DNA of 63,242 nucleotides, counting the filler, from Octopus bimaculoides (taxonomy: Eukaryota): the NCBI RefSeq assembly GCF_001194135.2. It is 6 parts of 6 records of this genome, joined end to end, with 100 filler letters (N's around TTAATTAATTAA, not from the genome) between each part and the next. Parts side by side here need not be neighbours in the genome. Positions count along the whole stretch, not along the records: positions 58,755 to 61,395 come from NW_026348505.1; 5 more parts are not named here. One strand, written 5' to 3'. Positions within the stretch are counted from its first letter, which is position 1, and every line of letters starts with the position of its first letter. This document shows, piece by piece, positions 1 through 63,242 of the stretch. The notes beneath the pieces were generated by a model that searched no databases, was not told the origin of the DNA, and saw only the letters and a program-made list of their open reading frames with translations. A program made the position numbers and the translations under genes.

Positions 1-837
1 TACATATTAACTCACATGCGCTCATGTATATATCTTTCATACATGAACGGCTTTCTCTTCTATGCCTTGGACTCGGTGTTTATGTAGTTTAGTGCGTGGT
101 TGCAAAATGACATTAACAGAAAATGTGTATTTGTCTATTATATAGAAGAAAAAAACAGAAAATAAAATCGAAAATAGAGAAGGAAAGCATGGAAGAAAAT
201 GTTTCTAAAAAGAATAGAAGAGAAGATTTTAAACTAGAGTAAAAATAATTTGCGATGCAAATTATCGTTTTAAACAAAATAATGGCTAAAAAGTAAAAAC
301 CAAAAAGTAATAAATAATATATAAAATATAAAAAAAATCTCTTTACTAATATCTGTGTCGTTTCTTAGGTTTATTAACGCTGAATGCTTATATACTCCTA
401 GCAAATAAACGTGTCTATTCATTTGAGCACCAAATTAAAGTCAATACACTCATTGCTGTTCGGAAATAACGACCAATTTAATATTCGCTTGCTTTTCAGT
501 TTCTTTTTTTGTAAATTTTGTTTTATAGCCACAGTGTTTTTTTTTTTGTCTTTCTTTTTAAAAGAATTATAATGTATAGGTGTGAATGCTTTTAGTATAA
601 GACAAATGGCATTACCAGCAATTATATGTTATCAGTCACGCCTACTTTTAATGTGAAGATAAAACACATTAGTGAAAATATATTTTCAGTTTAGTTGTTA
701 GACAAACATACATATCTACATTTAGGCACACGCTTACACATACAAGGATAAATATGCACGCACACAGACATGTACATAAGCATACACAAACACTCGTGTA
801 TATAGTATATGAATGTAGATATATATATATATGTATG

Positions 838-867
<30 letters not shown>

Positions 868-868
<1 letters not shown>

Positions 869-1064
869 TCTTTTGTACGTTTCAGCCCTAAAGCCGTGGC
901 CATACTGCAGCATCTTCTTGAAGGGTTTCCTAGAACAAACAGCCCCTCTGCTTGTTTTTTATAGGTTGGCACTTACTCTAACGATCTCCTTTTGCTCAAC
1001 CGCTAAATGACGAGAACAAACGAACCAACACTGGTTGTCAAGTGCTGTTGGTGGGTAAACACAA

Positions 1065-1145
<81 letters not shown>

Positions 1146-1238
1146 CGAAGGCTCTTATCCGTCCAGGGCTATAGCAGAAGACACTGAACACGGAACCATG
1201 TATCTGAGAATCAAACTACTTACCGCGCAGCCATCTCT
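868..1238 (-). mobile_element. Degenerate SINE family A (tRNA head + CORE-like segment + internal microsatellite + 3' domain)
   Basis: Shares diagnostic blocks (ggctatagcagaagacact, gaaccatgt, actggttgtcaag, gccatactgcagca) with the cleaner copy at 27525-27905; internal (CA)n at about 1074-1141. Confidence 0.6.
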
Positions 1239-1280
1239 TTGCCCACCACTACGCCCGTGCCAACCTTTGTAACTATGCTT

Positions 1281-1331
<51 letters not shown>

Positions 1332-1369
1332 GTGAGTGTAAATATATATATATGTATTTATATACATGC

Positions 1370-1401
<32 letters not shown>

Positions 1402-1643
1402 ATGCATCTATGCCTGTAAATTATATATACATATATCATATATAAAAACATAGGCGACACTCACAAGTTACCATGACTTGGAAGTAAGTGACATGCTTTC
1501 GCTAACTGTTCTAGGTGTCTGTGTAGTTATGAGCTGACTTCCCGGCGATCTATCGATTCTGCCAGCTCACCGCCTTACACACATATGTAATATTAACGTT
1601 ATATTATATATTATCTCTATGTATTATTATTCCTCACTAGTGC

Positions 1644-1915
1644 GGATGCATGGCCTAGTGGTTAAGATGTTGCACTCACGATCGCGAGATCGTGGTTTCA
1701 ATCCCTACACCGAGTGGTGTGTTGTGTTCTTAAGCAAAACACTTCATTTCGACACCTGACGCGTGATACACCGTGCTTCTGTTCAGACAACGTCGAGTTG
1801 ATGGAGGAAGTGAGCTAAAGAGCAGCACATACATTTGATCACTATAAACAAATCATTTGTGCAGGTCGTTCGGCAAAATGCTGAACACTCATACGTCGTC
1901 TTCAATGGGAGAATC
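1644..1915 (+). mobile_element. tRNA-derived SINE (family D)
   Basis: A-box tggcctagtggttaag and B-box ggtttcaatccc, then gttgtgttcttaagcaaaacacttcattt shared with other SINE heads in the window; body differs from the other families. Confidence 0.7.
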
Positions 1916-2199
1916 CATCATATTATTATTTTATTACAATGTGTGTGTGTGTGTGTGTGTGTGTACCCGCGTGCGTATGCGTGTAGCCCTAAGCCATGCA
2001 TAATACAGGAAAGCTATAGTGGACAGTTCCACTTTCCAGCTTAAACTGTGTCTCTCTCCGGATGAGAATCATACTGCACATTATGACATGCAATGATGAA
2101 TCTTATATTTTGCAGTGTTGGAGATTGATCATACTGAATGAATTTTCTTGGGTGTCCAGTTTATTTCTATATGCAATATAGGTATCTGTGATGTCTGCA

Positions 2200-2913
2200 G
2201 CGAGGGCGAGCACCGTAAATTTTTGAAGAAACTATCGAAAAAGGCAAATTTGATGTACAAATTCTATCTGCCATAAACTATAGACACTGCAATAAATAAT
2301 TTATACAAAGAGCTAAGATACCAGCTAACACGCTGAAAAAATTATCACTGTCTTGTGGAACAGAAGAGTAAATTTTTGATATCGTATTAGCGGTTAAATT
2401 ATACTAGCATGATGATGAACTCTTGTTGAGGACTCAATGTTTGCAACATTCTGTCTGACCCAATAGAAAAAATAGTGCCAACAGATATACGGTGTGTGTT
2501 AAACACACTGAAAGACATTAAAAAATTAAAAGAAGACGATCAATGTATTTGCCCTCTAAAATTTAACATCCAGAACATCAGAAATATAGTGGGTAGTCAT
2601 GCAATGACTGTATCTAGACAAATCTATCAGTCAGAAAATAATATTCCCTTGACAGCAGAAACAATAACTGCAAATACAGAAGGACAACGAATTTTCACTA
2701 ATAAGTGGTAGTGGTAAAATTTCTACTTTGGGAAGTATATATGTCTTCTTCCTTAGTCGAAACACTAGGAAATGAAATCCACAAAATAAAATATACATTA
2801 ATTAAAAACAGATATTCTACGAAAACATAGCATGAAGAAACAGAATTGCAACGCAATAGATACATCAGATAACGCATCACACCACTATTAATAATACACG
2901 AACCACCCATAAA

Positions 2914-2944
<31 letters not shown>

Positions 2945-3330
2945 ATCATAGAACAGGTGAAGACATCAAAAATAAAAAAAAACATGAATGTAGAGCAATC
3001 ATGGCCGTCGTCGTCGTAGAAGAAAGTACCAAACGGCTGGATTTGTTTAAGGTGGACCTCAACTTTCCAGGAAGTAACCCACAATCTATTATTCCAAGCC
3101 ATTAGCTCTGTTATTTACAAAATAATTGAATAAAAATCTTTCTTCTGCATAGCAAAACTACACGCATATAAACCTAAAACAAATATGAATTATAAATTTG
3201 ATTGCAAATGTTTAAGCTATAAACTTCACGACCTTTATCTTCTCACTTAGCACTTAAAAAAGAGAAATTGCAAGACACTAGAGCACATAATACAAAACTA
3301 AGTAGAAAAAATATTAGTGATTAACATTTG
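2200..3330 (+). pseudogene. Possible heavily decayed L1/Tx1-like LINE ORF2 3' remnant
   Basis: Broken frames give R*KKLSL..IFDIVLAVKLY and FFCIAKLHAYK, loosely like the W..LSL.G...KL.Y and IAK.HIYK motifs of L1/Tx1 ORF2. Many stops; by-eye only. Confidence 0.3.
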
Positions 3331-3784
3331 TACTCTCCATAATTCTCAACAAGAATAGACGATCAATGATACTTATAACAATCCAATACTAAATTAAACA
3401 CACAAACATATACTTGTCACAGACAAAAAATAAACAGTTAATGACATAAATCTCACGCTCAAAATACAAATTTCGCTGTTAATGTGCTCCTCTTTATGAT
3501 AATTATTTCACCGTGTCATTATTCTATGTTCAGTGCAACTATTTAGTGCCATATGACTACGTTCTGAGATGATGCTTAACGCCAGGCACTGATTTGCAAG
3601 CTCTAGAACAAATACGGCTGACAAAACCATGATAAATACGCCATCTCTTCAGTTATCCGGCCATTGAAAATTCCTGTCTATATTCCTGTTTATATATATA
3701 AACAGTGTACATATAAACACATAAAAGGTATCCGTCGTAAGATACCATTATTAGGTATAAACTTCGAAGGGAATAAAAAATAAA

Positions 3785-4114
3785 AACATTTAGGAGCACT
3801 CCGCCAGTTACGACGACGAGGGTCCCAGCTGATACACTCAATTGAACAGCCTGCTCGTGAAATTAACGTGCAAGTGGTTGGCTATTCCACAGATACGTGT
3901 ACCCTTAACGTAGTTCTCAGGGAATTTCAGCGTGACACAGAATATGACAAGGCAGGCCCTTTGAAATACAGGTACTACTCATTTTTGCCAGCTGATTGGA
4001 TTGGAGCAACGTGAAATAAAATGTCTTGCTCAAGGACACAATGCGCCGCCGGGAATTGAACTCATGACCTCATAATCGTGACCCGAATGCCCTAACCACT
4101 AAGCCACGCGCCTT
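3785..4114 (-). mobile_element. tRNA-derived SINE family B
   Basis: Minus strand has tggcttagtggttagggcattcgg (A box) and gagttcaattccc (B box); body cttgtcatattctgtgtcacgctgaaattccctgagaactacgttaagggtacacgt...cacttgcacgttaatttcacgagcaggctgttc matches 15320-15650 and 56130-56403. Confidence 0.8.
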
Positions 4115-5074
4115 TACCATATATATATATGGTTAGGGCATTCGGGTCACGATTATGAGGTCATGAGTTCAATTCCCGGCGACGCATTGTGTCCTTGAGC
4201 AAGNNNNNNNNNNNNNNNNNNNNNNNNNNNNNNNNNNNNNNNNNNNNNNNNNNNNNNNNNNNNNNNNNNNNNNNNNNNNNNNNNNNNNNNNNNNNNNNNN
4301 NNNNNNNNNNNNNNNNNNNNNNNNNNNNNNNNNNNNNNNNNNNNNNNNNNNNNNNNNNNNNNNNNNNNNNNNNNNNNNNNNNNNNNNNNNNNNNNNNNNN
4401 NNNNNNNNNNNNNNNNNNNNNNNNNNNNNNNNNNNNNNNNNNNNNNNNNNNNNNNNNNNNNNNNNNNNNNNNNNNNNNNNNNNNNNNNNNNNNNNTTCCG
4501 ATCTTATATATATACAGACATACACACACACACACACACACATATATACTTTCTTCTACTATTAGCATTGCACCAATATACCAATTTTTCGTCTTCCGTC
4601 AATGTAGTGATAAAAGAGACGAATATTCCGTCTCTGTTATCTCTACACTGACACAATATTGCATTGAACATATATTCACCTTACATCACTGAACACTTAG
4701 AGCATACTTGTAGTTCTTACGAAATGACACAATACAGTTTTCTCATCTCTTCCAAACACATTGTCCATTAAGCTAATTTCTCGAAACCGCTTTTGACTTT
4801 TGCATTTTGCTTAACGAATCTATATTTATTCATTTTGCCGTTTTGGTTATTTCCTGTAATTTTGTCTTATTTCATACGATGAAATGTTTCTACAAACTCG
4901 CTTGACAGACAATGTGCTACATTGAAACGAAGGCGTGAAACTACAGCAATAAAAATAATTGATAACTATGATGATGAACTAGTGACTCATATTACAATTG
5001 CACCTCACGTATTTAGTTTTGTATGGATACTTCCTCACTTAGTCTTTGAAACCTGTTCTCTAAAGAGTGCCAAC

Positions 5075-5118
<44 letters not shown>

Positions 5119-5222
5119 NNNNNNNNNNNNNNNNNNNNNNNNNNNNNNNNNNNNNNNNNNNNNNNNNNNNNNNNNNNNNNNNNNNNNNNNNNNNNNNNNN
5201 NNNNNNNNNNNNNNNNNNNNNN

Positions 5223-5253
<31 letters not shown>

Positions 5254-5831
5254 GCTCGTCCTTCGCCTCTCACCGTTACTACTACTATCTCTCTCCCTCT
5301 CTACCTCTTGTTGCTCACTTTTATTCTACTTCCTCCCCTTCTTTTCCCTCTGCTACTCTTTCTATGTACACAGCGCTAGTCACGTGTGTCCGGCTGCTAT
5401 TTCTTTTCGTTCTTGGACTCCCCAAGCTCGCACGTACTTCTTTGCCCCTCCTGTTCGTGCTTCACAGCGTTCAATACATACACACTTCACGTCTGGCTGT
5501 ACAGCCTTTTTGCTTGTTTGCCTATTCACCGTTTCGTTTTCCTGTCTTGTTTTCCGTCCGCCACTACCCGCCACGAAAATAATTCAATTTGTGTTCGTGG
5601 GAAGAACCATTTCAACGATGCGTACTGCCTTAATTCTTCGAAACACTGGTGTTTTAATGGTGGCAGCTGATGAAGGGGATGTTTCTATGTGACTTGCTTG
5701 TTTGTTGTACCTTGTTTATAATTTTGTCCATGTTCTTTTGCCACGTCATGTACCCAGTTATGTATACTATATGTACATGTGGATGAAGGTATGTACATAC
5801 ATGTACATATATATGCATATACTCATATATT

Positions 5832-5875
<44 letters not shown>

Positions 5876-5898
5876 TGTGTATGTTTGTATGTATGCAT

Positions 5899-5908
5899 AT
5901 AGATAGAT

Positions 5909-5970
<62 letters not shown>

Positions 5971-5990
5971 ACAGACAGACAGACAGACAT

Positions 5991-6052
<62 letters not shown>

Positions 6053-6057
6053 TGATC

Positions 6058-6115
<58 letters not shown>

Positions 6116-6116
6116 T
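5899..6116. repeat. (GATA)n/(GACA)n compound microsatellite
   Basis: Directly visible tetranucleotide array. Confidence 0.95.
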
Positions 6117-6458
6117 AGACATACACACATAATATATGCATGAATATCAGTAATACAAATATTGTACATTTTCAACATATATACAAATATTAATACTAAT
6201 ATATTTGTATATGAATGTATGTATATACATACATGTATACATACACAAACTAGCTGACATCAATATCTTGTCTGTTTTCATCTTAGAGTATACAACAAAA
6301 GGACTACGAAAGGAGGCGTAAATATTCCCACCTAAAAGCTGTTATGAAAGTTCTTTAAATACTCTACCGAGTTAGACGTAGTACATTTGTGTTCTGCGCT
6401 TCCCACGAAACTCTAAGTAATGTGGTGCTCAGTCAACCTGTTGTTTAAATATATTGCT

Positions 6459-6560
6459 CCGGGTCCAGTACCACTGTCTGGCAAATTTGGCAAGCGTCGT
6501 CTGCTATATCCTCGGGCCTAGCGAAGCTTTGTGAGGGAGACAGGTACTGAATGAAGCCTG

Positions 6561-6635
<75 letters not shown>

Positions 6636-6828
6636 TGTGTGTGTATGTGTGTGTGTGTTTGTGTGTGTTGCGTTTACATCACCGTACCTTAGCAGTTCAA
6701 CAAAACAGAACGATAGAATAAGTACCAGCCTTTGAAAGCAGTACTACAGTCGATTCATTCGACAAAAAAATTTTTGCAGGGTGATGCCCCAGCATGGGCG
6801 TAATCTAATGACTGAAACACGTAAAGAG
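6459..6828 (+). mobile_element. SINE family A copy with internal (TG)n
   Basis: ggcaagcgtcgtctgctatatcctcgggcc...gaagcctgtcg-(TG)n-ccgtaccttagcagttc...gatagaataagtacc...taatgactgaaacacgtaaag is colinear with the reverse complement of 27525-27905. Confidence 0.7.
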
Positions 6829-6829
6829 C

Positions 6830-7992
6830 ATCACGACATGATACTCTGCAATTTTAATTCCCGGCATATCAAAACCAAACCAGCCAATCTTGCTCCACGG
6901 CACTCATTTGACAACATAAACTTCTACAAAGTGGACTGAGGAGCAATCAGAAAGGATCTGTCGTTCATCGATTGGTCTTTCACTCTCAGCTCCACTCACA
7001 TTGAGACCGCATGGCAACACTTTGAGAACATCGTCACCTATGCATGCTCAAAACACGCTCCTACGAAATCTACTAACACGAACAGAAGCCGGCTCCCTAA
7101 AAAGAAAAAAAGCACTCCTCAGGGGCATCAAAAGACTCAATAAAAAAATCAACCAATTGAAATACTCCCACATACAACATCCACATTGAACAACAATGAA
7201 AAGGCTGGAGTTGGAAAAACTTCATCTGCAGACCGACATGAAAACCTTCATTGAAAATCAAAGAGCAGCGGAGGAACAGTGGGTGATCAAAAACATCAAA
7301 CACAACCCAACAGTATTTTATTCTTATGCAAATAAGAATAGAATCGCTGTCTCACCCATTGGACCATTAACCAATGATAACGGCATTCCCCAACACGATG
7401 CTAAAGAAATGGCAGAAATACTGCAGAAACAATATTGCTCTGTCTTTAGTGACTCCACTGATATCGACGTAAGGGAGGTGAACGAAGTTGATTCCCAATA
7501 TAAAAGCTCGGACATAACCTTCACTGCTTCAGACATCATAGCAGCAATAAATGAGGTCAAATACTATTCTGCTGTAGGCCCTGATAGATTCCCCGCAAGT
7601 CTCCTGAAGGAATGTAGACACCAACTTGCAGTCCCTCTGACTAACCCCTGGAGAAATTCTTTAGACTCAGATTATATACCGAAACAGCTCCTATCCCAGT
7701 CTGTCATCCCGGTTTTCAAACAGGGAAATAGATCCCTTGCAGTCAACTATCGCCCAATCTCACTCACCTCCCACATCATTTAAATGTTTGAAAGGGTGGT
7801 AAGATCAAGGATAGCTGACTTTCTGGAGACTCAAAAACTCCTAAATGCAAACCAGCATGGCTTTCGCTGTGGCAGAAACTATCTAACACAGCTCTAACAC
7901 CACATTGAAGATATATTTAAAGCCTTGGGAACAGGTTCGAACGCTGATGTCATATATCTTGACTTCAGTAAAACGTTCGACAGGGTTGATCC
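6830..7992 (+). mobile_element. CR1-like LINE ORF2 fragment (end of endonuclease, linker, N-terminal RT); frameshifts and stops
   Basis: Translation includes NPTVFYSYANK, SAVGPDRFPASLLKEC, VIPVFKQGNRSLAVNYRPISLTSHI, QHGFR and DVIYLDFSKTFDRVD, typical non-LTR RT motifs; ends abruptly at a (CA)n. Confidence 0.9.
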
Positions 7993-7994
7993 TA

Positions 7995-8025
<31 letters not shown>

Positions 8026-8357
8026 TATAAGTTATGTTANNNNNNNNNNNNNNNNNNNNNNNNNNNNNNNNNNNNNNNNNNNNNNNNNNNNNNNNNNNNN
8101 NNNNNNNNNNNNNNNNNNNNNNNNNNNNNNNNNNNNNNNNNNNNNNNNNNNNNNNNNNNNNNNNNNNNNNNNNNNNNNNNNNNNNNNNNNNNNNNNNNNN
8201 NNNNNNNNNNNNNNNNNNNNNNNNNNNNNNNNNNNNNNNNNNNNNNNNNNNNNNNNNNNNNNNNNNNNNNNNNNNNNNNNNNNNNNNNNNNNNNNNNNNN
8301 NNNNNNNNNNNNNNNNNNNNNNNNNNNNNNNNNNNNNNNNNNNNNNNNNNNNNNNNA

Positions 8358-8820
8358 TTCCTTGAAGAAATCTGTCTAGACTCCGTTTAAAGCTGATAGG
8401 ATCCTTTTCCTCTTTTATCTGTTTCGGGACAATGTTAAACAGAGCAGGGCCTGTTGAGGAAAAGAAATTATACCGCAATGTACCTATACGTTGTGATTCT
8501 GAATTGGGCAGGGGACGTATGGCTCGTGGTCCCAGCCTTGGATGAACCTTGAAACTAATGTTCAGGTCGTTTGGGCAATGCTGGCGGTATATTTTCCACA
8601 TCGTACAAATGATGTACCGCTCGCGGCGGCGCTGGAGAGAGTAGAGCTTCAAGGCTTTAAGACGGTTCCAGTAACCAAGATCAGTCATGCCTTCAATTCG
8701 TTTGATGAGTGCCCTCTGGGGTGATTCAATCCTCGAGATGTTTTGTTTTGTATGGGGAGACCACAAGGGGCAGCAGTATTCGAGGTGTGGCCATACAAAG
8801 GAGGAGAAAAGTGGAATGAT
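8358..8820 (-). mobile_element. CR1-like LINE ORF2 C-terminal fragment, opposite orientation to 6830-7992
   Basis: FVWPHLEYCCPLWSPH...RLKALKLYSLQRRRERYIICTMWKI...GPALFNIVP...FKRSLDRFL is the typical CR1-clade post-RT region. Confidence 0.88.
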
Positions 8821-9006
8821 GATATATATGAATTGGAATGAAGATATATATAAAGAGAGGGAGTGAGAGAGTCTTGTGTGAGAGAGAGTCATGAGTGAGA
8901 GAGAATCTTGTGAGTGGATTTGCCAGACGGAATTTGAAAGCACGTCACACACACACACATACACGTGTGTGTGTGTGTGTGTGAGCGTGTGTGTGTGTAC
9001 GTGCAT

Positions 9007-9178
9007 ACGACAAGCTTCTTTCTTTCAGTTTCTCTGTACCAAATCCACTCAAGTCTCCGAGTCAGTCCTGAGATATAGTGAAGGGCACTTGCCCAAGGTT
9101 CCACGTAGTGGGACTGAACCCAAGATCACATGATTGAGAAGCAAACTTTTTACCACATTGCCACACCTACGCCACGTA
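9007..9178 (-). mobile_element. SINE family A head and core fragment
   Basis: tctttcagtttctctgtaccaaatccactcaag...cacttgcccaaggttccacgtagtgggactgaaccc matches 27745-27905. Confidence 0.75.
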
Positions 9179-9320
9179 TACATTTACATTGTATATAATA
9201 CATACATTCATGATAGATACTGGCCATGACTGATTTCTTTTATTTCTGAATTTACAAATTTCGAATGTCATTGGCAGGGGAACAGTTGACGAACTGTTGA
9301 ATAAATTTTTTTTATTGTTT

Positions 9321-9595
9321 ATCCTTTAGTTGTTTTAGTCATAAAAGTGCGACCATACTGGAGCACCGTCATTAACAATTTTAGTCGAACGAATTGTCTC
9401 CAGTACTTATTTTCACCTTTTTTTAAAGCTTGGTACTTCTACCGGTCATTTTTGATGAACCGCTACTTTAAGTGCACCAACACCTGTTGTCAAGTCGTGG
9501 TACTGGTGAGGGGATAAGCACAAACAGAGAGACACACACAAGTATATGTGTGTGTGTGGGGGGAGTGTAAGTGTGTGAGTAAAACACACACACAC

Positions 9596-9647
<52 letters not shown>

Positions 9648-9692
9648 GAGGGGCTTATTTCAACTTCTGTTTCCCAAATCCCCTCAAATCAT
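9321..9692 (-). mobile_element. SINE family A 3' domain plus internal microsatellite
   Basis: gtcataaaagtgcgaccatactggagcaccg...agtacttatt...caacacctgttgtcaagtcgtgg matches 27525-27700. Confidence 0.65.
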
Positions 9693-10539
9693 AGGAAGGA
9701 ATAAGTAATAACTAGACTTTGTCAGGCACTTAACTATCTGTGTTGCGTTGCCATTCAATCCAACATTGTAAATGATAATGAAAATAAAGAAAAGGATACA
9801 AACACATGGTATAACGTGTTACTAAGCTACAGAATATTCTATTTCAGATAGATATCGTTTCAGTAAATTTATTACTATACTATAACTGTTTAACTGCTGC
9901 TGTAAAAATGATAGATACATACATTTATACTAACACACACAGTCATGCGCTCATGCGTGTGACACATACATGCATACATACATACATACATACATATATA
10001 CTATATGTATATATATATATATATATATATNNNNNNNNNNNNNNNNNNNNNNNNNNNNNNNNNNNNNNNNNNNNNNNNNNNNNNNNNNNNNNNNNNNNNN
10101 NNNNNNNNNNNNNNNNNNNNNNNNNNNNNNNNNNNNNNNNNNNNNNNNATATATGCATATATATACATGTATATATATACATATATGTGTATATACACAT
10201 ATATATATATATACGTATACATGTATATGCATATATATATAATATGTATATACATATACATATATACATATATATATACATATATACATATATATATACA
10301 TATATATATAGTCATATATATATGTATATATATATATACACACATATATATATATGTTTATATGGTATATATGTATGTATTTATATATAATATATGAATA
10401 TATGTTTGTATATATATGTATGCCTGTGTGTGTGAGTGTATAATGTATATATGTGTGTGTGTGTGTTTATAATGCGTATATGTGTATGTATATATGTATC
10501 TCTGTGCATGCAATATGTAAGCACATACATAGACACACG

Positions 10540-10580
<41 letters not shown>

Positions 10581-11080
10581 GTAAAACACAAAACATCATC
10601 CCAGATATAATGAAAGAAATAAAAGAAAACGCAATAAAAATATTAAGAACTACATAAATAAAAAGAGAAATGCTAATAAACCGCCACGATAAAGTCGACC
10701 AAGATATGGGTTAGCCATTTATTCTAGCTCGAACCTTCCATCTGTCAACCATACCGATTTGCTTACAGAAGTATCGCCAACTTTCGACGGAAACGCAACT
10801 AAGAAACGCTGGTAGGTTCACCACGTATATTTGTACTAGGGAGTAATAAAAATTTCCCTGTGTAAACTATACTAATTTTTGTCACATAATTTGTTTTTCT
10901 TCTTTTCATCCTCATCGTAAATCATTACAGAATTGTATTGCGGAGCATGTTCAATATGTTATTATTTATATTGTCTTTTTATTTTCAGGGAAGGGGTAAG
11001 TGCATTAAAGAAAACGTCATCAACATCGTTGTCGTCGTCATCTTCATCAACACCATCATCGAAATTATCATCAACATTAT

Positions 11081-11182
11081 TACGTTCTGAGTTCAAATTC
11101 CGCTGAGGTCGACTTTACTTTTCATCTTTTCGGGCTCGATAAATCAAGTACCATTTGAGTACTGGGGCCAATGTAATCGACT
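11081..11182 (+). mobile_element. SINE-like repeat family F fragment
   Basis: tacgttctgagttcaaattccgctgaggtcgactttacttttcatcttttcggg...aagtacca, also seen at 12527, 47330, 49281, 55060-55560 and 61205. Confidence 0.75.
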
Positions 11183-11227
11183 ATCATAATCGTCATCGTC
11201 ATCATCATCACTATGCTTATCACATTA

Positions 11228-11271
<44 letters not shown>

Positions 11272-11437
11272 GCTATCATTGAGTGAGAGAGCAGTGCATG
11301 CCATCAAAGTGACACTGGGGTAAAATATACGAAGCCCATTATGCCCATCATGACTACCCGCCTGATAAGGGTACACCAGGCACATGCATCACAACCATAT
11401 GTGCGTGACATGGTGATCTCATATCAAGATAAGCAGC
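11272..11437 (-). mobile_element. 3' end of a retroelement embedded in (TAA)n; probable Dong/R4-type or derived SINE
   Basis: On the minus strand ends ...ctctctcactcaatgatagc followed by an (AAT)n tail (11224-11271); the other side of the 783-N gap is also (ATT)n (12221-12271). Clade is inferred from the target repeat only. Confidence 0.45.
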
Positions 11438-12220
11438 NNNNNNNNNNNNNNNNNNNNNNNNNNNNNNNNNNNNNNNNNNNNNNNNNNNNNNNNNNNNNNN
11501 NNNNNNNNNNNNNNNNNNNNNNNNNNNNNNNNNNNNNNNNNNNNNNNNNNNNNNNNNNNNNNNNNNNNNNNNNNNNNNNNNNNNNNNNNNNNNNNNNNNN
11601 NNNNNNNNNNNNNNNNNNNNNNNNNNNNNNNNNNNNNNNNNNNNNNNNNNNNNNNNNNNNNNNNNNNNNNNNNNNNNNNNNNNNNNNNNNNNNNNNNNNN
11701 NNNNNNNNNNNNNNNNNNNNNNNNNNNNNNNNNNNNNNNNNNNNNNNNNNNNNNNNNNNNNNNNNNNNNNNNNNNNNNNNNNNNNNNNNNNNNNNNNNNN
11801 NNNNNNNNNNNNNNNNNNNNNNNNNNNNNNNNNNNNNNNNNNNNNNNNNNNNNNNNNNNNNNNNNNNNNNNNNNNNNNNNNNNNNNNNNNNNNNNNNNNN
11901 NNNNNNNNNNNNNNNNNNNNNNNNNNNNNNNNNNNNNNNNNNNNNNNNNNNNNNNNNNNNNNNNNNNNNNNNNNNNNNNNNNNNNNNNNNNNNNNNNNNN
12001 NNNNNNNNNNNNNNNNNNNNNNNNNNNNNNNNNNNNNNNNNNNNNNNNNNNNNNNNNNNNNNNNNNNNNNNNNNNNNNNNNNNNNNNNNNNNNNNNNNNN
12101 NNNNNNNNNNNNNNNNNNNNNNNNNNNNNNNNNNNNNNNNNNNNNNNNNNNNNNNNNNNNNNNNNNNNNNNNNNNNNNNNNNNNNNNNNNNNNNNNNNNN
12201 NNNNNNNNNNNNNNNNNNNN

Positions 12221-12306
<86 letters not shown>

Positions 12307-12526
12307 CAGCAGCAGCAAGGGTGGTGACTTTGCAGATGTAATGCTTTCTGTTATTAAGTTGCGTTACTTAAGTTGCATTGTGATTTCAAGTTCCACCGGT
12401 ATCAACTTTGTCTTTATATCTTACAGATTTAATAAAATAATATACCAGTCATGTACTGGAGCCTATACAATCGACTGATCCCTTTCCCTAAATTCGAGAC
12501 TTTTGTGAAAATAATATTATTCGAAA

Positions 12527-12658
12527 TGGCAGAATCGTTAGCGCGGCGGGCGGCAAAATGCTCAGCAGCATTTGGTCTGTCTTAACATTCCGAGTTCAAA
12601 TGCTGCCGAGGTCAACTTTGCCTTTCATTCTTTCGGGGTCGTGGAAATAAGTACCAAC
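12527..12658 (+). mobile_element. Repeat family F copy
   Basis: tggcagaatcgttagcgcggcggg...gagttcaaatgctgccgaggtcaactttgcctttcattctttcggggtcg...aagtacc. Confidence 0.75.
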
Positions 12659-13699
12659 ATCTTTGTAGAATCGTTAGCGTTCCCTTTACTATTTTAGTGG
12701 CATTCTGTAAGTAAGAGATATTTCCAAACACGCTAGATATTTTTCTATATAAATATGCTAGAAATTAATATACTACATTGGTTGCATTCAGGCGGTATAA
12801 TCGATGTGGTATCTTAGTTTCCTTGTCCAAGTACTAGTTGCCAAGATCAGAACATATCCTTAATTAAAAGATATTGGTGTATCTCAAGCAGTGTGGTTGC
12901 GGTCTAGTACAATGAGATAACAGGGTGACGCCGTAGAAGGATGGTGAGAGGGGGTGCTACGCTAAGAGAAGTAATTCTGAGCTAAGAAGAATGAACAGGT
13001 AGGAGGTGATACTTGACGAGTTAGCGATTTGATTGTAGTAAACTACAAAAATTTTATCAGGCAGTTGAGGCAAGGATGACAACATATACTAAAATTAAAA
13101 AAAAAAACTTCTAGTGTGAATCAAAGTGCAATACCAAATTCCATAAATAACAAGAAGACGTTTACAACATTTGGATATCTTTTTCTGAAAAGGCAAATCA
13201 TTAGAAGATCCAAAGAGAATATCTCTCTACATTTCATACGATTTGTTACAAAAAGCAATCATATGTCACTCTGTCTTAACATGTCAAGGTGACATTGGGT
13301 GTAGTGGTCCTCAATCCAAAGTGCTCGATAAAAGAACGCAGTGGTCAAATCTGAATCGCCATTTACTGTAAGCCTGCTCAGGCAGGGATGATTTGAGGCT
13401 CAAGCTAATGAGCGAAATATGGCGTTCGGGATTTTACAACTGGGAACTGACAATAGTTCACTTTCGTAAAATGATGAATTCAAACAGTTAGAATTCTACG
13501 CGTGAATATACATTATCTTCTATTTATTAACATCTTAACCAAGGGGATAACGGCAACGCTTACGACCCCTTTAAAAACAGCAAAGACTGTTGGTAGGAAG
13601 GAAGAAGTTAACCTCAGACTTGAATCTAAGCCCGAATGCTCGCAAGAGTGTATACTTTGCTTATGGTACCCTACACAAAATAATTGTTTATATGTATCA

Positions 13700-14599
13700 T
13701 CCAAAACTTTCAGATAGGGACCGTCGGACTCATAAGCGAAGTGTTAGAAAGAATCACAAATGTACAGCTCCCAAAATTACCGCTGAGCTTAATGACTACC
13801 TCGAGAACCCAGTTTCCACAAAAATAGTTCACTAGGAGCTGCACAAAGCCGGATTTCACGGGTGGGCTGCAATCAGAAAACCACTACTTTCAAAAAAAAA
13901 AAAACGTTGCAAAGCGTTTTGAGTGGAATAAAAAACCTACAGAATTGGTCCCTAGAGCAGTGGAAGAATGTTATTTTCTCAGACGAGCTATCCTTTACCT
14001 TATTTCCGACCAGCGGCTGAGTATACGTGTGGAGACAGCCAAAAGAAGCATTTGACCCAGACTACATTCTTCCAACTGTTAAACATGGAGAAGAATCTGT
14101 AATGAACTGGAGTTGGGGCTATATCTTGGAAATCCGCCGGCCCAATAGTTTCCATTCATGGCAGAATTTATAGTCGAGACAATTTAAGCATTTTATCTAA
14201 TCAAATTCATCCTATGGTTGCGGAACTGTTTCCGGAGGGAAACGCAACCTTTCAGGATGATAATGCACTAATTCGCACAGCTAAAGTTGTCACTGAATGG
14301 CACGAAGAATATTGTAGTGAAGTTGAACATCTTATCTGACCACCACAGTCCCCAGATCTCAATATTATTGAACATTTATGGTGCATTTTAGAAAAACAAG
14401 TAAGGAGTCGATATCCTCCACCATCATCACTACAAGAACTGGAGACTGTTTTAGCTGAAGAATGGACAAAAATTCCTTTGGAAACAATTCAAACTTTGTA
14501 CGAGTTCTTACCTCGTAGAAATTAACGAGTAATTACTGCCAAAGGCGGTCCTACCCCATATCAAAATAAATTTGTTTGAAATTTTAAGGTGTTCCCATT
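13700..14599 (+). mobile_element. Tc1-like DNA transposon, 5'-truncated, decayed transposase plus right end
   Basis: KLSDRDRR...AAIRKPLLS, WKNVIFSDE, TVKHG, FQDDNA...SPDLNIIEHLW, KGGPTPY; in-frame stops and a poly-A frameshift; terminal sequence matches the 57212-57320 copy. Confidence 0.92.
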
Positions 14600-14714
14600 N
14601 NNNNNNNNNATGTATGTATGTATGTATATATGTATATATGTATGTATGTATTTATGTATGTATGTATGTATGTATGTGTGTATATACATATGGATGTGCT
14701 TTTGTATCTGTGCT

Positions 14715-14880
14715 TGACTCCACAACACTGCATGACAACCGGTGTTGACATAAGAGTCCAATAGAATAAGTACTCGGCATAAGAAAAAAAATAAGTCCTA
14801 GGGTCGATTTGTTCGAGTAAAACCCTTCAAGGCCTTGCCTTAGCATGGCGATAGTCAAATGAGTGAAACGAGTAAAAGAT
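14715..14880 (+). mobile_element. SINE family A 3' domain
   Basis: gacaaccggtgttg...aatagaataagtactcggc...aagtcctagggtcgatttgttcgagtaa...agcatggcgatagtcaaatgagtgaaacgagtaaaag. Confidence 0.7.
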
Positions 14881-15319
14881 TAGAGTTGTAAAAAGCAAAT
14901 TCGGACTTTTTTTTTTTATGTGAGTCTTCTGATTTTCATTTTTCATAAATATGTTTTACACATTGCTTAATTCGAAAATCTCTGGAATAAAATTTTCCAT
15001 CTTTCATTGAAACGAAATATTACAAAATTTCAGGGTTTTTTTTTATAGATTTGATGAAGCTGCTAATAATAATTATGAAGATAACCACTATTTCATAATC
15101 GTGATCAAAATCTTCGTCGTCGTCATCATCGTCAGGTAGTAGGAGAAGAAGANNNNNNNNNNNNNNNNNNNNNNNNNNNNNNNNNNNNNNNNNNNNNNNN
15201 NNNNNNNNNNNNNNNNNNNNNNNNNNNNNNNNNNNNNNNNNNNNNNNNNNNNNNNNNNNNNNNNNNNNNNNNNNNNNNNNNNNNNNNNNNNNNNNNNNNN
15301 NNNNNNNNNNNNNNNNNNA

Positions 15320-15650
15320 TCGCGGTTTCGATTCCCAAACCGGGCGTTGTGAGTGTTTAGTGAGCGAAAACACCTAAAGTTCCACGAGGCTCCGGCAGGG
15401 GATGGTGGCGAACCCTGCTGTACTCTTCCACCACAACTTTCTCTCACTCTTTCTTCCTGCTTCTGTTGTGCCTGTAATTCAAAGGGTCAGCCTTGTCACA
15501 CTGTGTCACGCCGAATATCCCCCCGAGAACTACGTTAAGGGTACACGTGTCTGGGAAGTGCTCAGCCACTTGCACGTTAATTTCACGAGCAGGCTGTTCC
15601 GTTGATCGGATCAACTGGAACCCTCGACGTCGTAAGCGACGGAGTGCCTA
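15320..15650 (+). mobile_element. tRNA-derived SINE family B (head partly in gap)
   Basis: B-box ggtttcgattccc; near-colinear with 56130-56403; 3' body shared with 3785-4114. Confidence 0.85.
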
Positions 15651-16049
15651 GTTAGTAGAAAATATATGATCTCTAGGTTCCAAAAGGAATTATTTAAGGC
15701 ATATTTTATTCCATCATAACTACAATAATTTCAAGGTTAATTTTCCTCGCCATGCATTTTGTTCTTTGTACGAACACCATCATCACTATGACCACCACCT
15801 CTTACAGCAACATCACTAACATCACCACCAACGTCACCAATACTACCACTCCATCACTACTACTACTACTACTACTACTACTTCTGCTGCTGTTGCTGCT
15901 GCTACTGCTGCTGCCACTACTAAAACAAATTTATTTCGTCATGTTTAATCTTACTTTAAAACAAAAATATATCTTACACACTATTTTGTATCAGTAGTTA
16001 TAGCAACTGCTATTGCACTCTAGCTTCCATTCTCTGTATCTTTCTAGAC

Positions 16050-16060
16050 CTTTTTTTACA

Positions 16061-16119
<59 letters not shown>

Positions 16120-16430
16120 TTTCTCTTTCTCTCTCTCTTTCTCTTTCTTTCTCTCTCTCTCCCTCTCTCTCTACCTTTCTCCCTCTCTGCTCTTTCTCTC
16201 TTTCTCTCTCCTTTTGTCCCTCTCTGTTTCTCCCTCTCTTCTTCTCTCTCTCCCCCTCTCTCTCTGTCTGTTTGTCTCTCTGTCTTTCTCTGTGTATCTC
16301 TGCCTATCTATTTACTTACTTCTATCTATCAGTGCATCTACATATATATCTCTCTATCTATTTTGCTATCTATCTCTATCATTCTATTTATCGAATGATC
16401 GATCTTTCTATTTATCGATTTGTCTATCTG
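16050..16430. repeat. Degenerate (CT)n polypyrimidine tract
   Basis: Directly visible; source of the spurious SLSLSL ORFs. Confidence 0.9.
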
Positions 16431-16956
16431 TTTTTTTAGTTTGACTCTACCATTCGCTATTCTTTTTAATTCTTTTCTTTCTTTCTTTTTTTCCATGTTA
16501 GTCGAACACCAAAGTGCCGATTGCTTAGAATTTACACAAACATTCAGTTGACAACATGGCTTGGCGCGTTGTAATGGACATCCTTTCTATATTGTTTGCC
16601 TTCGACAACACTTCCGGCTGAAAGAAAAAAAAAGCGGTCGTTTTTATCTTCGTTGTTTCAACTAACGACCGTTACGCACATGCGCGTGCGCACACATACA
16701 TCACACGCACACAAACAGACACCAAACGCACACACACACACATACACACACGATCTCTCCCTCTCTCTTTCTCAATCTAGCACGCGCGCGCTCTTTCTCT
16801 AACCCTCTTCCTCTCCTTAAACGTTGAACAATTCGGAAGCAAACGCAAACGCTCACGTACATGTAGAGAGTTGCAGTCTTATACAAAGACAAAACAATAC
16901 ACGCGCACATGTACACACACATATCGACATACACACACACACACACTTACACACAC

Positions 16957-17009
<53 letters not shown>

Positions 17010-17364
17010 CTTTATCCTTCTATCTCCCCTTTCTAGTTGCATATGCATGGACAGTTCAAGAGTCGATTGTATATCGAACACACAGACTACAGCAACAAAG
17101 CAAGCGTTATATTCAATGAGTGTGAATATGTGCGTTTCTTTGTGTATGCACCAGTACACGTGCACATATACCACTGCATATATACGTGAGTGTAAGCACA
17201 AAAAAAAAAACGTACGTGCTTATATGCATGCATCTTTGTATGCAAATGTATATGGGTATACACATACATGCATAAACACACACGCATATATGTTTACGTA
17301 TGTACGTACGTACCTATGTATGTATGTATGTATGTATGTATGTGTATATGTATGTATGTATGTA

Positions 17365-17400
<36 letters not shown>

Positions 17401-17577
17401 NNNNNNNNNNNNNNNNNNNNNNNNNNNNNNNNNNNNNNNNNNNNNNNNNNNNNNNNNNNNNNNNNNNNNNNNNNNNNNNNNNNNNNNNNNNNNNNNNNNN
17501 NNNNNNNNNNNNNNNNNNNNNNNNNNNNNNNNNNNNNNNNNNNNNNNNNNNNNNNNNNNNNNNNNNNNNNNNNNNNN

Positions 17578-17617
<40 letters not shown>

Positions 17618-17626
17618 GTGTATAGA

Positions 17627-17860
17627 AGGCGCGTGGATCAGTGGTTAGGGCGTCGGACTCATGATCGTAAAATTGTGGTTTCGATTCCTGTATCAGGCAG
17701 TGCGTTGTGTTTTTGAGCAAAGCACTTCAACTTTTGTTGCTCCAGTCCACTCAGCTGATAATGCGTATTCCTGCGACGGACAGGCGTCCCATCCAAGTGG
17801 AGAATATATACGCCACAGAAGCTAACCTTATGAATCAATATGACTCGGGAAGGATCTCTA
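17627..17860 (+). mobile_element. tRNA-derived SINE family C
   Basis: A-box gtggatcagtggttagg, B-box ggtttcgattcc; body ctgcgacggacaggcgtcccatcca...tatacgcca shared with the reverse complement of 62843-62960. Confidence 0.8.
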
Positions 17861-17868
17861 TCCCCTTT

Positions 17869-17908
<40 letters not shown>

Positions 17909-18706
17909 CACAGATGAGATCAAGATATTCTCCGTATAGAATATACTTAATAGTGCTCAAGAGATTTAAACTTGAGAGCGCCGAGCCCCCAGAAACAGCT
18001 GTTGGACTTGTAATACTCTTCCTCCACCCCTTTAATTCTCTATTTCATTTGTATTCTGTTTAAGTCGGACCTTTTGGTATACATATATACACATTGTTTT
18101 GTATTTCATGTATTTAATACACTTTATACATTGATCTAATTTGCTTATCCCTACATCTACTTCCGTACATTAATACACGCACACACACGTGTGTGTGTGC
18201 GTGCGTGTATTAATATACGGAATATATATAAGCATATGCATATATAAAAACCATGCAGCATTGAAACTTTGAAATATATAAAATTATGCAAAATTTCTCT
18301 TTGTCCATTTACTTTATCCATTTATTTATCTCCCCAGTTTGCTCTTATTTACACACTCATACATCATATATGTATGTGTGCATTTATCATTTCTAACTGA
18401 TGATTTATTATTACAAAACTGCATATTTAACATCAGAAAAATTCCGAACTCTCAGTCGCGTCTTTAGTGATGTGGTAACAGAAATATTGACTCACGTAGT
18501 TTACGTTGTTGAAAGTAAAAAGGTTAAACATTGCAAAATAACAAATGCTTAATTAGTGCGCTTACGTCTTTCCAAAGATTCCATTGTAAATACAGAAGGG
18601 AACATCTGTTATAAAATGATGTTTTTGAATTTCAATAAGATTAATTGTCAGTCCTTTGACGAACTATTTGTCTACAGAATTTTCCTTTTAATTTCATATT
18701 TTCTAG

Positions 18707-18778
18707 CATTAAACAACGTGGAGATAAGTATTTATTTGGACAGGGAATCTGTGCAAGTGATTTTCTCATGAAAAGAAC
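18707..18778 (+). CDS. Candidate 72-nt internal coding exon of an unidentified gene (phase 2-2)
   Basis: Acceptor aatttcatattttctAG, donor GTGAGT, open frame IKQRGDKYLFGQGICASDFLMKR. No homology recognised. Confidence 0.3.
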
Positions 18779-19728
18779 GTGAGTGATGAAAGCCAATGAA
18801 ACAGCCGTCTCTTTTATAATTATGCCACTGATTATAGTGATGATCGATAACAACTTGCAATAAGAAGATATGGCATCATGTAAATGGCTGTTCAAAGCTA
18901 AGAGGTTTTTTACGATACAATTTAGATCATGTGTGCTGTTTCAATCACCAAATTTTTGATATACAGATAAAACTTGAAAACAGATAATGATCTGCGTTGA
19001 GAAAATGGTTTATAAAATTCGTAGAATTAAGATAAGTTCGTGTTCTGTGAAGTGAGGTAAGTTCTGGAGTTTACGTTCATAACGTTTCTTTTGAATATTG
19101 TGAAAGTTATAACTTTTCATTTTTATCTTTTATGTACTTTAGGGGTTATGTCAACGACCTGATCTGACTCTCGTCAAATTGAATGCTGTGTGTGTCGAAA
19201 AGCCGAAAGCACCAGTAAAGATATGGTTAATCTAAGACGTGAAAAAAATCTAACTTCAGATTACTCCAAATATCCTAGAAGATAGCTTACAGTAATGAAG
19301 TGTATTGCATCATGAACAAGCCAATGAAGAAGCCTCTACGTGGTTGTTTGGCTGCTAAAAATAATATCTAAATTTTTCTCAAATCACAGCCTACCGTCTT
19401 CGAAATTAGCAAAAACAGCCTGCATTGAAATATAACACACTGACAGTGATGTTTCAATGCAAATAGAGTATAATTATGATTCAAATGCTTTCTAGAATAT
19501 CATCGCGTCAAGTGAAAATTGAAAGCGAAAATAGATCATCGAAATCTTAAATCGTTACAGAATTTACTCTGTTGTTCTTGGTCACTATATTAGTAATGTG
19601 CGCTGTGTAACAAGAGTTTAGCTAAAAGTAGTTTCGATTCCAAAGACTTTGCCGATTCTTCACTGAAGATGTTTCATTTCACTCATGTAAATTATGGCCT
19701 TGGAAAATACATGAACATTACAACATAT

Positions 19729-19824
<96 letters not shown>

Positions 19825-21569
19825 GAGCTTCTGCATTGTTGCTTATCCTGCTAGAAATATAACAGCTAAATTTTCCTTGAAGGTCACCCATCTTAAAGAA
19901 AGTGAATTACACATAAGTCAACGTTGTCCTTAAACAAGCAGAATAGTGACGGTTAGAATATTTTTGAACATAGATGTGCTCTGTCAGAGTTGATCTGTAA
20001 ACGACATCAACATAGCCGTTTCATTGCTACCGTAATCTAATTAAAAGTTTTAACATTAACACAAGATCTAAATTAATAGATATGATGCATAACAGATTGA
20101 ATCAACAAGCATCTAATTGCCTGAACACTACTGAGGACATATGGTTGACATCAACAAACTGCCACAACTCACGGTAAATTAAGCTGAGTAGGTAAAATAT
20201 GGTTATTAAAGATGGAGAAGAAAATGCAACTTCACGTCATACTTCACATCTCGTGGGAGATGAATAATGGCAATGAATTCTCATTGCGAACTGGAGGTTT
20301 GTAAAAAGACTCGATCCGATCCCAACTCTAAGCGCTAACAAATTACCTACTGACGGTAAAACTTAAAATGACCTCCTTTGTTACTTGGTTAAAGATCAGC
20401 CGTACATATTGTATAGATGAGCCATTTAGGTAGTGTGCACGAGTTGACTTGCTACAAATAATAGCAAAAGTACCTTAAAAATCACAACCCACTGTCCTAG
20501 GAAGAAGTAAAACCATACAAGATAATGTAGCCCTAGAAACACCAATGTCAATAGTTGAAATGCTTTTGTTCATAGGTTTGCTCAGTTAAGGTTGACTTTG
20601 CAGTAAAAAAACGAAGAACAGTAAATTTAGAAGTTTGATATTAGAGTAAACCTTTAATTTCCGATCTCCTCAGTTGTCAGTGGTTTTCTTATGGTTCAAT
20701 ATTACTTCACTCAGCCTAACTTATTTATAATGAACCTTCTGGAGAAAACTAGAACACAAGAACCGAGCGTCCGGCAAGTTTTAGTAAAGCAATTTCCATT
20801 CAGAATATGCTTTACTTCTAGATTTGATAGGCCAAATGTTATTTTCAACTTAAGAAGTTGAACTTCCTTTGAGTTTGGTGCACTAATCTGAAAAGAGCCT
20901 ATTTCTGACTAGTATTTTTAGAAAAGGAAATGAAAGACAGTAGGCTCACCGACTTTACCGGGAACATTGAAAACAATGAACGAAGAGAGTAATTTCTCAT
21001 CGAGAATTGAAAAATCTACAAACCAGCGCTCATCACTAATTGTAATGTTAATCGTAATGAAATGTTTTGGCGATTAAATTCATTACAGTTTTCTAAAAAT
21101 CATTTCATAGATTCCTGTGGTGTAAATTATTGTCAAAAAAAATTTTCTTTAGTGATAATCTTATATATATATCAATACATTATTGTTATGGATTTCTTAA
21201 ATAACTAAAATTATATGGAAGCGATGGTTCGTTTTTGACATTGTCGCAACACTGTTTTAGTTAATTTATTAAAGATTATTTTTATATTTGTTTGCATATA
21301 GATATTGTAAATATGACGTATAATACAAAAAGAAGAGGATTAGCAAGCAGCAGTTACTAATAAAGTTGGAAAGGGATTGATAAAACAATAAGGCAACATG
21401 AAGCGGTATGTATGTATAGGGTTACATATTGCTAGACAATAGAAAATCTTTGCATAAAACAATCGTTTCGGCAGCTTCACTCATTACTTCCACATTGCTA
21501 CATCAAATTCGCACACTCACACATAAACACAAACACAAGCGCACAGATATATACCCACATACATACAAG

Positions 21570-21680
21570 TACATACACACAAGTACATACATACATACAG
21601 ACGGACGGACGGACGGACGGACGGACGGACGGGCGGGCGGACGGACAGACGGACAGACAGACAAACAGACAGACAGACAA

Positions 21681-21742
<62 letters not shown>
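21570..21742. repeat. Compound tetranucleotide microsatellite (TACA)>(GACG)>(GACA)>(GATA)
   Basis: Directly visible stepwise change of unit. Confidence 0.95.
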
Positions 21743-22704
21743 GTAAATACTCAGGATCGATGTTACAATACAATGTGCAGTGGTAAAATGAAAATTTTAA
21801 AAAAGCAGTGAAAAATAAAACATCACTAAATGAAGCAAATAGAGTTTGTGTGTTATGTTTGTGTGTTATGTTTGTGTGTATGTGTAATTAGTTAATCCTG
21901 TAGAAGTCATTGCTCTTAGTCTTCTTAAGTTATTCTAGGTTCGGAGATAAGGAAAACTGAGTGAGTTTAATTGACATTGTCCTTATCAATCTGACGAGTT
22001 TTTAAATCTCTGTTCTTACTGGCTTCTAGGCAAATCAAGAATATTAACATATTAGTGTCTATTGAATCTTAAACGCTGTATTATAGAAGCTAAAACCTTG
22101 TACTGCTCATAGGATTAAGTTGTTGCCCAGCACAGTTCCAGTCTAGCGTTGTCCCTCCAAAAGAAATCGTCTGCTGATATACAGAGGTCAATATATTTGG
22201 AGCCAGCGATATTCCGAGCAATAAAAATAAGATCGCGTCATTTTATCTTGTTGTCCTGCACCTGATTTACGGGGTGAGTACTAAATATGTACTGAAACAG
22301 TAGGTTATACACCGATCAACTTCGTAGCACTTAACAAACATTACACTGAAAGCTTACACTTATGTCCGTTCAAGAAATATCGAAGTGGAATAATAAAAGA
22401 AAAACGTAAAGCCTTTAACATTTTGACTTATGGCATACATACATACATCAATGTTTTCAATATGAACATCAATAATATCATCAAAATCATCATTGTCATC
22501 GTCGTGGTTGTCATTGTAGCTGTCATTGTCGTTGTCATTGTTATTGTCGTCATCATCATAATCGTCATCATCATTGCCATCAACATCGATAATATTTCAT
22601 TATGATCGCTATCATTCGCACTACAACTGGTAACAAAAAAGAGCAAACACTCACTGATCATCACAGATTGTGCTGCCGACACAATCACAAAACGTATATA
22701 TATA

Positions 22705-22744
<40 letters not shown>

Positions 22745-22799
22745 GCATTTATGTACACACAAATGTATGTTTGTGTGTGTGCGCATGCGTGCGCGTGCT

Positions 22800-23360
22800 A
22801 TTCCATCTATCACAATATTGTTAGCCTTCATATTTGAGAGTGGTGAAGCTGAAAAAGTACCTCGTTTTTTTTCAAATTAATTTGTTGGCCGAATTCACGC
22901 GCAGACATAGCTAGTGTGAAGGAAATTTCTTGCATGTCATCTGCTAGTATTAGTTCACGAATGCTACAGAGTCTTGTCTTTGAATTTGATTTCAGTTTGG
23001 ACAGGTCAAATTGTTTAGCACCATGTCTTGTCAGTAGCAATACACCCTTTTCTATGTTATTAAACGTATCTTCGATAACAACAGAAATATATATACTGAA
23101 GCTGTCAGGAGCCAACGCACTTTCTTGCTTAATGCTGTTTGTAACTTCGAATGAGTCAGACATTTCATTGTCCATGCTGACATTAACGTTCATACTCTGA
23201 TGAAAAATCATTGGAAGTTCAATAAATTTATGAGAACACCTTTAGTCTCTCATGACCTTCCATAACTTATCCCTGTTCACAGTGTGATGAGAAGTGCATG
23301 GACCAGAATACGCCAATGTATGCTGTCTTCACTGATTTTAAGAAAAATATTTCACATACA
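22800..23360 (-). mobile_element. RTE-clade LINE reverse transcriptase fragment
   Basis: HTVNRDKLWKV...SDSFEVTNSIKQESALAPDSFSIY...FDLSKLKSNSKTR...IRELILADD matches RTE RT motifs (GVKQGCVLAP, FNLRRL, ELLFADD). Confidence 0.88.
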
Positions 23361-23393
23361 CACGTACGTATATATACACACACAAATGCACTT

Positions 23394-23442
<49 letters not shown>

Positions 23443-23599
23443 CGCACACATACACACCCATACATGTGCTATCAATCTACATTTGTATTTGTATAAATGT
23501 GTTTATGTGTGTATGCGAATGCATATGTGTGCACCTACTGGGCGTAGGTACATCGATGAACATCAGCAATTACTAGTCAAGCAAATTTAAAATGTCTAA

Positions 23600-23935
23600 C
23601 CTTCTCACTGCCGATAGCATGAAATAACGTAAATGTATATTTAAAGGTCAGTTATTAGTACAAAAATTCCTTCCGCTACTGACAATTTGGAATTAGCAAA
23701 CGAAACATGGCCTCTGGAAATGTTTATGATATTGACTCCGTTTCTTCAAATGAGGGAACTGAGTAAAAGAAACATATTGGACTGTGCAAAAGCGAATTTT
23801 AAAAGAATGGCGTTAACCACCAGTCGTCTTCCAGGAACGTAGACGAAAAAAAGAAAAGCACGACGCTAGCAAGCCATATCTGGATCCTAAAGGATAGAAA
23901 TATACCATACATCATAAAGTGAAGCGTTGGGCAGC
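23600..23935 (+). mobile_element. Penelope-like element GIY-YIG endonuclease remnant
   Basis: Broken frames give KHIGLCKSEF*...NHQSSSR...KSTTLASHIWILKDRNIPYIIK, the YIG..E..FK.R..NH..SF...ST.LS.HIW.LK signature of Penelope endonucleases. Confidence 0.75.
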
Positions 23936-24539
23936 AGGTTTAATGTTGTCATCTGGTTTTTAACACTATTATCTGACTGAGGTTTGGATGCCTTTAGCAG
24001 GTTCCACTCATTTGGAAACAGTCGGAACACTTGCCTATTTCAAGGATACTTTCTTTTTCCCTCTTACAAGTCTCAGAGTCTCTGTAATGTGTCATGGACA
24101 CAATCTTTCTTTTCTGAATAAAATATTAAAATAAATTACCCAATTTGCTAAGCTGAATATGTTCTTACCATGAATCGTGAGTGCCGCAGAATGTGCTGCA
24201 GACTATAGGTAAGCTGTGGCTGAGATGCATTAAATCTGGTGAAAATCCTCTCTGTTTACTTACACTGTTGTTGTTGCTTAGTCCTTGGTCAACCCTGACC
24301 TAACAGACCTATGATCAATGATATTTCACCTTGACCATACCATTATTCCACACAAACTGAATCTAGGTACACATCATCCACGTTGTGGTTTCAAGAATAT
24401 CTGTTAATACCATTGGAAATGATATAAAAATGAAGACTACCATCTTTTCATCACCTCAAACGGAAAAGATTTTATTTCAATTAATGAAGAAACTAGCAGT
24501 TATCAAGAATAAGTAATACCAACACTGAATAATTGACAA

Positions 24540-24700
24540 GTGTTGATAATCTTCTCCAGTATGTAATTTCTTGACGATGAATGGGTTTCATTGCTAAAGA
24601 AAAATTTACTCTAAGGTCGAACTCTCTTTTCATCATAGGATAAGGAAGTTTCCTTTTCGTTGGGAATTGAAGCAAACTAACAATTTTTCAAATACTGAGA
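24540..24700 (-). pseudogene. Possible Helitron/Pif1-type helicase C-terminal remnant
   Basis: KLPYPMMKREFDLRVNFSLAMKPIHRQ resembles the LPF..KR.QFP.RLAFAMTINKSQ motif of Pif1/Helitron helicases; short and decayed. Confidence 0.45.
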
Positions 24701-25988
24701 AGCTGGGATTAGACATAGCTGACTGGATTTCTCCGCCTAAATCTGTAGTTTTGAGCCTATTTTAAATATTATTACTCAACAGAGGCGAAGTGGGTGGAAG
24801 GCAGAATTGGAAAAGTAGCAGACTGAGCGTTGCAGTATTTAATCACGCTACTTTTCGTTCTCACTTCATATTCCAAGAAGGTTATTTTTACCTTTCATCT
24901 TTCTGGGATTGATATAAAATATGTACCATCAAACAGTGGATTCGATATAATCGACTGTCCCTCATCTCTCAAAATTTGCGGCCTTTTACCTACGTTGGAA
25001 ATCAATATTATATGCAGGTGAAATTTTCATTTTGTGTCTTTACAACGCAATGTACTATCCGACACACCTCATAATTCCTATCTGGGTGTTCTCGAGAATG
25101 CCCATATAAAGATGAGTAAAACAAAAAGAAAAAAATGGAGGGGGAGGAGAATGCTTCAGCCCTCTACCTCTCCTCGTTCTTTCTCATTTCTCACCATATC
25201 TGAATACAATCAATTGCACGTTTTGCTAGAGATGTATGTATTTTTAAAGCAAAAATGTTTGATGTTCAAATATATAGTTCAATAATGTGACTTTTAAATC
25301 GATTGCCAATGGAACTGCAGTTAAATATATAACCCTTCAGAGCATGGATGATATAGTAATTTAAAAGAATATACCTCTACCACGACAAACAGTGAAATTG
25401 AATCTAACACCAGAGCTATTTTTATTACTCTAAATGACACACGTAGAAATGTTAGACTGAAGGTATTTTATCTATCAGCAGTGAAAGATTTATTGAGTGA
25501 CATTATATGGAAACGAACTAACATAAGCAAACATCTCCACTTCTCTCCCTCTCTATACACTCACTCACACACCGAAAGAGAAAGATAAATACACATACAT
25601 TCGTACAAACACACAAATATCTTTGTGAGTATGTATGTAGAAACTAATGTGTCCAACATATATATAAAGATTCCATGCTGCTAGCTCCATGCAGAGTTAT
25701 CGTCAGTAAGTATAGGCATAAGATTATGGGAGGTTTGGAATTATAGTTAATGCACAGAGACATACATAAGCATATAAAGATCAGCGTCAACCTCACTACT
25801 ATTCTTTTAAAAGTGTATATCTAGCTTTGTCGCATTTTTTTACGGCGTACATTTACTTTCAATATATATACTCATATACACATACATACATACAGTACAC
25901 ATATAGAAATACACATATAAATAGATAGATACACAAATAGATAGACAAATACATAGACAGACATACAGACAGTTATAGATGTGTGTGT

Positions 25989-26032
<44 letters not shown>

Positions 26033-26567
26033 TCATAACTCACTTTAATATTTATATTTTATTTTGGTACAATTTTATTTTATTTAGTTTTTGTACGGAT
26101 TTGCTAAATAAGCACACACATACAGACACACACGGATATATATTTACATATATACACGCTTACATACGTACATACACGCATATATATATATGCATACACA
26201 TACATACGTATACTTATATACATATATACATACATACAGATAAATTTATAGACATATACACACACGCACATATATATATATGCATATATAAAGACACCTA
26301 CATATACATACATATATATATATACACATACGGATCTTGTTCAAAACGGGGGCACCAGTTTTCATTTATGTTTTATGTAGTGTTTTTGGTACCGAAAGAC
26401 TTTCAAACTTCGTATACTTATCTATTTTGTGTTATAGAACAGTAAAAAATGTTTGTATTCGAATTTATTTCATGTAAAAAATTGTCTTATTTCGATAATT
26501 TCTACTAATCACTGACGTCTATTCAGTTGAAAACAGTTAGCGCTGTAACGGTGTATATCGTATTAAT

Positions 26568-26650
26568 CCCCTAACCCTAACTCTAACCCTAACTAGACTG
26601 TTAACCCTAACCCTAACCCTAACCCTAACCCTAAAACTAACCCTAACTCT
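26568..26650. repeat. Interstitial degenerate (CCCTAA)n telomere-like array
   Basis: About 10 perfect or variant CCCTAA units (CTCTAA, AACTAA) interrupted by agactgtt. Confidence 0.85.
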
Positions 26651-27524
26651 AGAATCCGAACTCTAAAATTGTTACACACATAGATACGCACAGCGATATT
26701 TATTATATAAACNNNNNNNNNNNNNNNNNNNNNNNNNNNNNNNNNNNNNNNNNNNNNNNNNNNNNNNNNNNNNNNNNNNNNNNNNNNNNNNNNNNNNNNN
26801 NNNNNNNNNNNNNNNNNNNNNNNNNNNNNNNNNNNNNNNNNNNNNNNNNNNNNNNNNNNNNNNNNNNNNNNNNNNNNNNNNNNNNNNNNNNNNNNNNNNN
26901 NNNNNNNNNNNNNNNNNNNNNNNNNNNNNNNNNNNNNNNNNNNNNNNNNNNNNNNNNNNNNNNNNNNNNNNNNNNNNNNNNNNNNNNNNNNNNNNNNNNN
27001 NNNNNNNNNNNNNNNNNNNNNNNNNNNNNNNNNNNNNNNNNNNNNNNNNNNNNNNNNNNNNNNNNNNNNNNNNNNNNNNNNNNNNNNNNNNNNNNNNNNN
27101 NNNNNNNNNNNNNNNNNNNNNNNNNNNNNNNNNNNNNNNNNNNNNNNNNNNNNNNNNNNNNNNNNNNNNNNNNNNNNNNNNNNNNNNNNNNNNNNNNNNN
27201 NNNNNNNNNNNNNNNNNNNNNNNNNNNNNNNNNNNNNNNNNNNNNNNNNNNNNNNNNNNNNNNNNNNNNNNNNNNNNNNNNNNNNNNNNNNNNNNNNNNN
27301 NNNNNNNNNNNNNNNNNNNNNNATTTTTATACATACATATATATATACACACATAGATATATATATATGTGTATATATATGAATACATATATATATATAC
27401 ATATATACATACATATAAATACGTATATACATATAGATATAAGTACAAAAAATACATACATATACATATATATATATATATATATACATACATAAATATA
27501 TATATATTCATTTATTCTTTTATT

Positions 27525-27905
27525 TGTTTCAGTCATTTGATTGCAGCCATGCTGGAGCACCGCCTTTAGTCGAGCAAATCGACCCCAGGACTTATTCTTT
27601 GTAAGCCTAGTACTTATTCTATTGGTCTCTTTTCCAGAACTGCTAAGTTACGGGGACGTAAACACACCAGCATCGGTTGTCAAGCGGTGGTGGAGGACAA
27701 ACACAGACACACAAACATATACACAGAGACATATATATATATTCGACGGGCTTTTTCAGTTTCCGTCTACCAAATCTACTCACAAGACTTTGGTCGACCC
27801 GAGGCTATAGTAGAAGACTCTTGCCCAAGGTGCCATGCAGTGGGTCTGAACCCGGAACCATGTGGTTGGTAAGCAAGCTACTTACCACACAACTACTCCT
27901 TCACC
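27525..27905 (-). mobile_element. SINE family A, best-preserved copy
   Basis: Minus strand: A-box-like gtagttgtgtggtaagtagc, B-box ggttcagaccc, CORE-like ggcaccttgggcaagagtcttctactatagcctc, internal TA/TG repeat, 3' domain ending aatcaaatgactgaaacaaataaaag. Confidence 0.85.
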
Positions 27906-27929
27906 TATATATATCATATATATAATATT

Positions 27930-28520
27930 TATAAACAAACCAGAAAGCTTTGTAAGCTACGGCGATAAAGCGACTATGGAAGTCTATTAGTACAATAATA
28001 ACTATATAATAATATATCATGATAATATATATATTCCGAATTAAAGTGACATTTATATATAAACAATCGACTGAAAAATGACGAGCTAACTCAAACCAGA
28101 ATCGGATCAATAAATCAACGCTTACATGCCTCCTTGTGCATCCGATTGGGCCAAACGCTCATCCATCAATTTATGCCAAATTTTATGAATACATGCTTTA
28201 ACTGACCAATACTACATATAGTACTTATAAATAACCCAGAAGGCATTGTATGTAACGGAGATAAAGCAACTATGGATGTCTATTAATACTATAACTACAC
28301 AATTATAAATCATGATAATAATATATATACTCATAAAATTTGGCTGCAATCGTTGGGTGAGCCATTTGCCCAATCGGATGCGCAAGGAGCCATGTGAGCG
28401 TTGATTTGTAGGTTCGATTCTAGTTTGGGTTAGCTAATCATTTTGTCAGTTATTTATTTATATATAAATGTCATTTTAAATCGGAGTATATATTATTATT
28501 ATGATATATTATTATATAGT

Positions 28521-28525
<5 letters not shown>
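27930..28525. repeat. Composite direct + inverted repeat (X-Y-spacer-X'-Y inverted)
   Basis: Arms of about 200 bp (27995-28190 vs 28325-28525) are reverse complements at roughly 80 percent by eye; a block of about 100 bp (27930-28035) recurs directly at 28227-28330. Confidence 0.85.
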
Positions 28526-28551
<26 letters not shown>

Positions 28552-29926
28552 GATATAGATATATGTATGTATTAGATAAAGATAGAATGAACAGGTAAAA
28601 CGTGGTATCTCTATACACCATGGAATTTATAAATTAAACATAATTGCAGAGTTGTTTACAATAGAATTGCTTGAGTAAATGTTAGCGTATAAATATACAA
28701 ACACACACACATATATACATATATTCATGTGTGAGGGTGTATAAATATATTTATGCAGAACGTCTTATTCCCATATTTATATGATGCATTTTACGCCATC
28801 ATCTCCATTGTAACAACTCTACAATTATGTTTAAATTATAATTTCATGCTCCAAAGTCTATTTATTCTTTCTTTCTAATATATAGCTACTTGCTCATTGA
28901 CGAACCGCATAAAATTATTCTTTTACTCGACTAGTATGGAAGGTGAATTTGAAGTATCGGCCTGCTTAACCTTGATCAGACTGATGTCCATGTATCGGCC
29001 GCACATTTACTTGCAGATACAAGGCAAGATTTTTGGGGGAAGCAATTACACATTCCAGTCTCCCTTATCCACACTACTGTCTTCATCCAATACAGATTGA
29101 CACTCGTTTCATCACCAGCGTTACAGCTAGAACCCAAAGCAATTCGTCAGACGACCACCAAGCTCTTGCCCGAAATTGGAACTTTTTATAGACTTCGGTT
29201 TTTTTCTTTATCTCATAGTGCAGGGTCGAAGAAATAACGCGAGGCATTCGGTCGAACACTATAACGACCATGACATTTCGCTGCCTTAAACTTTCATGTA
29301 GGTATTAACCATGTGATACTTCTTGATAGTCAGCAACTGATCAGAGCTGCAGCGTTTCTTCAATCTGAAGAAGGCGTCTTTGGGGTACAATTTCATCATG
29401 GTGAGATTGCTGTGAAAGATCATCAATGCTTGCAAGGTCTAATAATATTAGTAACTTTAGGAGCTTTAAGTTTTGTGTTGTTCATATTTAGCATTTGTGT
29501 TGTCTATGACGAAAAATGAAAGTTGGCATCATCTACTTAGGAATGCAAGTATTTACACTTAATAGCAAGTAGGTGGTAATGTACATAAGATACGTAAGGG
29601 TGAGTGAGAATGACTAATTATATTTGGAGTATATTACAGTTGATAAACTATAAGGAGAGGAGTCCATAACTGCACGTTTGTAGAAGACTTCCAAAGCAAG
29701 AGATAAGATAAATGTGGAGAATATAGTTTGTTTAGACAGTGCACGAGGCTTTGCTGACGGTAAGAGCAACATGCTGTCATGGAAAAGCTCAAGCGAGATA
29801 GATCACTGGAGTACGTTGTAGGAGAGCAAGATTTAGTAGATCTAACTATCAAAAACTTTCATGGAGTGATAGCTATCAAGTGTCCCTAACGAACTCCTTT
29901 AGTTGATTAATACGTACACGCACACA

Positions 29927-29970
<44 letters not shown>

Positions 29971-30291
29971 CACGCACACACACATATACACACACACACA
30001 CGGCAGTGCCTCCAGTGTGGGAGCAATACTATCGATAATGGTTGAAATTGACCCTCTGACCGATAACTGGTGACCTTCTGTATTTTCTGTTCAGCTGTGT
30101 ATTTAGTATATGTTCGTTTCTTTATTTACTACACGTTTTTTTTATGACATATATNNNNNNNNNNNNNNNNNNNNNNNNNNNNNNNNNNNNNNNNNNNNNN
30201 NNNNNNNNNNNNNNNNNNNNNNNNNNNNNNNNNNNNNNNTATGTATGCATGCATGTATGTATGTATGTATGTATGTATGTATGTATACATA

Positions 30292-30600
30292 TAGCGTGTG
30301 GTGAATAAATTGTTGTCTAAATTACACAAAAATGAAAATAACATCGACATCTCATTTTAACAGGTATATTTATGAAATGAAATAAAAATATCTTGAAATA
30401 CTAAGGAGAACATTTATTCAATAAAATCGCCATTGGCTTCAATCGCGGCCTCCAGATGACTTCGAAATATCCTACAACACTTCTGAACAGTCTCCTTATT
30501 TAAGTTGGTGAATGCTGTCATAATCCTTGCCTCTAGTTTATCTTTGGTCTTACAAGGGGTTTTGTTGGTCTCTCGTTGAACTGCGACACTCACACATATA
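30292..30600 (-). mobile_element. maT/DD37D-like (Tc1/mariner superfamily) transposase C-terminus and right end
   Basis: AVQRETNKTPCKTKDKLEARIMTAFTNLNKETVQKCCRIFRSHLEAAIEANGDFIE* followed by ...caatttattcaccacacgcTA. Subfamily inferred from C-terminal pattern; triad not present. Confidence 0.7.
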
Positions 30601-30716
30601 CATGTTTCCTGGGCTAAACAAAAGAGTAACAATCGTCCGTTCCAGGACAGCCACATTATGTTGGTAAATAGTCTTTGCTTTACACAACACACACACACAA
30701 TATATATATATATATA

Positions 30717-30816
30717 NNNNNNNNNNNNNNNNNNNNNNNNNNNNNNNNNNNNNNNNNNNNTTAATTAATTAANNNNNNNNNNNNNNNNNNNNNNNNNNNN
30801 NNNNNNNNNNNNNNNN
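30717..30816. other. Artificial scaffold-join marker N44-TTAATTAATTAA-N44 (also at 52621, 56448, 58699, 61440)
   Basis: Identical 12-mer (stops in all six frames) centred in 100-bp gaps five times. Confidence 0.95.
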
Positions 30817-30999
30817 ATATATATATATATTTGAAATTTAGAGAAAAACAAAATACGAAGACAGGTTTGAAGCTCGTGAAGGTGTGAAAGTCTCTCACGT
30901 TTCGAACCTAGGTTCGTTCTCCAACAGAAAGGAACACGCGTTTCTAAACAGACAAAGAATAAAAAAAAAACATGTGGATTTCGCGATCAATCATGGAGA

Positions 31000-31545
31000 C
31001 TGTGTATATATACGTACATGGTGGTAGTCTACTCCTTAAACAGAGTTTGACCACCTCCACCCACACAGATTGCACCTCTGATTTGCACTATCAATACCTG
31101 CAAGTAAGTTCTGCTCATTGTGGATTCTAACATGTCTTTTAAGACTCCCATTGGATTTGCAAACCCTCTGGCACACGCCACATTCAAACATGTGCACAGA
31201 CATATAATCCGAATAGCTGGTTGAAGTTTGTTTTCCATGGGTTCGCAGGTGAGATTTGAGGCCAGCCGAAGACAGACATGGTGTGCCACAGACTGTGCAC
31301 ACAAAAAGGTCCTTCTCATTCACCTTCTCAATCTTTCCATTCTTCCTTAAATATCTTTTGAGCCTGGCTTGCGTTATCCTGGCCTCTTCAAACGTTTTTA
31401 CTCCACTCCACACCCTTGTTCGCCATCCAACTCAATCTGAAGCGAGGGCTTCTATATCTTTTGGAGCCATTCCGATTGACTTCATTATAGTCCTTATGCC
31501 ACCCTTAAACCTTATAGATTTAATCCGTTATATAGGCAGCATCTG
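31000..31545 (-). mobile_element. RTE LINE 3' fragment with tandem C2H2 zinc fingers
   Basis: GWRTRVWSGVKTFEE...CTVCGTPCLSSAGLKSHLRTH...CGVCQRVCKSNGSLKRHVRIH...CNLCG; colinear with 50460-50960. Confidence 0.85.
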
Positions 31546-31584
31546 TTTATTTACATACACACATACATACATACATATATACTG

Positions 31585-31660
<76 letters not shown>

Positions 31661-32091
31661 ATATATATATGTATATATATATATATACATATGCATGTAT
31701 ACATTTCGTTCATTTTTTGTATGCTTTGCTACATTCTTTATGTGCATCTTACCAAGTTTGTCCATAGATTTCGTTTTTGTGTCTGGTTTGCAAGAGCAAT
31801 TATTGATTTAATCCGTTATATAGGCAGCATCTTTTTATTTATTTTTCGAACCTGGGATTCTGTTGCGTATGAACGGGTGCACGGCAGGTGGTGCGTGTGT
31901 GTGTGTATGTATGTCAGTAGGTACGTATATCATTATTCAGTTTTGTTTGAAGAATTCTTGCTAATAGTGAATAAACTGGTTTCTAACTCATATCGCATGC
32001 CTCCGTCATTGGAATTTCAACATCAATAGGGTATTTATGCTTGTATGTGTGTATGTACGTACGTATGCATATATGTATGTATGAAAGTATG

Positions 32092-32124
<33 letters not shown>

Positions 32125-35100
32125 GTGTGGGTGTGTGTGTGTGTGTGTGCGTGTGTGTGTGTGTGTGTGTGTATTCAGCTTTGCTTGTTTTGGTTTTATA
32201 TGTATTCTCATACGTATAGTTAGATGGCTAACTATCTAATTATCGCATCAGCTTTCTCCTTTCTTGTCTTAAGAAGCGTAACTCTTCAATATTGCTTTTG
32301 GGGCAGTGTGTTATATATTCCAGTGTCCCGATAATTACAAGTATAAAACTGAACTTACATTCTATGTAGAATCTTTAATTTGAGTAGAGAAATTGCAATA
32401 TGTATGTATGTAATTATAACACCACGCTCTCACCAATCACATGACTACATCGGCGGCACGGTTTACTTCATGCGCCGCTACCTTGCCCACATAAACTATT
32501 TCTCCAAACCAAATTATAAATTATCTACCACTGTAGTAACTTATATACACAAACTTAAAACTCAAGATGTTCCCTAAACTCTATCCTGGCCCATCGTGAG
32601 GCTCCCCCATACAACGCAAATAACTGTATGTAAATTATGTTCAAGAGATTTTATAACCATCCTTGACCGCAACAACACCTCATTATTTAATTGATTCTGA
32701 AATGTAATACTGTCTTGTAAACACAGGATCTACTAAAAATTTGCTCATTTTATTAAATCTGGGTAAATACATGGCTATAAGTATTCATACGCAAAATTAT
32801 CCTTCAGGTACGACAAGGTGAGCCTAACAACCTGGTAACTCAACTAATACTGGTCTCCTCATTAAACTATAGTTTCTCATTTTACCTTTGCAAATTCGTC
32901 TAAACTACAACATTCTACCTCCCTCATAGCCTCTCCACCCTCACAAGTGATCTTTTCACATATTTCTTCCTCAACAAAAAGCACTTAATGCTACTACCCC
33001 ACTCATTTGAATGCCAACCTTTCAGCCCTCTCACTCTTTATTCACTTACTTCTATTCAATTTCATACCCCTCTGCAGACCATAGTATTCACTCTCCAATG
33101 TGAATCCACATTCATTATCTAACTAAACACCGATGTGTTGACCACCAACAAAATAACACCCTGTCCACTCTCTCTATCTTCTCTCATATCTTTTTACACA
33201 CCTTAGTAATCTCCCCCTATAACTGAACTTCACACTTTACTTCCCTCGAATAATTGCTATTCCTTTTCTCCCAGTCTCAACCCATATATCTATAGTTCTA
33301 TTTAACAAACTCAACACTGTAGGCTACCATTGGAATACTATCTACCCGAACGTCCTATTCATCATCTTACATTCCACCTCTACTACTACTCTAATAGTAG
33401 CCTCATTATTAACCCCTCACTCTTCTTCAAATATATTTTCTTCTCTCACTATTCTCTGTTATAATACCGACCAGTCTCCCTTCTCATACGTAGAAATATT
33501 CTTTTAGCCAATGGACTGAATCGAAGACGATGTGTCCACAATTCGTTTATTTTATTTCACATTTGTAACGTATGGTATGGAATATCACGTATATTTCCTC
33601 ACCGATTTATATACGACGGCAGCGCAATTTTATCAATAACAGCATCGAAACAATACGGCAGAATTCCTTCGTAAATTGTAAGAAACAGTGATTGCAAAAA
33701 TAATATGCAACAAATGAATGCAGAAATGTTGCTCTATTAAGGAGCAAATAAATCTCTTCTCTGCTGAAATTCAGTATGTACAGTTTAGTTACCGATTATA
33801 ACTGACCGGAAAATATTCATCAAACGTGAATTAGTAATTAACTTTTTGGGTAATATTTCTTAAAATTTACACGTTATGATCACTCTTTCAGATTATCGAA
33901 TTTTTTACGATAGACAAAATTGTGAGTCAATGTTACACACCATTAAGTGAAATACATTTTTAATATCTGCACACAGTATTTAGATAGGCGAGAATCTAAT
34001 TTATGATTAATGGACGAAATTTTGATCACTATTCATAGCCAATTAAAATATCATCGATTGCAATTAAACCCGACAAAACAAGAAAAGATGAAGGCAAAAA
34101 TGAAATAATATCATACTATTTTACTTCTAAATCAAGCACTTAGAATCTGACATTGAAACAATTAAAAAACCATTAGTTTTATTTATGAATTAAAATTTAT
34201 ATCTTGTATCTAATAATTCGATAATATAGTGGCTCTTTCAAAGAAAATAATAATGTTAAAAATAATTTGCATCAACACTGCTATAAATGATATTGATAAT
34301 TATTTTAAAATTAGCCAGAAGGTTCCGTATGTATGACACAATACGTATCAAACAAAATACTTGTACACATATACGCACGTACATATACGCACACCCTCAT
34401 ACACACACCTGATAAATTGAGGAATGACGTAAAAATCTCATATGCTATATTAATCGTTTTCATGCCTTGTAATACTAATATATATAAATTGAAGTAATTT
34501 ATATCAGTCCAAGACCGCTGACCATGTAGAATCAATATGTGCTAACACATTCTAATACATTTCGTACCAAGTATTTTCTCCAAAAGTTGATAGTGAAATA
34601 TTGTCCGCGTAATCCTGGCCTAATGGAAACTCATTTCTGAGCCCGTCATGCGACAAGTTTCAAAATAACTCCTGGTATGGTTTCTATCAAGCATTTCTTT
34701 CTTTTATCGTGGATAATGTAATTTGAATCCTTTGTTTCACACCTCTATCTCAATCCGTACCATTATATGAGCACACCTCTATTATAACTAATTATTGATT
34801 AACCAAGCATTTATTCAACATAAAAGCAGTGCAAGTTTCACCTGTCTTAGTCTCCAGATTCTAAAGTTACCCATCATGATTTTGCTTTCACTATTCGCAT
34901 CATTTGCTTGTAGTATACAATTTACCCCACATACATAAACGTGGTTGTTATGCTTGAAGAAACTATAAAGGGGTAGATACCGCAGTATAGTTTGTGTCTA
35001 CTAGAACATTCACGTGCAATGGGGAATAAATATAACCGCTTCGTATTAGGCTTACCTCTATAACTGATATACATTGTTTATTAAAAATCTCACTGGCTAT

Positions 35101-36149
35101 TCACGATAGCAGAATATGTTCTACTGGCAAGGTGTTGCTACTATTTGTAGCTGTCGAGCTTGTATCATTGCCAAGGTCAAGGAAAGTGGAATTTACGTGA
35201 TCTGGTAATCACGGTGCTGGAGATGACGGTGATTCATCTCTCTGCTAACAAGATAAATAATAGCGCATGTTGCACCGAAAACCAATATGAGAAATTATAT
35301 ATTGTGATCTAACAGAACATCCATTTTTAAGTGATGATAAATATTACCTCACAGTAAAAATGCAGTATTTAATATTATTTTTAATACATACTTTTCTAGT
35401 AATCCTCGCCACCATACAATAATGTATCGCTGTTACTGGAAGCATCTGATTTGTTCTGCAATGAATTATAAAATCGTTTCATATCTCGGTCTCCGTCCAC
35501 GAGCGTTAGAGTTTTTATGCAATACGAGAGGTTATATTTGATTCTGTATCATTCATTCGGAAATAGGAAGTTTGCAACACGGAAATAGTGGAAGAAACAG
35601 CCATGATTTCATATTTGCTGCCACAAGTTACTTGGGAGCGTGATGCTGCAGACTCGATAGAGTATCTTGCCTTCGTTTGCTGAGAGTTTGACATTCATAA
35701 GGCATTTATTATTACATAAACAAATACATCGCAAGGCATTTCCAGTCACATTGTACTCCCCACCAATTTGCTCCCCATAAATGTCCCCATATATATATAT
35801 ATGTATACAGATGCGTAGATAGATGCATAGACAGAGAGTTGGATTACTACATACACACATACTTACATACATATATAGAAACAAGAAATATCATATCATA
35901 AGCTGTAAGAGCTTAGTATTTTTCAGTCATTTATTCTTATTCATTTGTTTATTTATATTTATGTCTTCATTTACTCGCTTATTTCCTTATTTCATTCATT
36001 TATTTGGATTACTTATAAAAGAATGTCGGATCTTTGCACTTTCATAGGCAGATCGGGTGATTAACTTTTTGTAACTCAACACTTTCAATCTTCGGACACT
36101 GGTAGAATGTGTCATATAAGACATCTTTTACTATTAGCGTTGTTGAGAA

Positions 36150-36422
36150 AAGTTTCTATTTACGAAGTTATTTCGTGTTAAAGTTGTCATATTTCGGTAA
36201 TTTCAACCAATCAATGACGTATATCCAGCTGTATAAAATTGCAGTAAATGATGTTGCTAGAAGTACAAGTAAAAGAGTTGGTTGCATGATAGCATGATAG
36301 GGACGATGATGGTGCTCGTGAGGATAGTGGTTTTGGATAGGTAGTGGCAAGTGGGACAACATGGGCAGTGGAAGGAGCCAATGTGTGAGGTGAGGTTAGG
36401 GGAGAAACTGTAGACCAGGAGG

Positions 36423-36424
<2 letters not shown>
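36150..36424 (-). mobile_element. Penelope-like linker and GIY-YIG remnant (second family)
   Basis: DLLVYS...GSFHCPCCPTCHYL then (frameshift) TNSFTCTSSNIIYC: Cys-rich linker plus the FTC.S.N.IYC motif that precedes the YIG in Penelope-like ORFs. Confidence 0.65.
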
Positions 36425-36473
<49 letters not shown>

Positions 36474-36759
36474 CGCACACACACACACACATACACATAT
36501 ATATACAGGGTATGAGTGAAAGTGGAGTCAATTAGACCCAGAGGTTGAGGTAATGTTGAGTAAGTGCTGTGGATAGAACATAGATTTACAAATGCAATGA
36601 CCAATCTTAAAGACTATTGGATTTTACTCACAAGGTACTGTAATCTTATATGTATACCATTGTACCTAAACAATGGATTTAGAAATACAATATCCCTACA
36701 TTCGGTCTCTATTTCCTATCTTATGTGAAGTAACTATTGCTTAACCATCCTCTCACACC

Positions 36760-36807
36760 GTCTCTGATGAAGGCATATAATAAATATCCTGGAAACAGGT
36801 GTAAGAT
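36760..36807 (+). ncRNA. Minimal type-I hammerhead ribozyme motif (Penelope-type), slightly degenerate
   Basis: gtct-CTGATGA-aggcatat aataa atatcctg-GAAA-caggtg-TA-agat: stem I gtct/agat, stem II agg(c)atat/atatcct, near-palindromic stem III caggtg, UA cleavage site. Confidence 0.65.
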
Positions 36808-37701
36808 ANNNNNNNNNNNNNNNNNNNNNNNNNNNNNNNNNNNNNNNNNNNNNNNNNNNNNNNNNNNNNNNNNNNNNNNNNNNNNNNNNNNNNNNNNNNN
36901 NNNNNNNNNNNNNNNNNNNNNNNNNNNNNNNNNNNNNNNNNNNNNNNNNNNNNNNNNNNNNNNNNNNNNNNNNNNNNNNNNNNNNNNNNNNNNNNNNNNN
37001 NNNNNNNNNNNNNNNNNNNNNNNNNNNNNNNNNNNNNNNNNNNNNNNNNNNNNNNNATATATATATATATATATAATCATTATGTCTTCTACGTTGTATA
37101 CAGCTATAAAAATCGGTTAAAATGTGTGGAAATTTATTTGAATAGTACAACTACAGTTTGGGAAAAAAGTACTATCACCGTGCGAACATCATAAATATAT
37201 TTATAAATATATCGATTCGTATTTTCTTAGTTTCATGACATTTTTAAAAAAATATATAAATGCGATAATAGAAAATATTTGCTCTAATATATCTTGCAAA
37301 CTATATTAAAAACGAATTATGTAGACACATTTTTCAGGAGACAGTTTATTATAGTGTGCTATATGTGGTAATTTTTGTATAAAGTGTTGAATTATACGGA
37401 AGCCATCCAATATTATATGATATATCGATATATGTGTTGGGGAAAGTGATGACACTAAAGCAATAATAACCCTTCTTTGTAAAATAATGCTTATTGCTAG
37501 TTATCCTTAAAAAATGTACAAACATATACATATACTGATACTAATACACATACACATATACACATACACACATATATGCATATATACATATGCCGATGTG
37601 CACACGTACATATGCATTTATTTAAATAGACACACGCACGCAAACACACACACACACACATACACACACACAAACACACACACACGCACACACACACACA
37701 C

Positions 37702-37770
<69 letters not shown>

Positions 37771-37780
37771 NNNNNNNNNN

Positions 37781-37832
<52 letters not shown>

Positions 37833-39032
37833 CAATATGCCTGATTGTGTGTGTAGAAAGAAAGAGAGAGGCAGCAGAGGACGATAGAGAGAAATAGGCT
37901 GAGAAGTAGTGACACTATTCTAACGAAAGCAAGGCTAAACAGAGTAAAGATTTTTTTTTTGTTTTTTTTTGTTTTTCAAATTGGGCAGACTGTTAATCTT
38001 AGACTTCCATTAGAGTAAATGATCTTCCTGGCATTTATCATTACATACAACTATTGTGTTAGAAACAAAAGAAACATGAGTCGACTAAGTCTTGTGAAAT
38101 ACTGATACCAGCTGCCCAGCACCAACTAAAAGCCAAACGGTTATTTCCGGAAGTAAGTCCACGGAATTGCAAACAAGCAAGTGTGTCCTTGAACACGGAT
38201 CACCTGCGAGTACACGGACTGATTTGTGCGGGAAGAAGGTACATATTGAACTATGGACGCAAGTCAAACCAGAAACTACGAAGGGATTTTGATTATATAT
38301 GTGCAAATTGATTACCTCGACAGTTGATAATTGATTTCTAGGAGAGAAGGCAAGCCAATTCTAAATTGATGAGAATCCTGGTAGAAACATAAGATGATAA
38401 CTCATATGTTAAGTGGAGGGCGAAATAGTGCGTATCATTATGATGCGAAATTGGCGACTCAGTATATGGAATAGGGATCATCATTTTTTTCATCATAACT
38501 TCACATTGAGTCACAGGATGAGGGTGTCCGCAAGCTATGAAACCTAAAGTGAGAGATTAAGTAATCTTAGAAAAAAAAAAGTAGAATAAACTAACTGCAA
38601 CTTTATCTAAAAATATTCTCATTGATCATAGTAATTTGTGTGGTCGTCAGTGTTGGCAAAAAATATACAAACAGCAGAGTAGGTTTTTGTCTCAGATCCG
38701 ACGTATATCCCTCACCTAGTCGTGTCTGGCTTCCATCTCTAAAGAACAATAACCCAGAAACTAGTCCACATATATGGTACTTTGCGCTAGATGAGAGTGC
38801 TGAACTCCCTGTTCGAAAATATAAGGACACATTTAGTGTGTTTTATTGCCAGCAAGAAATGATGTTTCTTGGAGCTAAAACAAAAGTAACATCGTCCCTT
38901 TCGGAACAGCCACATGATGTTGGCAAATAGCCATTACTTTAAAGAACTGTTACTGAATGTCTCTCTTTGAGGGATTTGGAAATAATAATATTTCTATATA
39001 TATATACATACAACCATTTATCTATGCACTCG

Positions 39033-39135
<103 letters not shown>

Positions 39136-40311
39136 GTCTGTATGTCCGTGCATCCATCCGTCCGGCCGTCTCACTATCTATCTTCTTACTTATCTATCTG
39201 TTTATGTGTTTGCCTGTCTGTCTGTCTGTCTCTCTATATGTTTCTTTATGTGTCCCTCTCTGGAAATGTGTGTCTTTATGTCTGTCGTTTCTCTGTTTGT
39301 TTAGCAATTTCCATCACTAACTAAAGAGTCGGATATGCCTACGTATAGTTAAGTGTGCATGCCTGTGTCTATGTAGATAGTATACATGGCTGTGAGGTTA
39401 TGGAGATCGCTTTAAAATCACATGAATTCGTGTTCAGTACCACTTCGCAACACAATTACGAAGAGTTTTCTACTCTATTTGACGTTGGTCCAGTTCACTC
39501 AGCTGGCAAAAATAGGTATTACAACTGCTGAACGGCATCTCGTTCAGGTAGAGACATTAGGTGGAAACAGGGCAAGGGTCTTTTATTATAGTCTGTTGAT
39601 GCGGAAAGCTTTGTGAGTGGATTTGATAGATAGAAACTAAAAAAAAATATTTATATATATATATATAAACAAAAAAAAAACAGGAAGTTGATAGTTTCGA
39701 CACAGTGCTCAACTGGAGCATATTTCATATACCATGAACGGATGAAAAGCAAAAAATTTGAGACCAGAATGTGAAAGCCGATGAAATGTTGCTAAACACT
39801 TTCCAAACGTGCTAACGACTGTATCTGCACGCTGCATTAAATCATAAAAGGCGAAGTCGACCACTAAGCATAAAGACGGGCGAAATGCTGCACAGCATTC
39901 TGTCCGTGCTGGTAAAGATCTGCAAGTTCATGTGAACAATATTAACATCAAAAATGTATCGTTTGCCATACACATTAAGGAAGATAAAATTTATTATTTG
40001 AAATATATGCATTAATAACATTTAAAACTATATTAACAACCAATTACACTTAAATCTTTTCCAGAGGAATTTCAATTTGGTATAATAAAACTTGTTTTAT
40101 TTTGAATAAACAATTCTATAAGAAGTATATAGGTATTAATTCTACATGACATCTGAGAATTCATAAAACACAAATTGAGAAAAGTATATACACTTCTATG
40201 GATATTCCTAAGCAGTATGTTGATTTCTTAATAGCAGTTATAGTACAAACACACGTATGCTGAACGACAAACGAGCCCTTGCACATAACCATATAACATA
40301 TAAAGAATGCA

Positions 40312-40342
<31 letters not shown>

Positions 40343-40569
40343 NNNNNNNNNNNNNNNNNNNNNNNNNNNNNNNNNNNNNNNNNNNNNNNNNNNNNNNNNN
40401 NNNNNNNNNNNNNNNNNNNNNNNNNNNNNNNNNNNNNNNNNNNNNNNNNNNNNNNNNNNNNNNNNNNNNNNNNNNNNNNNNNNNNNNNNNNNNNNNNATT
40501 TGAAAAAAACACAGAGGATTTGTTTTACAGGATTAAGGAATATATTAGGATCACTATAATAAAGATGTA

Positions 40570-41860
40570 TTGGGTTGTCCTGAAAGTTCGTACCGTTTTA
40601 TAGTAGCATTACTTTCGACTTATTTTAGGACATGGTTGAGTCCATAAAATATGATTTGACTACACTTCCATTTAGAGTACACTTTAAGCTATCTTTTCGT
40701 GGAAGAACGTTTATGTTTCTATAACCTTTGTTAATTCTGTGACCTTTTAAAATGGAAGATAAGAAAGTTCATTTTCGGCACTTGATGCTTTTCTTTTTCC
40801 GTAAAGTGAAAAATGCCTCACAAACAACCAAAAGAATATGCGCCGTTTATTTCTTTATCGGTAATGTTTATTTATCCGAAACAATTGTACTGACGTGGTT
40901 CGCAAAGTTCCGAGCTGGAGATTGTAGCCTTATTGATAAAGAGTGATCAGGCAAACCATCTACTACAGATGATGACCAAGTCAAGTTATTAATCGAGAAT
41001 AACCCCCATTGCACAACCCGAGAATTGGCAGAAAGGCACAAGCTATCAAACTCCGTCTTTCATGAGCACCTGGTAAATCTTGGGTTCAGAAATCGCTACG
41101 GCGTTTCGGATACCTCATGAGTTGAGTGAGAAGAACCTTTCGGATCGCATTTCCATCTGTAATGGAAATGTGTTCCAAACGGAATCAAAACGGAATGAAA
41201 ACGCGCCTTTTTTAAAGCAAATTACGACAGATGACGAGAAATGGATTATCTACCAAAATGTTCAGAGAAAGCGATTCTGGAGTAAGCGTCATCAGCCACC
41301 TTTAGCCACCGCAAAAGCGGGTCTTCACCCTAAAAAAGTCTTGCTTTGTGTCTGGTGGGATTGGAAAGGAATTCTGTACTATGAGCTTCTCCCAAGTAAC
41401 CAGACAATTAATTCTGAGAAATACAGCACACAACTGGACGAGTTAAAAAACAACAATTCAAGCGAAACGTCCAGAATTGGCCAACAGGAAGAGGGTTGTT
41501 TTCCAACATAATAATGCAAGACCGCACGTTTCTTTGCTGCAGCTCGGCTAGGATGTGTTACCCCACCCTTCATATTCACCAGATATTGCTCCTTCGGATT
41601 TCCAATTATTCAGGTCTCGGCAGAATAGTCTTAATGGTAAAAATTTTAATTCCTCGGATGACGTAATAAGATACCTTGATGAATTCCTTGCCGTGAAACT
41701 ACCTCAATTCTGCGAAGAGGTCACTTTCAAGTTAAAGTCAAGATGAAGACGCATTGTGCAATAAAATGGTTCATACCTGGTTGATTAAAAATGTAATTGG
41801 AAGTATGTGATGACCTTTTCTTTCCTCTAAATATCGGCACGGACTTTCCGGACTACCCAA
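40570..41860 (+). mobile_element. Full-length 1291-bp mariner (mellifera-subfamily-like) with decayed transposase (about 40752-41790)
   Basis: TIRs ttgggttgtcctgaaagttcgtaccg / reverse complement ttgggtagtccggaaagtccgtgccg (22/26), TA on both sides (40568-9, 41861-2); MEDKKVHFRHLMLFFFRK, IPHEL, ITTDDEKWI, HNNARPH, PHPSYSPDIAPSDF; several frameshifts. Confidence 0.95.
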
Positions 41861-43130
41861 TACAGTTTTGTGCAAAATAGCATTTTGCTCTTTCAACAAA
41901 ATTAAGATAAGAACAGGTTTCGCATTGCTCATCAAGCCAAGAATTGAAAATAAACATATTGCTAATGGGATGATATATTACTACGGGAAATAATTGTTCA
42001 CTTATTTATTTTACAGTAAAAGGGAGGTAAATCTGTAATTCTCATTTTTGGTCTCCTTTTTTTTCTGGTTTGTATCTTTAAAAAGGTGTAAGTTTTTTAT
42101 TCTTAATATGAGTTCTTTTCTCAAGAGAGGAAAAGTATAGTCACCTTAATTCCGAAACATGTGCCGAGTTGATAGCACATTATCGTAGAGAATCTACCAG
42201 CTGTATTCCGATAAACAGTGAGATACATATCCGAAATTGATTTTATGAAATGACATACAAATGTAATCTAATCTGTTAGCTATTACAAGAGATACCAAAA
42301 GAGCATAGGTGGAAAAGTTGTCCCAACAAAATAACACTGTACATGCAATGCTTACATGGTTAAATCAATATACCATACAAAGAAAAAATATGATATTGTG
42401 AGGAGAGTACTTAATATAAAACACCAGCTATATTTTGTAAATAAATCGTGTTGTTGCCTAATTTTGCAGATCTTTTTCAACAAATTTTATTCAACAAAAA
42501 CAATAACATGTAGCAAACACATCTTTAAATAATTATTCCGGTGCAAATTCACCATCTACTTAAATTACTGCTTCCCATTTGCTTCATAAAAGTTAGATGG
42601 TCATTTAAAGATGTTTTTGTTAAATATTGATATTGTTTTTATTGAATAAAATTTGTTGAAAAAAAGCCGCAATAATTATGCACCAACTCAATATATACCA
42701 GAAAAGTTAGACAAGTATTTCAAGGGGAAAATTACATAAATGCAACTCGATATAATTGAAGAACATTGACAGATACAAAACAACTTTCAACAATTGAATT
42801 GGCTTAATGACAAAAAAATGTTTTAAATATAAATTGCAATAAAGAAAACTGGTTTGTATTATTCAGTCTTTTATTGTGTATCTGAGACAATAAATGTCTA
42901 TGCTATACGATTAAGTTAAAACAATGAAATATTATGTTAAAATCTCAGAATTATTTATTATAGAAGTTTCCGGAAGCTTTACTGTGTAGAAACGCGTTAC
43001 CGGCATGAAATTCTCATATAGAGAAGATTATGAAGGACAATATCCTTTCAAAGTGAGCCGTGGTATCTTCCATGAAAAACTATAAAGAATTCTCTCTAAA
43101 ACACAAATTGTTTTTCTCTGTAAAACTCGT

Positions 43131-43657
43131 CTCACTTACCCAACTAAGGCAATTCCCCACCCCGACGTCTACTATCCCTTGGACAATTACCCCACTTGGT
43201 TAATTACCTCCTCTTCAATATAATAAGAAATTCTAAATCATTATCTAAAAGTGCAAATTATACGCTATTCCTCGCAAATAGGGTCTACAACTAACTTTTT
43301 TTGCTGTAGATGTGTATGCAATTCAAAATGCCTTGTTTTACAACTGAGATGTATCGATATTGCTATGATTTTGTCTTACTGTAATCAATAACAAACACAT
43401 TTCGTCAATATTGAAGTCTTTATTTCAGTGAAATTATAATTGTCTAAATCTTATAAAAATTATCTGAATCTTATAAAAATTACACACATTAGGCGTACGT
43501 TTCTCAAATTTCCCAGGTATAGAAATAGCGGCTTATACACCGAAAAATACGGTACACATCGGAGTTAACTGCTTAGGGATAATTATCCAAGCGCGTAATT
43601 GTACTAGCGGACCTTGAGTGGGAAGGGGTTATTGTCCATGGGGAGTAAATGTCCTAG
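43131..43657. mobile_element. MITE-like element with sub-repeated inverted ends, containing a Tigger/pogo-like terminus
   Basis: ggacaattacccc-type units on the left, inverted ggggttattgtcc / gtaattgtac on the right; ACTCGT flanks both sides (43125-30, 43658-63); internal gcggcttatacaccgaaaaatacggta (43528-43554). Confidence 0.5.
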
Positions 43658-44274
43658 ACTCGTAAAACTATTGCAAATTCTCTCTAAAATATGCGTAAGA
43701 ACACATTCGCATCAGAGAAGCAATTTATTTATACCTACATCAAACATGTCATACAAAATCCATATTTACGCATAAATATATTTCCGAGAGAAAAGTAAAT
43801 TTATTACTTTCTTATACAATCAATTTGAGTAGCTTGTAACATTACTATTTTCAGACATGTTATTTTCGACGTGCAAAATTTGAACGAATTTAGTGCAACT
43901 AGATTTTATATAGAAAATTTAGCTTTATTGGTTTTTCATGGTGTAGGTTCCTGATAAATCTTGGGCTTCAAGAATATATTATATTCTAAGGTTATTAGAT
44001 AAAATTATAAATATACGGCTAAAGAAATTTCAAAAATTAAATAGACGTTGATGATTGACTAAAAAAGTAACACATGAAAATAATGTTAATAAATATCGAT
44101 CATGTTCTGTAAAAACTACGAAAAATAAGAGAATCCAGCGTATAAAGTACGCAATTAATACGTGTAAATGTCTACCACCTTCAAAAATGTTTGTTGCTGC
44201 GTCACGTGTTTATTTTGAATATTCAGAAAATGTTAATGATTATGGTTTCATTACCTATTTAATGTTGTCTAACT

Positions 44275-45285
44275 AATATTCAACTTCACTCCCCAAAATA
44301 TACAGCCCGATGTGATGCATATATATTCATTATATCCACGTGGGTGTTACGACCTATCCTGCATGAACATTGCAGTTTTGATCATGGAGTAAATTATAAT
44401 TTTAATAATAATATAGGTTATTTTTTAAAATTAATTAATCAATCAATTAATAATTAATAATTTTACCAAGTAGTCAATACGTTAAAAAAACATTATTATG
44501 TGAATTATACCAAATATTCTATAATTATATGCGTAATTATATTCAGGGGTCAGCTAACTGCCTCGCCGTGTAATGAATTAGAACTTATTTCTTTTAAACT
44601 ACCATAAACAATCTGCAAGATATGAACACACGTTATTATGTTGGAAAAAGTAAAAATGATGAATCAACATTATTTCTTTTAACCACAGATGCGTTTCGAA
44701 TTTAAAGTAAAATATATTTACCCATTATTCTCTTCAGTGTGGTACACCGAGTTATAAATTTGTGAGGGTTGGGATGAAATATGTACGCGATCAAGCATCA
44801 TCGCATAACTAATATTCAACCGCGCTCTCAAAAATATACAGCCGGATATGGTACATAGTTATCCCTTATAGCCATGTGTGTGCTACGACTTATCGCACAG
44901 AAAAACTGCAGTTTCGATGTTGGAGTAAATTATAATTTTAATCGTAATATAGGGTAAAATTAATTAATTAATCAATCACTCAATTAATAATTAATAATTA
45001 TTTAGGTGAATTATGCAAAATATTCTATAATTATATAAAATATTATTATTAGGTGTCAGCTAAGTGCCTCGCAACGTACTGAATTAGAAATAGACGCTAA
45101 TGTCTTTTCAACTGCCATAAAAATCTCCGAGATAATAATACACATTTTTTATGTGTGTTATTATCTCGAAGATTTTTATGAAAGCTGAAAAGACATTAAC
45201 GTCTATTTCTGATTCAGTACGTGACGAGGCACTTCGCTGACCCCTGGTTATAATTGTGTATATAATTATAGAATATGTTTTACAA
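44275..45285. repeat. Diverged tandem duplication whose second unit ends in a long hairpin
   Basis: 44275-44640 and 44812-45150 are colinear (about 540-bp offset); 45052-45244 folds back with arms of about 94 bp and a 5-nt T loop. Confidence 0.9.
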
Positions 45286-45305
45286 TATATATGTGTGTGT
45301 GTGTG

Positions 45306-45341
<36 letters not shown>

Positions 45342-45351
45342 NNNNNNNNNN

Positions 45352-45429
<78 letters not shown>

Positions 45430-46839
45430 TATCATAACTATGAGCATGTAAATACATTACTGAGATTGTTAATACGAGTCAAGTAACTCCTCTGATTACA
45501 TATCTTATCACCATTGATTCATGCATACCTTATAAGCACAAAAGCAAAAGCCATAAAACGTGTACAAACAACAGCATCAACACCTACAGCAATAAAATTT
45601 ATCATAAATATGGAAACATTAAATATGACTTGGCGATTTGTCGTTGATAACGCCGTTTAGGAGTGGAAATTTAAGGGAATATAAAAGTATTTAATAGTTG
45701 TACATCTAAGCCTTGTGTGTGACGTATTTAGTAGAGAAACGTGCCAAATAATTTATAACATCGAGTGAAATACATCCAAAATCTCATGTCAAAACACGTC
45801 GCATTTCCTTTCATTGTCCAGTGGTTTCTACACACTCCTTCAAAATTGACTTCATAAACAAGAGCCACAGTCTTTAGAATAGTAATTAAAGCTGGATTCC
45901 TTTGCTTGACGAGACACGGTGCTGTCGGAACACCGGCTGTCCCAGCATCCCATTAAGCTAAACAAGTGGTTGTAATATCAACACACATTCGGCTGAAACT
46001 GTATGTGTCACATTCTCTGTTTTTGTTCTAAACTTTGACCCCCCATGAATCCCAAATTTTATTTTGATATTCATGGGATCAGCTGTCTTCCAAGACTCAT
46101 ATTGTCGTTCAATGGTCGAAATGAGGAGTAGATAGACAGCCGAAAACTGATGAAGGACCGTTGTTTTGTGTTACTTGTTCTGTTTTCCCTTTTTTCTCTC
46201 GTTGTGTGCATAATTAACTCATTTGATTTCGTATTTCATGTTGTTTATGGATAAATATAAATTTGCTCTACTTAGGGAATCATGAGTACTCTTCGTATTC
46301 TACATGTATTGAAGATTCCTGATTTACTTTAGCACTAGTTTTATCCTACTACTATGTATACACAGAGGTAACCCTAAATAAAGGGATAACCAATAAATTC
46401 TTTCTCTAGCTCGTTTGCTAATTCACTCTTTTTTCTATGGAGTTCACACTACAAAATGGTATGATTCTAATATATTGAGCATTCTGGCCTCATCGCGAGG
46501 CCCTGTCTTTCCTTTTACCTTCATTTATCTTATTTTATGAAGCTCCATTTACTATAAAGGTTTGCTATAATGATGGCGAGTATGATTTTCGGAATTATCT
46601 CTGTAAACACCGATAGATATCAGCAGTCGAAACGGCTAAAAGAAGTGTTATTTAATGTTATGTTATATCTTTTAAAAATAATTAACCGATCTTGCTAATT
46701 TTTTTTGTTTCTTGATCAAACGTTTTTCTCCATTTCCTGCACGTGAGCATATATGTGCGTGTGTAGTGATGTGTTTATATTGCGACGACGACAGGCTATT
46801 TGCTTCGTCAAATTATATACTTGTAACCAAGATTCAAAC

Positions 46840-49800
46840 AAGCAGGAAATGGAGAAAAACGTTGGATCAAGAAACAAAAAAAATTACCAAGATCGGTTAA
46901 AACCATTCTATATTGTGGTAGAAATGCTCATTAGATTTCAAAGTTATTTCCCTTTCATAGAAATAAGGAAATGCATAAACTTATATGTTTTTTTTGTTTT
47001 TTTTGCTTTTTATTTGTGTATCAATATTTATAAATTAGCAGCACGAAAGAGGTAAGCATTTGTGCATCTAGTGTCAGTACCTAATTTTCATATACTCGTT
47101 TTGATAAGCACAACTTTTACACACTTTTAGGTGTTTATTTCTCTTTTGAGAACATTTCGAATGTACTTCAAAAAGATAAAGTAAAAAATCGCAAATGATG
47201 AGTAGGTAGAGCTAAAATGTAGGGATGGGAAAGGAGATAATGGTTAAAATATGAAGCTACGTTGTACATTCAGAAGATTTTCTTACTAAATATTATTTCT
47301 ACTGCTGGCACAATGTCTCAAATTGTGTCTTCGGTGGGCTGGAAATATATTGTCGAATAAGTCGGCAGGTACTTATTTTATCGACCTTAAAAGAATGAAA
47401 GTCAATGTCCACCAGGGCGACATTTCAACTCCCAAAGTATTATCGGAAGAAACTTTCTTAAGCATTTTGTTCGCCGTACCAGCTCGTTCCCTCAGTAGTT
47501 TATTAAATATATTATGAAAATAAACTAAACAACATCAATACAGTTAAATTACTTTGACTTTGTAAGCAAAGTTTTCACAGTTCGGACATTGGCACTTGGT
47601 GGTCATACTGTTAAAACCATTCTATATTGTGGTAGAAATGCTCGTTAAAGATATGCATGCCGACCAAAAAGCGCACTGCATTTTTTTGAATCAGGGCTTC
47701 ACAAATATTCTCTTGATATAGTTGAGCTCTCCGAAACTCGTCTGTCTGTTGAGGGTCCAATAAATTAATCTACTTATGAATATACTATCTCCTACCAGAG
47801 AGTCAGCGTAGAGAATCGTGTGTTGGGTTTGCTCTCAAGAATTCATTAGTATCCTCTATTTCAGAATTTTCAAGTGGTGTATCTGAATGAACCATGTCAG
47901 GACATATAAAATTGACAAAATATAGGTTTCTTACATTTTCAGTATTTATGCACCAACAATGTCTCATTCTGTTGAAACTGTAGGACAATTTTACGAACAT
48001 CTAGTACACATATTGAAGAAAGCACTAATTTCGTACTAGTTGGTCAATTTGGGAAATTTCAATGCAAGAGTTGAAAATGACTACATTTCCTGGCCTGTTT
48101 AGGCCGACATGGGATTGGAAAATGTAATAAACATGGAGCAGATCTCTTGACCTTTTGCACCTAGGATGGTCTGGTTGCTACCAACACTCTCTGTAAGCAG
48201 AAAAAAAAACACCTGCATGCATCCAAAATCGAAAGACTGGTATCTCATAGATTATAATTTGATCAGAAACCGTGATAGGAATGATGTTTCTAGTGACGGG
48301 CCATGAGAGTATCAGAGAGCTGTATTGACCATCGTCTAGTGCGTGGAAAAATTAATTTTTTGACAATGCCTAAAAGTCGGCATTCTTGTTCTAATGTACC
48401 CAAAAAGTTAACTGAGTTGCAAACTTCAAATTACCAGGCAACTTGTAAAGATTTCACAGTATTAATCTGAATCTAAACAATCTATTAATCTGGATCCAGA
48501 CAATCAATTCAAACGAAGCATACAGAAAACAGAAACGGAAGGTTGAAACTGTTCTAAGGAAAGCGAAGCAGGAATGATGAATGACGGAGGAAAAGGGATG
48601 CAAGAAGCAGCTGGTAAAAATGATATCAAGGTGTTGTACTCTTATACTTAGGAGATGTATGGCCGAAACTCTTCTTCAATAAATCGAAACCAGCAAATGG
48701 ACATTTGATTTTGACAGAGACCGCTCCTATTCATAAGTGGTGAGTAGATGATTTTTCTGCAGTTTTCAATATACCACCAGCTGCTGACATAAAGATGATA
48801 TAAAATATCGAACACCTTCCAGTTATGGAGGAGATGCAATTTGAACCAACTCTAAATGACGTTTATTTCGCTGTGAATAAGCTGAGTAAAAAAAAGTTCT
48901 CTAGGGTCTGGTGGAATCTGTGTAGGGATGTCTTGAAATATGAAGGTGATAAAATGTTGAACTCATAACTATATAAATTTGTCACTGTTAGAGCGATGAG
49001 GAAATGCATCAGGACTGGATTGATCCTCGTATTAATCGGGGTGAAAAGATCTGTGTGGTAACTTTTGTGGGATTTTACATTTGTCTGTAGCTGGAAAGGT
49101 ACTCGTTCTCATTCTGTTGGGACGTTTAAATACCTTCATAGTTCCAAGTATAGCGTCTGAATCTCAATGTGGTTTACTCTCCTCCAGGGGAAGAGTTGAT
49201 TGTATTTTTACTACCAGACCATCTCTTGAAAAATGCATTACCCCATACCATTGTTTTGTTGATTGAAACACTGCATTTAAGGCGGTGAGCTGACAGAAAT
49301 ATTAGCACGCCGGGCGAAGTACTTAGCTGTATTTCGTCTGTCATAACGTTCTGATTTCAAATTCCACCGAGAACGATTTTGCCTCCCATCGTTTCAGAGT
49401 CGATACATTAAGAACCAACTGGCCCTCTCTCCACAAAAATTGAGGCCTTGTGCCTAGAGTAGAAAAAATTTAAGCAAGGCATTCGGTACTGTTAACCGAA
49501 ATGCTGTGTCGAATTCTAAGGAAAATAGGTTGCCCCCAAAATTTGTAAACAAAATCAGAGCTTTCTATCAAGTTATGAAGGCTGCAGTTCATATTGATAG
49601 CTGGATTTCGGAAACTTTGACCGTGGAAAATGGAGTAAAGGCAGGAGACCCTGATGCACCCACACACTTTGCAATATGCTTTGCTGTTGTGCTGTCACAC
49701 GCTTTTCAAAAGCCTGAGGAGGGTAATTACTTAAAATATCGAAAAGCAGGGAATGTTACTTTATTTCATGTGACCTGACTGAAATTCAAAGCGAAGGTTT

Positions 49801-51065
49801 TCCTTCACTCATTACGGAACTCTTAAACACTGACGATTGCGAACTTTGTCAGTCACTTAGAAACAAGCCTGCAATCTCATGTATCTGCATTTGATACAGC
49901 TTTTGTTATTTTGGCTTGACCATCAATTTGAACAGAACAGTTGTAATGTCTCAACCTGCACGTGGAGCTGTTTGCAATTCGCCTAAATGTTTCGTTAAAT
50001 GTAAGTTACTTTAGGTTGTTGACTCTTTCGTCTCCCTTGGTAGCTCTGTACATAATGATAGGAATCTTGATACAGAAATATATCTACTAATTCAAAAGCG
50101 AGCACAAGCATTTAGTGGTTTGGAGTTACGCGTTTGGGGCCAATGGCATAATTTAATGACACAAAATTGGCTCTTTACAAATCGTATGTCTTACCATCCC
50201 TGCTGTATTCTTCTGAAACATGGACGTGTTATAAAAGACATCTGAAATTGTTAGAACGATTTCACCAAAAATACCTTCGCCACATTTTAAACGTTAAATG
50301 GGTCCTTTGTAGTACAGACAGAGATGTCTTTCTGTCTGTGGCTTCACGTCAATTTAAACAATGATTCTGGAAAACCAAATGAGATGATCTGGCCATATTA
50401 TTCAAACTGCAAATGAACGTCCACTGAAACAGCTGTTTTATGGTGAGCATGCAGAAGGGGAAACGCTATCGGTGTAAACCTAAGAAGAGAGTAAAGAACG
50501 GCATAAGGCTACCATGCAGTCACTTGGAATGGATCCACAGGCCTTAGAATCCTTGCTTCGGATCAAGTTGGATGGCGAAGAAAAGTGTGGAGGGGGAGTG
50601 AAAGTGCTTGAAGAGGTGAGAATAACATATGCAAGACTCAAATGAGATATAATGAAAAATATTGCGATCGAGAAGTGGAAACTCAGTGAGCTTTTTAGTG
50701 TGCACCGTTTGCGACAGACAATGCCTTTCTTTTGTTGGGCCCAAATATCATTTGTGAACCCATGAAAAACAACCTCCTCCAAATACTCTGCCTATATACC
50801 TGTGCAAACCTTTCAACGCCGTGAATGCCATAAAGTCTGCAAATCTAACGGAAACCTCAAAATACATTTTAAGCTCCGCAAATATCAGAACTTAACTGCA
50901 TCTGGTGGTGGTCCAAATCGGATATGCAATATATGTGGGTGTCTTTATAATGTTTTGCACTCACTTCAGCGATTCGCTAAATCATCCATAGATATTTATG
51001 ATGAATGCAGATGACACAGAATTAAATCCGGAACCAGCCGAATCGAGTGATCTCTACTGATGAGG
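46840..51065 (+). mobile_element. Near full-length decayed RTE LINE (APE endonuclease, RT, C2H2 tail) with two internal insertions
   Basis: GSRNKK..LKPF, LDIVELSETRL, GFALKNSL, IYAPT, GNFNARV, YLIDYNL, LSVAGKVLVLILLGRL, ESQCG, SKAFGTVNR, NGVKAGDPDAP, VLPSLLYSSETWTCY, LLERFHQKYLRHIL, then finger-like Cys motifs. Confidence 0.92.
49281..49470 (+). mobile_element. Repeat family F copy inserted in the RTE RT domain
   Basis: ggcggtgagctgacagaa...aaattgaggccttgtgcctagagtagaaaaaa splits the FVD / LSKAF motif; ATTTAAG on both sides (49275-81, 49468-74) is a candidate TSD. Confidence 0.8.
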
Positions 51066-51297
51066 CTAGGGAATTACTCGAACCTGATAGATTAGTATCG
51101 GGAATTTCTCGACCGGTGATTTCGGGTGATTACAATCTCTGTCAGTATATATGTATACAATTTATGTGCTTTAACTACAGCATTACATCATTTTAGCTCT
51201 TATTTCTAGCAATGTCATTGTTCTAACACTCATGCCATATTTTGTGACAGTTATAATTTTAATTTTTGGTATCGCATTGCACACGACTGTCTATATG

Positions 51298-51334
<37 letters not shown>

Positions 51335-52677
51335 NNNNNNNNNNNNNNNNNNNNNNNNNNNNNNNNNNNNNNNNNNNNNNNNNNNNNNNNNNNNNNNNNN
51401 NNNNNNNNNNNNNNNNNNNNNNNNNNNNNNNNNNNNNNNNNNNNNNNNNNNNNNNNNNNNNNNNNNNNNNNNNNNNNNNNNNNNNNNNNNNNNNNNNNNN
51501 NNNNNNNNNNNNNNNNNNNNNNNNNNNNNNNNNNNNNNNNNNNNNNNNNNNNNNNNNNNNNNNNNNNNNNNNNNNNNNNNNNNNNNNNNNNNNNNNNNNN
51601 NNNNNNNNNNNNNNNNNNNNNNNNNNNNNNNNNNNNNNNNNNNNNNNNNNNNNNNNNNNNNNNNNNNNNNNNNNNNNNNNNNNNNNNNNNNNNNNNNNNN
51701 NNNNNNNNNNNNNNNNNNNNNNNNNNNNNNNNNNNNNNNNNNNNNNNNNNNNNNNNNNNNNNNNNNNNNNNNNNNNNNNNNNNNNNNNNNNATATATATA
51801 CGCCATGCTTGGTAATACAATATATAGCGTTTGCGCACTATTGTCAGTGGTTGTTACGCAAATGCACCAGCTGCAAATTAACGAAGACTTACACGTACAT
51901 ACGCATAATTGTGTCTGTATCTCATGAAAATCTACAAGGACCGGATATTGCGATTTAAATAATTTGCTTAAGGCTTCAAGTAAACAAGGAATGTGCTGTG
52001 CATTATGAAAGTCAAATATCAATACATTCGGATACATATGAATCAGTTGCAATAGATGTGCAGAGAAAAAAATAAATTGTGTATATTAGACAAATAAGAG
52101 AAAGCAATCACAGACTGAGAAATAATTAGTATCGGATAATTGTTTAAACAAGAATATATTTCCACCATGATAATGACGTAAGTATTCATATAATGGCATA
52201 CACTAGAAAAGTAGTTAAAAATTCGACAAAACACCGTTGGAGACTGATTAAAAGTTTTAGATACGTCATCTTCAAATACTGGTGTTTCTAAGTAGATACC
52301 AATCTAGAGTACACAATTGACACAGGAGGGATATAGCTGTGAAGAATATCATTAAAGAAGGTATTCCAATTACTGATATTCCAAACACAGCACAAATTCC
52401 TATATGTTTTACATCCGAAAATGAAATAAATATTCATGTGATTTTAAGAAAATGACAGTAATATGTTCTTGCTTAACAAAACGATTGCTAAAGCTATTTA
52501 TATTTCTCTATTCATAAAATAGAAAGGAACATTGCTATTCATAATAACATATACATCTATATATATATATATATATNNNNNNNNNNNNNNNNNNNNNNNN
52601 NNNNNNNNNNNNNNNNNNNNTTAATTAATTAANNNNNNNNNNNNNNNNNNNNNNNNNNNNNNNNNNNNNNNNNNNNG

Positions 52678-52845
52678 AAGAAGAAGAAGAAGAAGAAGAA
52701 GAAGAAGAAGAAGAAGAAGAAGAAGAAGAAGAGGAGGAGGAGGAGGAGGAGGAGGAAGAAGAAGAGGAGGAAAAAGTAAAAGAAGAGGAGGGAGGGTATG
52801 AGGAGGAAAAAGAGGAAGAAGAAGAAGAAGAACAACAACAACAAG
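52678..52845. repeat. (GAA)n/(GAG)n polypurine tract
   Basis: Directly visible. Confidence 0.95.
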
Positions 52846-53275
52846 TGCACGAGGGGTAAATATCGGAGTTGATCAGCGTTTGACAGTCGTCTGCACTTTT
52901 ACTTAAATATCGAGAAAAATTTCGTAAAACAAAAGCAGCAAGATGGCTGCTATCATTGTTTTGTTGTTTGTTGTTGTTGCTGTTGGTGGTGATGGCGGCG
53001 GTGGTCTTGGTGGTGGTGGTAGCATCGCTGGTGGTGGAGGTACGTGTAATTGTGTCTTGTCACTGTGAGATCAAATGTCGATACTCGGAGTTCGATGCAA
53101 TGATTGACTGTAAACTGATGAGTCATCGTTTTCAAATTTGTCACCCAAAACACACACAACATTCCTTCTAAATACAAACAACCTAAATACAAACAAATTC
53201 ACACACACACACACACACTCATTAAAAACAAACATATGCATAATCTCGCACTGTCTGAAACACAGTCCTATATTG

Positions 53276-53664
53276 GGCATGGTTCTAGGTTCGGTCCTAC
53301 TGCGTGGCACCTTCAATGTGTATCTTCTAAGATAACCTCTGGCCAACCAAAGCCTTATGAGCGGATTTGGTAGATGGAAACTGAAAGAAGCCCGTCGGAT
53401 GTATATATATATATATATATATATATNNNNNNNNNNNNNNNNNNNNNNNNNNNNNNNNNNNNNNNNNNNNNNNNNNNNNNNNNNNNNNNNNNNNNNNNNN
53501 NNNNNNNNNNNNNNNNNNNNNNNNNNNNNNNNNNNNNNNNNNNNNNNNNNNNNNNNNNNNNNNNNNNNNNNNNNNNNNNNNNNNNNNNNNNNNNNNNNNN
53601 NNNNNNNNNNNNNNNNNNNNNNNNNNNNNNNNNNNNNNNNNNNNNNNNNNNNNNNNNNNNNNNN

Positions 53665-53696
<32 letters not shown>

Positions 53697-53755
53697 TCCT
53701 ATCACCACCACCACTACCACTTGTCAACTGGTGCTGGTGTGTTTACGTCTCCGTT
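53276..53755 (+). mobile_element. SINE family A spanning an N-gap at its internal microsatellite
   Basis: catggttctaggttcggtcctactgcgtggcacc...gatttggtagatggaaactgaaagaagcccgtcg-(TA)n-gap-(TG)n-cttgtcaactggtgctggtgtgtttacgtctccg. Confidence 0.8.
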
Positions 53756-53936
53756 TTCTTGAAAACTACAACGGAAGAGTCACGGTTGGGTTGCCTCCGA
53801 CCATTGTCATGCTCGATCTGGTTGATTTAGTACTAAACAATAACGCATGCGCAGACATACATAATCAGGCTTACATAAACACCTTACACCCCTACACACA
53901 CACGCAATTGTGCACGGAAAATTTATGAACACACTA

Positions 53937-53988
<52 letters not shown>

Positions 53989-54057
53989 TAGATACGCGCA
54001 AATATTCACTGTCGTATATGTCATGCATATTGATTGCCCACAAAAATATTGAGGCTC

Positions 54058-54104
<47 letters not shown>

Positions 54105-54367
54105 TACGCACATATATGTATGTGTATGCGTGTGTGTGCGTGCGCGTGCGCGTTGTGTGTGTATATTGTGTGTACACAGTGCTAACATCAAAAGATATTT
54201 ACATGCTTATACACACACACTCGCATCAATACACATTGACATACACACCAACACACACCAACACACACACACACACACACAAATATCTGTGTAAACACAC
54301 TCATTCATTTACGCTCGTATATTTGCATATGCGTGTATTTGTACATTTGTGTATATTCATGCGCGTA

Positions 54368-54407
<40 letters not shown>

Positions 54408-54914
54408 TGTGTTTGTGTGTGTGTGTTTGTGTGTGTGCGTGTGCGTGTGCGTGTGCGTATGCGTGTGTATGTGCATGCGTGTGTGTGTGTGACATGTTTG
54501 CAGCACTTCATTAGTGAGACTTTTACAGCCGCAAGACTTCCATTCTCGTTTGACCTTTTCAAAACGGTTCTTCAAGGCTCTTACAACTTTCAGCGCTTTT
54601 TAATTCTCTTCCCGAAGACTTCAAGAATCTTTTCACAATATTTCTTTCAAATGTCAACCTTGTGATCTCTTGGTATTTTTCTTTAGAATCATTAATTCAG
54701 TCAAACTAACCTTCACTTTTGGTTCGTAAGACTTCCAGCATAGCACAATTGAGGAATTGACCTCTCCATTCCGACTGGAATCCCTCAAAGACATAATCTT
54801 CACACTGATTAGAACTTATTCCCTCCTCGTCCATGAATCTTCTTTTCACATCCACTTCTATGAAATGTAGATAAACAAGAACCTTAGCCCTGTTCTAAAT
54901 TCATATTGGTTTCA

Positions 54915-55560
54915 AATTTTCGCACAAGGCCAGCAATTTCGAGAACGGGGCTAAGTCACTTGTATCGACCCCCTGGTACTTATTTATAACTGGTACTTAT
55001 TTATAACTGGTACTTATTTATAACTGGTACTTATTTATAACTGGTACTTATTGTATCNNNNNNNNNNTGTATCGACGTTGAAAGGATGAAAAGTAAAGTC
55101 GAACTCGATGGAATTTGAACTCAGAAAGAATTTTGTCCAGCGTACAAATGAATCTCTTAGCTTACCCACTTCTGCTTTAAATCAGTATTGATTTCAAATT
55201 CTGGTACATGGTTTACATCGACCCCATGGAATTTACTACGTCGACCCCGAAAGAGTGAAAGGCAATGTGGACCTTGGCAGAATTTGAACTCAGAATGTAA
55301 AAACGGACGAAATGCGCTAAACATCTTGTTCGGTGTGCTTACACTTCTGACAGCTGGCCGTCTTCTTTACTGAATTAATATTCTTTTCTCCTCTAGGCAC
55401 AAGGCCCGAAATTTTGGGGGAGGGGTATAGTCGATTAGATCGACCCCAGTACGCAACTGGTACTGAATTTATAAACCCCCGAAAGGATGAAAAGCAAAGT
55501 CGATATCGGCGGAATTTGAACTCAGAACGTAAAGACAGACGAAATACCGCAAAGCATTTC
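54915..55560 (-). mobile_element. Cluster of three family F copies in tandem
   Basis: Reverse complements of aaattccgccgaggtcgactttgcctttcatcc at about 55080-55120, 55240-55290 and 55475-55525; the first contains a 17-bp tandem array. Confidence 0.75.
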
Positions 55561-56129
55561 GTCAAATATCTCTCAAATTACATGTTACCATCTTCATGTC
55601 AAAACGATTTATTTCAGCTTAAGGTTGTACTTTGCTGATAAGCAAAAGTAAAACATGTCCCGAGTTGTATTTCTCATTAGTGTTAAATATGTTTATAATA
55701 TATCTCTTTTTATACAAATAATTTTTTTTGTGGTTACCATGCTTTTGCCGGTTCCATACGCATTTGTTTGAGGAGCCTGTATGCAGTCAATAAACGCGGT
55801 AGAAATAGCAATGGAAACACTCTCAAATTATACCCTACCGTCTTCAAAAATCGGAAGATATATTAAATTTAGTCGCAGATACAGTCTCTGTGATAAGATA
55901 GGAACGGTCACGACCAGAGCGTCTTTGACCCTAGTTCAATTTGGTCAAATATGAATTGGGTTGAACAACAACAAAATCAACTTCGGGCAGAATCTACATT
56001 TCAATTGTTGCTGTAGTTTAGCCCTAGGACTATTCCTGATGAGCAGATCTATAATATATGTTGTTCCAACCGTGGCCATTGTTTTCTATTTTCTCTATTT
56101 CATTCGTTTTTAATGAGAGACTACGCTAA

Positions 56130-56403
56130 GGAGGCGCAATGGCCCAGTGGTTAGGGCAGCGGACTCGCGGTCATAGGACCGCGGTTTCGATTCCCAGACC
56201 GGGCGTTGTGAGTGTTTATTGAGGGAAAACACCTAAAAGCTCCACGAGGCCTCTGGCAAGGGATGGTGGCAAACCCTGCTGTACTCTTTCACCACAACTT
56301 TCTCTCACTCTTACTTCCTGTTTCTGTTGTGCCTGTAATTCAAAGGGTCTGCCTTGTCACACTGTGTCATGCTGAATATCCCCGAGAACTACGTTAAGGG
56401 TAC
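56130..56403 (+). mobile_element. tRNA-derived SINE family B with complete head
   Basis: ggaggcgcaatggcccagtggttagggcagcggactcgcggtcataggaccgcggtttcgattccc (A and B boxes); colinear with 15320-15545; truncated by a gap. Confidence 0.88.
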
Positions 56404-56855
56404 NNNNNNNNNNNNNNNNNNNNNNNNNNNNNNNNNNNNNNNNNNNNTTAATTAATTAANNNNNNNNNNNNNNNNNNNNNNNNNNNNNNNNNNNNNNNNN
56501 NNNTTTTTCATTTATCAGCAAAAACAATGCTAGCTATAAGAGAAAATAGAGGTTTATCATTTGTACTTTAACCTTGCATTTCAATATTTTAGGGTTAGGA
56601 CCACTTCTTCAGTAATTCTTCAGAGAAATGGTGTTGTGTGCTGACTTCTTTGTTTTGTTCTACAGAGCACCATTTCTCGCTATTTCTACACCAGTTCTCC
56701 AAAGATTTCCTCATGAAGAAGTCCTAAGCTTGAAATTGCATTGTTTTGAGTTTATGAAAAAAAAACAACTAATAATTAAAAACCTATATATCACACAGTG
56801 CTTCATGCAAACTACGCTATTCTAACATATATGTCTGTATACATATGTGTGTGTG

Positions 56856-56887
<32 letters not shown>

Positions 56888-57211
56888 NNNNNNNNNNNNN
56901 NNNNNNNNATGTATGTATGTATGTATGTATGTATGTATATATAGAAAGATATATATATAATTTATAGGAAAAATCCGGGTGAATAATTACAAGCTAGCTA
57001 AATGTTGCTTAAGTGTTCTAGAATTTAATTCCGGGATAGCAAGTCATATTTGGTAGAAAATAGAAAATTGAATAAGGAGATGAACTCTCGGGATGTTGTT
57101 TCCTTATTCAATTTTCATATATGTATNNNNNNNNNNNNNNNNNNNNNNNNNNNNNNNNNNNNNNNNNNNNNNNNNNNNNNNNNNNNNNNNNNNNNNNNNN
57201 NNNNNNNNNNN

Positions 57212-57320
57212 CAAAATAATGGAAACACTTTAAAATTTCAAACAAATTTACTTTAATATGGGGTAGGAACGCTTTTGGCAGTAATTACAGCTTGAATTCT
57301 ATGAGGTATGGACTCGTACA
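57212..57320 (-). mobile_element. Right end of a second copy of the 13700-14599 Tc1-like family
   Basis: Reverse complement tgtacgagtccatacctcatagaatt...cctaccccatattaaagtaaatttgtttgaaattttaaagtgtttccatt matches 14497-14599; the remainder probably lies in the 903-N gap. Confidence 0.85.
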
Positions 57321-58476
57321 NNNNNNNNNNNNNNNNNNNNNNNNNNNNNNNNNNNNNNNNNNNNNNNNNNNNNNNNNNNNNNNNNNNNNNNNNNNNNNNN
57401 NNNNNNNNNNNNNNNNNNNNNNNNNNNNNNNNNNNNNNNNNNNNNNNNNNNNNNNNNNNNNNNNNNNNNNNNNNNNNNNNNNNNNNNNNNNNNNNNNNNN
57501 NNNNNNNNNNNNNNNNNNNNNNNNNNNNNNNNNNNNNNNNNNNNNNNNNNNNNNNNNNNNNNNNNNNNNNNNNNNNNNNNNNNNNNNNNNNNNNNNNNNN
57601 NNNNNNNNNNNNNNNNNNNNNNNNNNNNNNNNNNNNNNNNNNNNNNNNNNNNNNNNNNNNNNNNNNNNNNNNNNNNNNNNNNNNNNNNNNNNNNNNNNNN
57701 NNNNNNNNNNNNNNNNNNNNNNNNNNNNNNNNNNNNNNNNNNNNNNNNNNNNNNNNNNNNNNNNNNNNNNNNNNNNNNNNNNNNNNNNNNNNNNNNNNNN
57801 NNNNNNNNNNNNNNNNNNNNNNNNNNNNNNNNNNNNNNNNNNNNNNNNNNNNNNNNNNNNNNNNNNNNNNNNNNNNNNNNNNNNNNNNNNNNNNNNNNNN
57901 NNNNNNNNNNNNNNNNNNNNNNNNNNNNNNNNNNNNNNNNNNNNNNNNNNNNNNNNNNNNNNNNNNNNNNNNNNNNNNNNNNNNNNNNNNNNNNNNNNNN
58001 NNNNNNNNNNNNNNNNNNNNNNNNNNNNNNNNNNNNNNNNNNNNNNNNNNNNNNNNNNNNNNNNNNNNNNNNNNNNNNNNNNNNNNNNNNNNNNNNNNNN
58101 NNNNNNNNNNNNNNNNNNNNNNNNNNNNNNNNNNNNNNNNNNNNNNNNNNNNNNNNNNNNNNNNNNNNNNNNNNNNNNNNNNNNNNNNNNNNNNNNNNNN
58201 NNNNNNNNNNNNNNNNNNNNNNNTTGAAAGTCTAATAGATCTGTCATTTAATGAATTTTAATGACCTTTTTCTGATGATATCTGAAAAGAAACAATTTTA
58301 ACAACACGTTAAGCATATCTAATAATAAATCAAAACATAAAAACAAACATGCTTTTGATAGTTTTACNNNNNNNNNNNNNNNNNNNNNNNNNNNNNNNNN
58401 NNNNNNNNNNNNNNNNNNNNNNNNNNNNNNNNNNNNNNNNNNNNNNNNNNNNNNNNNNNNNNNNNNNNNNNNNNNN

Positions 58477-58521
<45 letters not shown>

Positions 58522-58585
58522 TAAAATCCAGAAAATGGAGAAGTAGCAATAACTTAATTTATTAACTGCAAAAATTCAACATGTT

Positions 58586-58654
58586 CTCTTACAGCTGTTT
58601 CGACTTTGCCCAAAAGAATTAAATTCCAGTAATTAAAACATTTTATTGGGCAAA
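58586..58654 (-). ncRNA. 3' half of a Penelope-type hammerhead ribozyme; CUGANGA half would lie in the adjacent gap
   Basis: Minus strand: [gap]-tttgcccaa-loop-ttgggcaaa-gtc-GAAA-cagctg-TA-agag; perfect palindromic stem III and a 9-bp stem II. Confidence 0.55.
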
Positions 58655-58754
58655 NNNNNNNNNNNNNNNNNNNNNNNNNNNNNNNNNNNNNNNNNNNNTT
58701 AATTAATTAANNNNNNNNNNNNNNNNNNNNNNNNNNNNNNNNNNNNNNNNNNNN

Positions 58755-59850
58755 GCAATGCAGTTAATCAAAGTATGCACCTAAATTATCAACACAATTT
58801 TGCCTTTTTACTGGTAGCTCATTTATGCTGGCACCAAAGAAATCTGGAGAGCAAGAGGTGATGAAATCACAAAAGGATGCTTTTGCATCTTATTCAGATT
58901 TCAAGGTTTTTCCTTGCAAAATGTTGTCTAGAACCTGGAATATGTGATAGTCAGTTGGTGCAAAGTCTGGTGAATATGGTAGATGACAGAGTACTTCCAA
59001 GTTCAATTCCTGTAACTCGAGTAGTTTTCTTTGTGCAACATGTGGTCAAGCATTTTCTTGCAAGGGAATTGGCCTGTCTCTGTTGACCAATCTCAGTTGT
59101 TTAATTCCAAGTTCACCCATCATTTCATCCACTTGGTTGATGTATACATCCACTGTAATGGACTCATGAAGCTGTAGTGGATGACACCAACACTGGACCA
59201 CCAAACAGATGCCATTACCTATTTTTGGTGAATATTTCTTTCTGGGGTTGTGTTTTGGAACTTCTTCTCTATCCAAACACCATGCAAAACATTGTTGAAA
59301 AGAATCCATTTTTCTTGACACGTAACAATACGATGGAAAAATGGTTCACTTTTATGCCGTGAACAGCAAAGAACAGCAAGTTTCAAGACGACATGTCATT
59401 TGATGCTCGTTCAGTTCATGTGACACCCACTTGTCCAGCTTCTTTATCTTTGCTGATTTATTTCAGATGAACCAATGCAGTTGGAATTGAAACATCAAAC
59501 CTTGCAGTTAACACACTCGTAGTTTGAGCTGTATCCATTTTCACTAGTTTCCAGCTCATCCTTATCCACCTTGGTCTCGGGTCTACCATGGGGCTGATTT
59601 TCAAGAGTAAAGTCACCAGACCGGAACTTCTCAAACATACAGTGCACTCATTCGCCACTTCTTCACCAAACACCTCATTGATGTTTCAAGCTGTCTGAGA
59701 TAAATTGGTTCCATGACAGAACTCATATTCATAAACAACATAAATCTTTGGTCTATCCATGGGTTCACACAAATTGATTTACAAGAGAAAACTCACAACA
59801 TAACCAGACACCATGAATTGCATTTCGAAAGGTGGTGATGTAACTCTTCA
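58755..59850 (-). mobile_element. Mariner (cecropia/Hsmar1-like) with decayed transposase (ATG at 59760, stop about 58764)
   Basis: MDRPKIYVVYEYEF...NINEVFGEEVANECTV, WVSHEL, RIVTCQEKWI, LQENA*PH, HLPYSPDFAPTDYHIF, GAYFD*; TIRs not visible. Confidence 0.9.
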
Positions 59851-59858
59851 TAACTACC

Positions 59859-59940
59859 AGTGCCATGGCTGAGTGGTTAAGGTAATTGGCTGCTAATCCA
59901 TTGGGGTCTCCGCCCATGAGTTCAAGTCTCATCCTTGTCA
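59859..59940 (+). pseudogene. tRNA-Ser(GCT)-like pseudogene or SINE head
   Basis: tggctgagtggttaagg (D arm), ctgctaatcca (GCT anticodon loop), long variable arm ggggtctccgccc, gagttcaagtctc (T arm), 3' ccttgtca; acceptor stem does not pair and anticodon stem is damaged. Confidence 0.75.
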
Positions 59941-59974
59941 ATTACATTTTGCATCAGGGAGGCAGTGATAAGTG

Positions 59975-60255
59975 ACTGACACCTTTGGCAATATACCATG
60001 CTTGAGAAGACCTATCAAGCCAAGTGAGATCATAGTTGTGGCCAATGGCAGTGTGTCATAAGTGGCACCTGTACTGGTGGCACATAAAAAGCACCCACTA
60101 CACTCTTGGACTGGTCGGCGCTAGGAAGGGCGTCCAGCTGTAGGAACCATGTCAGATCAGATTGGAACCTGATGCAGCTCCCCAGCTTACCAGTTTTCAG
60201 TCAAACCGTCCAACCCATGCCAGCATGGAAAACAGGCATTAAATGATGAGGATAA
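59975..60255 (+). mobile_element. LINE 3'-UTR-like repeat directly downstream of the tRNA-Ser-like head
   Basis: ggtggcacataaaaagcacccactacactc...taggaagggcgtccagctgtag...gtccaacccatgccagcatggaaaac...ttaaatgatgaggat ends in a degenerate (GAT)n tail. RTE origin recalled, not verified. Confidence 0.55.
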
Positions 60256-60330
60256 TATTTATGTACTACCCCGCTCTTTCTTGACGTTTAGGATTTTCAG
60301 CTCTACCATTAATTTTATATAAATATATGC

Positions 60331-60365
<35 letters not shown>

Positions 60366-60383
60366 TTTGTTTTCTATTCTTAG

Positions 60384-60652
60384 CCACAGTATTTGGTGAA
60401 GGTGTTTATTTTGCCAAAGACATCCGTTATTCTGCACGTGATACCTATTCTACTCCTGACCATTACGGAATAAAGAAAATATACAAATGCAGTGTTCTTG
60501 TGGGAAAAGTGATGCAAGGACAACATGGATTAAAAGTTTTACAGGATTCTTACAATTCTGCTGTTGATAATATTCAAAGACCCAGTATTTATGTTATTTT
60601 TCATGACTCTCAAGCATATCCTAATTACTTGATTACATTCTCTAATTATTGA
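60384..60652 (+). CDS. Terminal coding exon of a mono-ADP-ribosyltransferase PARP (PARP10/12/14/15-like catalytic domain, C-terminal half)
   Basis: Acceptor tcttttgttttctattcttAG, phase 1, open 88-codon frame to TGA: (A)TVFGEGVYFAKDIRYSARDTYSTPDHYGIKKIYKCSVLVGKVMQGQHGLKVLQDSYNSAVDNIQRPSIYVIFHDSQAYPNYLITFSNY*. Has FG.GVYFA, YS...YS, V.VG, DN...PSI.VIF, QAYP.YLI.F. No stops or frameshifts, unlike all neighbouring TE frames. Confidence 0.93.
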
Positions 60653-60692
60653 ATATAATTGGAATTCATAAAATACATATGATGTAAACAGA

Positions 60693-60698
60693 AATAAA
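60693..60698 (+). terminator. Candidate polyadenylation signal of the PARP gene (alternative at 60799-60804)
   Basis: AATAAA 41 nt after the stop codon. Confidence 0.4.
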
Positions 60699-60905
60699 TT
60701 TAACAAAGGAAAGACAAAGGAAAAACAAAACAAAAGAAAGACACAGAAAATACAGGAAATTCTCTAATTCTAGGTGCAATCCTATGGTCTTTTCTAAGAA
60801 TAAAACTATTCAAAACAATATTTTTCTATCATTCACACAATATTGTTGTCATTTTTTATCTTTTTTACTTGAGAAAGAATTATTGCTAAATATTAAAATA
60901 CATGA

Positions 60906-61185
60906 AGATGCATGGCTCAGTGGTTAAAGCATCGGGCTCACAATCATGAGGTAATGAGTTCAATTCCCAGGCCAGGCTGTGTGTTATTACATCACTGGTG
61001 CCAAGCTGTATTGGCCTTTGCCTTTCCCTTGGATAACATTGGTGGTGTGGAGAGAGGGGAGGCTGGTATGGATGGGTGACTGCTGGTCTTCCATAAACAA
61101 ACCTTACCTGGACTTGTGCCTTGGAGGAGAACTTTCTAGGTGCAATCCCATGGTCATTCATGACTGAAAGGGGTCTTTACCCTTT
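60906..61185 (+). mobile_element. tRNA-derived SINE family E
   Basis: A-box tggctcagtggttaaag, B-box gagttcaattccc; distinct body actgctggtcttccataaacaaccttacctggacttgtgccttggagg. Confidence 0.8.
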
Positions 61186-61204
61186 TGATATAAAATGCAG
61201 GCTG

Positions 61205-61395
61205 AAGGGGGCAAGCCAGCAGAACCATTAGCATGTTGGGCAAAATGCTTAGCAGCAATCCCTCTGGCTTTACGTTCTGAGTTCAAATTCCATCGAGGTT
61301 GACTTTGCCTTTCATCCTTTTGGGGCCTATAAAATAAGTACCAGTTGAACACTGGGGGTCAATATAATCAACTCACCCGCTCCCATGAAATTGCT
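61205..61395 (+). mobile_element. Repeat family F copy
   Basis: cagcagaaccattagcatgttgggcaaaatgcttagc...tacgttctgagttcaaattcc...actttgcctttcatcc...aagtaccagttgaacactgggggtcaa. Confidence 0.78.
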
Positions 61396-62002
61396 NNNNN
61401 NNNNNNNNNNNNNNNNNNNNNNNNNNNNNNNNNNNNNNNTTAATTAATTAANNNNNNNNNNNNNNNNNNNNNNNNNNNNNNNNNNNNNNNNNNNNGCGCG
61501 CGCGCGCTCACAAATACACTAACATATAAACACATATACACATTAATATTTTCTTCATATCTAACACGCACCCTCGTTTCTGTGATAACCTTTGTATTAT
61601 ATGTAGCAGCTGAAAAAATTTTCAGAATATTAAAAAGATATTAAAAGCCTTTAAGTTCTTTTTTCATAAGTTTTATTATTAAAGAACATCCAAGTGGAAA
61701 TAATTGTATTCATTTATATAACAAAATAAATAAATGAATGAAGTGACAGAGATAGAAATAGGAATAATAATCGCGTTGCTGATTTTTGCAGCTCATCAAT
61801 AGCTACCTCCTTCATCATAAACATTCATTATAATATTATAATAATGATATTAAATGAAAAAAATTTCCAGTAGAGCAGCTGAAAAGATTTGGGGAAATGA
61901 AAAGAAACAAATAAACTTAATATCAAGGCCATAGTTTAATGTTTAAATGTAATGAAGCCTTAGAGCCAAAGGAGAAAAAATGCTTTTAAAACATGAGAAA
62001 TG

Positions 62003-62055
<53 letters not shown>

Positions 62056-62059
<4 letters not shown>

Positions 62060-62299
62060 TACCACAGCACATACCCAAGGCGCACAGAGCTGCGCTCGAT
62101 AGTGAAGTGAAAGCACGTTATAAAAATAAAACTACTGAACAATAATAATAACAAGTAACTGTAGAATATGTGGAGATGGACAAGAAACAATAAATCATAT
62201 TATCTCTGGCTGCCCAGTCCTGGCTAAGAAGGAATATATTCACAGACACGACAGAGCTGGGACCTATATACACTGGAAGCTATGCCAACACTATGGAAT
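62056..62299 (+). mobile_element. Dong/R4-clade (RLE-type) LINE pieces inside (TAA)n: 84-bp terminal segment, then CCHC zinc-knuckle fragment
   Basis: NCRICGDGQETINHIISGCPVLAKKEYIHRHDRAGTYIHWKLCQHYG is the C.xC...ET..HI..GC..LA..EY..RHD motif preceding the RLE of R4/Dong elements; flanked by (TAA)n. Confidence 0.88.
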
Positions 62300-62694
62300 N
62301 NNNNNNNNNNNNNNNNNNNNNNNNNNNNNNNNNNNNNNNNNNNNNNNNNNNNNNNNNNNNNNNNNNNNNNNNNNNNNNNNNNNNNNNNNNNNNNNNNNNN
62401 NNNNNNNNNNNNNNNNNNNNNNNNNNNNNNNNNNNNNNNNNNNNNNNNNNNNNNNNNNNNNNNNNNNNNNNNNNNNNNNNNNNNNNNNNNNNNNNNNNNN
62501 NNNNNNNNNNNNNNNNNNNNNNNNNNNNNNNNNNNNNNNNNNNNNNNNNNNNNNNNNNNNNNNNNNNNNNNNNNNNNNNNNNNNNNNNNNNNNNNNNNNN
62601 NNNNNNNNNNNNNNNNNNNNNNNNNNNNNNNNNNNNNNNNNNNNNNNNNNNNNNNNNNNNNNNNNNNNNNNNNNNNNNNNNNNNNNNNNNNNNN

Positions 62695-62732
<38 letters not shown>

Positions 62733-62736
<4 letters not shown>

Positions 62737-62816
62737 TACCACAGCACATACCCAAGGCGCACAGAGCTGCGCTCGATAGTGAAGTGAAAGCACGTTATAA
62801 AAATAAAACTACTGAA
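62733..62816 (+). repeat. Identical second copy of the 84-bp segment at 62056-62139, between (TAA)n runs
   Basis: aaaataccacagcacatacccaagg...aaaactactgaa is identical in both places. Confidence 0.9.
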
Positions 62817-62820
62817 TAAT

Positions 62821-63183
62821 AATAATAATAATAATAATTTTTATGCGCCCTTTTAAAGCCTAGCCAGGCTCATGGGTCCAGTTTCCCGGGTTTTTTGGCG
62901 TATGTGTTCCCCCGCCTACCACCAGCTGGACGGGACGCCAGTCCATCGCAGCTTTGCTCAAGAAACAGGAAGAAAGAGTGAGAGAAAGTTGGGGCGAAAC
63001 AGGGGTCGCCACCGCCCCCTCCCGGAGCCTCGTGGAGCTTTAGGTGTTTNNNNNNNNNNCCGCCCCCTCCCGGAGCCTCGTGGAGCTTTAGGTGTTTTCG
63101 CTCAATAAACACACAACGCCCGGTCTGGGAATCGAAACCGCGATCCTCCGACCGCGAGTCCGCTGCCCTAACCACTGGGCCAT
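62821..63183 (-). mobile_element. tRNA-derived SINE with family-B head and family-C body, (ATT)n tail
   Basis: Minus strand atggcccagtggttagggcagcggactcgcgg...aaacacctaaagctccacgaggctccgg as at 56139, then ctgcgatggactggcgtcccgtcca as at 17772. Confidence 0.85.
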
Positions 63184-63242
63184 AATAATAATTGAATAAC
63201 AACATGGATGTGCTACACCGGGCTCCCTATACAAAAACATAT

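What the first reader, a model, noticed from the sequence alone, without database searches (positions are those of the whole stretch)
60384..60652. Orphan terminal exon of a mono-ART PARP missed by the ORF track, with a shortened loop and an E>N change
The only intact host coding exon found. The third triad position reads PS-I-YVIF (Ile, no catalytic Glu), as in mono-ADP-ribosylating PARP10/12, implying MARylation rather than PARylation. The splice site falls in the Ala codon of (GKN)A, as I recall for PARP14/15. Relative to PARP14 (GNHSLIVPPSKNPQNPTDLYDTV, from memory) the loop is about 8 aa shorter (GQHGLKVLQDSYNSAV), and the normally conserved AYPEY is AYPNY. These PARPs are innate-immunity genes in vertebrates, so a divergent lineage-specific paralogue could have altered substrate recognition.
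Basis: partly seen in the sequence, partly recalled or inferred. Interest (0 to 1): 0.7.

Follow-up and report, generated by a model that had tools for sequence, protein, structure and literature searches.

The report
Octopus PARP14-like gene's last exon
This is a real last coding exon of an octopus PARP14/15-like mono-ADP-ribosyltransferase gene, but its short loop, Asn-for-Glu change and Ile are shared by every Octopus paralogue retrieved, so it is an ordinary member of an already annotated gene family.

Summary
Window 60384-60652 (+) is an 89-codon terminal exon. It has an AG acceptor at 60382-60383, a split Ala codon, a TGA stop at 60650-60652 and an AATAAA at 60693. It encodes the C-terminal half of a PARP catalytic domain (Pfam PARP 37 bits; best solved relatives PARP14, PARP15 and PARP10, E about 1e-18).

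The exon is 75-87% identical to annotated "PARP14-like/PARP15-like" proteins of Octopus bimaculoides, O. sinensis and O. vulgaris, and about 66% identical to those of Argonauta. The same acceptor is used in their gene models.

All 16 Octopus copies compared have the 15-residue loop and AYPNY. Argonauta has the short loop too. Ile is the commonest residue at the third triad position across 268 related domains. Only one residue of the window peptide (R18) is not seen in some other Octopus paralogue.

"Orphan" is not shown. The piece reaches only 1.6 kb upstream, and the preceding intron is 1.6-4.9 kb in relatives. No retrieved protein contains this exact exon. Its 3' flank is 97% identical to a 1-kb contig lying between assembly gaps in an O. 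bimaculoides PARP cluster. Whether the copy is expressed or a pseudogene cannot be decided here; dN/dS is about 1 on tiny counts.

Verdict: a new member of a known kind, of low interest.

The parts
60335..60362 (+). (TA)14 microsatellite at the 3' end of the last intron
   Evidence: The same (TA)n lies before the acceptor in paralogous loci. O. bimaculoides contigs break at this repeat.
60366..60383 (+). Polypyrimidine tract and AG splice acceptor (TTTGTTTTCTATTCTTAG)
   Evidence: TTCTTAG|CC is identical in four aligned copies (window, two O. bimaculoides copies, one O. sinensis copy). The junction coincides with the exon 2/3 boundary of annotated P0161 and P0157.
60384..60652 (+). Terminal coding exon (phase 1: CC completes an Ala codon; 88 further codons; TGA stop) encoding strands beta4 to beta9 of a PARP14/15-like ART domain
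   Evidence: Strand assignment comes from the AlphaFold model of the closest complete relative, P0161 (pLDDT 94.8, TM 0.9 to PARP15/PARP14).
60407..60409 (+). Codon of the triad Tyr (Y8, GVYFA). The other NAD-site residues are Y15/S16 (60428-60433) and Y21 (60446-60448)
   Evidence: These align without gaps to PARP14 GTYFA...NYSANDTYS. The PARP14 residues Y1633, Y1640, S1641 and Y1646 are named as NAD-pocket contacts in PMC9189837.
60518..60556 (+). Shortened beta6-beta7 loop (GQHGLKVLQDSYN), 8 residues shorter than in human PARP14
   Evidence: One search shows the gaps of 5+3. One search gives the strands that flank it. One search gives the loop-length census: mode 22-23 residues; 15 residues in 30 of 268 domains, including all Octopus and Argonauta copies.
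60587..60589 (+). Ile codon (I68) at the third triad position, equivalent to PARP1 catalytic Glu, PARP15 L659 and PARP10 I987
   Evidence: One search aligns PSIYV with PSLFV. PMC12572374 identifies L659 as homologous to the PARP1 Glu. PMC9189837 Table 1 lists the triads.
60623..60625 (+). Asn codon (N80) in AYPNY, where most relatives have Glu
   Evidence: E 191, D 28, N 16 of 268 domains; 13 of the 16 N are Octopus paralogues; all 16 Octopus copies compared have N; Argonauta has E or Q.
60653..60698 (+). Start of the 3' UTR, with a polyadenylation signal AATAAA at 60693-60698
   Evidence: The 3' flank aligns at about 90% with paralogous loci, which carry AATATA at that spot.
58767..59765 (-). 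Context only: a degraded mariner (Mos1-type) transposase remnant inside the last intron
   Evidence: Pfam Transposase_1 (E=2e-8) and HTH_48 hits in different frames. Fragments were located.
59860..60265 (+). Context only: a tRNA-headed SINE copy inside the last intron
   Evidence: 25 copies at 71-88% identity in 94 kb of octopus loci. The tRNA-like head repeats at 60911. No intact tRNA was found.

Best explanation
The segment is the genuine last coding exon of one copy of an octopod tandem family of PARP14/15-like macro-PARP genes. In complete relatives the ART (catalytic) domain is encoded by a three-exon cassette. That cassette is spliced behind exons for RRM-like and two to five macro domains.

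This exon supplies strands beta4 to beta9 of the domain. It carries the triad Tyr (GVYFA), the nicotinamide-pocket Tyr/Ser/Tyr, the beta6-beta7 loop, the acceptor loop with Ile in place of the PARP1 catalytic Glu, and the C-terminal strand AYPNYLITF. The triad His (LWHGT) would come from the preceding exon, which lies beyond the piece.

Inference: with His, Tyr and Ile and no catalytic Glu, the enzyme would transfer single ADP-ribose units, as PARP10, PARP14 and PARP15 do, rather than build chains.

The short loop and the Asn are traits of the whole Octopus family, and the short loop is shared with Argonauta. They are not traits of this copy.

Shown: homology, exon boundaries, conserved catalytic residues within the exon, and family-wide distribution of the features. 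Inferred: splicing to upstream exons, expression, and mono-ART activity.
For: Identity: Pfam PARP scores above its cut-off. The best solved relatives are PARP14, PARP15 and PARP10. The exon is 75-87% identical to NCBI-annotated 'mono-ADP-ribosyltransferase PARP14-like/PARP15' proteins of three Octopus species and 66-68% identical to Argonauta.

Exon structure: P0161 maps to three exons in O. bimaculoides, and the third starts at the same split Ala codon. The acceptor TTCTTAG|CC and the stop position are conserved in aligned paralogous loci. AATAAA lies 41 nt after the stop.

Architecture of relatives: two to five macro domains plus PARP; RRM_PARP14_3 and Macro in long forms and in the gene just upstream of the cassettes in L002. 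The first cassette exon has its own acceptor and encodes (L)IPDTWSPM, as in the long forms.

Catalytic residues: Y8, Y15, S16, Y21 and D74 are retained, as are all 40 sites invariant among the 16 Octopus sequences.

Fold: the closest complete cassette, P0161, models at pLDDT 94.8 with TM about 0.9 to the PARP15 and PARP14 ART domains despite the short loop.

Family expression: a PARP14-like isoform was detected in the O. vulgaris skin-mucus proteome (PMC11431876).
Against: No transcript or spliced-read evidence is available for this copy. No upstream exon lies within the 1.63 kb visible.

No retrieved protein contains this exact exon; the maximum is 86-87% identity. It is therefore unannotated, in an assembly gap, or from a species without annotation in these collections.

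dN/dS against the three nearest copies is 0.54-1.09 on only 3.5-8 synonymous differences. The same is true between annotated paralogues, so constraint on this copy is not demonstrated. With only one private residue, the test of whether changes avoid invariant sites has no power.

The 3' flank is 97% identical to a contig in the O. bimaculoides cluster, but the 5' flank is not collinear with the contig before the gap. Assignment to that locus is therefore uncertain.
Confidence: 0.7

Rival explanations
1. The exon is a relic: a duplicated terminal exon or a member of a pseudogenised cassette in a segmentally duplicated, transposon-rich cluster. Its frame is still open only because the duplication or a gene conversion is recent.
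For: dN/dS is about 1 against the nearest copies. The exon is a mosaic of states seen in other paralogues with one private change, as expected after recent duplication or conversion. Mariner and SINE insertions sit directly upstream. The duplicated units include flanking SINEs. No annotated protein contains the exon. With about 18 nucleotide differences from the nearest copy, an open frame is not improbable by chance (my rough estimate, about 0.4).
Against: The acceptor, stop and poly(A) signal are all intact. All family-invariant residues are kept. Transposons in introns are normal in octopus genes. dN/dS is about 1 between annotated, presumably functional paralogues too. PARP14 ART domains are reported to evolve under positive selection (PMC13224862).
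Confidence: 0.25
2. One reading: a specially divergent, lineage-specific paralogue whose shortened loop and E>N change give this gene a substrate recognition different from its relatives.
For: Relative to human PARP14 the loop is 8 residues shorter and E is N. In PARP15 the beta6-beta7 loop contributes to the dimer interface and to shaping the acceptor site (PMC12572374).
Against: Both features are present in all 16 Octopus paralogue sequences compared, and the short loop is also in Argonauta. Fifteen-residue loops occur in 30 of 268 related domains. The E position is D, N, A, Q, K, S or T in 29% of domains. The window peptide has a single private residue, R18, at a variable site.
Confidence: 0.04
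3. A chance open frame, or a PARP domain carried by a transposon, virus or retrocopy rather than a spliced host gene.
For: The surroundings are rich in transposon remnants.
Against: E-values of 1e-18 to 1e-42. Homology starts exactly at a conserved intron-exon junction, which excludes a retrocopy. The mariner remnant is on the opposite strand and separated from the exon by a SINE.
Confidence: 0.01

Closest known systems
Octopus 'protein mono-ADP-ribosyltransferase PARP14-like / PARP15(-like)' genes: O. bimaculoides XP_052829825.1 and the 184-aa 'PARP15' model P0161; O. sinensis XP_029633869.1 and XP_036364582.1; O. vulgaris CAI9716753.1
   Same: 75-87% identity over the exon. Same split-Ala acceptor, same 15-residue loop, same AYPNY and same stop region. 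Ile at the third triad position in 15 of the 16 copies compared and Val in one (P0004). The DNA aligns at 88-91% through the exon and into the intron and 3' UTR.
   Different: No retrieved protein is identical; the best is 86-87%. There is one private residue (R18). AATAAA replaces AATATA at the poly(A) signal.
Human PARP14 (ARTD8) and PARP15 (ARTD7) ART domains
   Same: These are the best solved-structure matches (E about 1e-18). The NAD-pocket residues Tyr, Tyr-Ser and Tyr are conserved, as is the Asp that aligns with the PARP15 dimer salt-bridge residue D665. A hydrophobic residue replaces the catalytic Glu. Relatives have the macro-domain architecture. The closest complete relative models with TM about 0.9.
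   Different: Ile instead of Leu at the third triad position. The beta6-beta7 loop is 8 residues shorter. N replaces E in AYPEY. Identity is about 45%.
Human PARP10 (ARTD10)
   Same: H-Y-I type third triad residue (I987), mono-ADP-ribosylation by substrate-assisted catalysis (PMC9189837), and a strong sequence match (E=6e-17).
   Different: PARP10 lacks macro domains (RRM and UIM instead, PMC9189837 Table 1). The matched region is 8 residues longer than in the window.

Membership tests
PARP catalytic (ART) domain, Pfam PF00644 | Profile match above the curated gathering score | tested here: met
   37.4 bits against a cut-off of 26.7 for the 88-aa peptide alone. It is the only PARP hit in a six-frame scan of the piece.
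PARP14/15-like (clade 3, macro-PARP) mono-ART | ART domain closest to PARP14/15 rather than to the PARP1 or tankyrase types | tested here: met
   The top PDB sequence hits are PARP14, PARP15 and PARP10. The closest complete relative models with TM 0.89-0.92 to PARP15 and PARP14.
PARP14/15-like (clade 3, macro-PARP) mono-ART | Triad His (HGT motif) for NAD+ binding | not testable with these tools
   It is encoded by the preceding exon, which is not on the piece. LWHGT is invariant in all octopod relatives.
PARP14/15-like (clade 3, macro-PARP) mono-ART | Triad Tyr and nicotinamide-pocket Tyr/Ser/Tyr | tested here: met
   Y8, Y15, S16 and Y21 align without gaps to PARP14 Y1633, Y1640, S1641 and Y1646 (residue roles from PMC9189837).
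PARP14/15-like (clade 3, macro-PARP) mono-ART | Non-Glu hydrophobic residue at the third triad position (mono-ART signature) | tested here: met
   I68 (60587-60589) aligns with the PARP14 Leu. Census of 268 domains: I 125, M 96, V 18, L 16, E 6.
PARP14/15-like (clade 3, macro-PARP) mono-ART | Macro domains N-terminal to the ART domain in the same protein | not testable with these tools
   They would lie off the piece. Long octopus relatives have two to five macro domains, some with RRM_PARP14_3. A macro-containing gene lies directly upstream of the ART cassettes in O. bimaculoides L002.
Octopod PARP14-like ART cassette family | Terminal exon that starts in the Ala codon after GKN, with the conserved acceptor TTCTTAG|CC | tested here: met
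   exon mapping; four-way DNA alignment.
Octopod PARP14-like ART cassette family | 15-residue beta6-beta7 loop and AYPNY C-terminal strand | tested here: met
   all 16 Octopus sequences have both. Argonauta has the loop (14-15 residues) but E or Q.
Functional (expressed, active) mono-ADP-ribosyltransferase gene | Transcription, correct splicing and NAD-dependent mono-ADP-ribosylation | not testable with these tools
   No transcriptome or read data can be reached. dN/dS is uninformative. Only family-level protein evidence exists (PMC11431876).

The most novel reading that the evidence does not exclude
The octopod-wide 8-residue shortening of the beta6-beta7 loop, together with the Octopus-wide Glu-to-Asn change in the last strand, may have changed how these ART domains dimerise or shape their acceptor site. 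In human PARP15 this loop engages the activating dimer interface. In that case a tandemly expanded set of at least eight Octopus ART cassettes would work with a different activation or target-selection mode from vertebrate PARP14/15. This would be a property of the clade, not of this exon.
Probability: 0.15. Interest if true: 0.35.

Novelty: new member of a known kind. Interest (0 to 1): 0.12.

Why it matters
It matters little beyond annotation. The exon adds one more copy to a tandem PARP14-like family that NCBI already annotates in three Octopus species. It also points to terminal exons that are lost in assembly gaps next to a (TA)n repeat, which has produced at least one chimeric gene model in the O. 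bimaculoides reference. Expansion of macro-PARPs fits the accepted view that PARP14-type genes duplicate and evolve quickly in host-virus conflicts (PMC13224862). The clade-wide short loop could be of interest to PARP structural biologists, but nothing here shows a functional consequence.

Tried and rejected
1. A word-index protein search with the 89-aa peptide alone found only three unnamed fragments. The exhaustive representative search and two profile searches were needed. Every listed hit of the first profile search was at most 350 aa and the known long forms were absent, so a second search with long forms was run and all C-termini were re-compared.

2. An exact look-up of the 50-aa ORF product found nothing on record, so the source contig or species could not be identified.

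3. I tried to place the window in the O. bimaculoides gap at L002 14505-14631. The 3' flank is 97% identical from the gap edge. The 5' flank is not collinear with the contig before the gap (about 70% over about 60 nt). The assignment is left open.

4. An early reading that one O. bimaculoides cassette was 100% identical to an O. sinensis protein was an artefact. The file L002.fa also held L003. This was corrected.

5. dN/dS and a test of whether private changes avoid invariant sites both lacked power.

6. Alternative use of tandem ART cassettes as mutually exclusive 3' ends was considered. The O. sinensis isoforms X2, X3 and X4 retrieved share one C-terminus, which gives no support, so the idea was not pursued.

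7. ARAGORN found no tRNA. The one Rfam hit (Plastid-ycf2, 33 bits against a cut-off of 65.7) lies in a SINE head and is taken as chance.

Full report
THE SEQUENCE

On the + strand, bases 60386-60649 translate without a stop to an 88-residue peptide: TVFGEGVYFAKDIRYSARDTYSTPDHYGIKKIYKCSVLVGKVMQGQHGLKVLQDSYNSAVDNIQRPSIYVIFHDSQAYPNYLITFSNY. A TGA stop follows at 60650-60652. The two bases before it (CC, 60384-60385) complete a split Ala codon. They follow an AG at 60382-60383, a pyrimidine tract (TTTGTTTTCTATTCTTAG) and a (TA)14 run at 60335-60362. The frame is closed about 20 codons upstream, and what lies between is only microsatellite and pyrimidine tract. An AATAAA sits 41 nt after the stop. 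The bacterial-type ORF list shows only a 50-aa GTG-started tail, which is why the exon looked 'missed'.

WHAT THE PEPTIDE IS

The peptide alone passes the Pfam PARP gathering score (37.4 bits against 26.7). Its best solved relatives are the catalytic domains of human PARP14 (E=2e-18), PARP15 (1e-17) and PARP10 (6e-17), followed by ZAP/PARP13 and PARP12.

The ungapped part of the PARP14 alignment lines up window residues with the PARP14 residues that PMC9189837 names as the nicotinamide-pocket contacts:
- Y8 with Y1633
- Y15/S16 with Y1640/S1641
- Y21 with Y1646

I68 (PSIYVIF) aligns with the Leu of PARP14 PSLFVAF. That is the position of PARP15 L659, which PMC12572374 states is homologous to the PARP1 catalytic Glu. 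The alignment has 5+3 gap columns in the loop, and N80 aligns with the E of AYPEY.

RELATIVES

An exhaustive search of 1.84 billion cluster representatives gave 2015 hits. The top ones are 74-85% identical over all 88 residues. Exact look-up names them:
- 'protein mono-ADP-ribosyltransferase PARP14-like' of Octopus bimaculoides (XP_052829825.1)
- 'protein mono-ADP-ribosyltransferase PARP14-like' of O. vulgaris (CAI9716753.1 and others)
- 'PARP14-like' and 'PARP15' of O. sinensis (XP_036364582.1, XP_029633869.1)
- about 65%-identical proteins of Argonauta hians

Two profile searches added more copies. All O. sinensis copies lie on one chromosome record, and so do all O. vulgaris copies. The long forms carry two to five macro domains plus the PARP domain. 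Some also carry PARP14-type RRM modules. That is the PARP14 architecture. No retrieved protein is more than 86-87% identical to the window exon.

GENE STRUCTURE

I fetched the loci of three relatives. The 184-aa O. bimaculoides model P0161 maps to three exons. The third begins at the same split Ala codon (L001 12993-13259). The window aligns to that locus at 91% from 37 nt inside the intron, through the exon, and 330 nt into the 3' flank.

A four-way DNA alignment covered the window, two O. bimaculoides copies and one O. sinensis copy. It shows the acceptor TTCTTAG|CC identical in all four, and the stop at the same place in three.

The first exon of these 'mini-gene' models has its own AG acceptor 27 nt before the annotated ATG. 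It encodes (L)IPDTWSPM in frame, the same sequence that precedes MGD(K/E)EL in the long macro-PARPs. The three exons are therefore a 3' cassette of a longer gene, not a stand-alone gene.

The intron before the terminal exon is 1.6-4.9 kb in the three loci. The piece shows only 1.63 kb upstream and holds no remnant of the earlier exons. Absence of upstream exons on the piece is therefore expected and does not make the exon an orphan.

ARE THE FLAGGED FEATURES SPECIAL?

They are not. I aligned all retrieved homologues to the 88 query positions, giving 268 complete domains.

| Feature | Census in 268 domains |
|---|---|
| Third triad position | I 125, M 96, V 18, L 16, E 6 |
| Position of N80 | E 191, D 28, N 16, others 33 |
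| Loop between G40 and Y56 | mostly 20-24 residues; 15 residues in 30 domains |

Thirteen of the 16 Asn belong to Octopus paralogues.

In a direct alignment of 16 Octopus and three Argonauta sequences:
- Every Octopus copy has the 15-residue loop and AYPNY.
- Argonauta has the short loop (14-15 residues) with E or Q.
- All 40 sites invariant among the Octopus copies are kept in the window.
- Only one window residue (R18, at a variable site) is not found in some other paralogue.

The short loop therefore predates the Octopus-Argonauta split, and the Asn is a trait of the Octopus copies.

STRUCTURE

The window has only half a domain, so I modelled the closest complete cassette, P0161, which is 86% identical over the exon. 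The model has pLDDT 94.8 and pTM 0.90. It superposes on the PARP15 and PARP14 ART domains with TM 0.89-0.92.

Counting strands in the model, the shortened segment is the beta6-beta7 loop (window residues 45-57). The Ile sits at the start of beta8, after the beta7-beta8 'acceptor loop'. N80 lies in the last strand, beta9. D74 is in the beta8-beta9 turn, six residues after the Ile, as D665 is after L659 in PARP15.

PMC12572374 reports that PARP15 is active only as a dimer held by an R576-D665 salt bridge. It also reports that the beta6-beta7 loop engages that interface and helps set up the acceptor site. The Arg (GFNRSY) and the Asp are conserved in the octopus family. A shorter beta6-beta7 loop could in principle alter this. 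That is speculation at the level of the clade.

IS THIS COPY ALIVE?

This is undecided.

Evidence for a live copy:
- The acceptor, stop and poly(A) signal are intact.
- Every invariant residue is kept.
- A PARP14-like isoform was detected in the O. vulgaris skin-mucus proteome (PMC11431876).

Evidence against, or neutral:
- dN/dS against the three nearest copies is 0.54-1.09, but rests on 3.5-8 synonymous differences. It is equally high between annotated paralogues.
- PARP14 ART domains are reported to be under positive selection (PMC13224862).
- With one private residue, no constraint test has power.

I put about 0.7 on a functional terminal exon and 0.25 on a recently duplicated or converted relic.

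WHERE IT COMES FROM

The species could not be fixed. Window 60791-61395 is 97% identical (12 substitutions and one 9-nt indel) to L002 14632-15227. That match starts exactly at the edge of an N gap in O. bimaculoides CM046601.1.

This contig is a 1-kb island between two gaps. It lies about 4 kb downstream of intact first and second ART-cassette exons, and no terminal exon is assembled for them. NCBI's model XP_052829825.1 bridges to the next cassette and contains intron read-through, so it is chimeric.

The contig before the gap ends in the same (TA)n. Beyond that it is only about 70% similar to the window over about 60 nt, and it lacks the window's SINE and mariner. The window may be that missing exon in another haplotype or a sister species. 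It may equally be a recent duplicate. I leave this open.

SURROUNDINGS

The visible part of the intron holds a degraded mariner transposase on the minus strand (about 58767-59765; Pfam Transposase_1 and HTH_48 in different frames). It also holds a high-copy tRNA-headed SINE (59860-60265; 25 copies in 94 kb of octopus loci). More SINE-like units follow the 3' UTR and are shared with paralogous loci. No tRNA gene is present, and no credible Rfam family.

VERDICT

The interpretation that this is an orphan or unusually divergent paralogue is not supported. It is one more copy of a tandem, already annotated octopod PARP14-like family, and it carries the family's standard sequence features. It is a new member of a known kind and of low interest.

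Noticed in passing
window 58767-59765 (minus strand): A degraded Mos1/mariner-type transposase, with fragments in at least two reading frames and with stops. Pfam gives Transposase_1 E=2e-8 and a weak HTH_48. No copy occurs in the 94 kb of octopus loci fetched.
   Followed up: partly
window 59860-60265, 60905-61160 and 61195-61395: tRNA-headed SINE copies. The first has 25 copies at 71-88% identity in three fetched octopus loci. The downstream units are shared at 92-99% with paralogous PARP loci, so the duplicated unit included them. ARAGORN calls no tRNA. A sub-threshold Rfam 'Plastid-ycf2' hit (60910-60974, minus strand) lies in a SINE head and is taken as chance.
   Followed up: partly
window 60335-60362; L001 12154-12956; L002 14505-14631: The (TA)n run next to the acceptor coincides with contig breaks (N gaps) at the same spot in two paralogous O. 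bimaculoides loci. Terminal ART exons or their upstream introns are therefore prone to drop out of that short-read assembly.
   Followed up: partly
L002 10001-27118 (O. bimaculoides CM046601.1:198,328,789-198,345,906): NCBI model XP_052829825.1 (238 aa) looks chimeric. It joins exons 1-2 of one ART cassette, intron read-through (GEYIIIIIIIIHPPSILA), part of exon 2 of the next cassette, and that cassette's terminal exon, all across assembly gaps.
   Followed up: partly
L001 9974-10000; L002 9974-10000; L003 17729-17755: The 184-aa 'PARP15' models start at an internal Met. An AG acceptor and in-frame (L)IPDTWSP lie just upstream, as in the long macro-PARPs. Several macro-only models in O. vulgaris and O. 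bimaculoides lack an ART domain. Together these suggest that the annotations split single macro-PARP genes.
   Followed up: partly
window 60386-60649 compared with 16 Octopus paralogues: The window peptide is a mosaic. Every residue but R18 occurs in some other paralogue at that position, which hints at recent duplication or gene conversion within the cluster.
   Followed up: no
P0001, P0002 and P0003 (unnamed metagenome or Logan fragments): ORF-style fragments from unidentified eukaryotic DNA begin just before the same (A)T-x-[FY]-G point, with residues that look like a translated pyrimidine tract. This suggests the intron position is conserved outside octopods.
   Followed up: no
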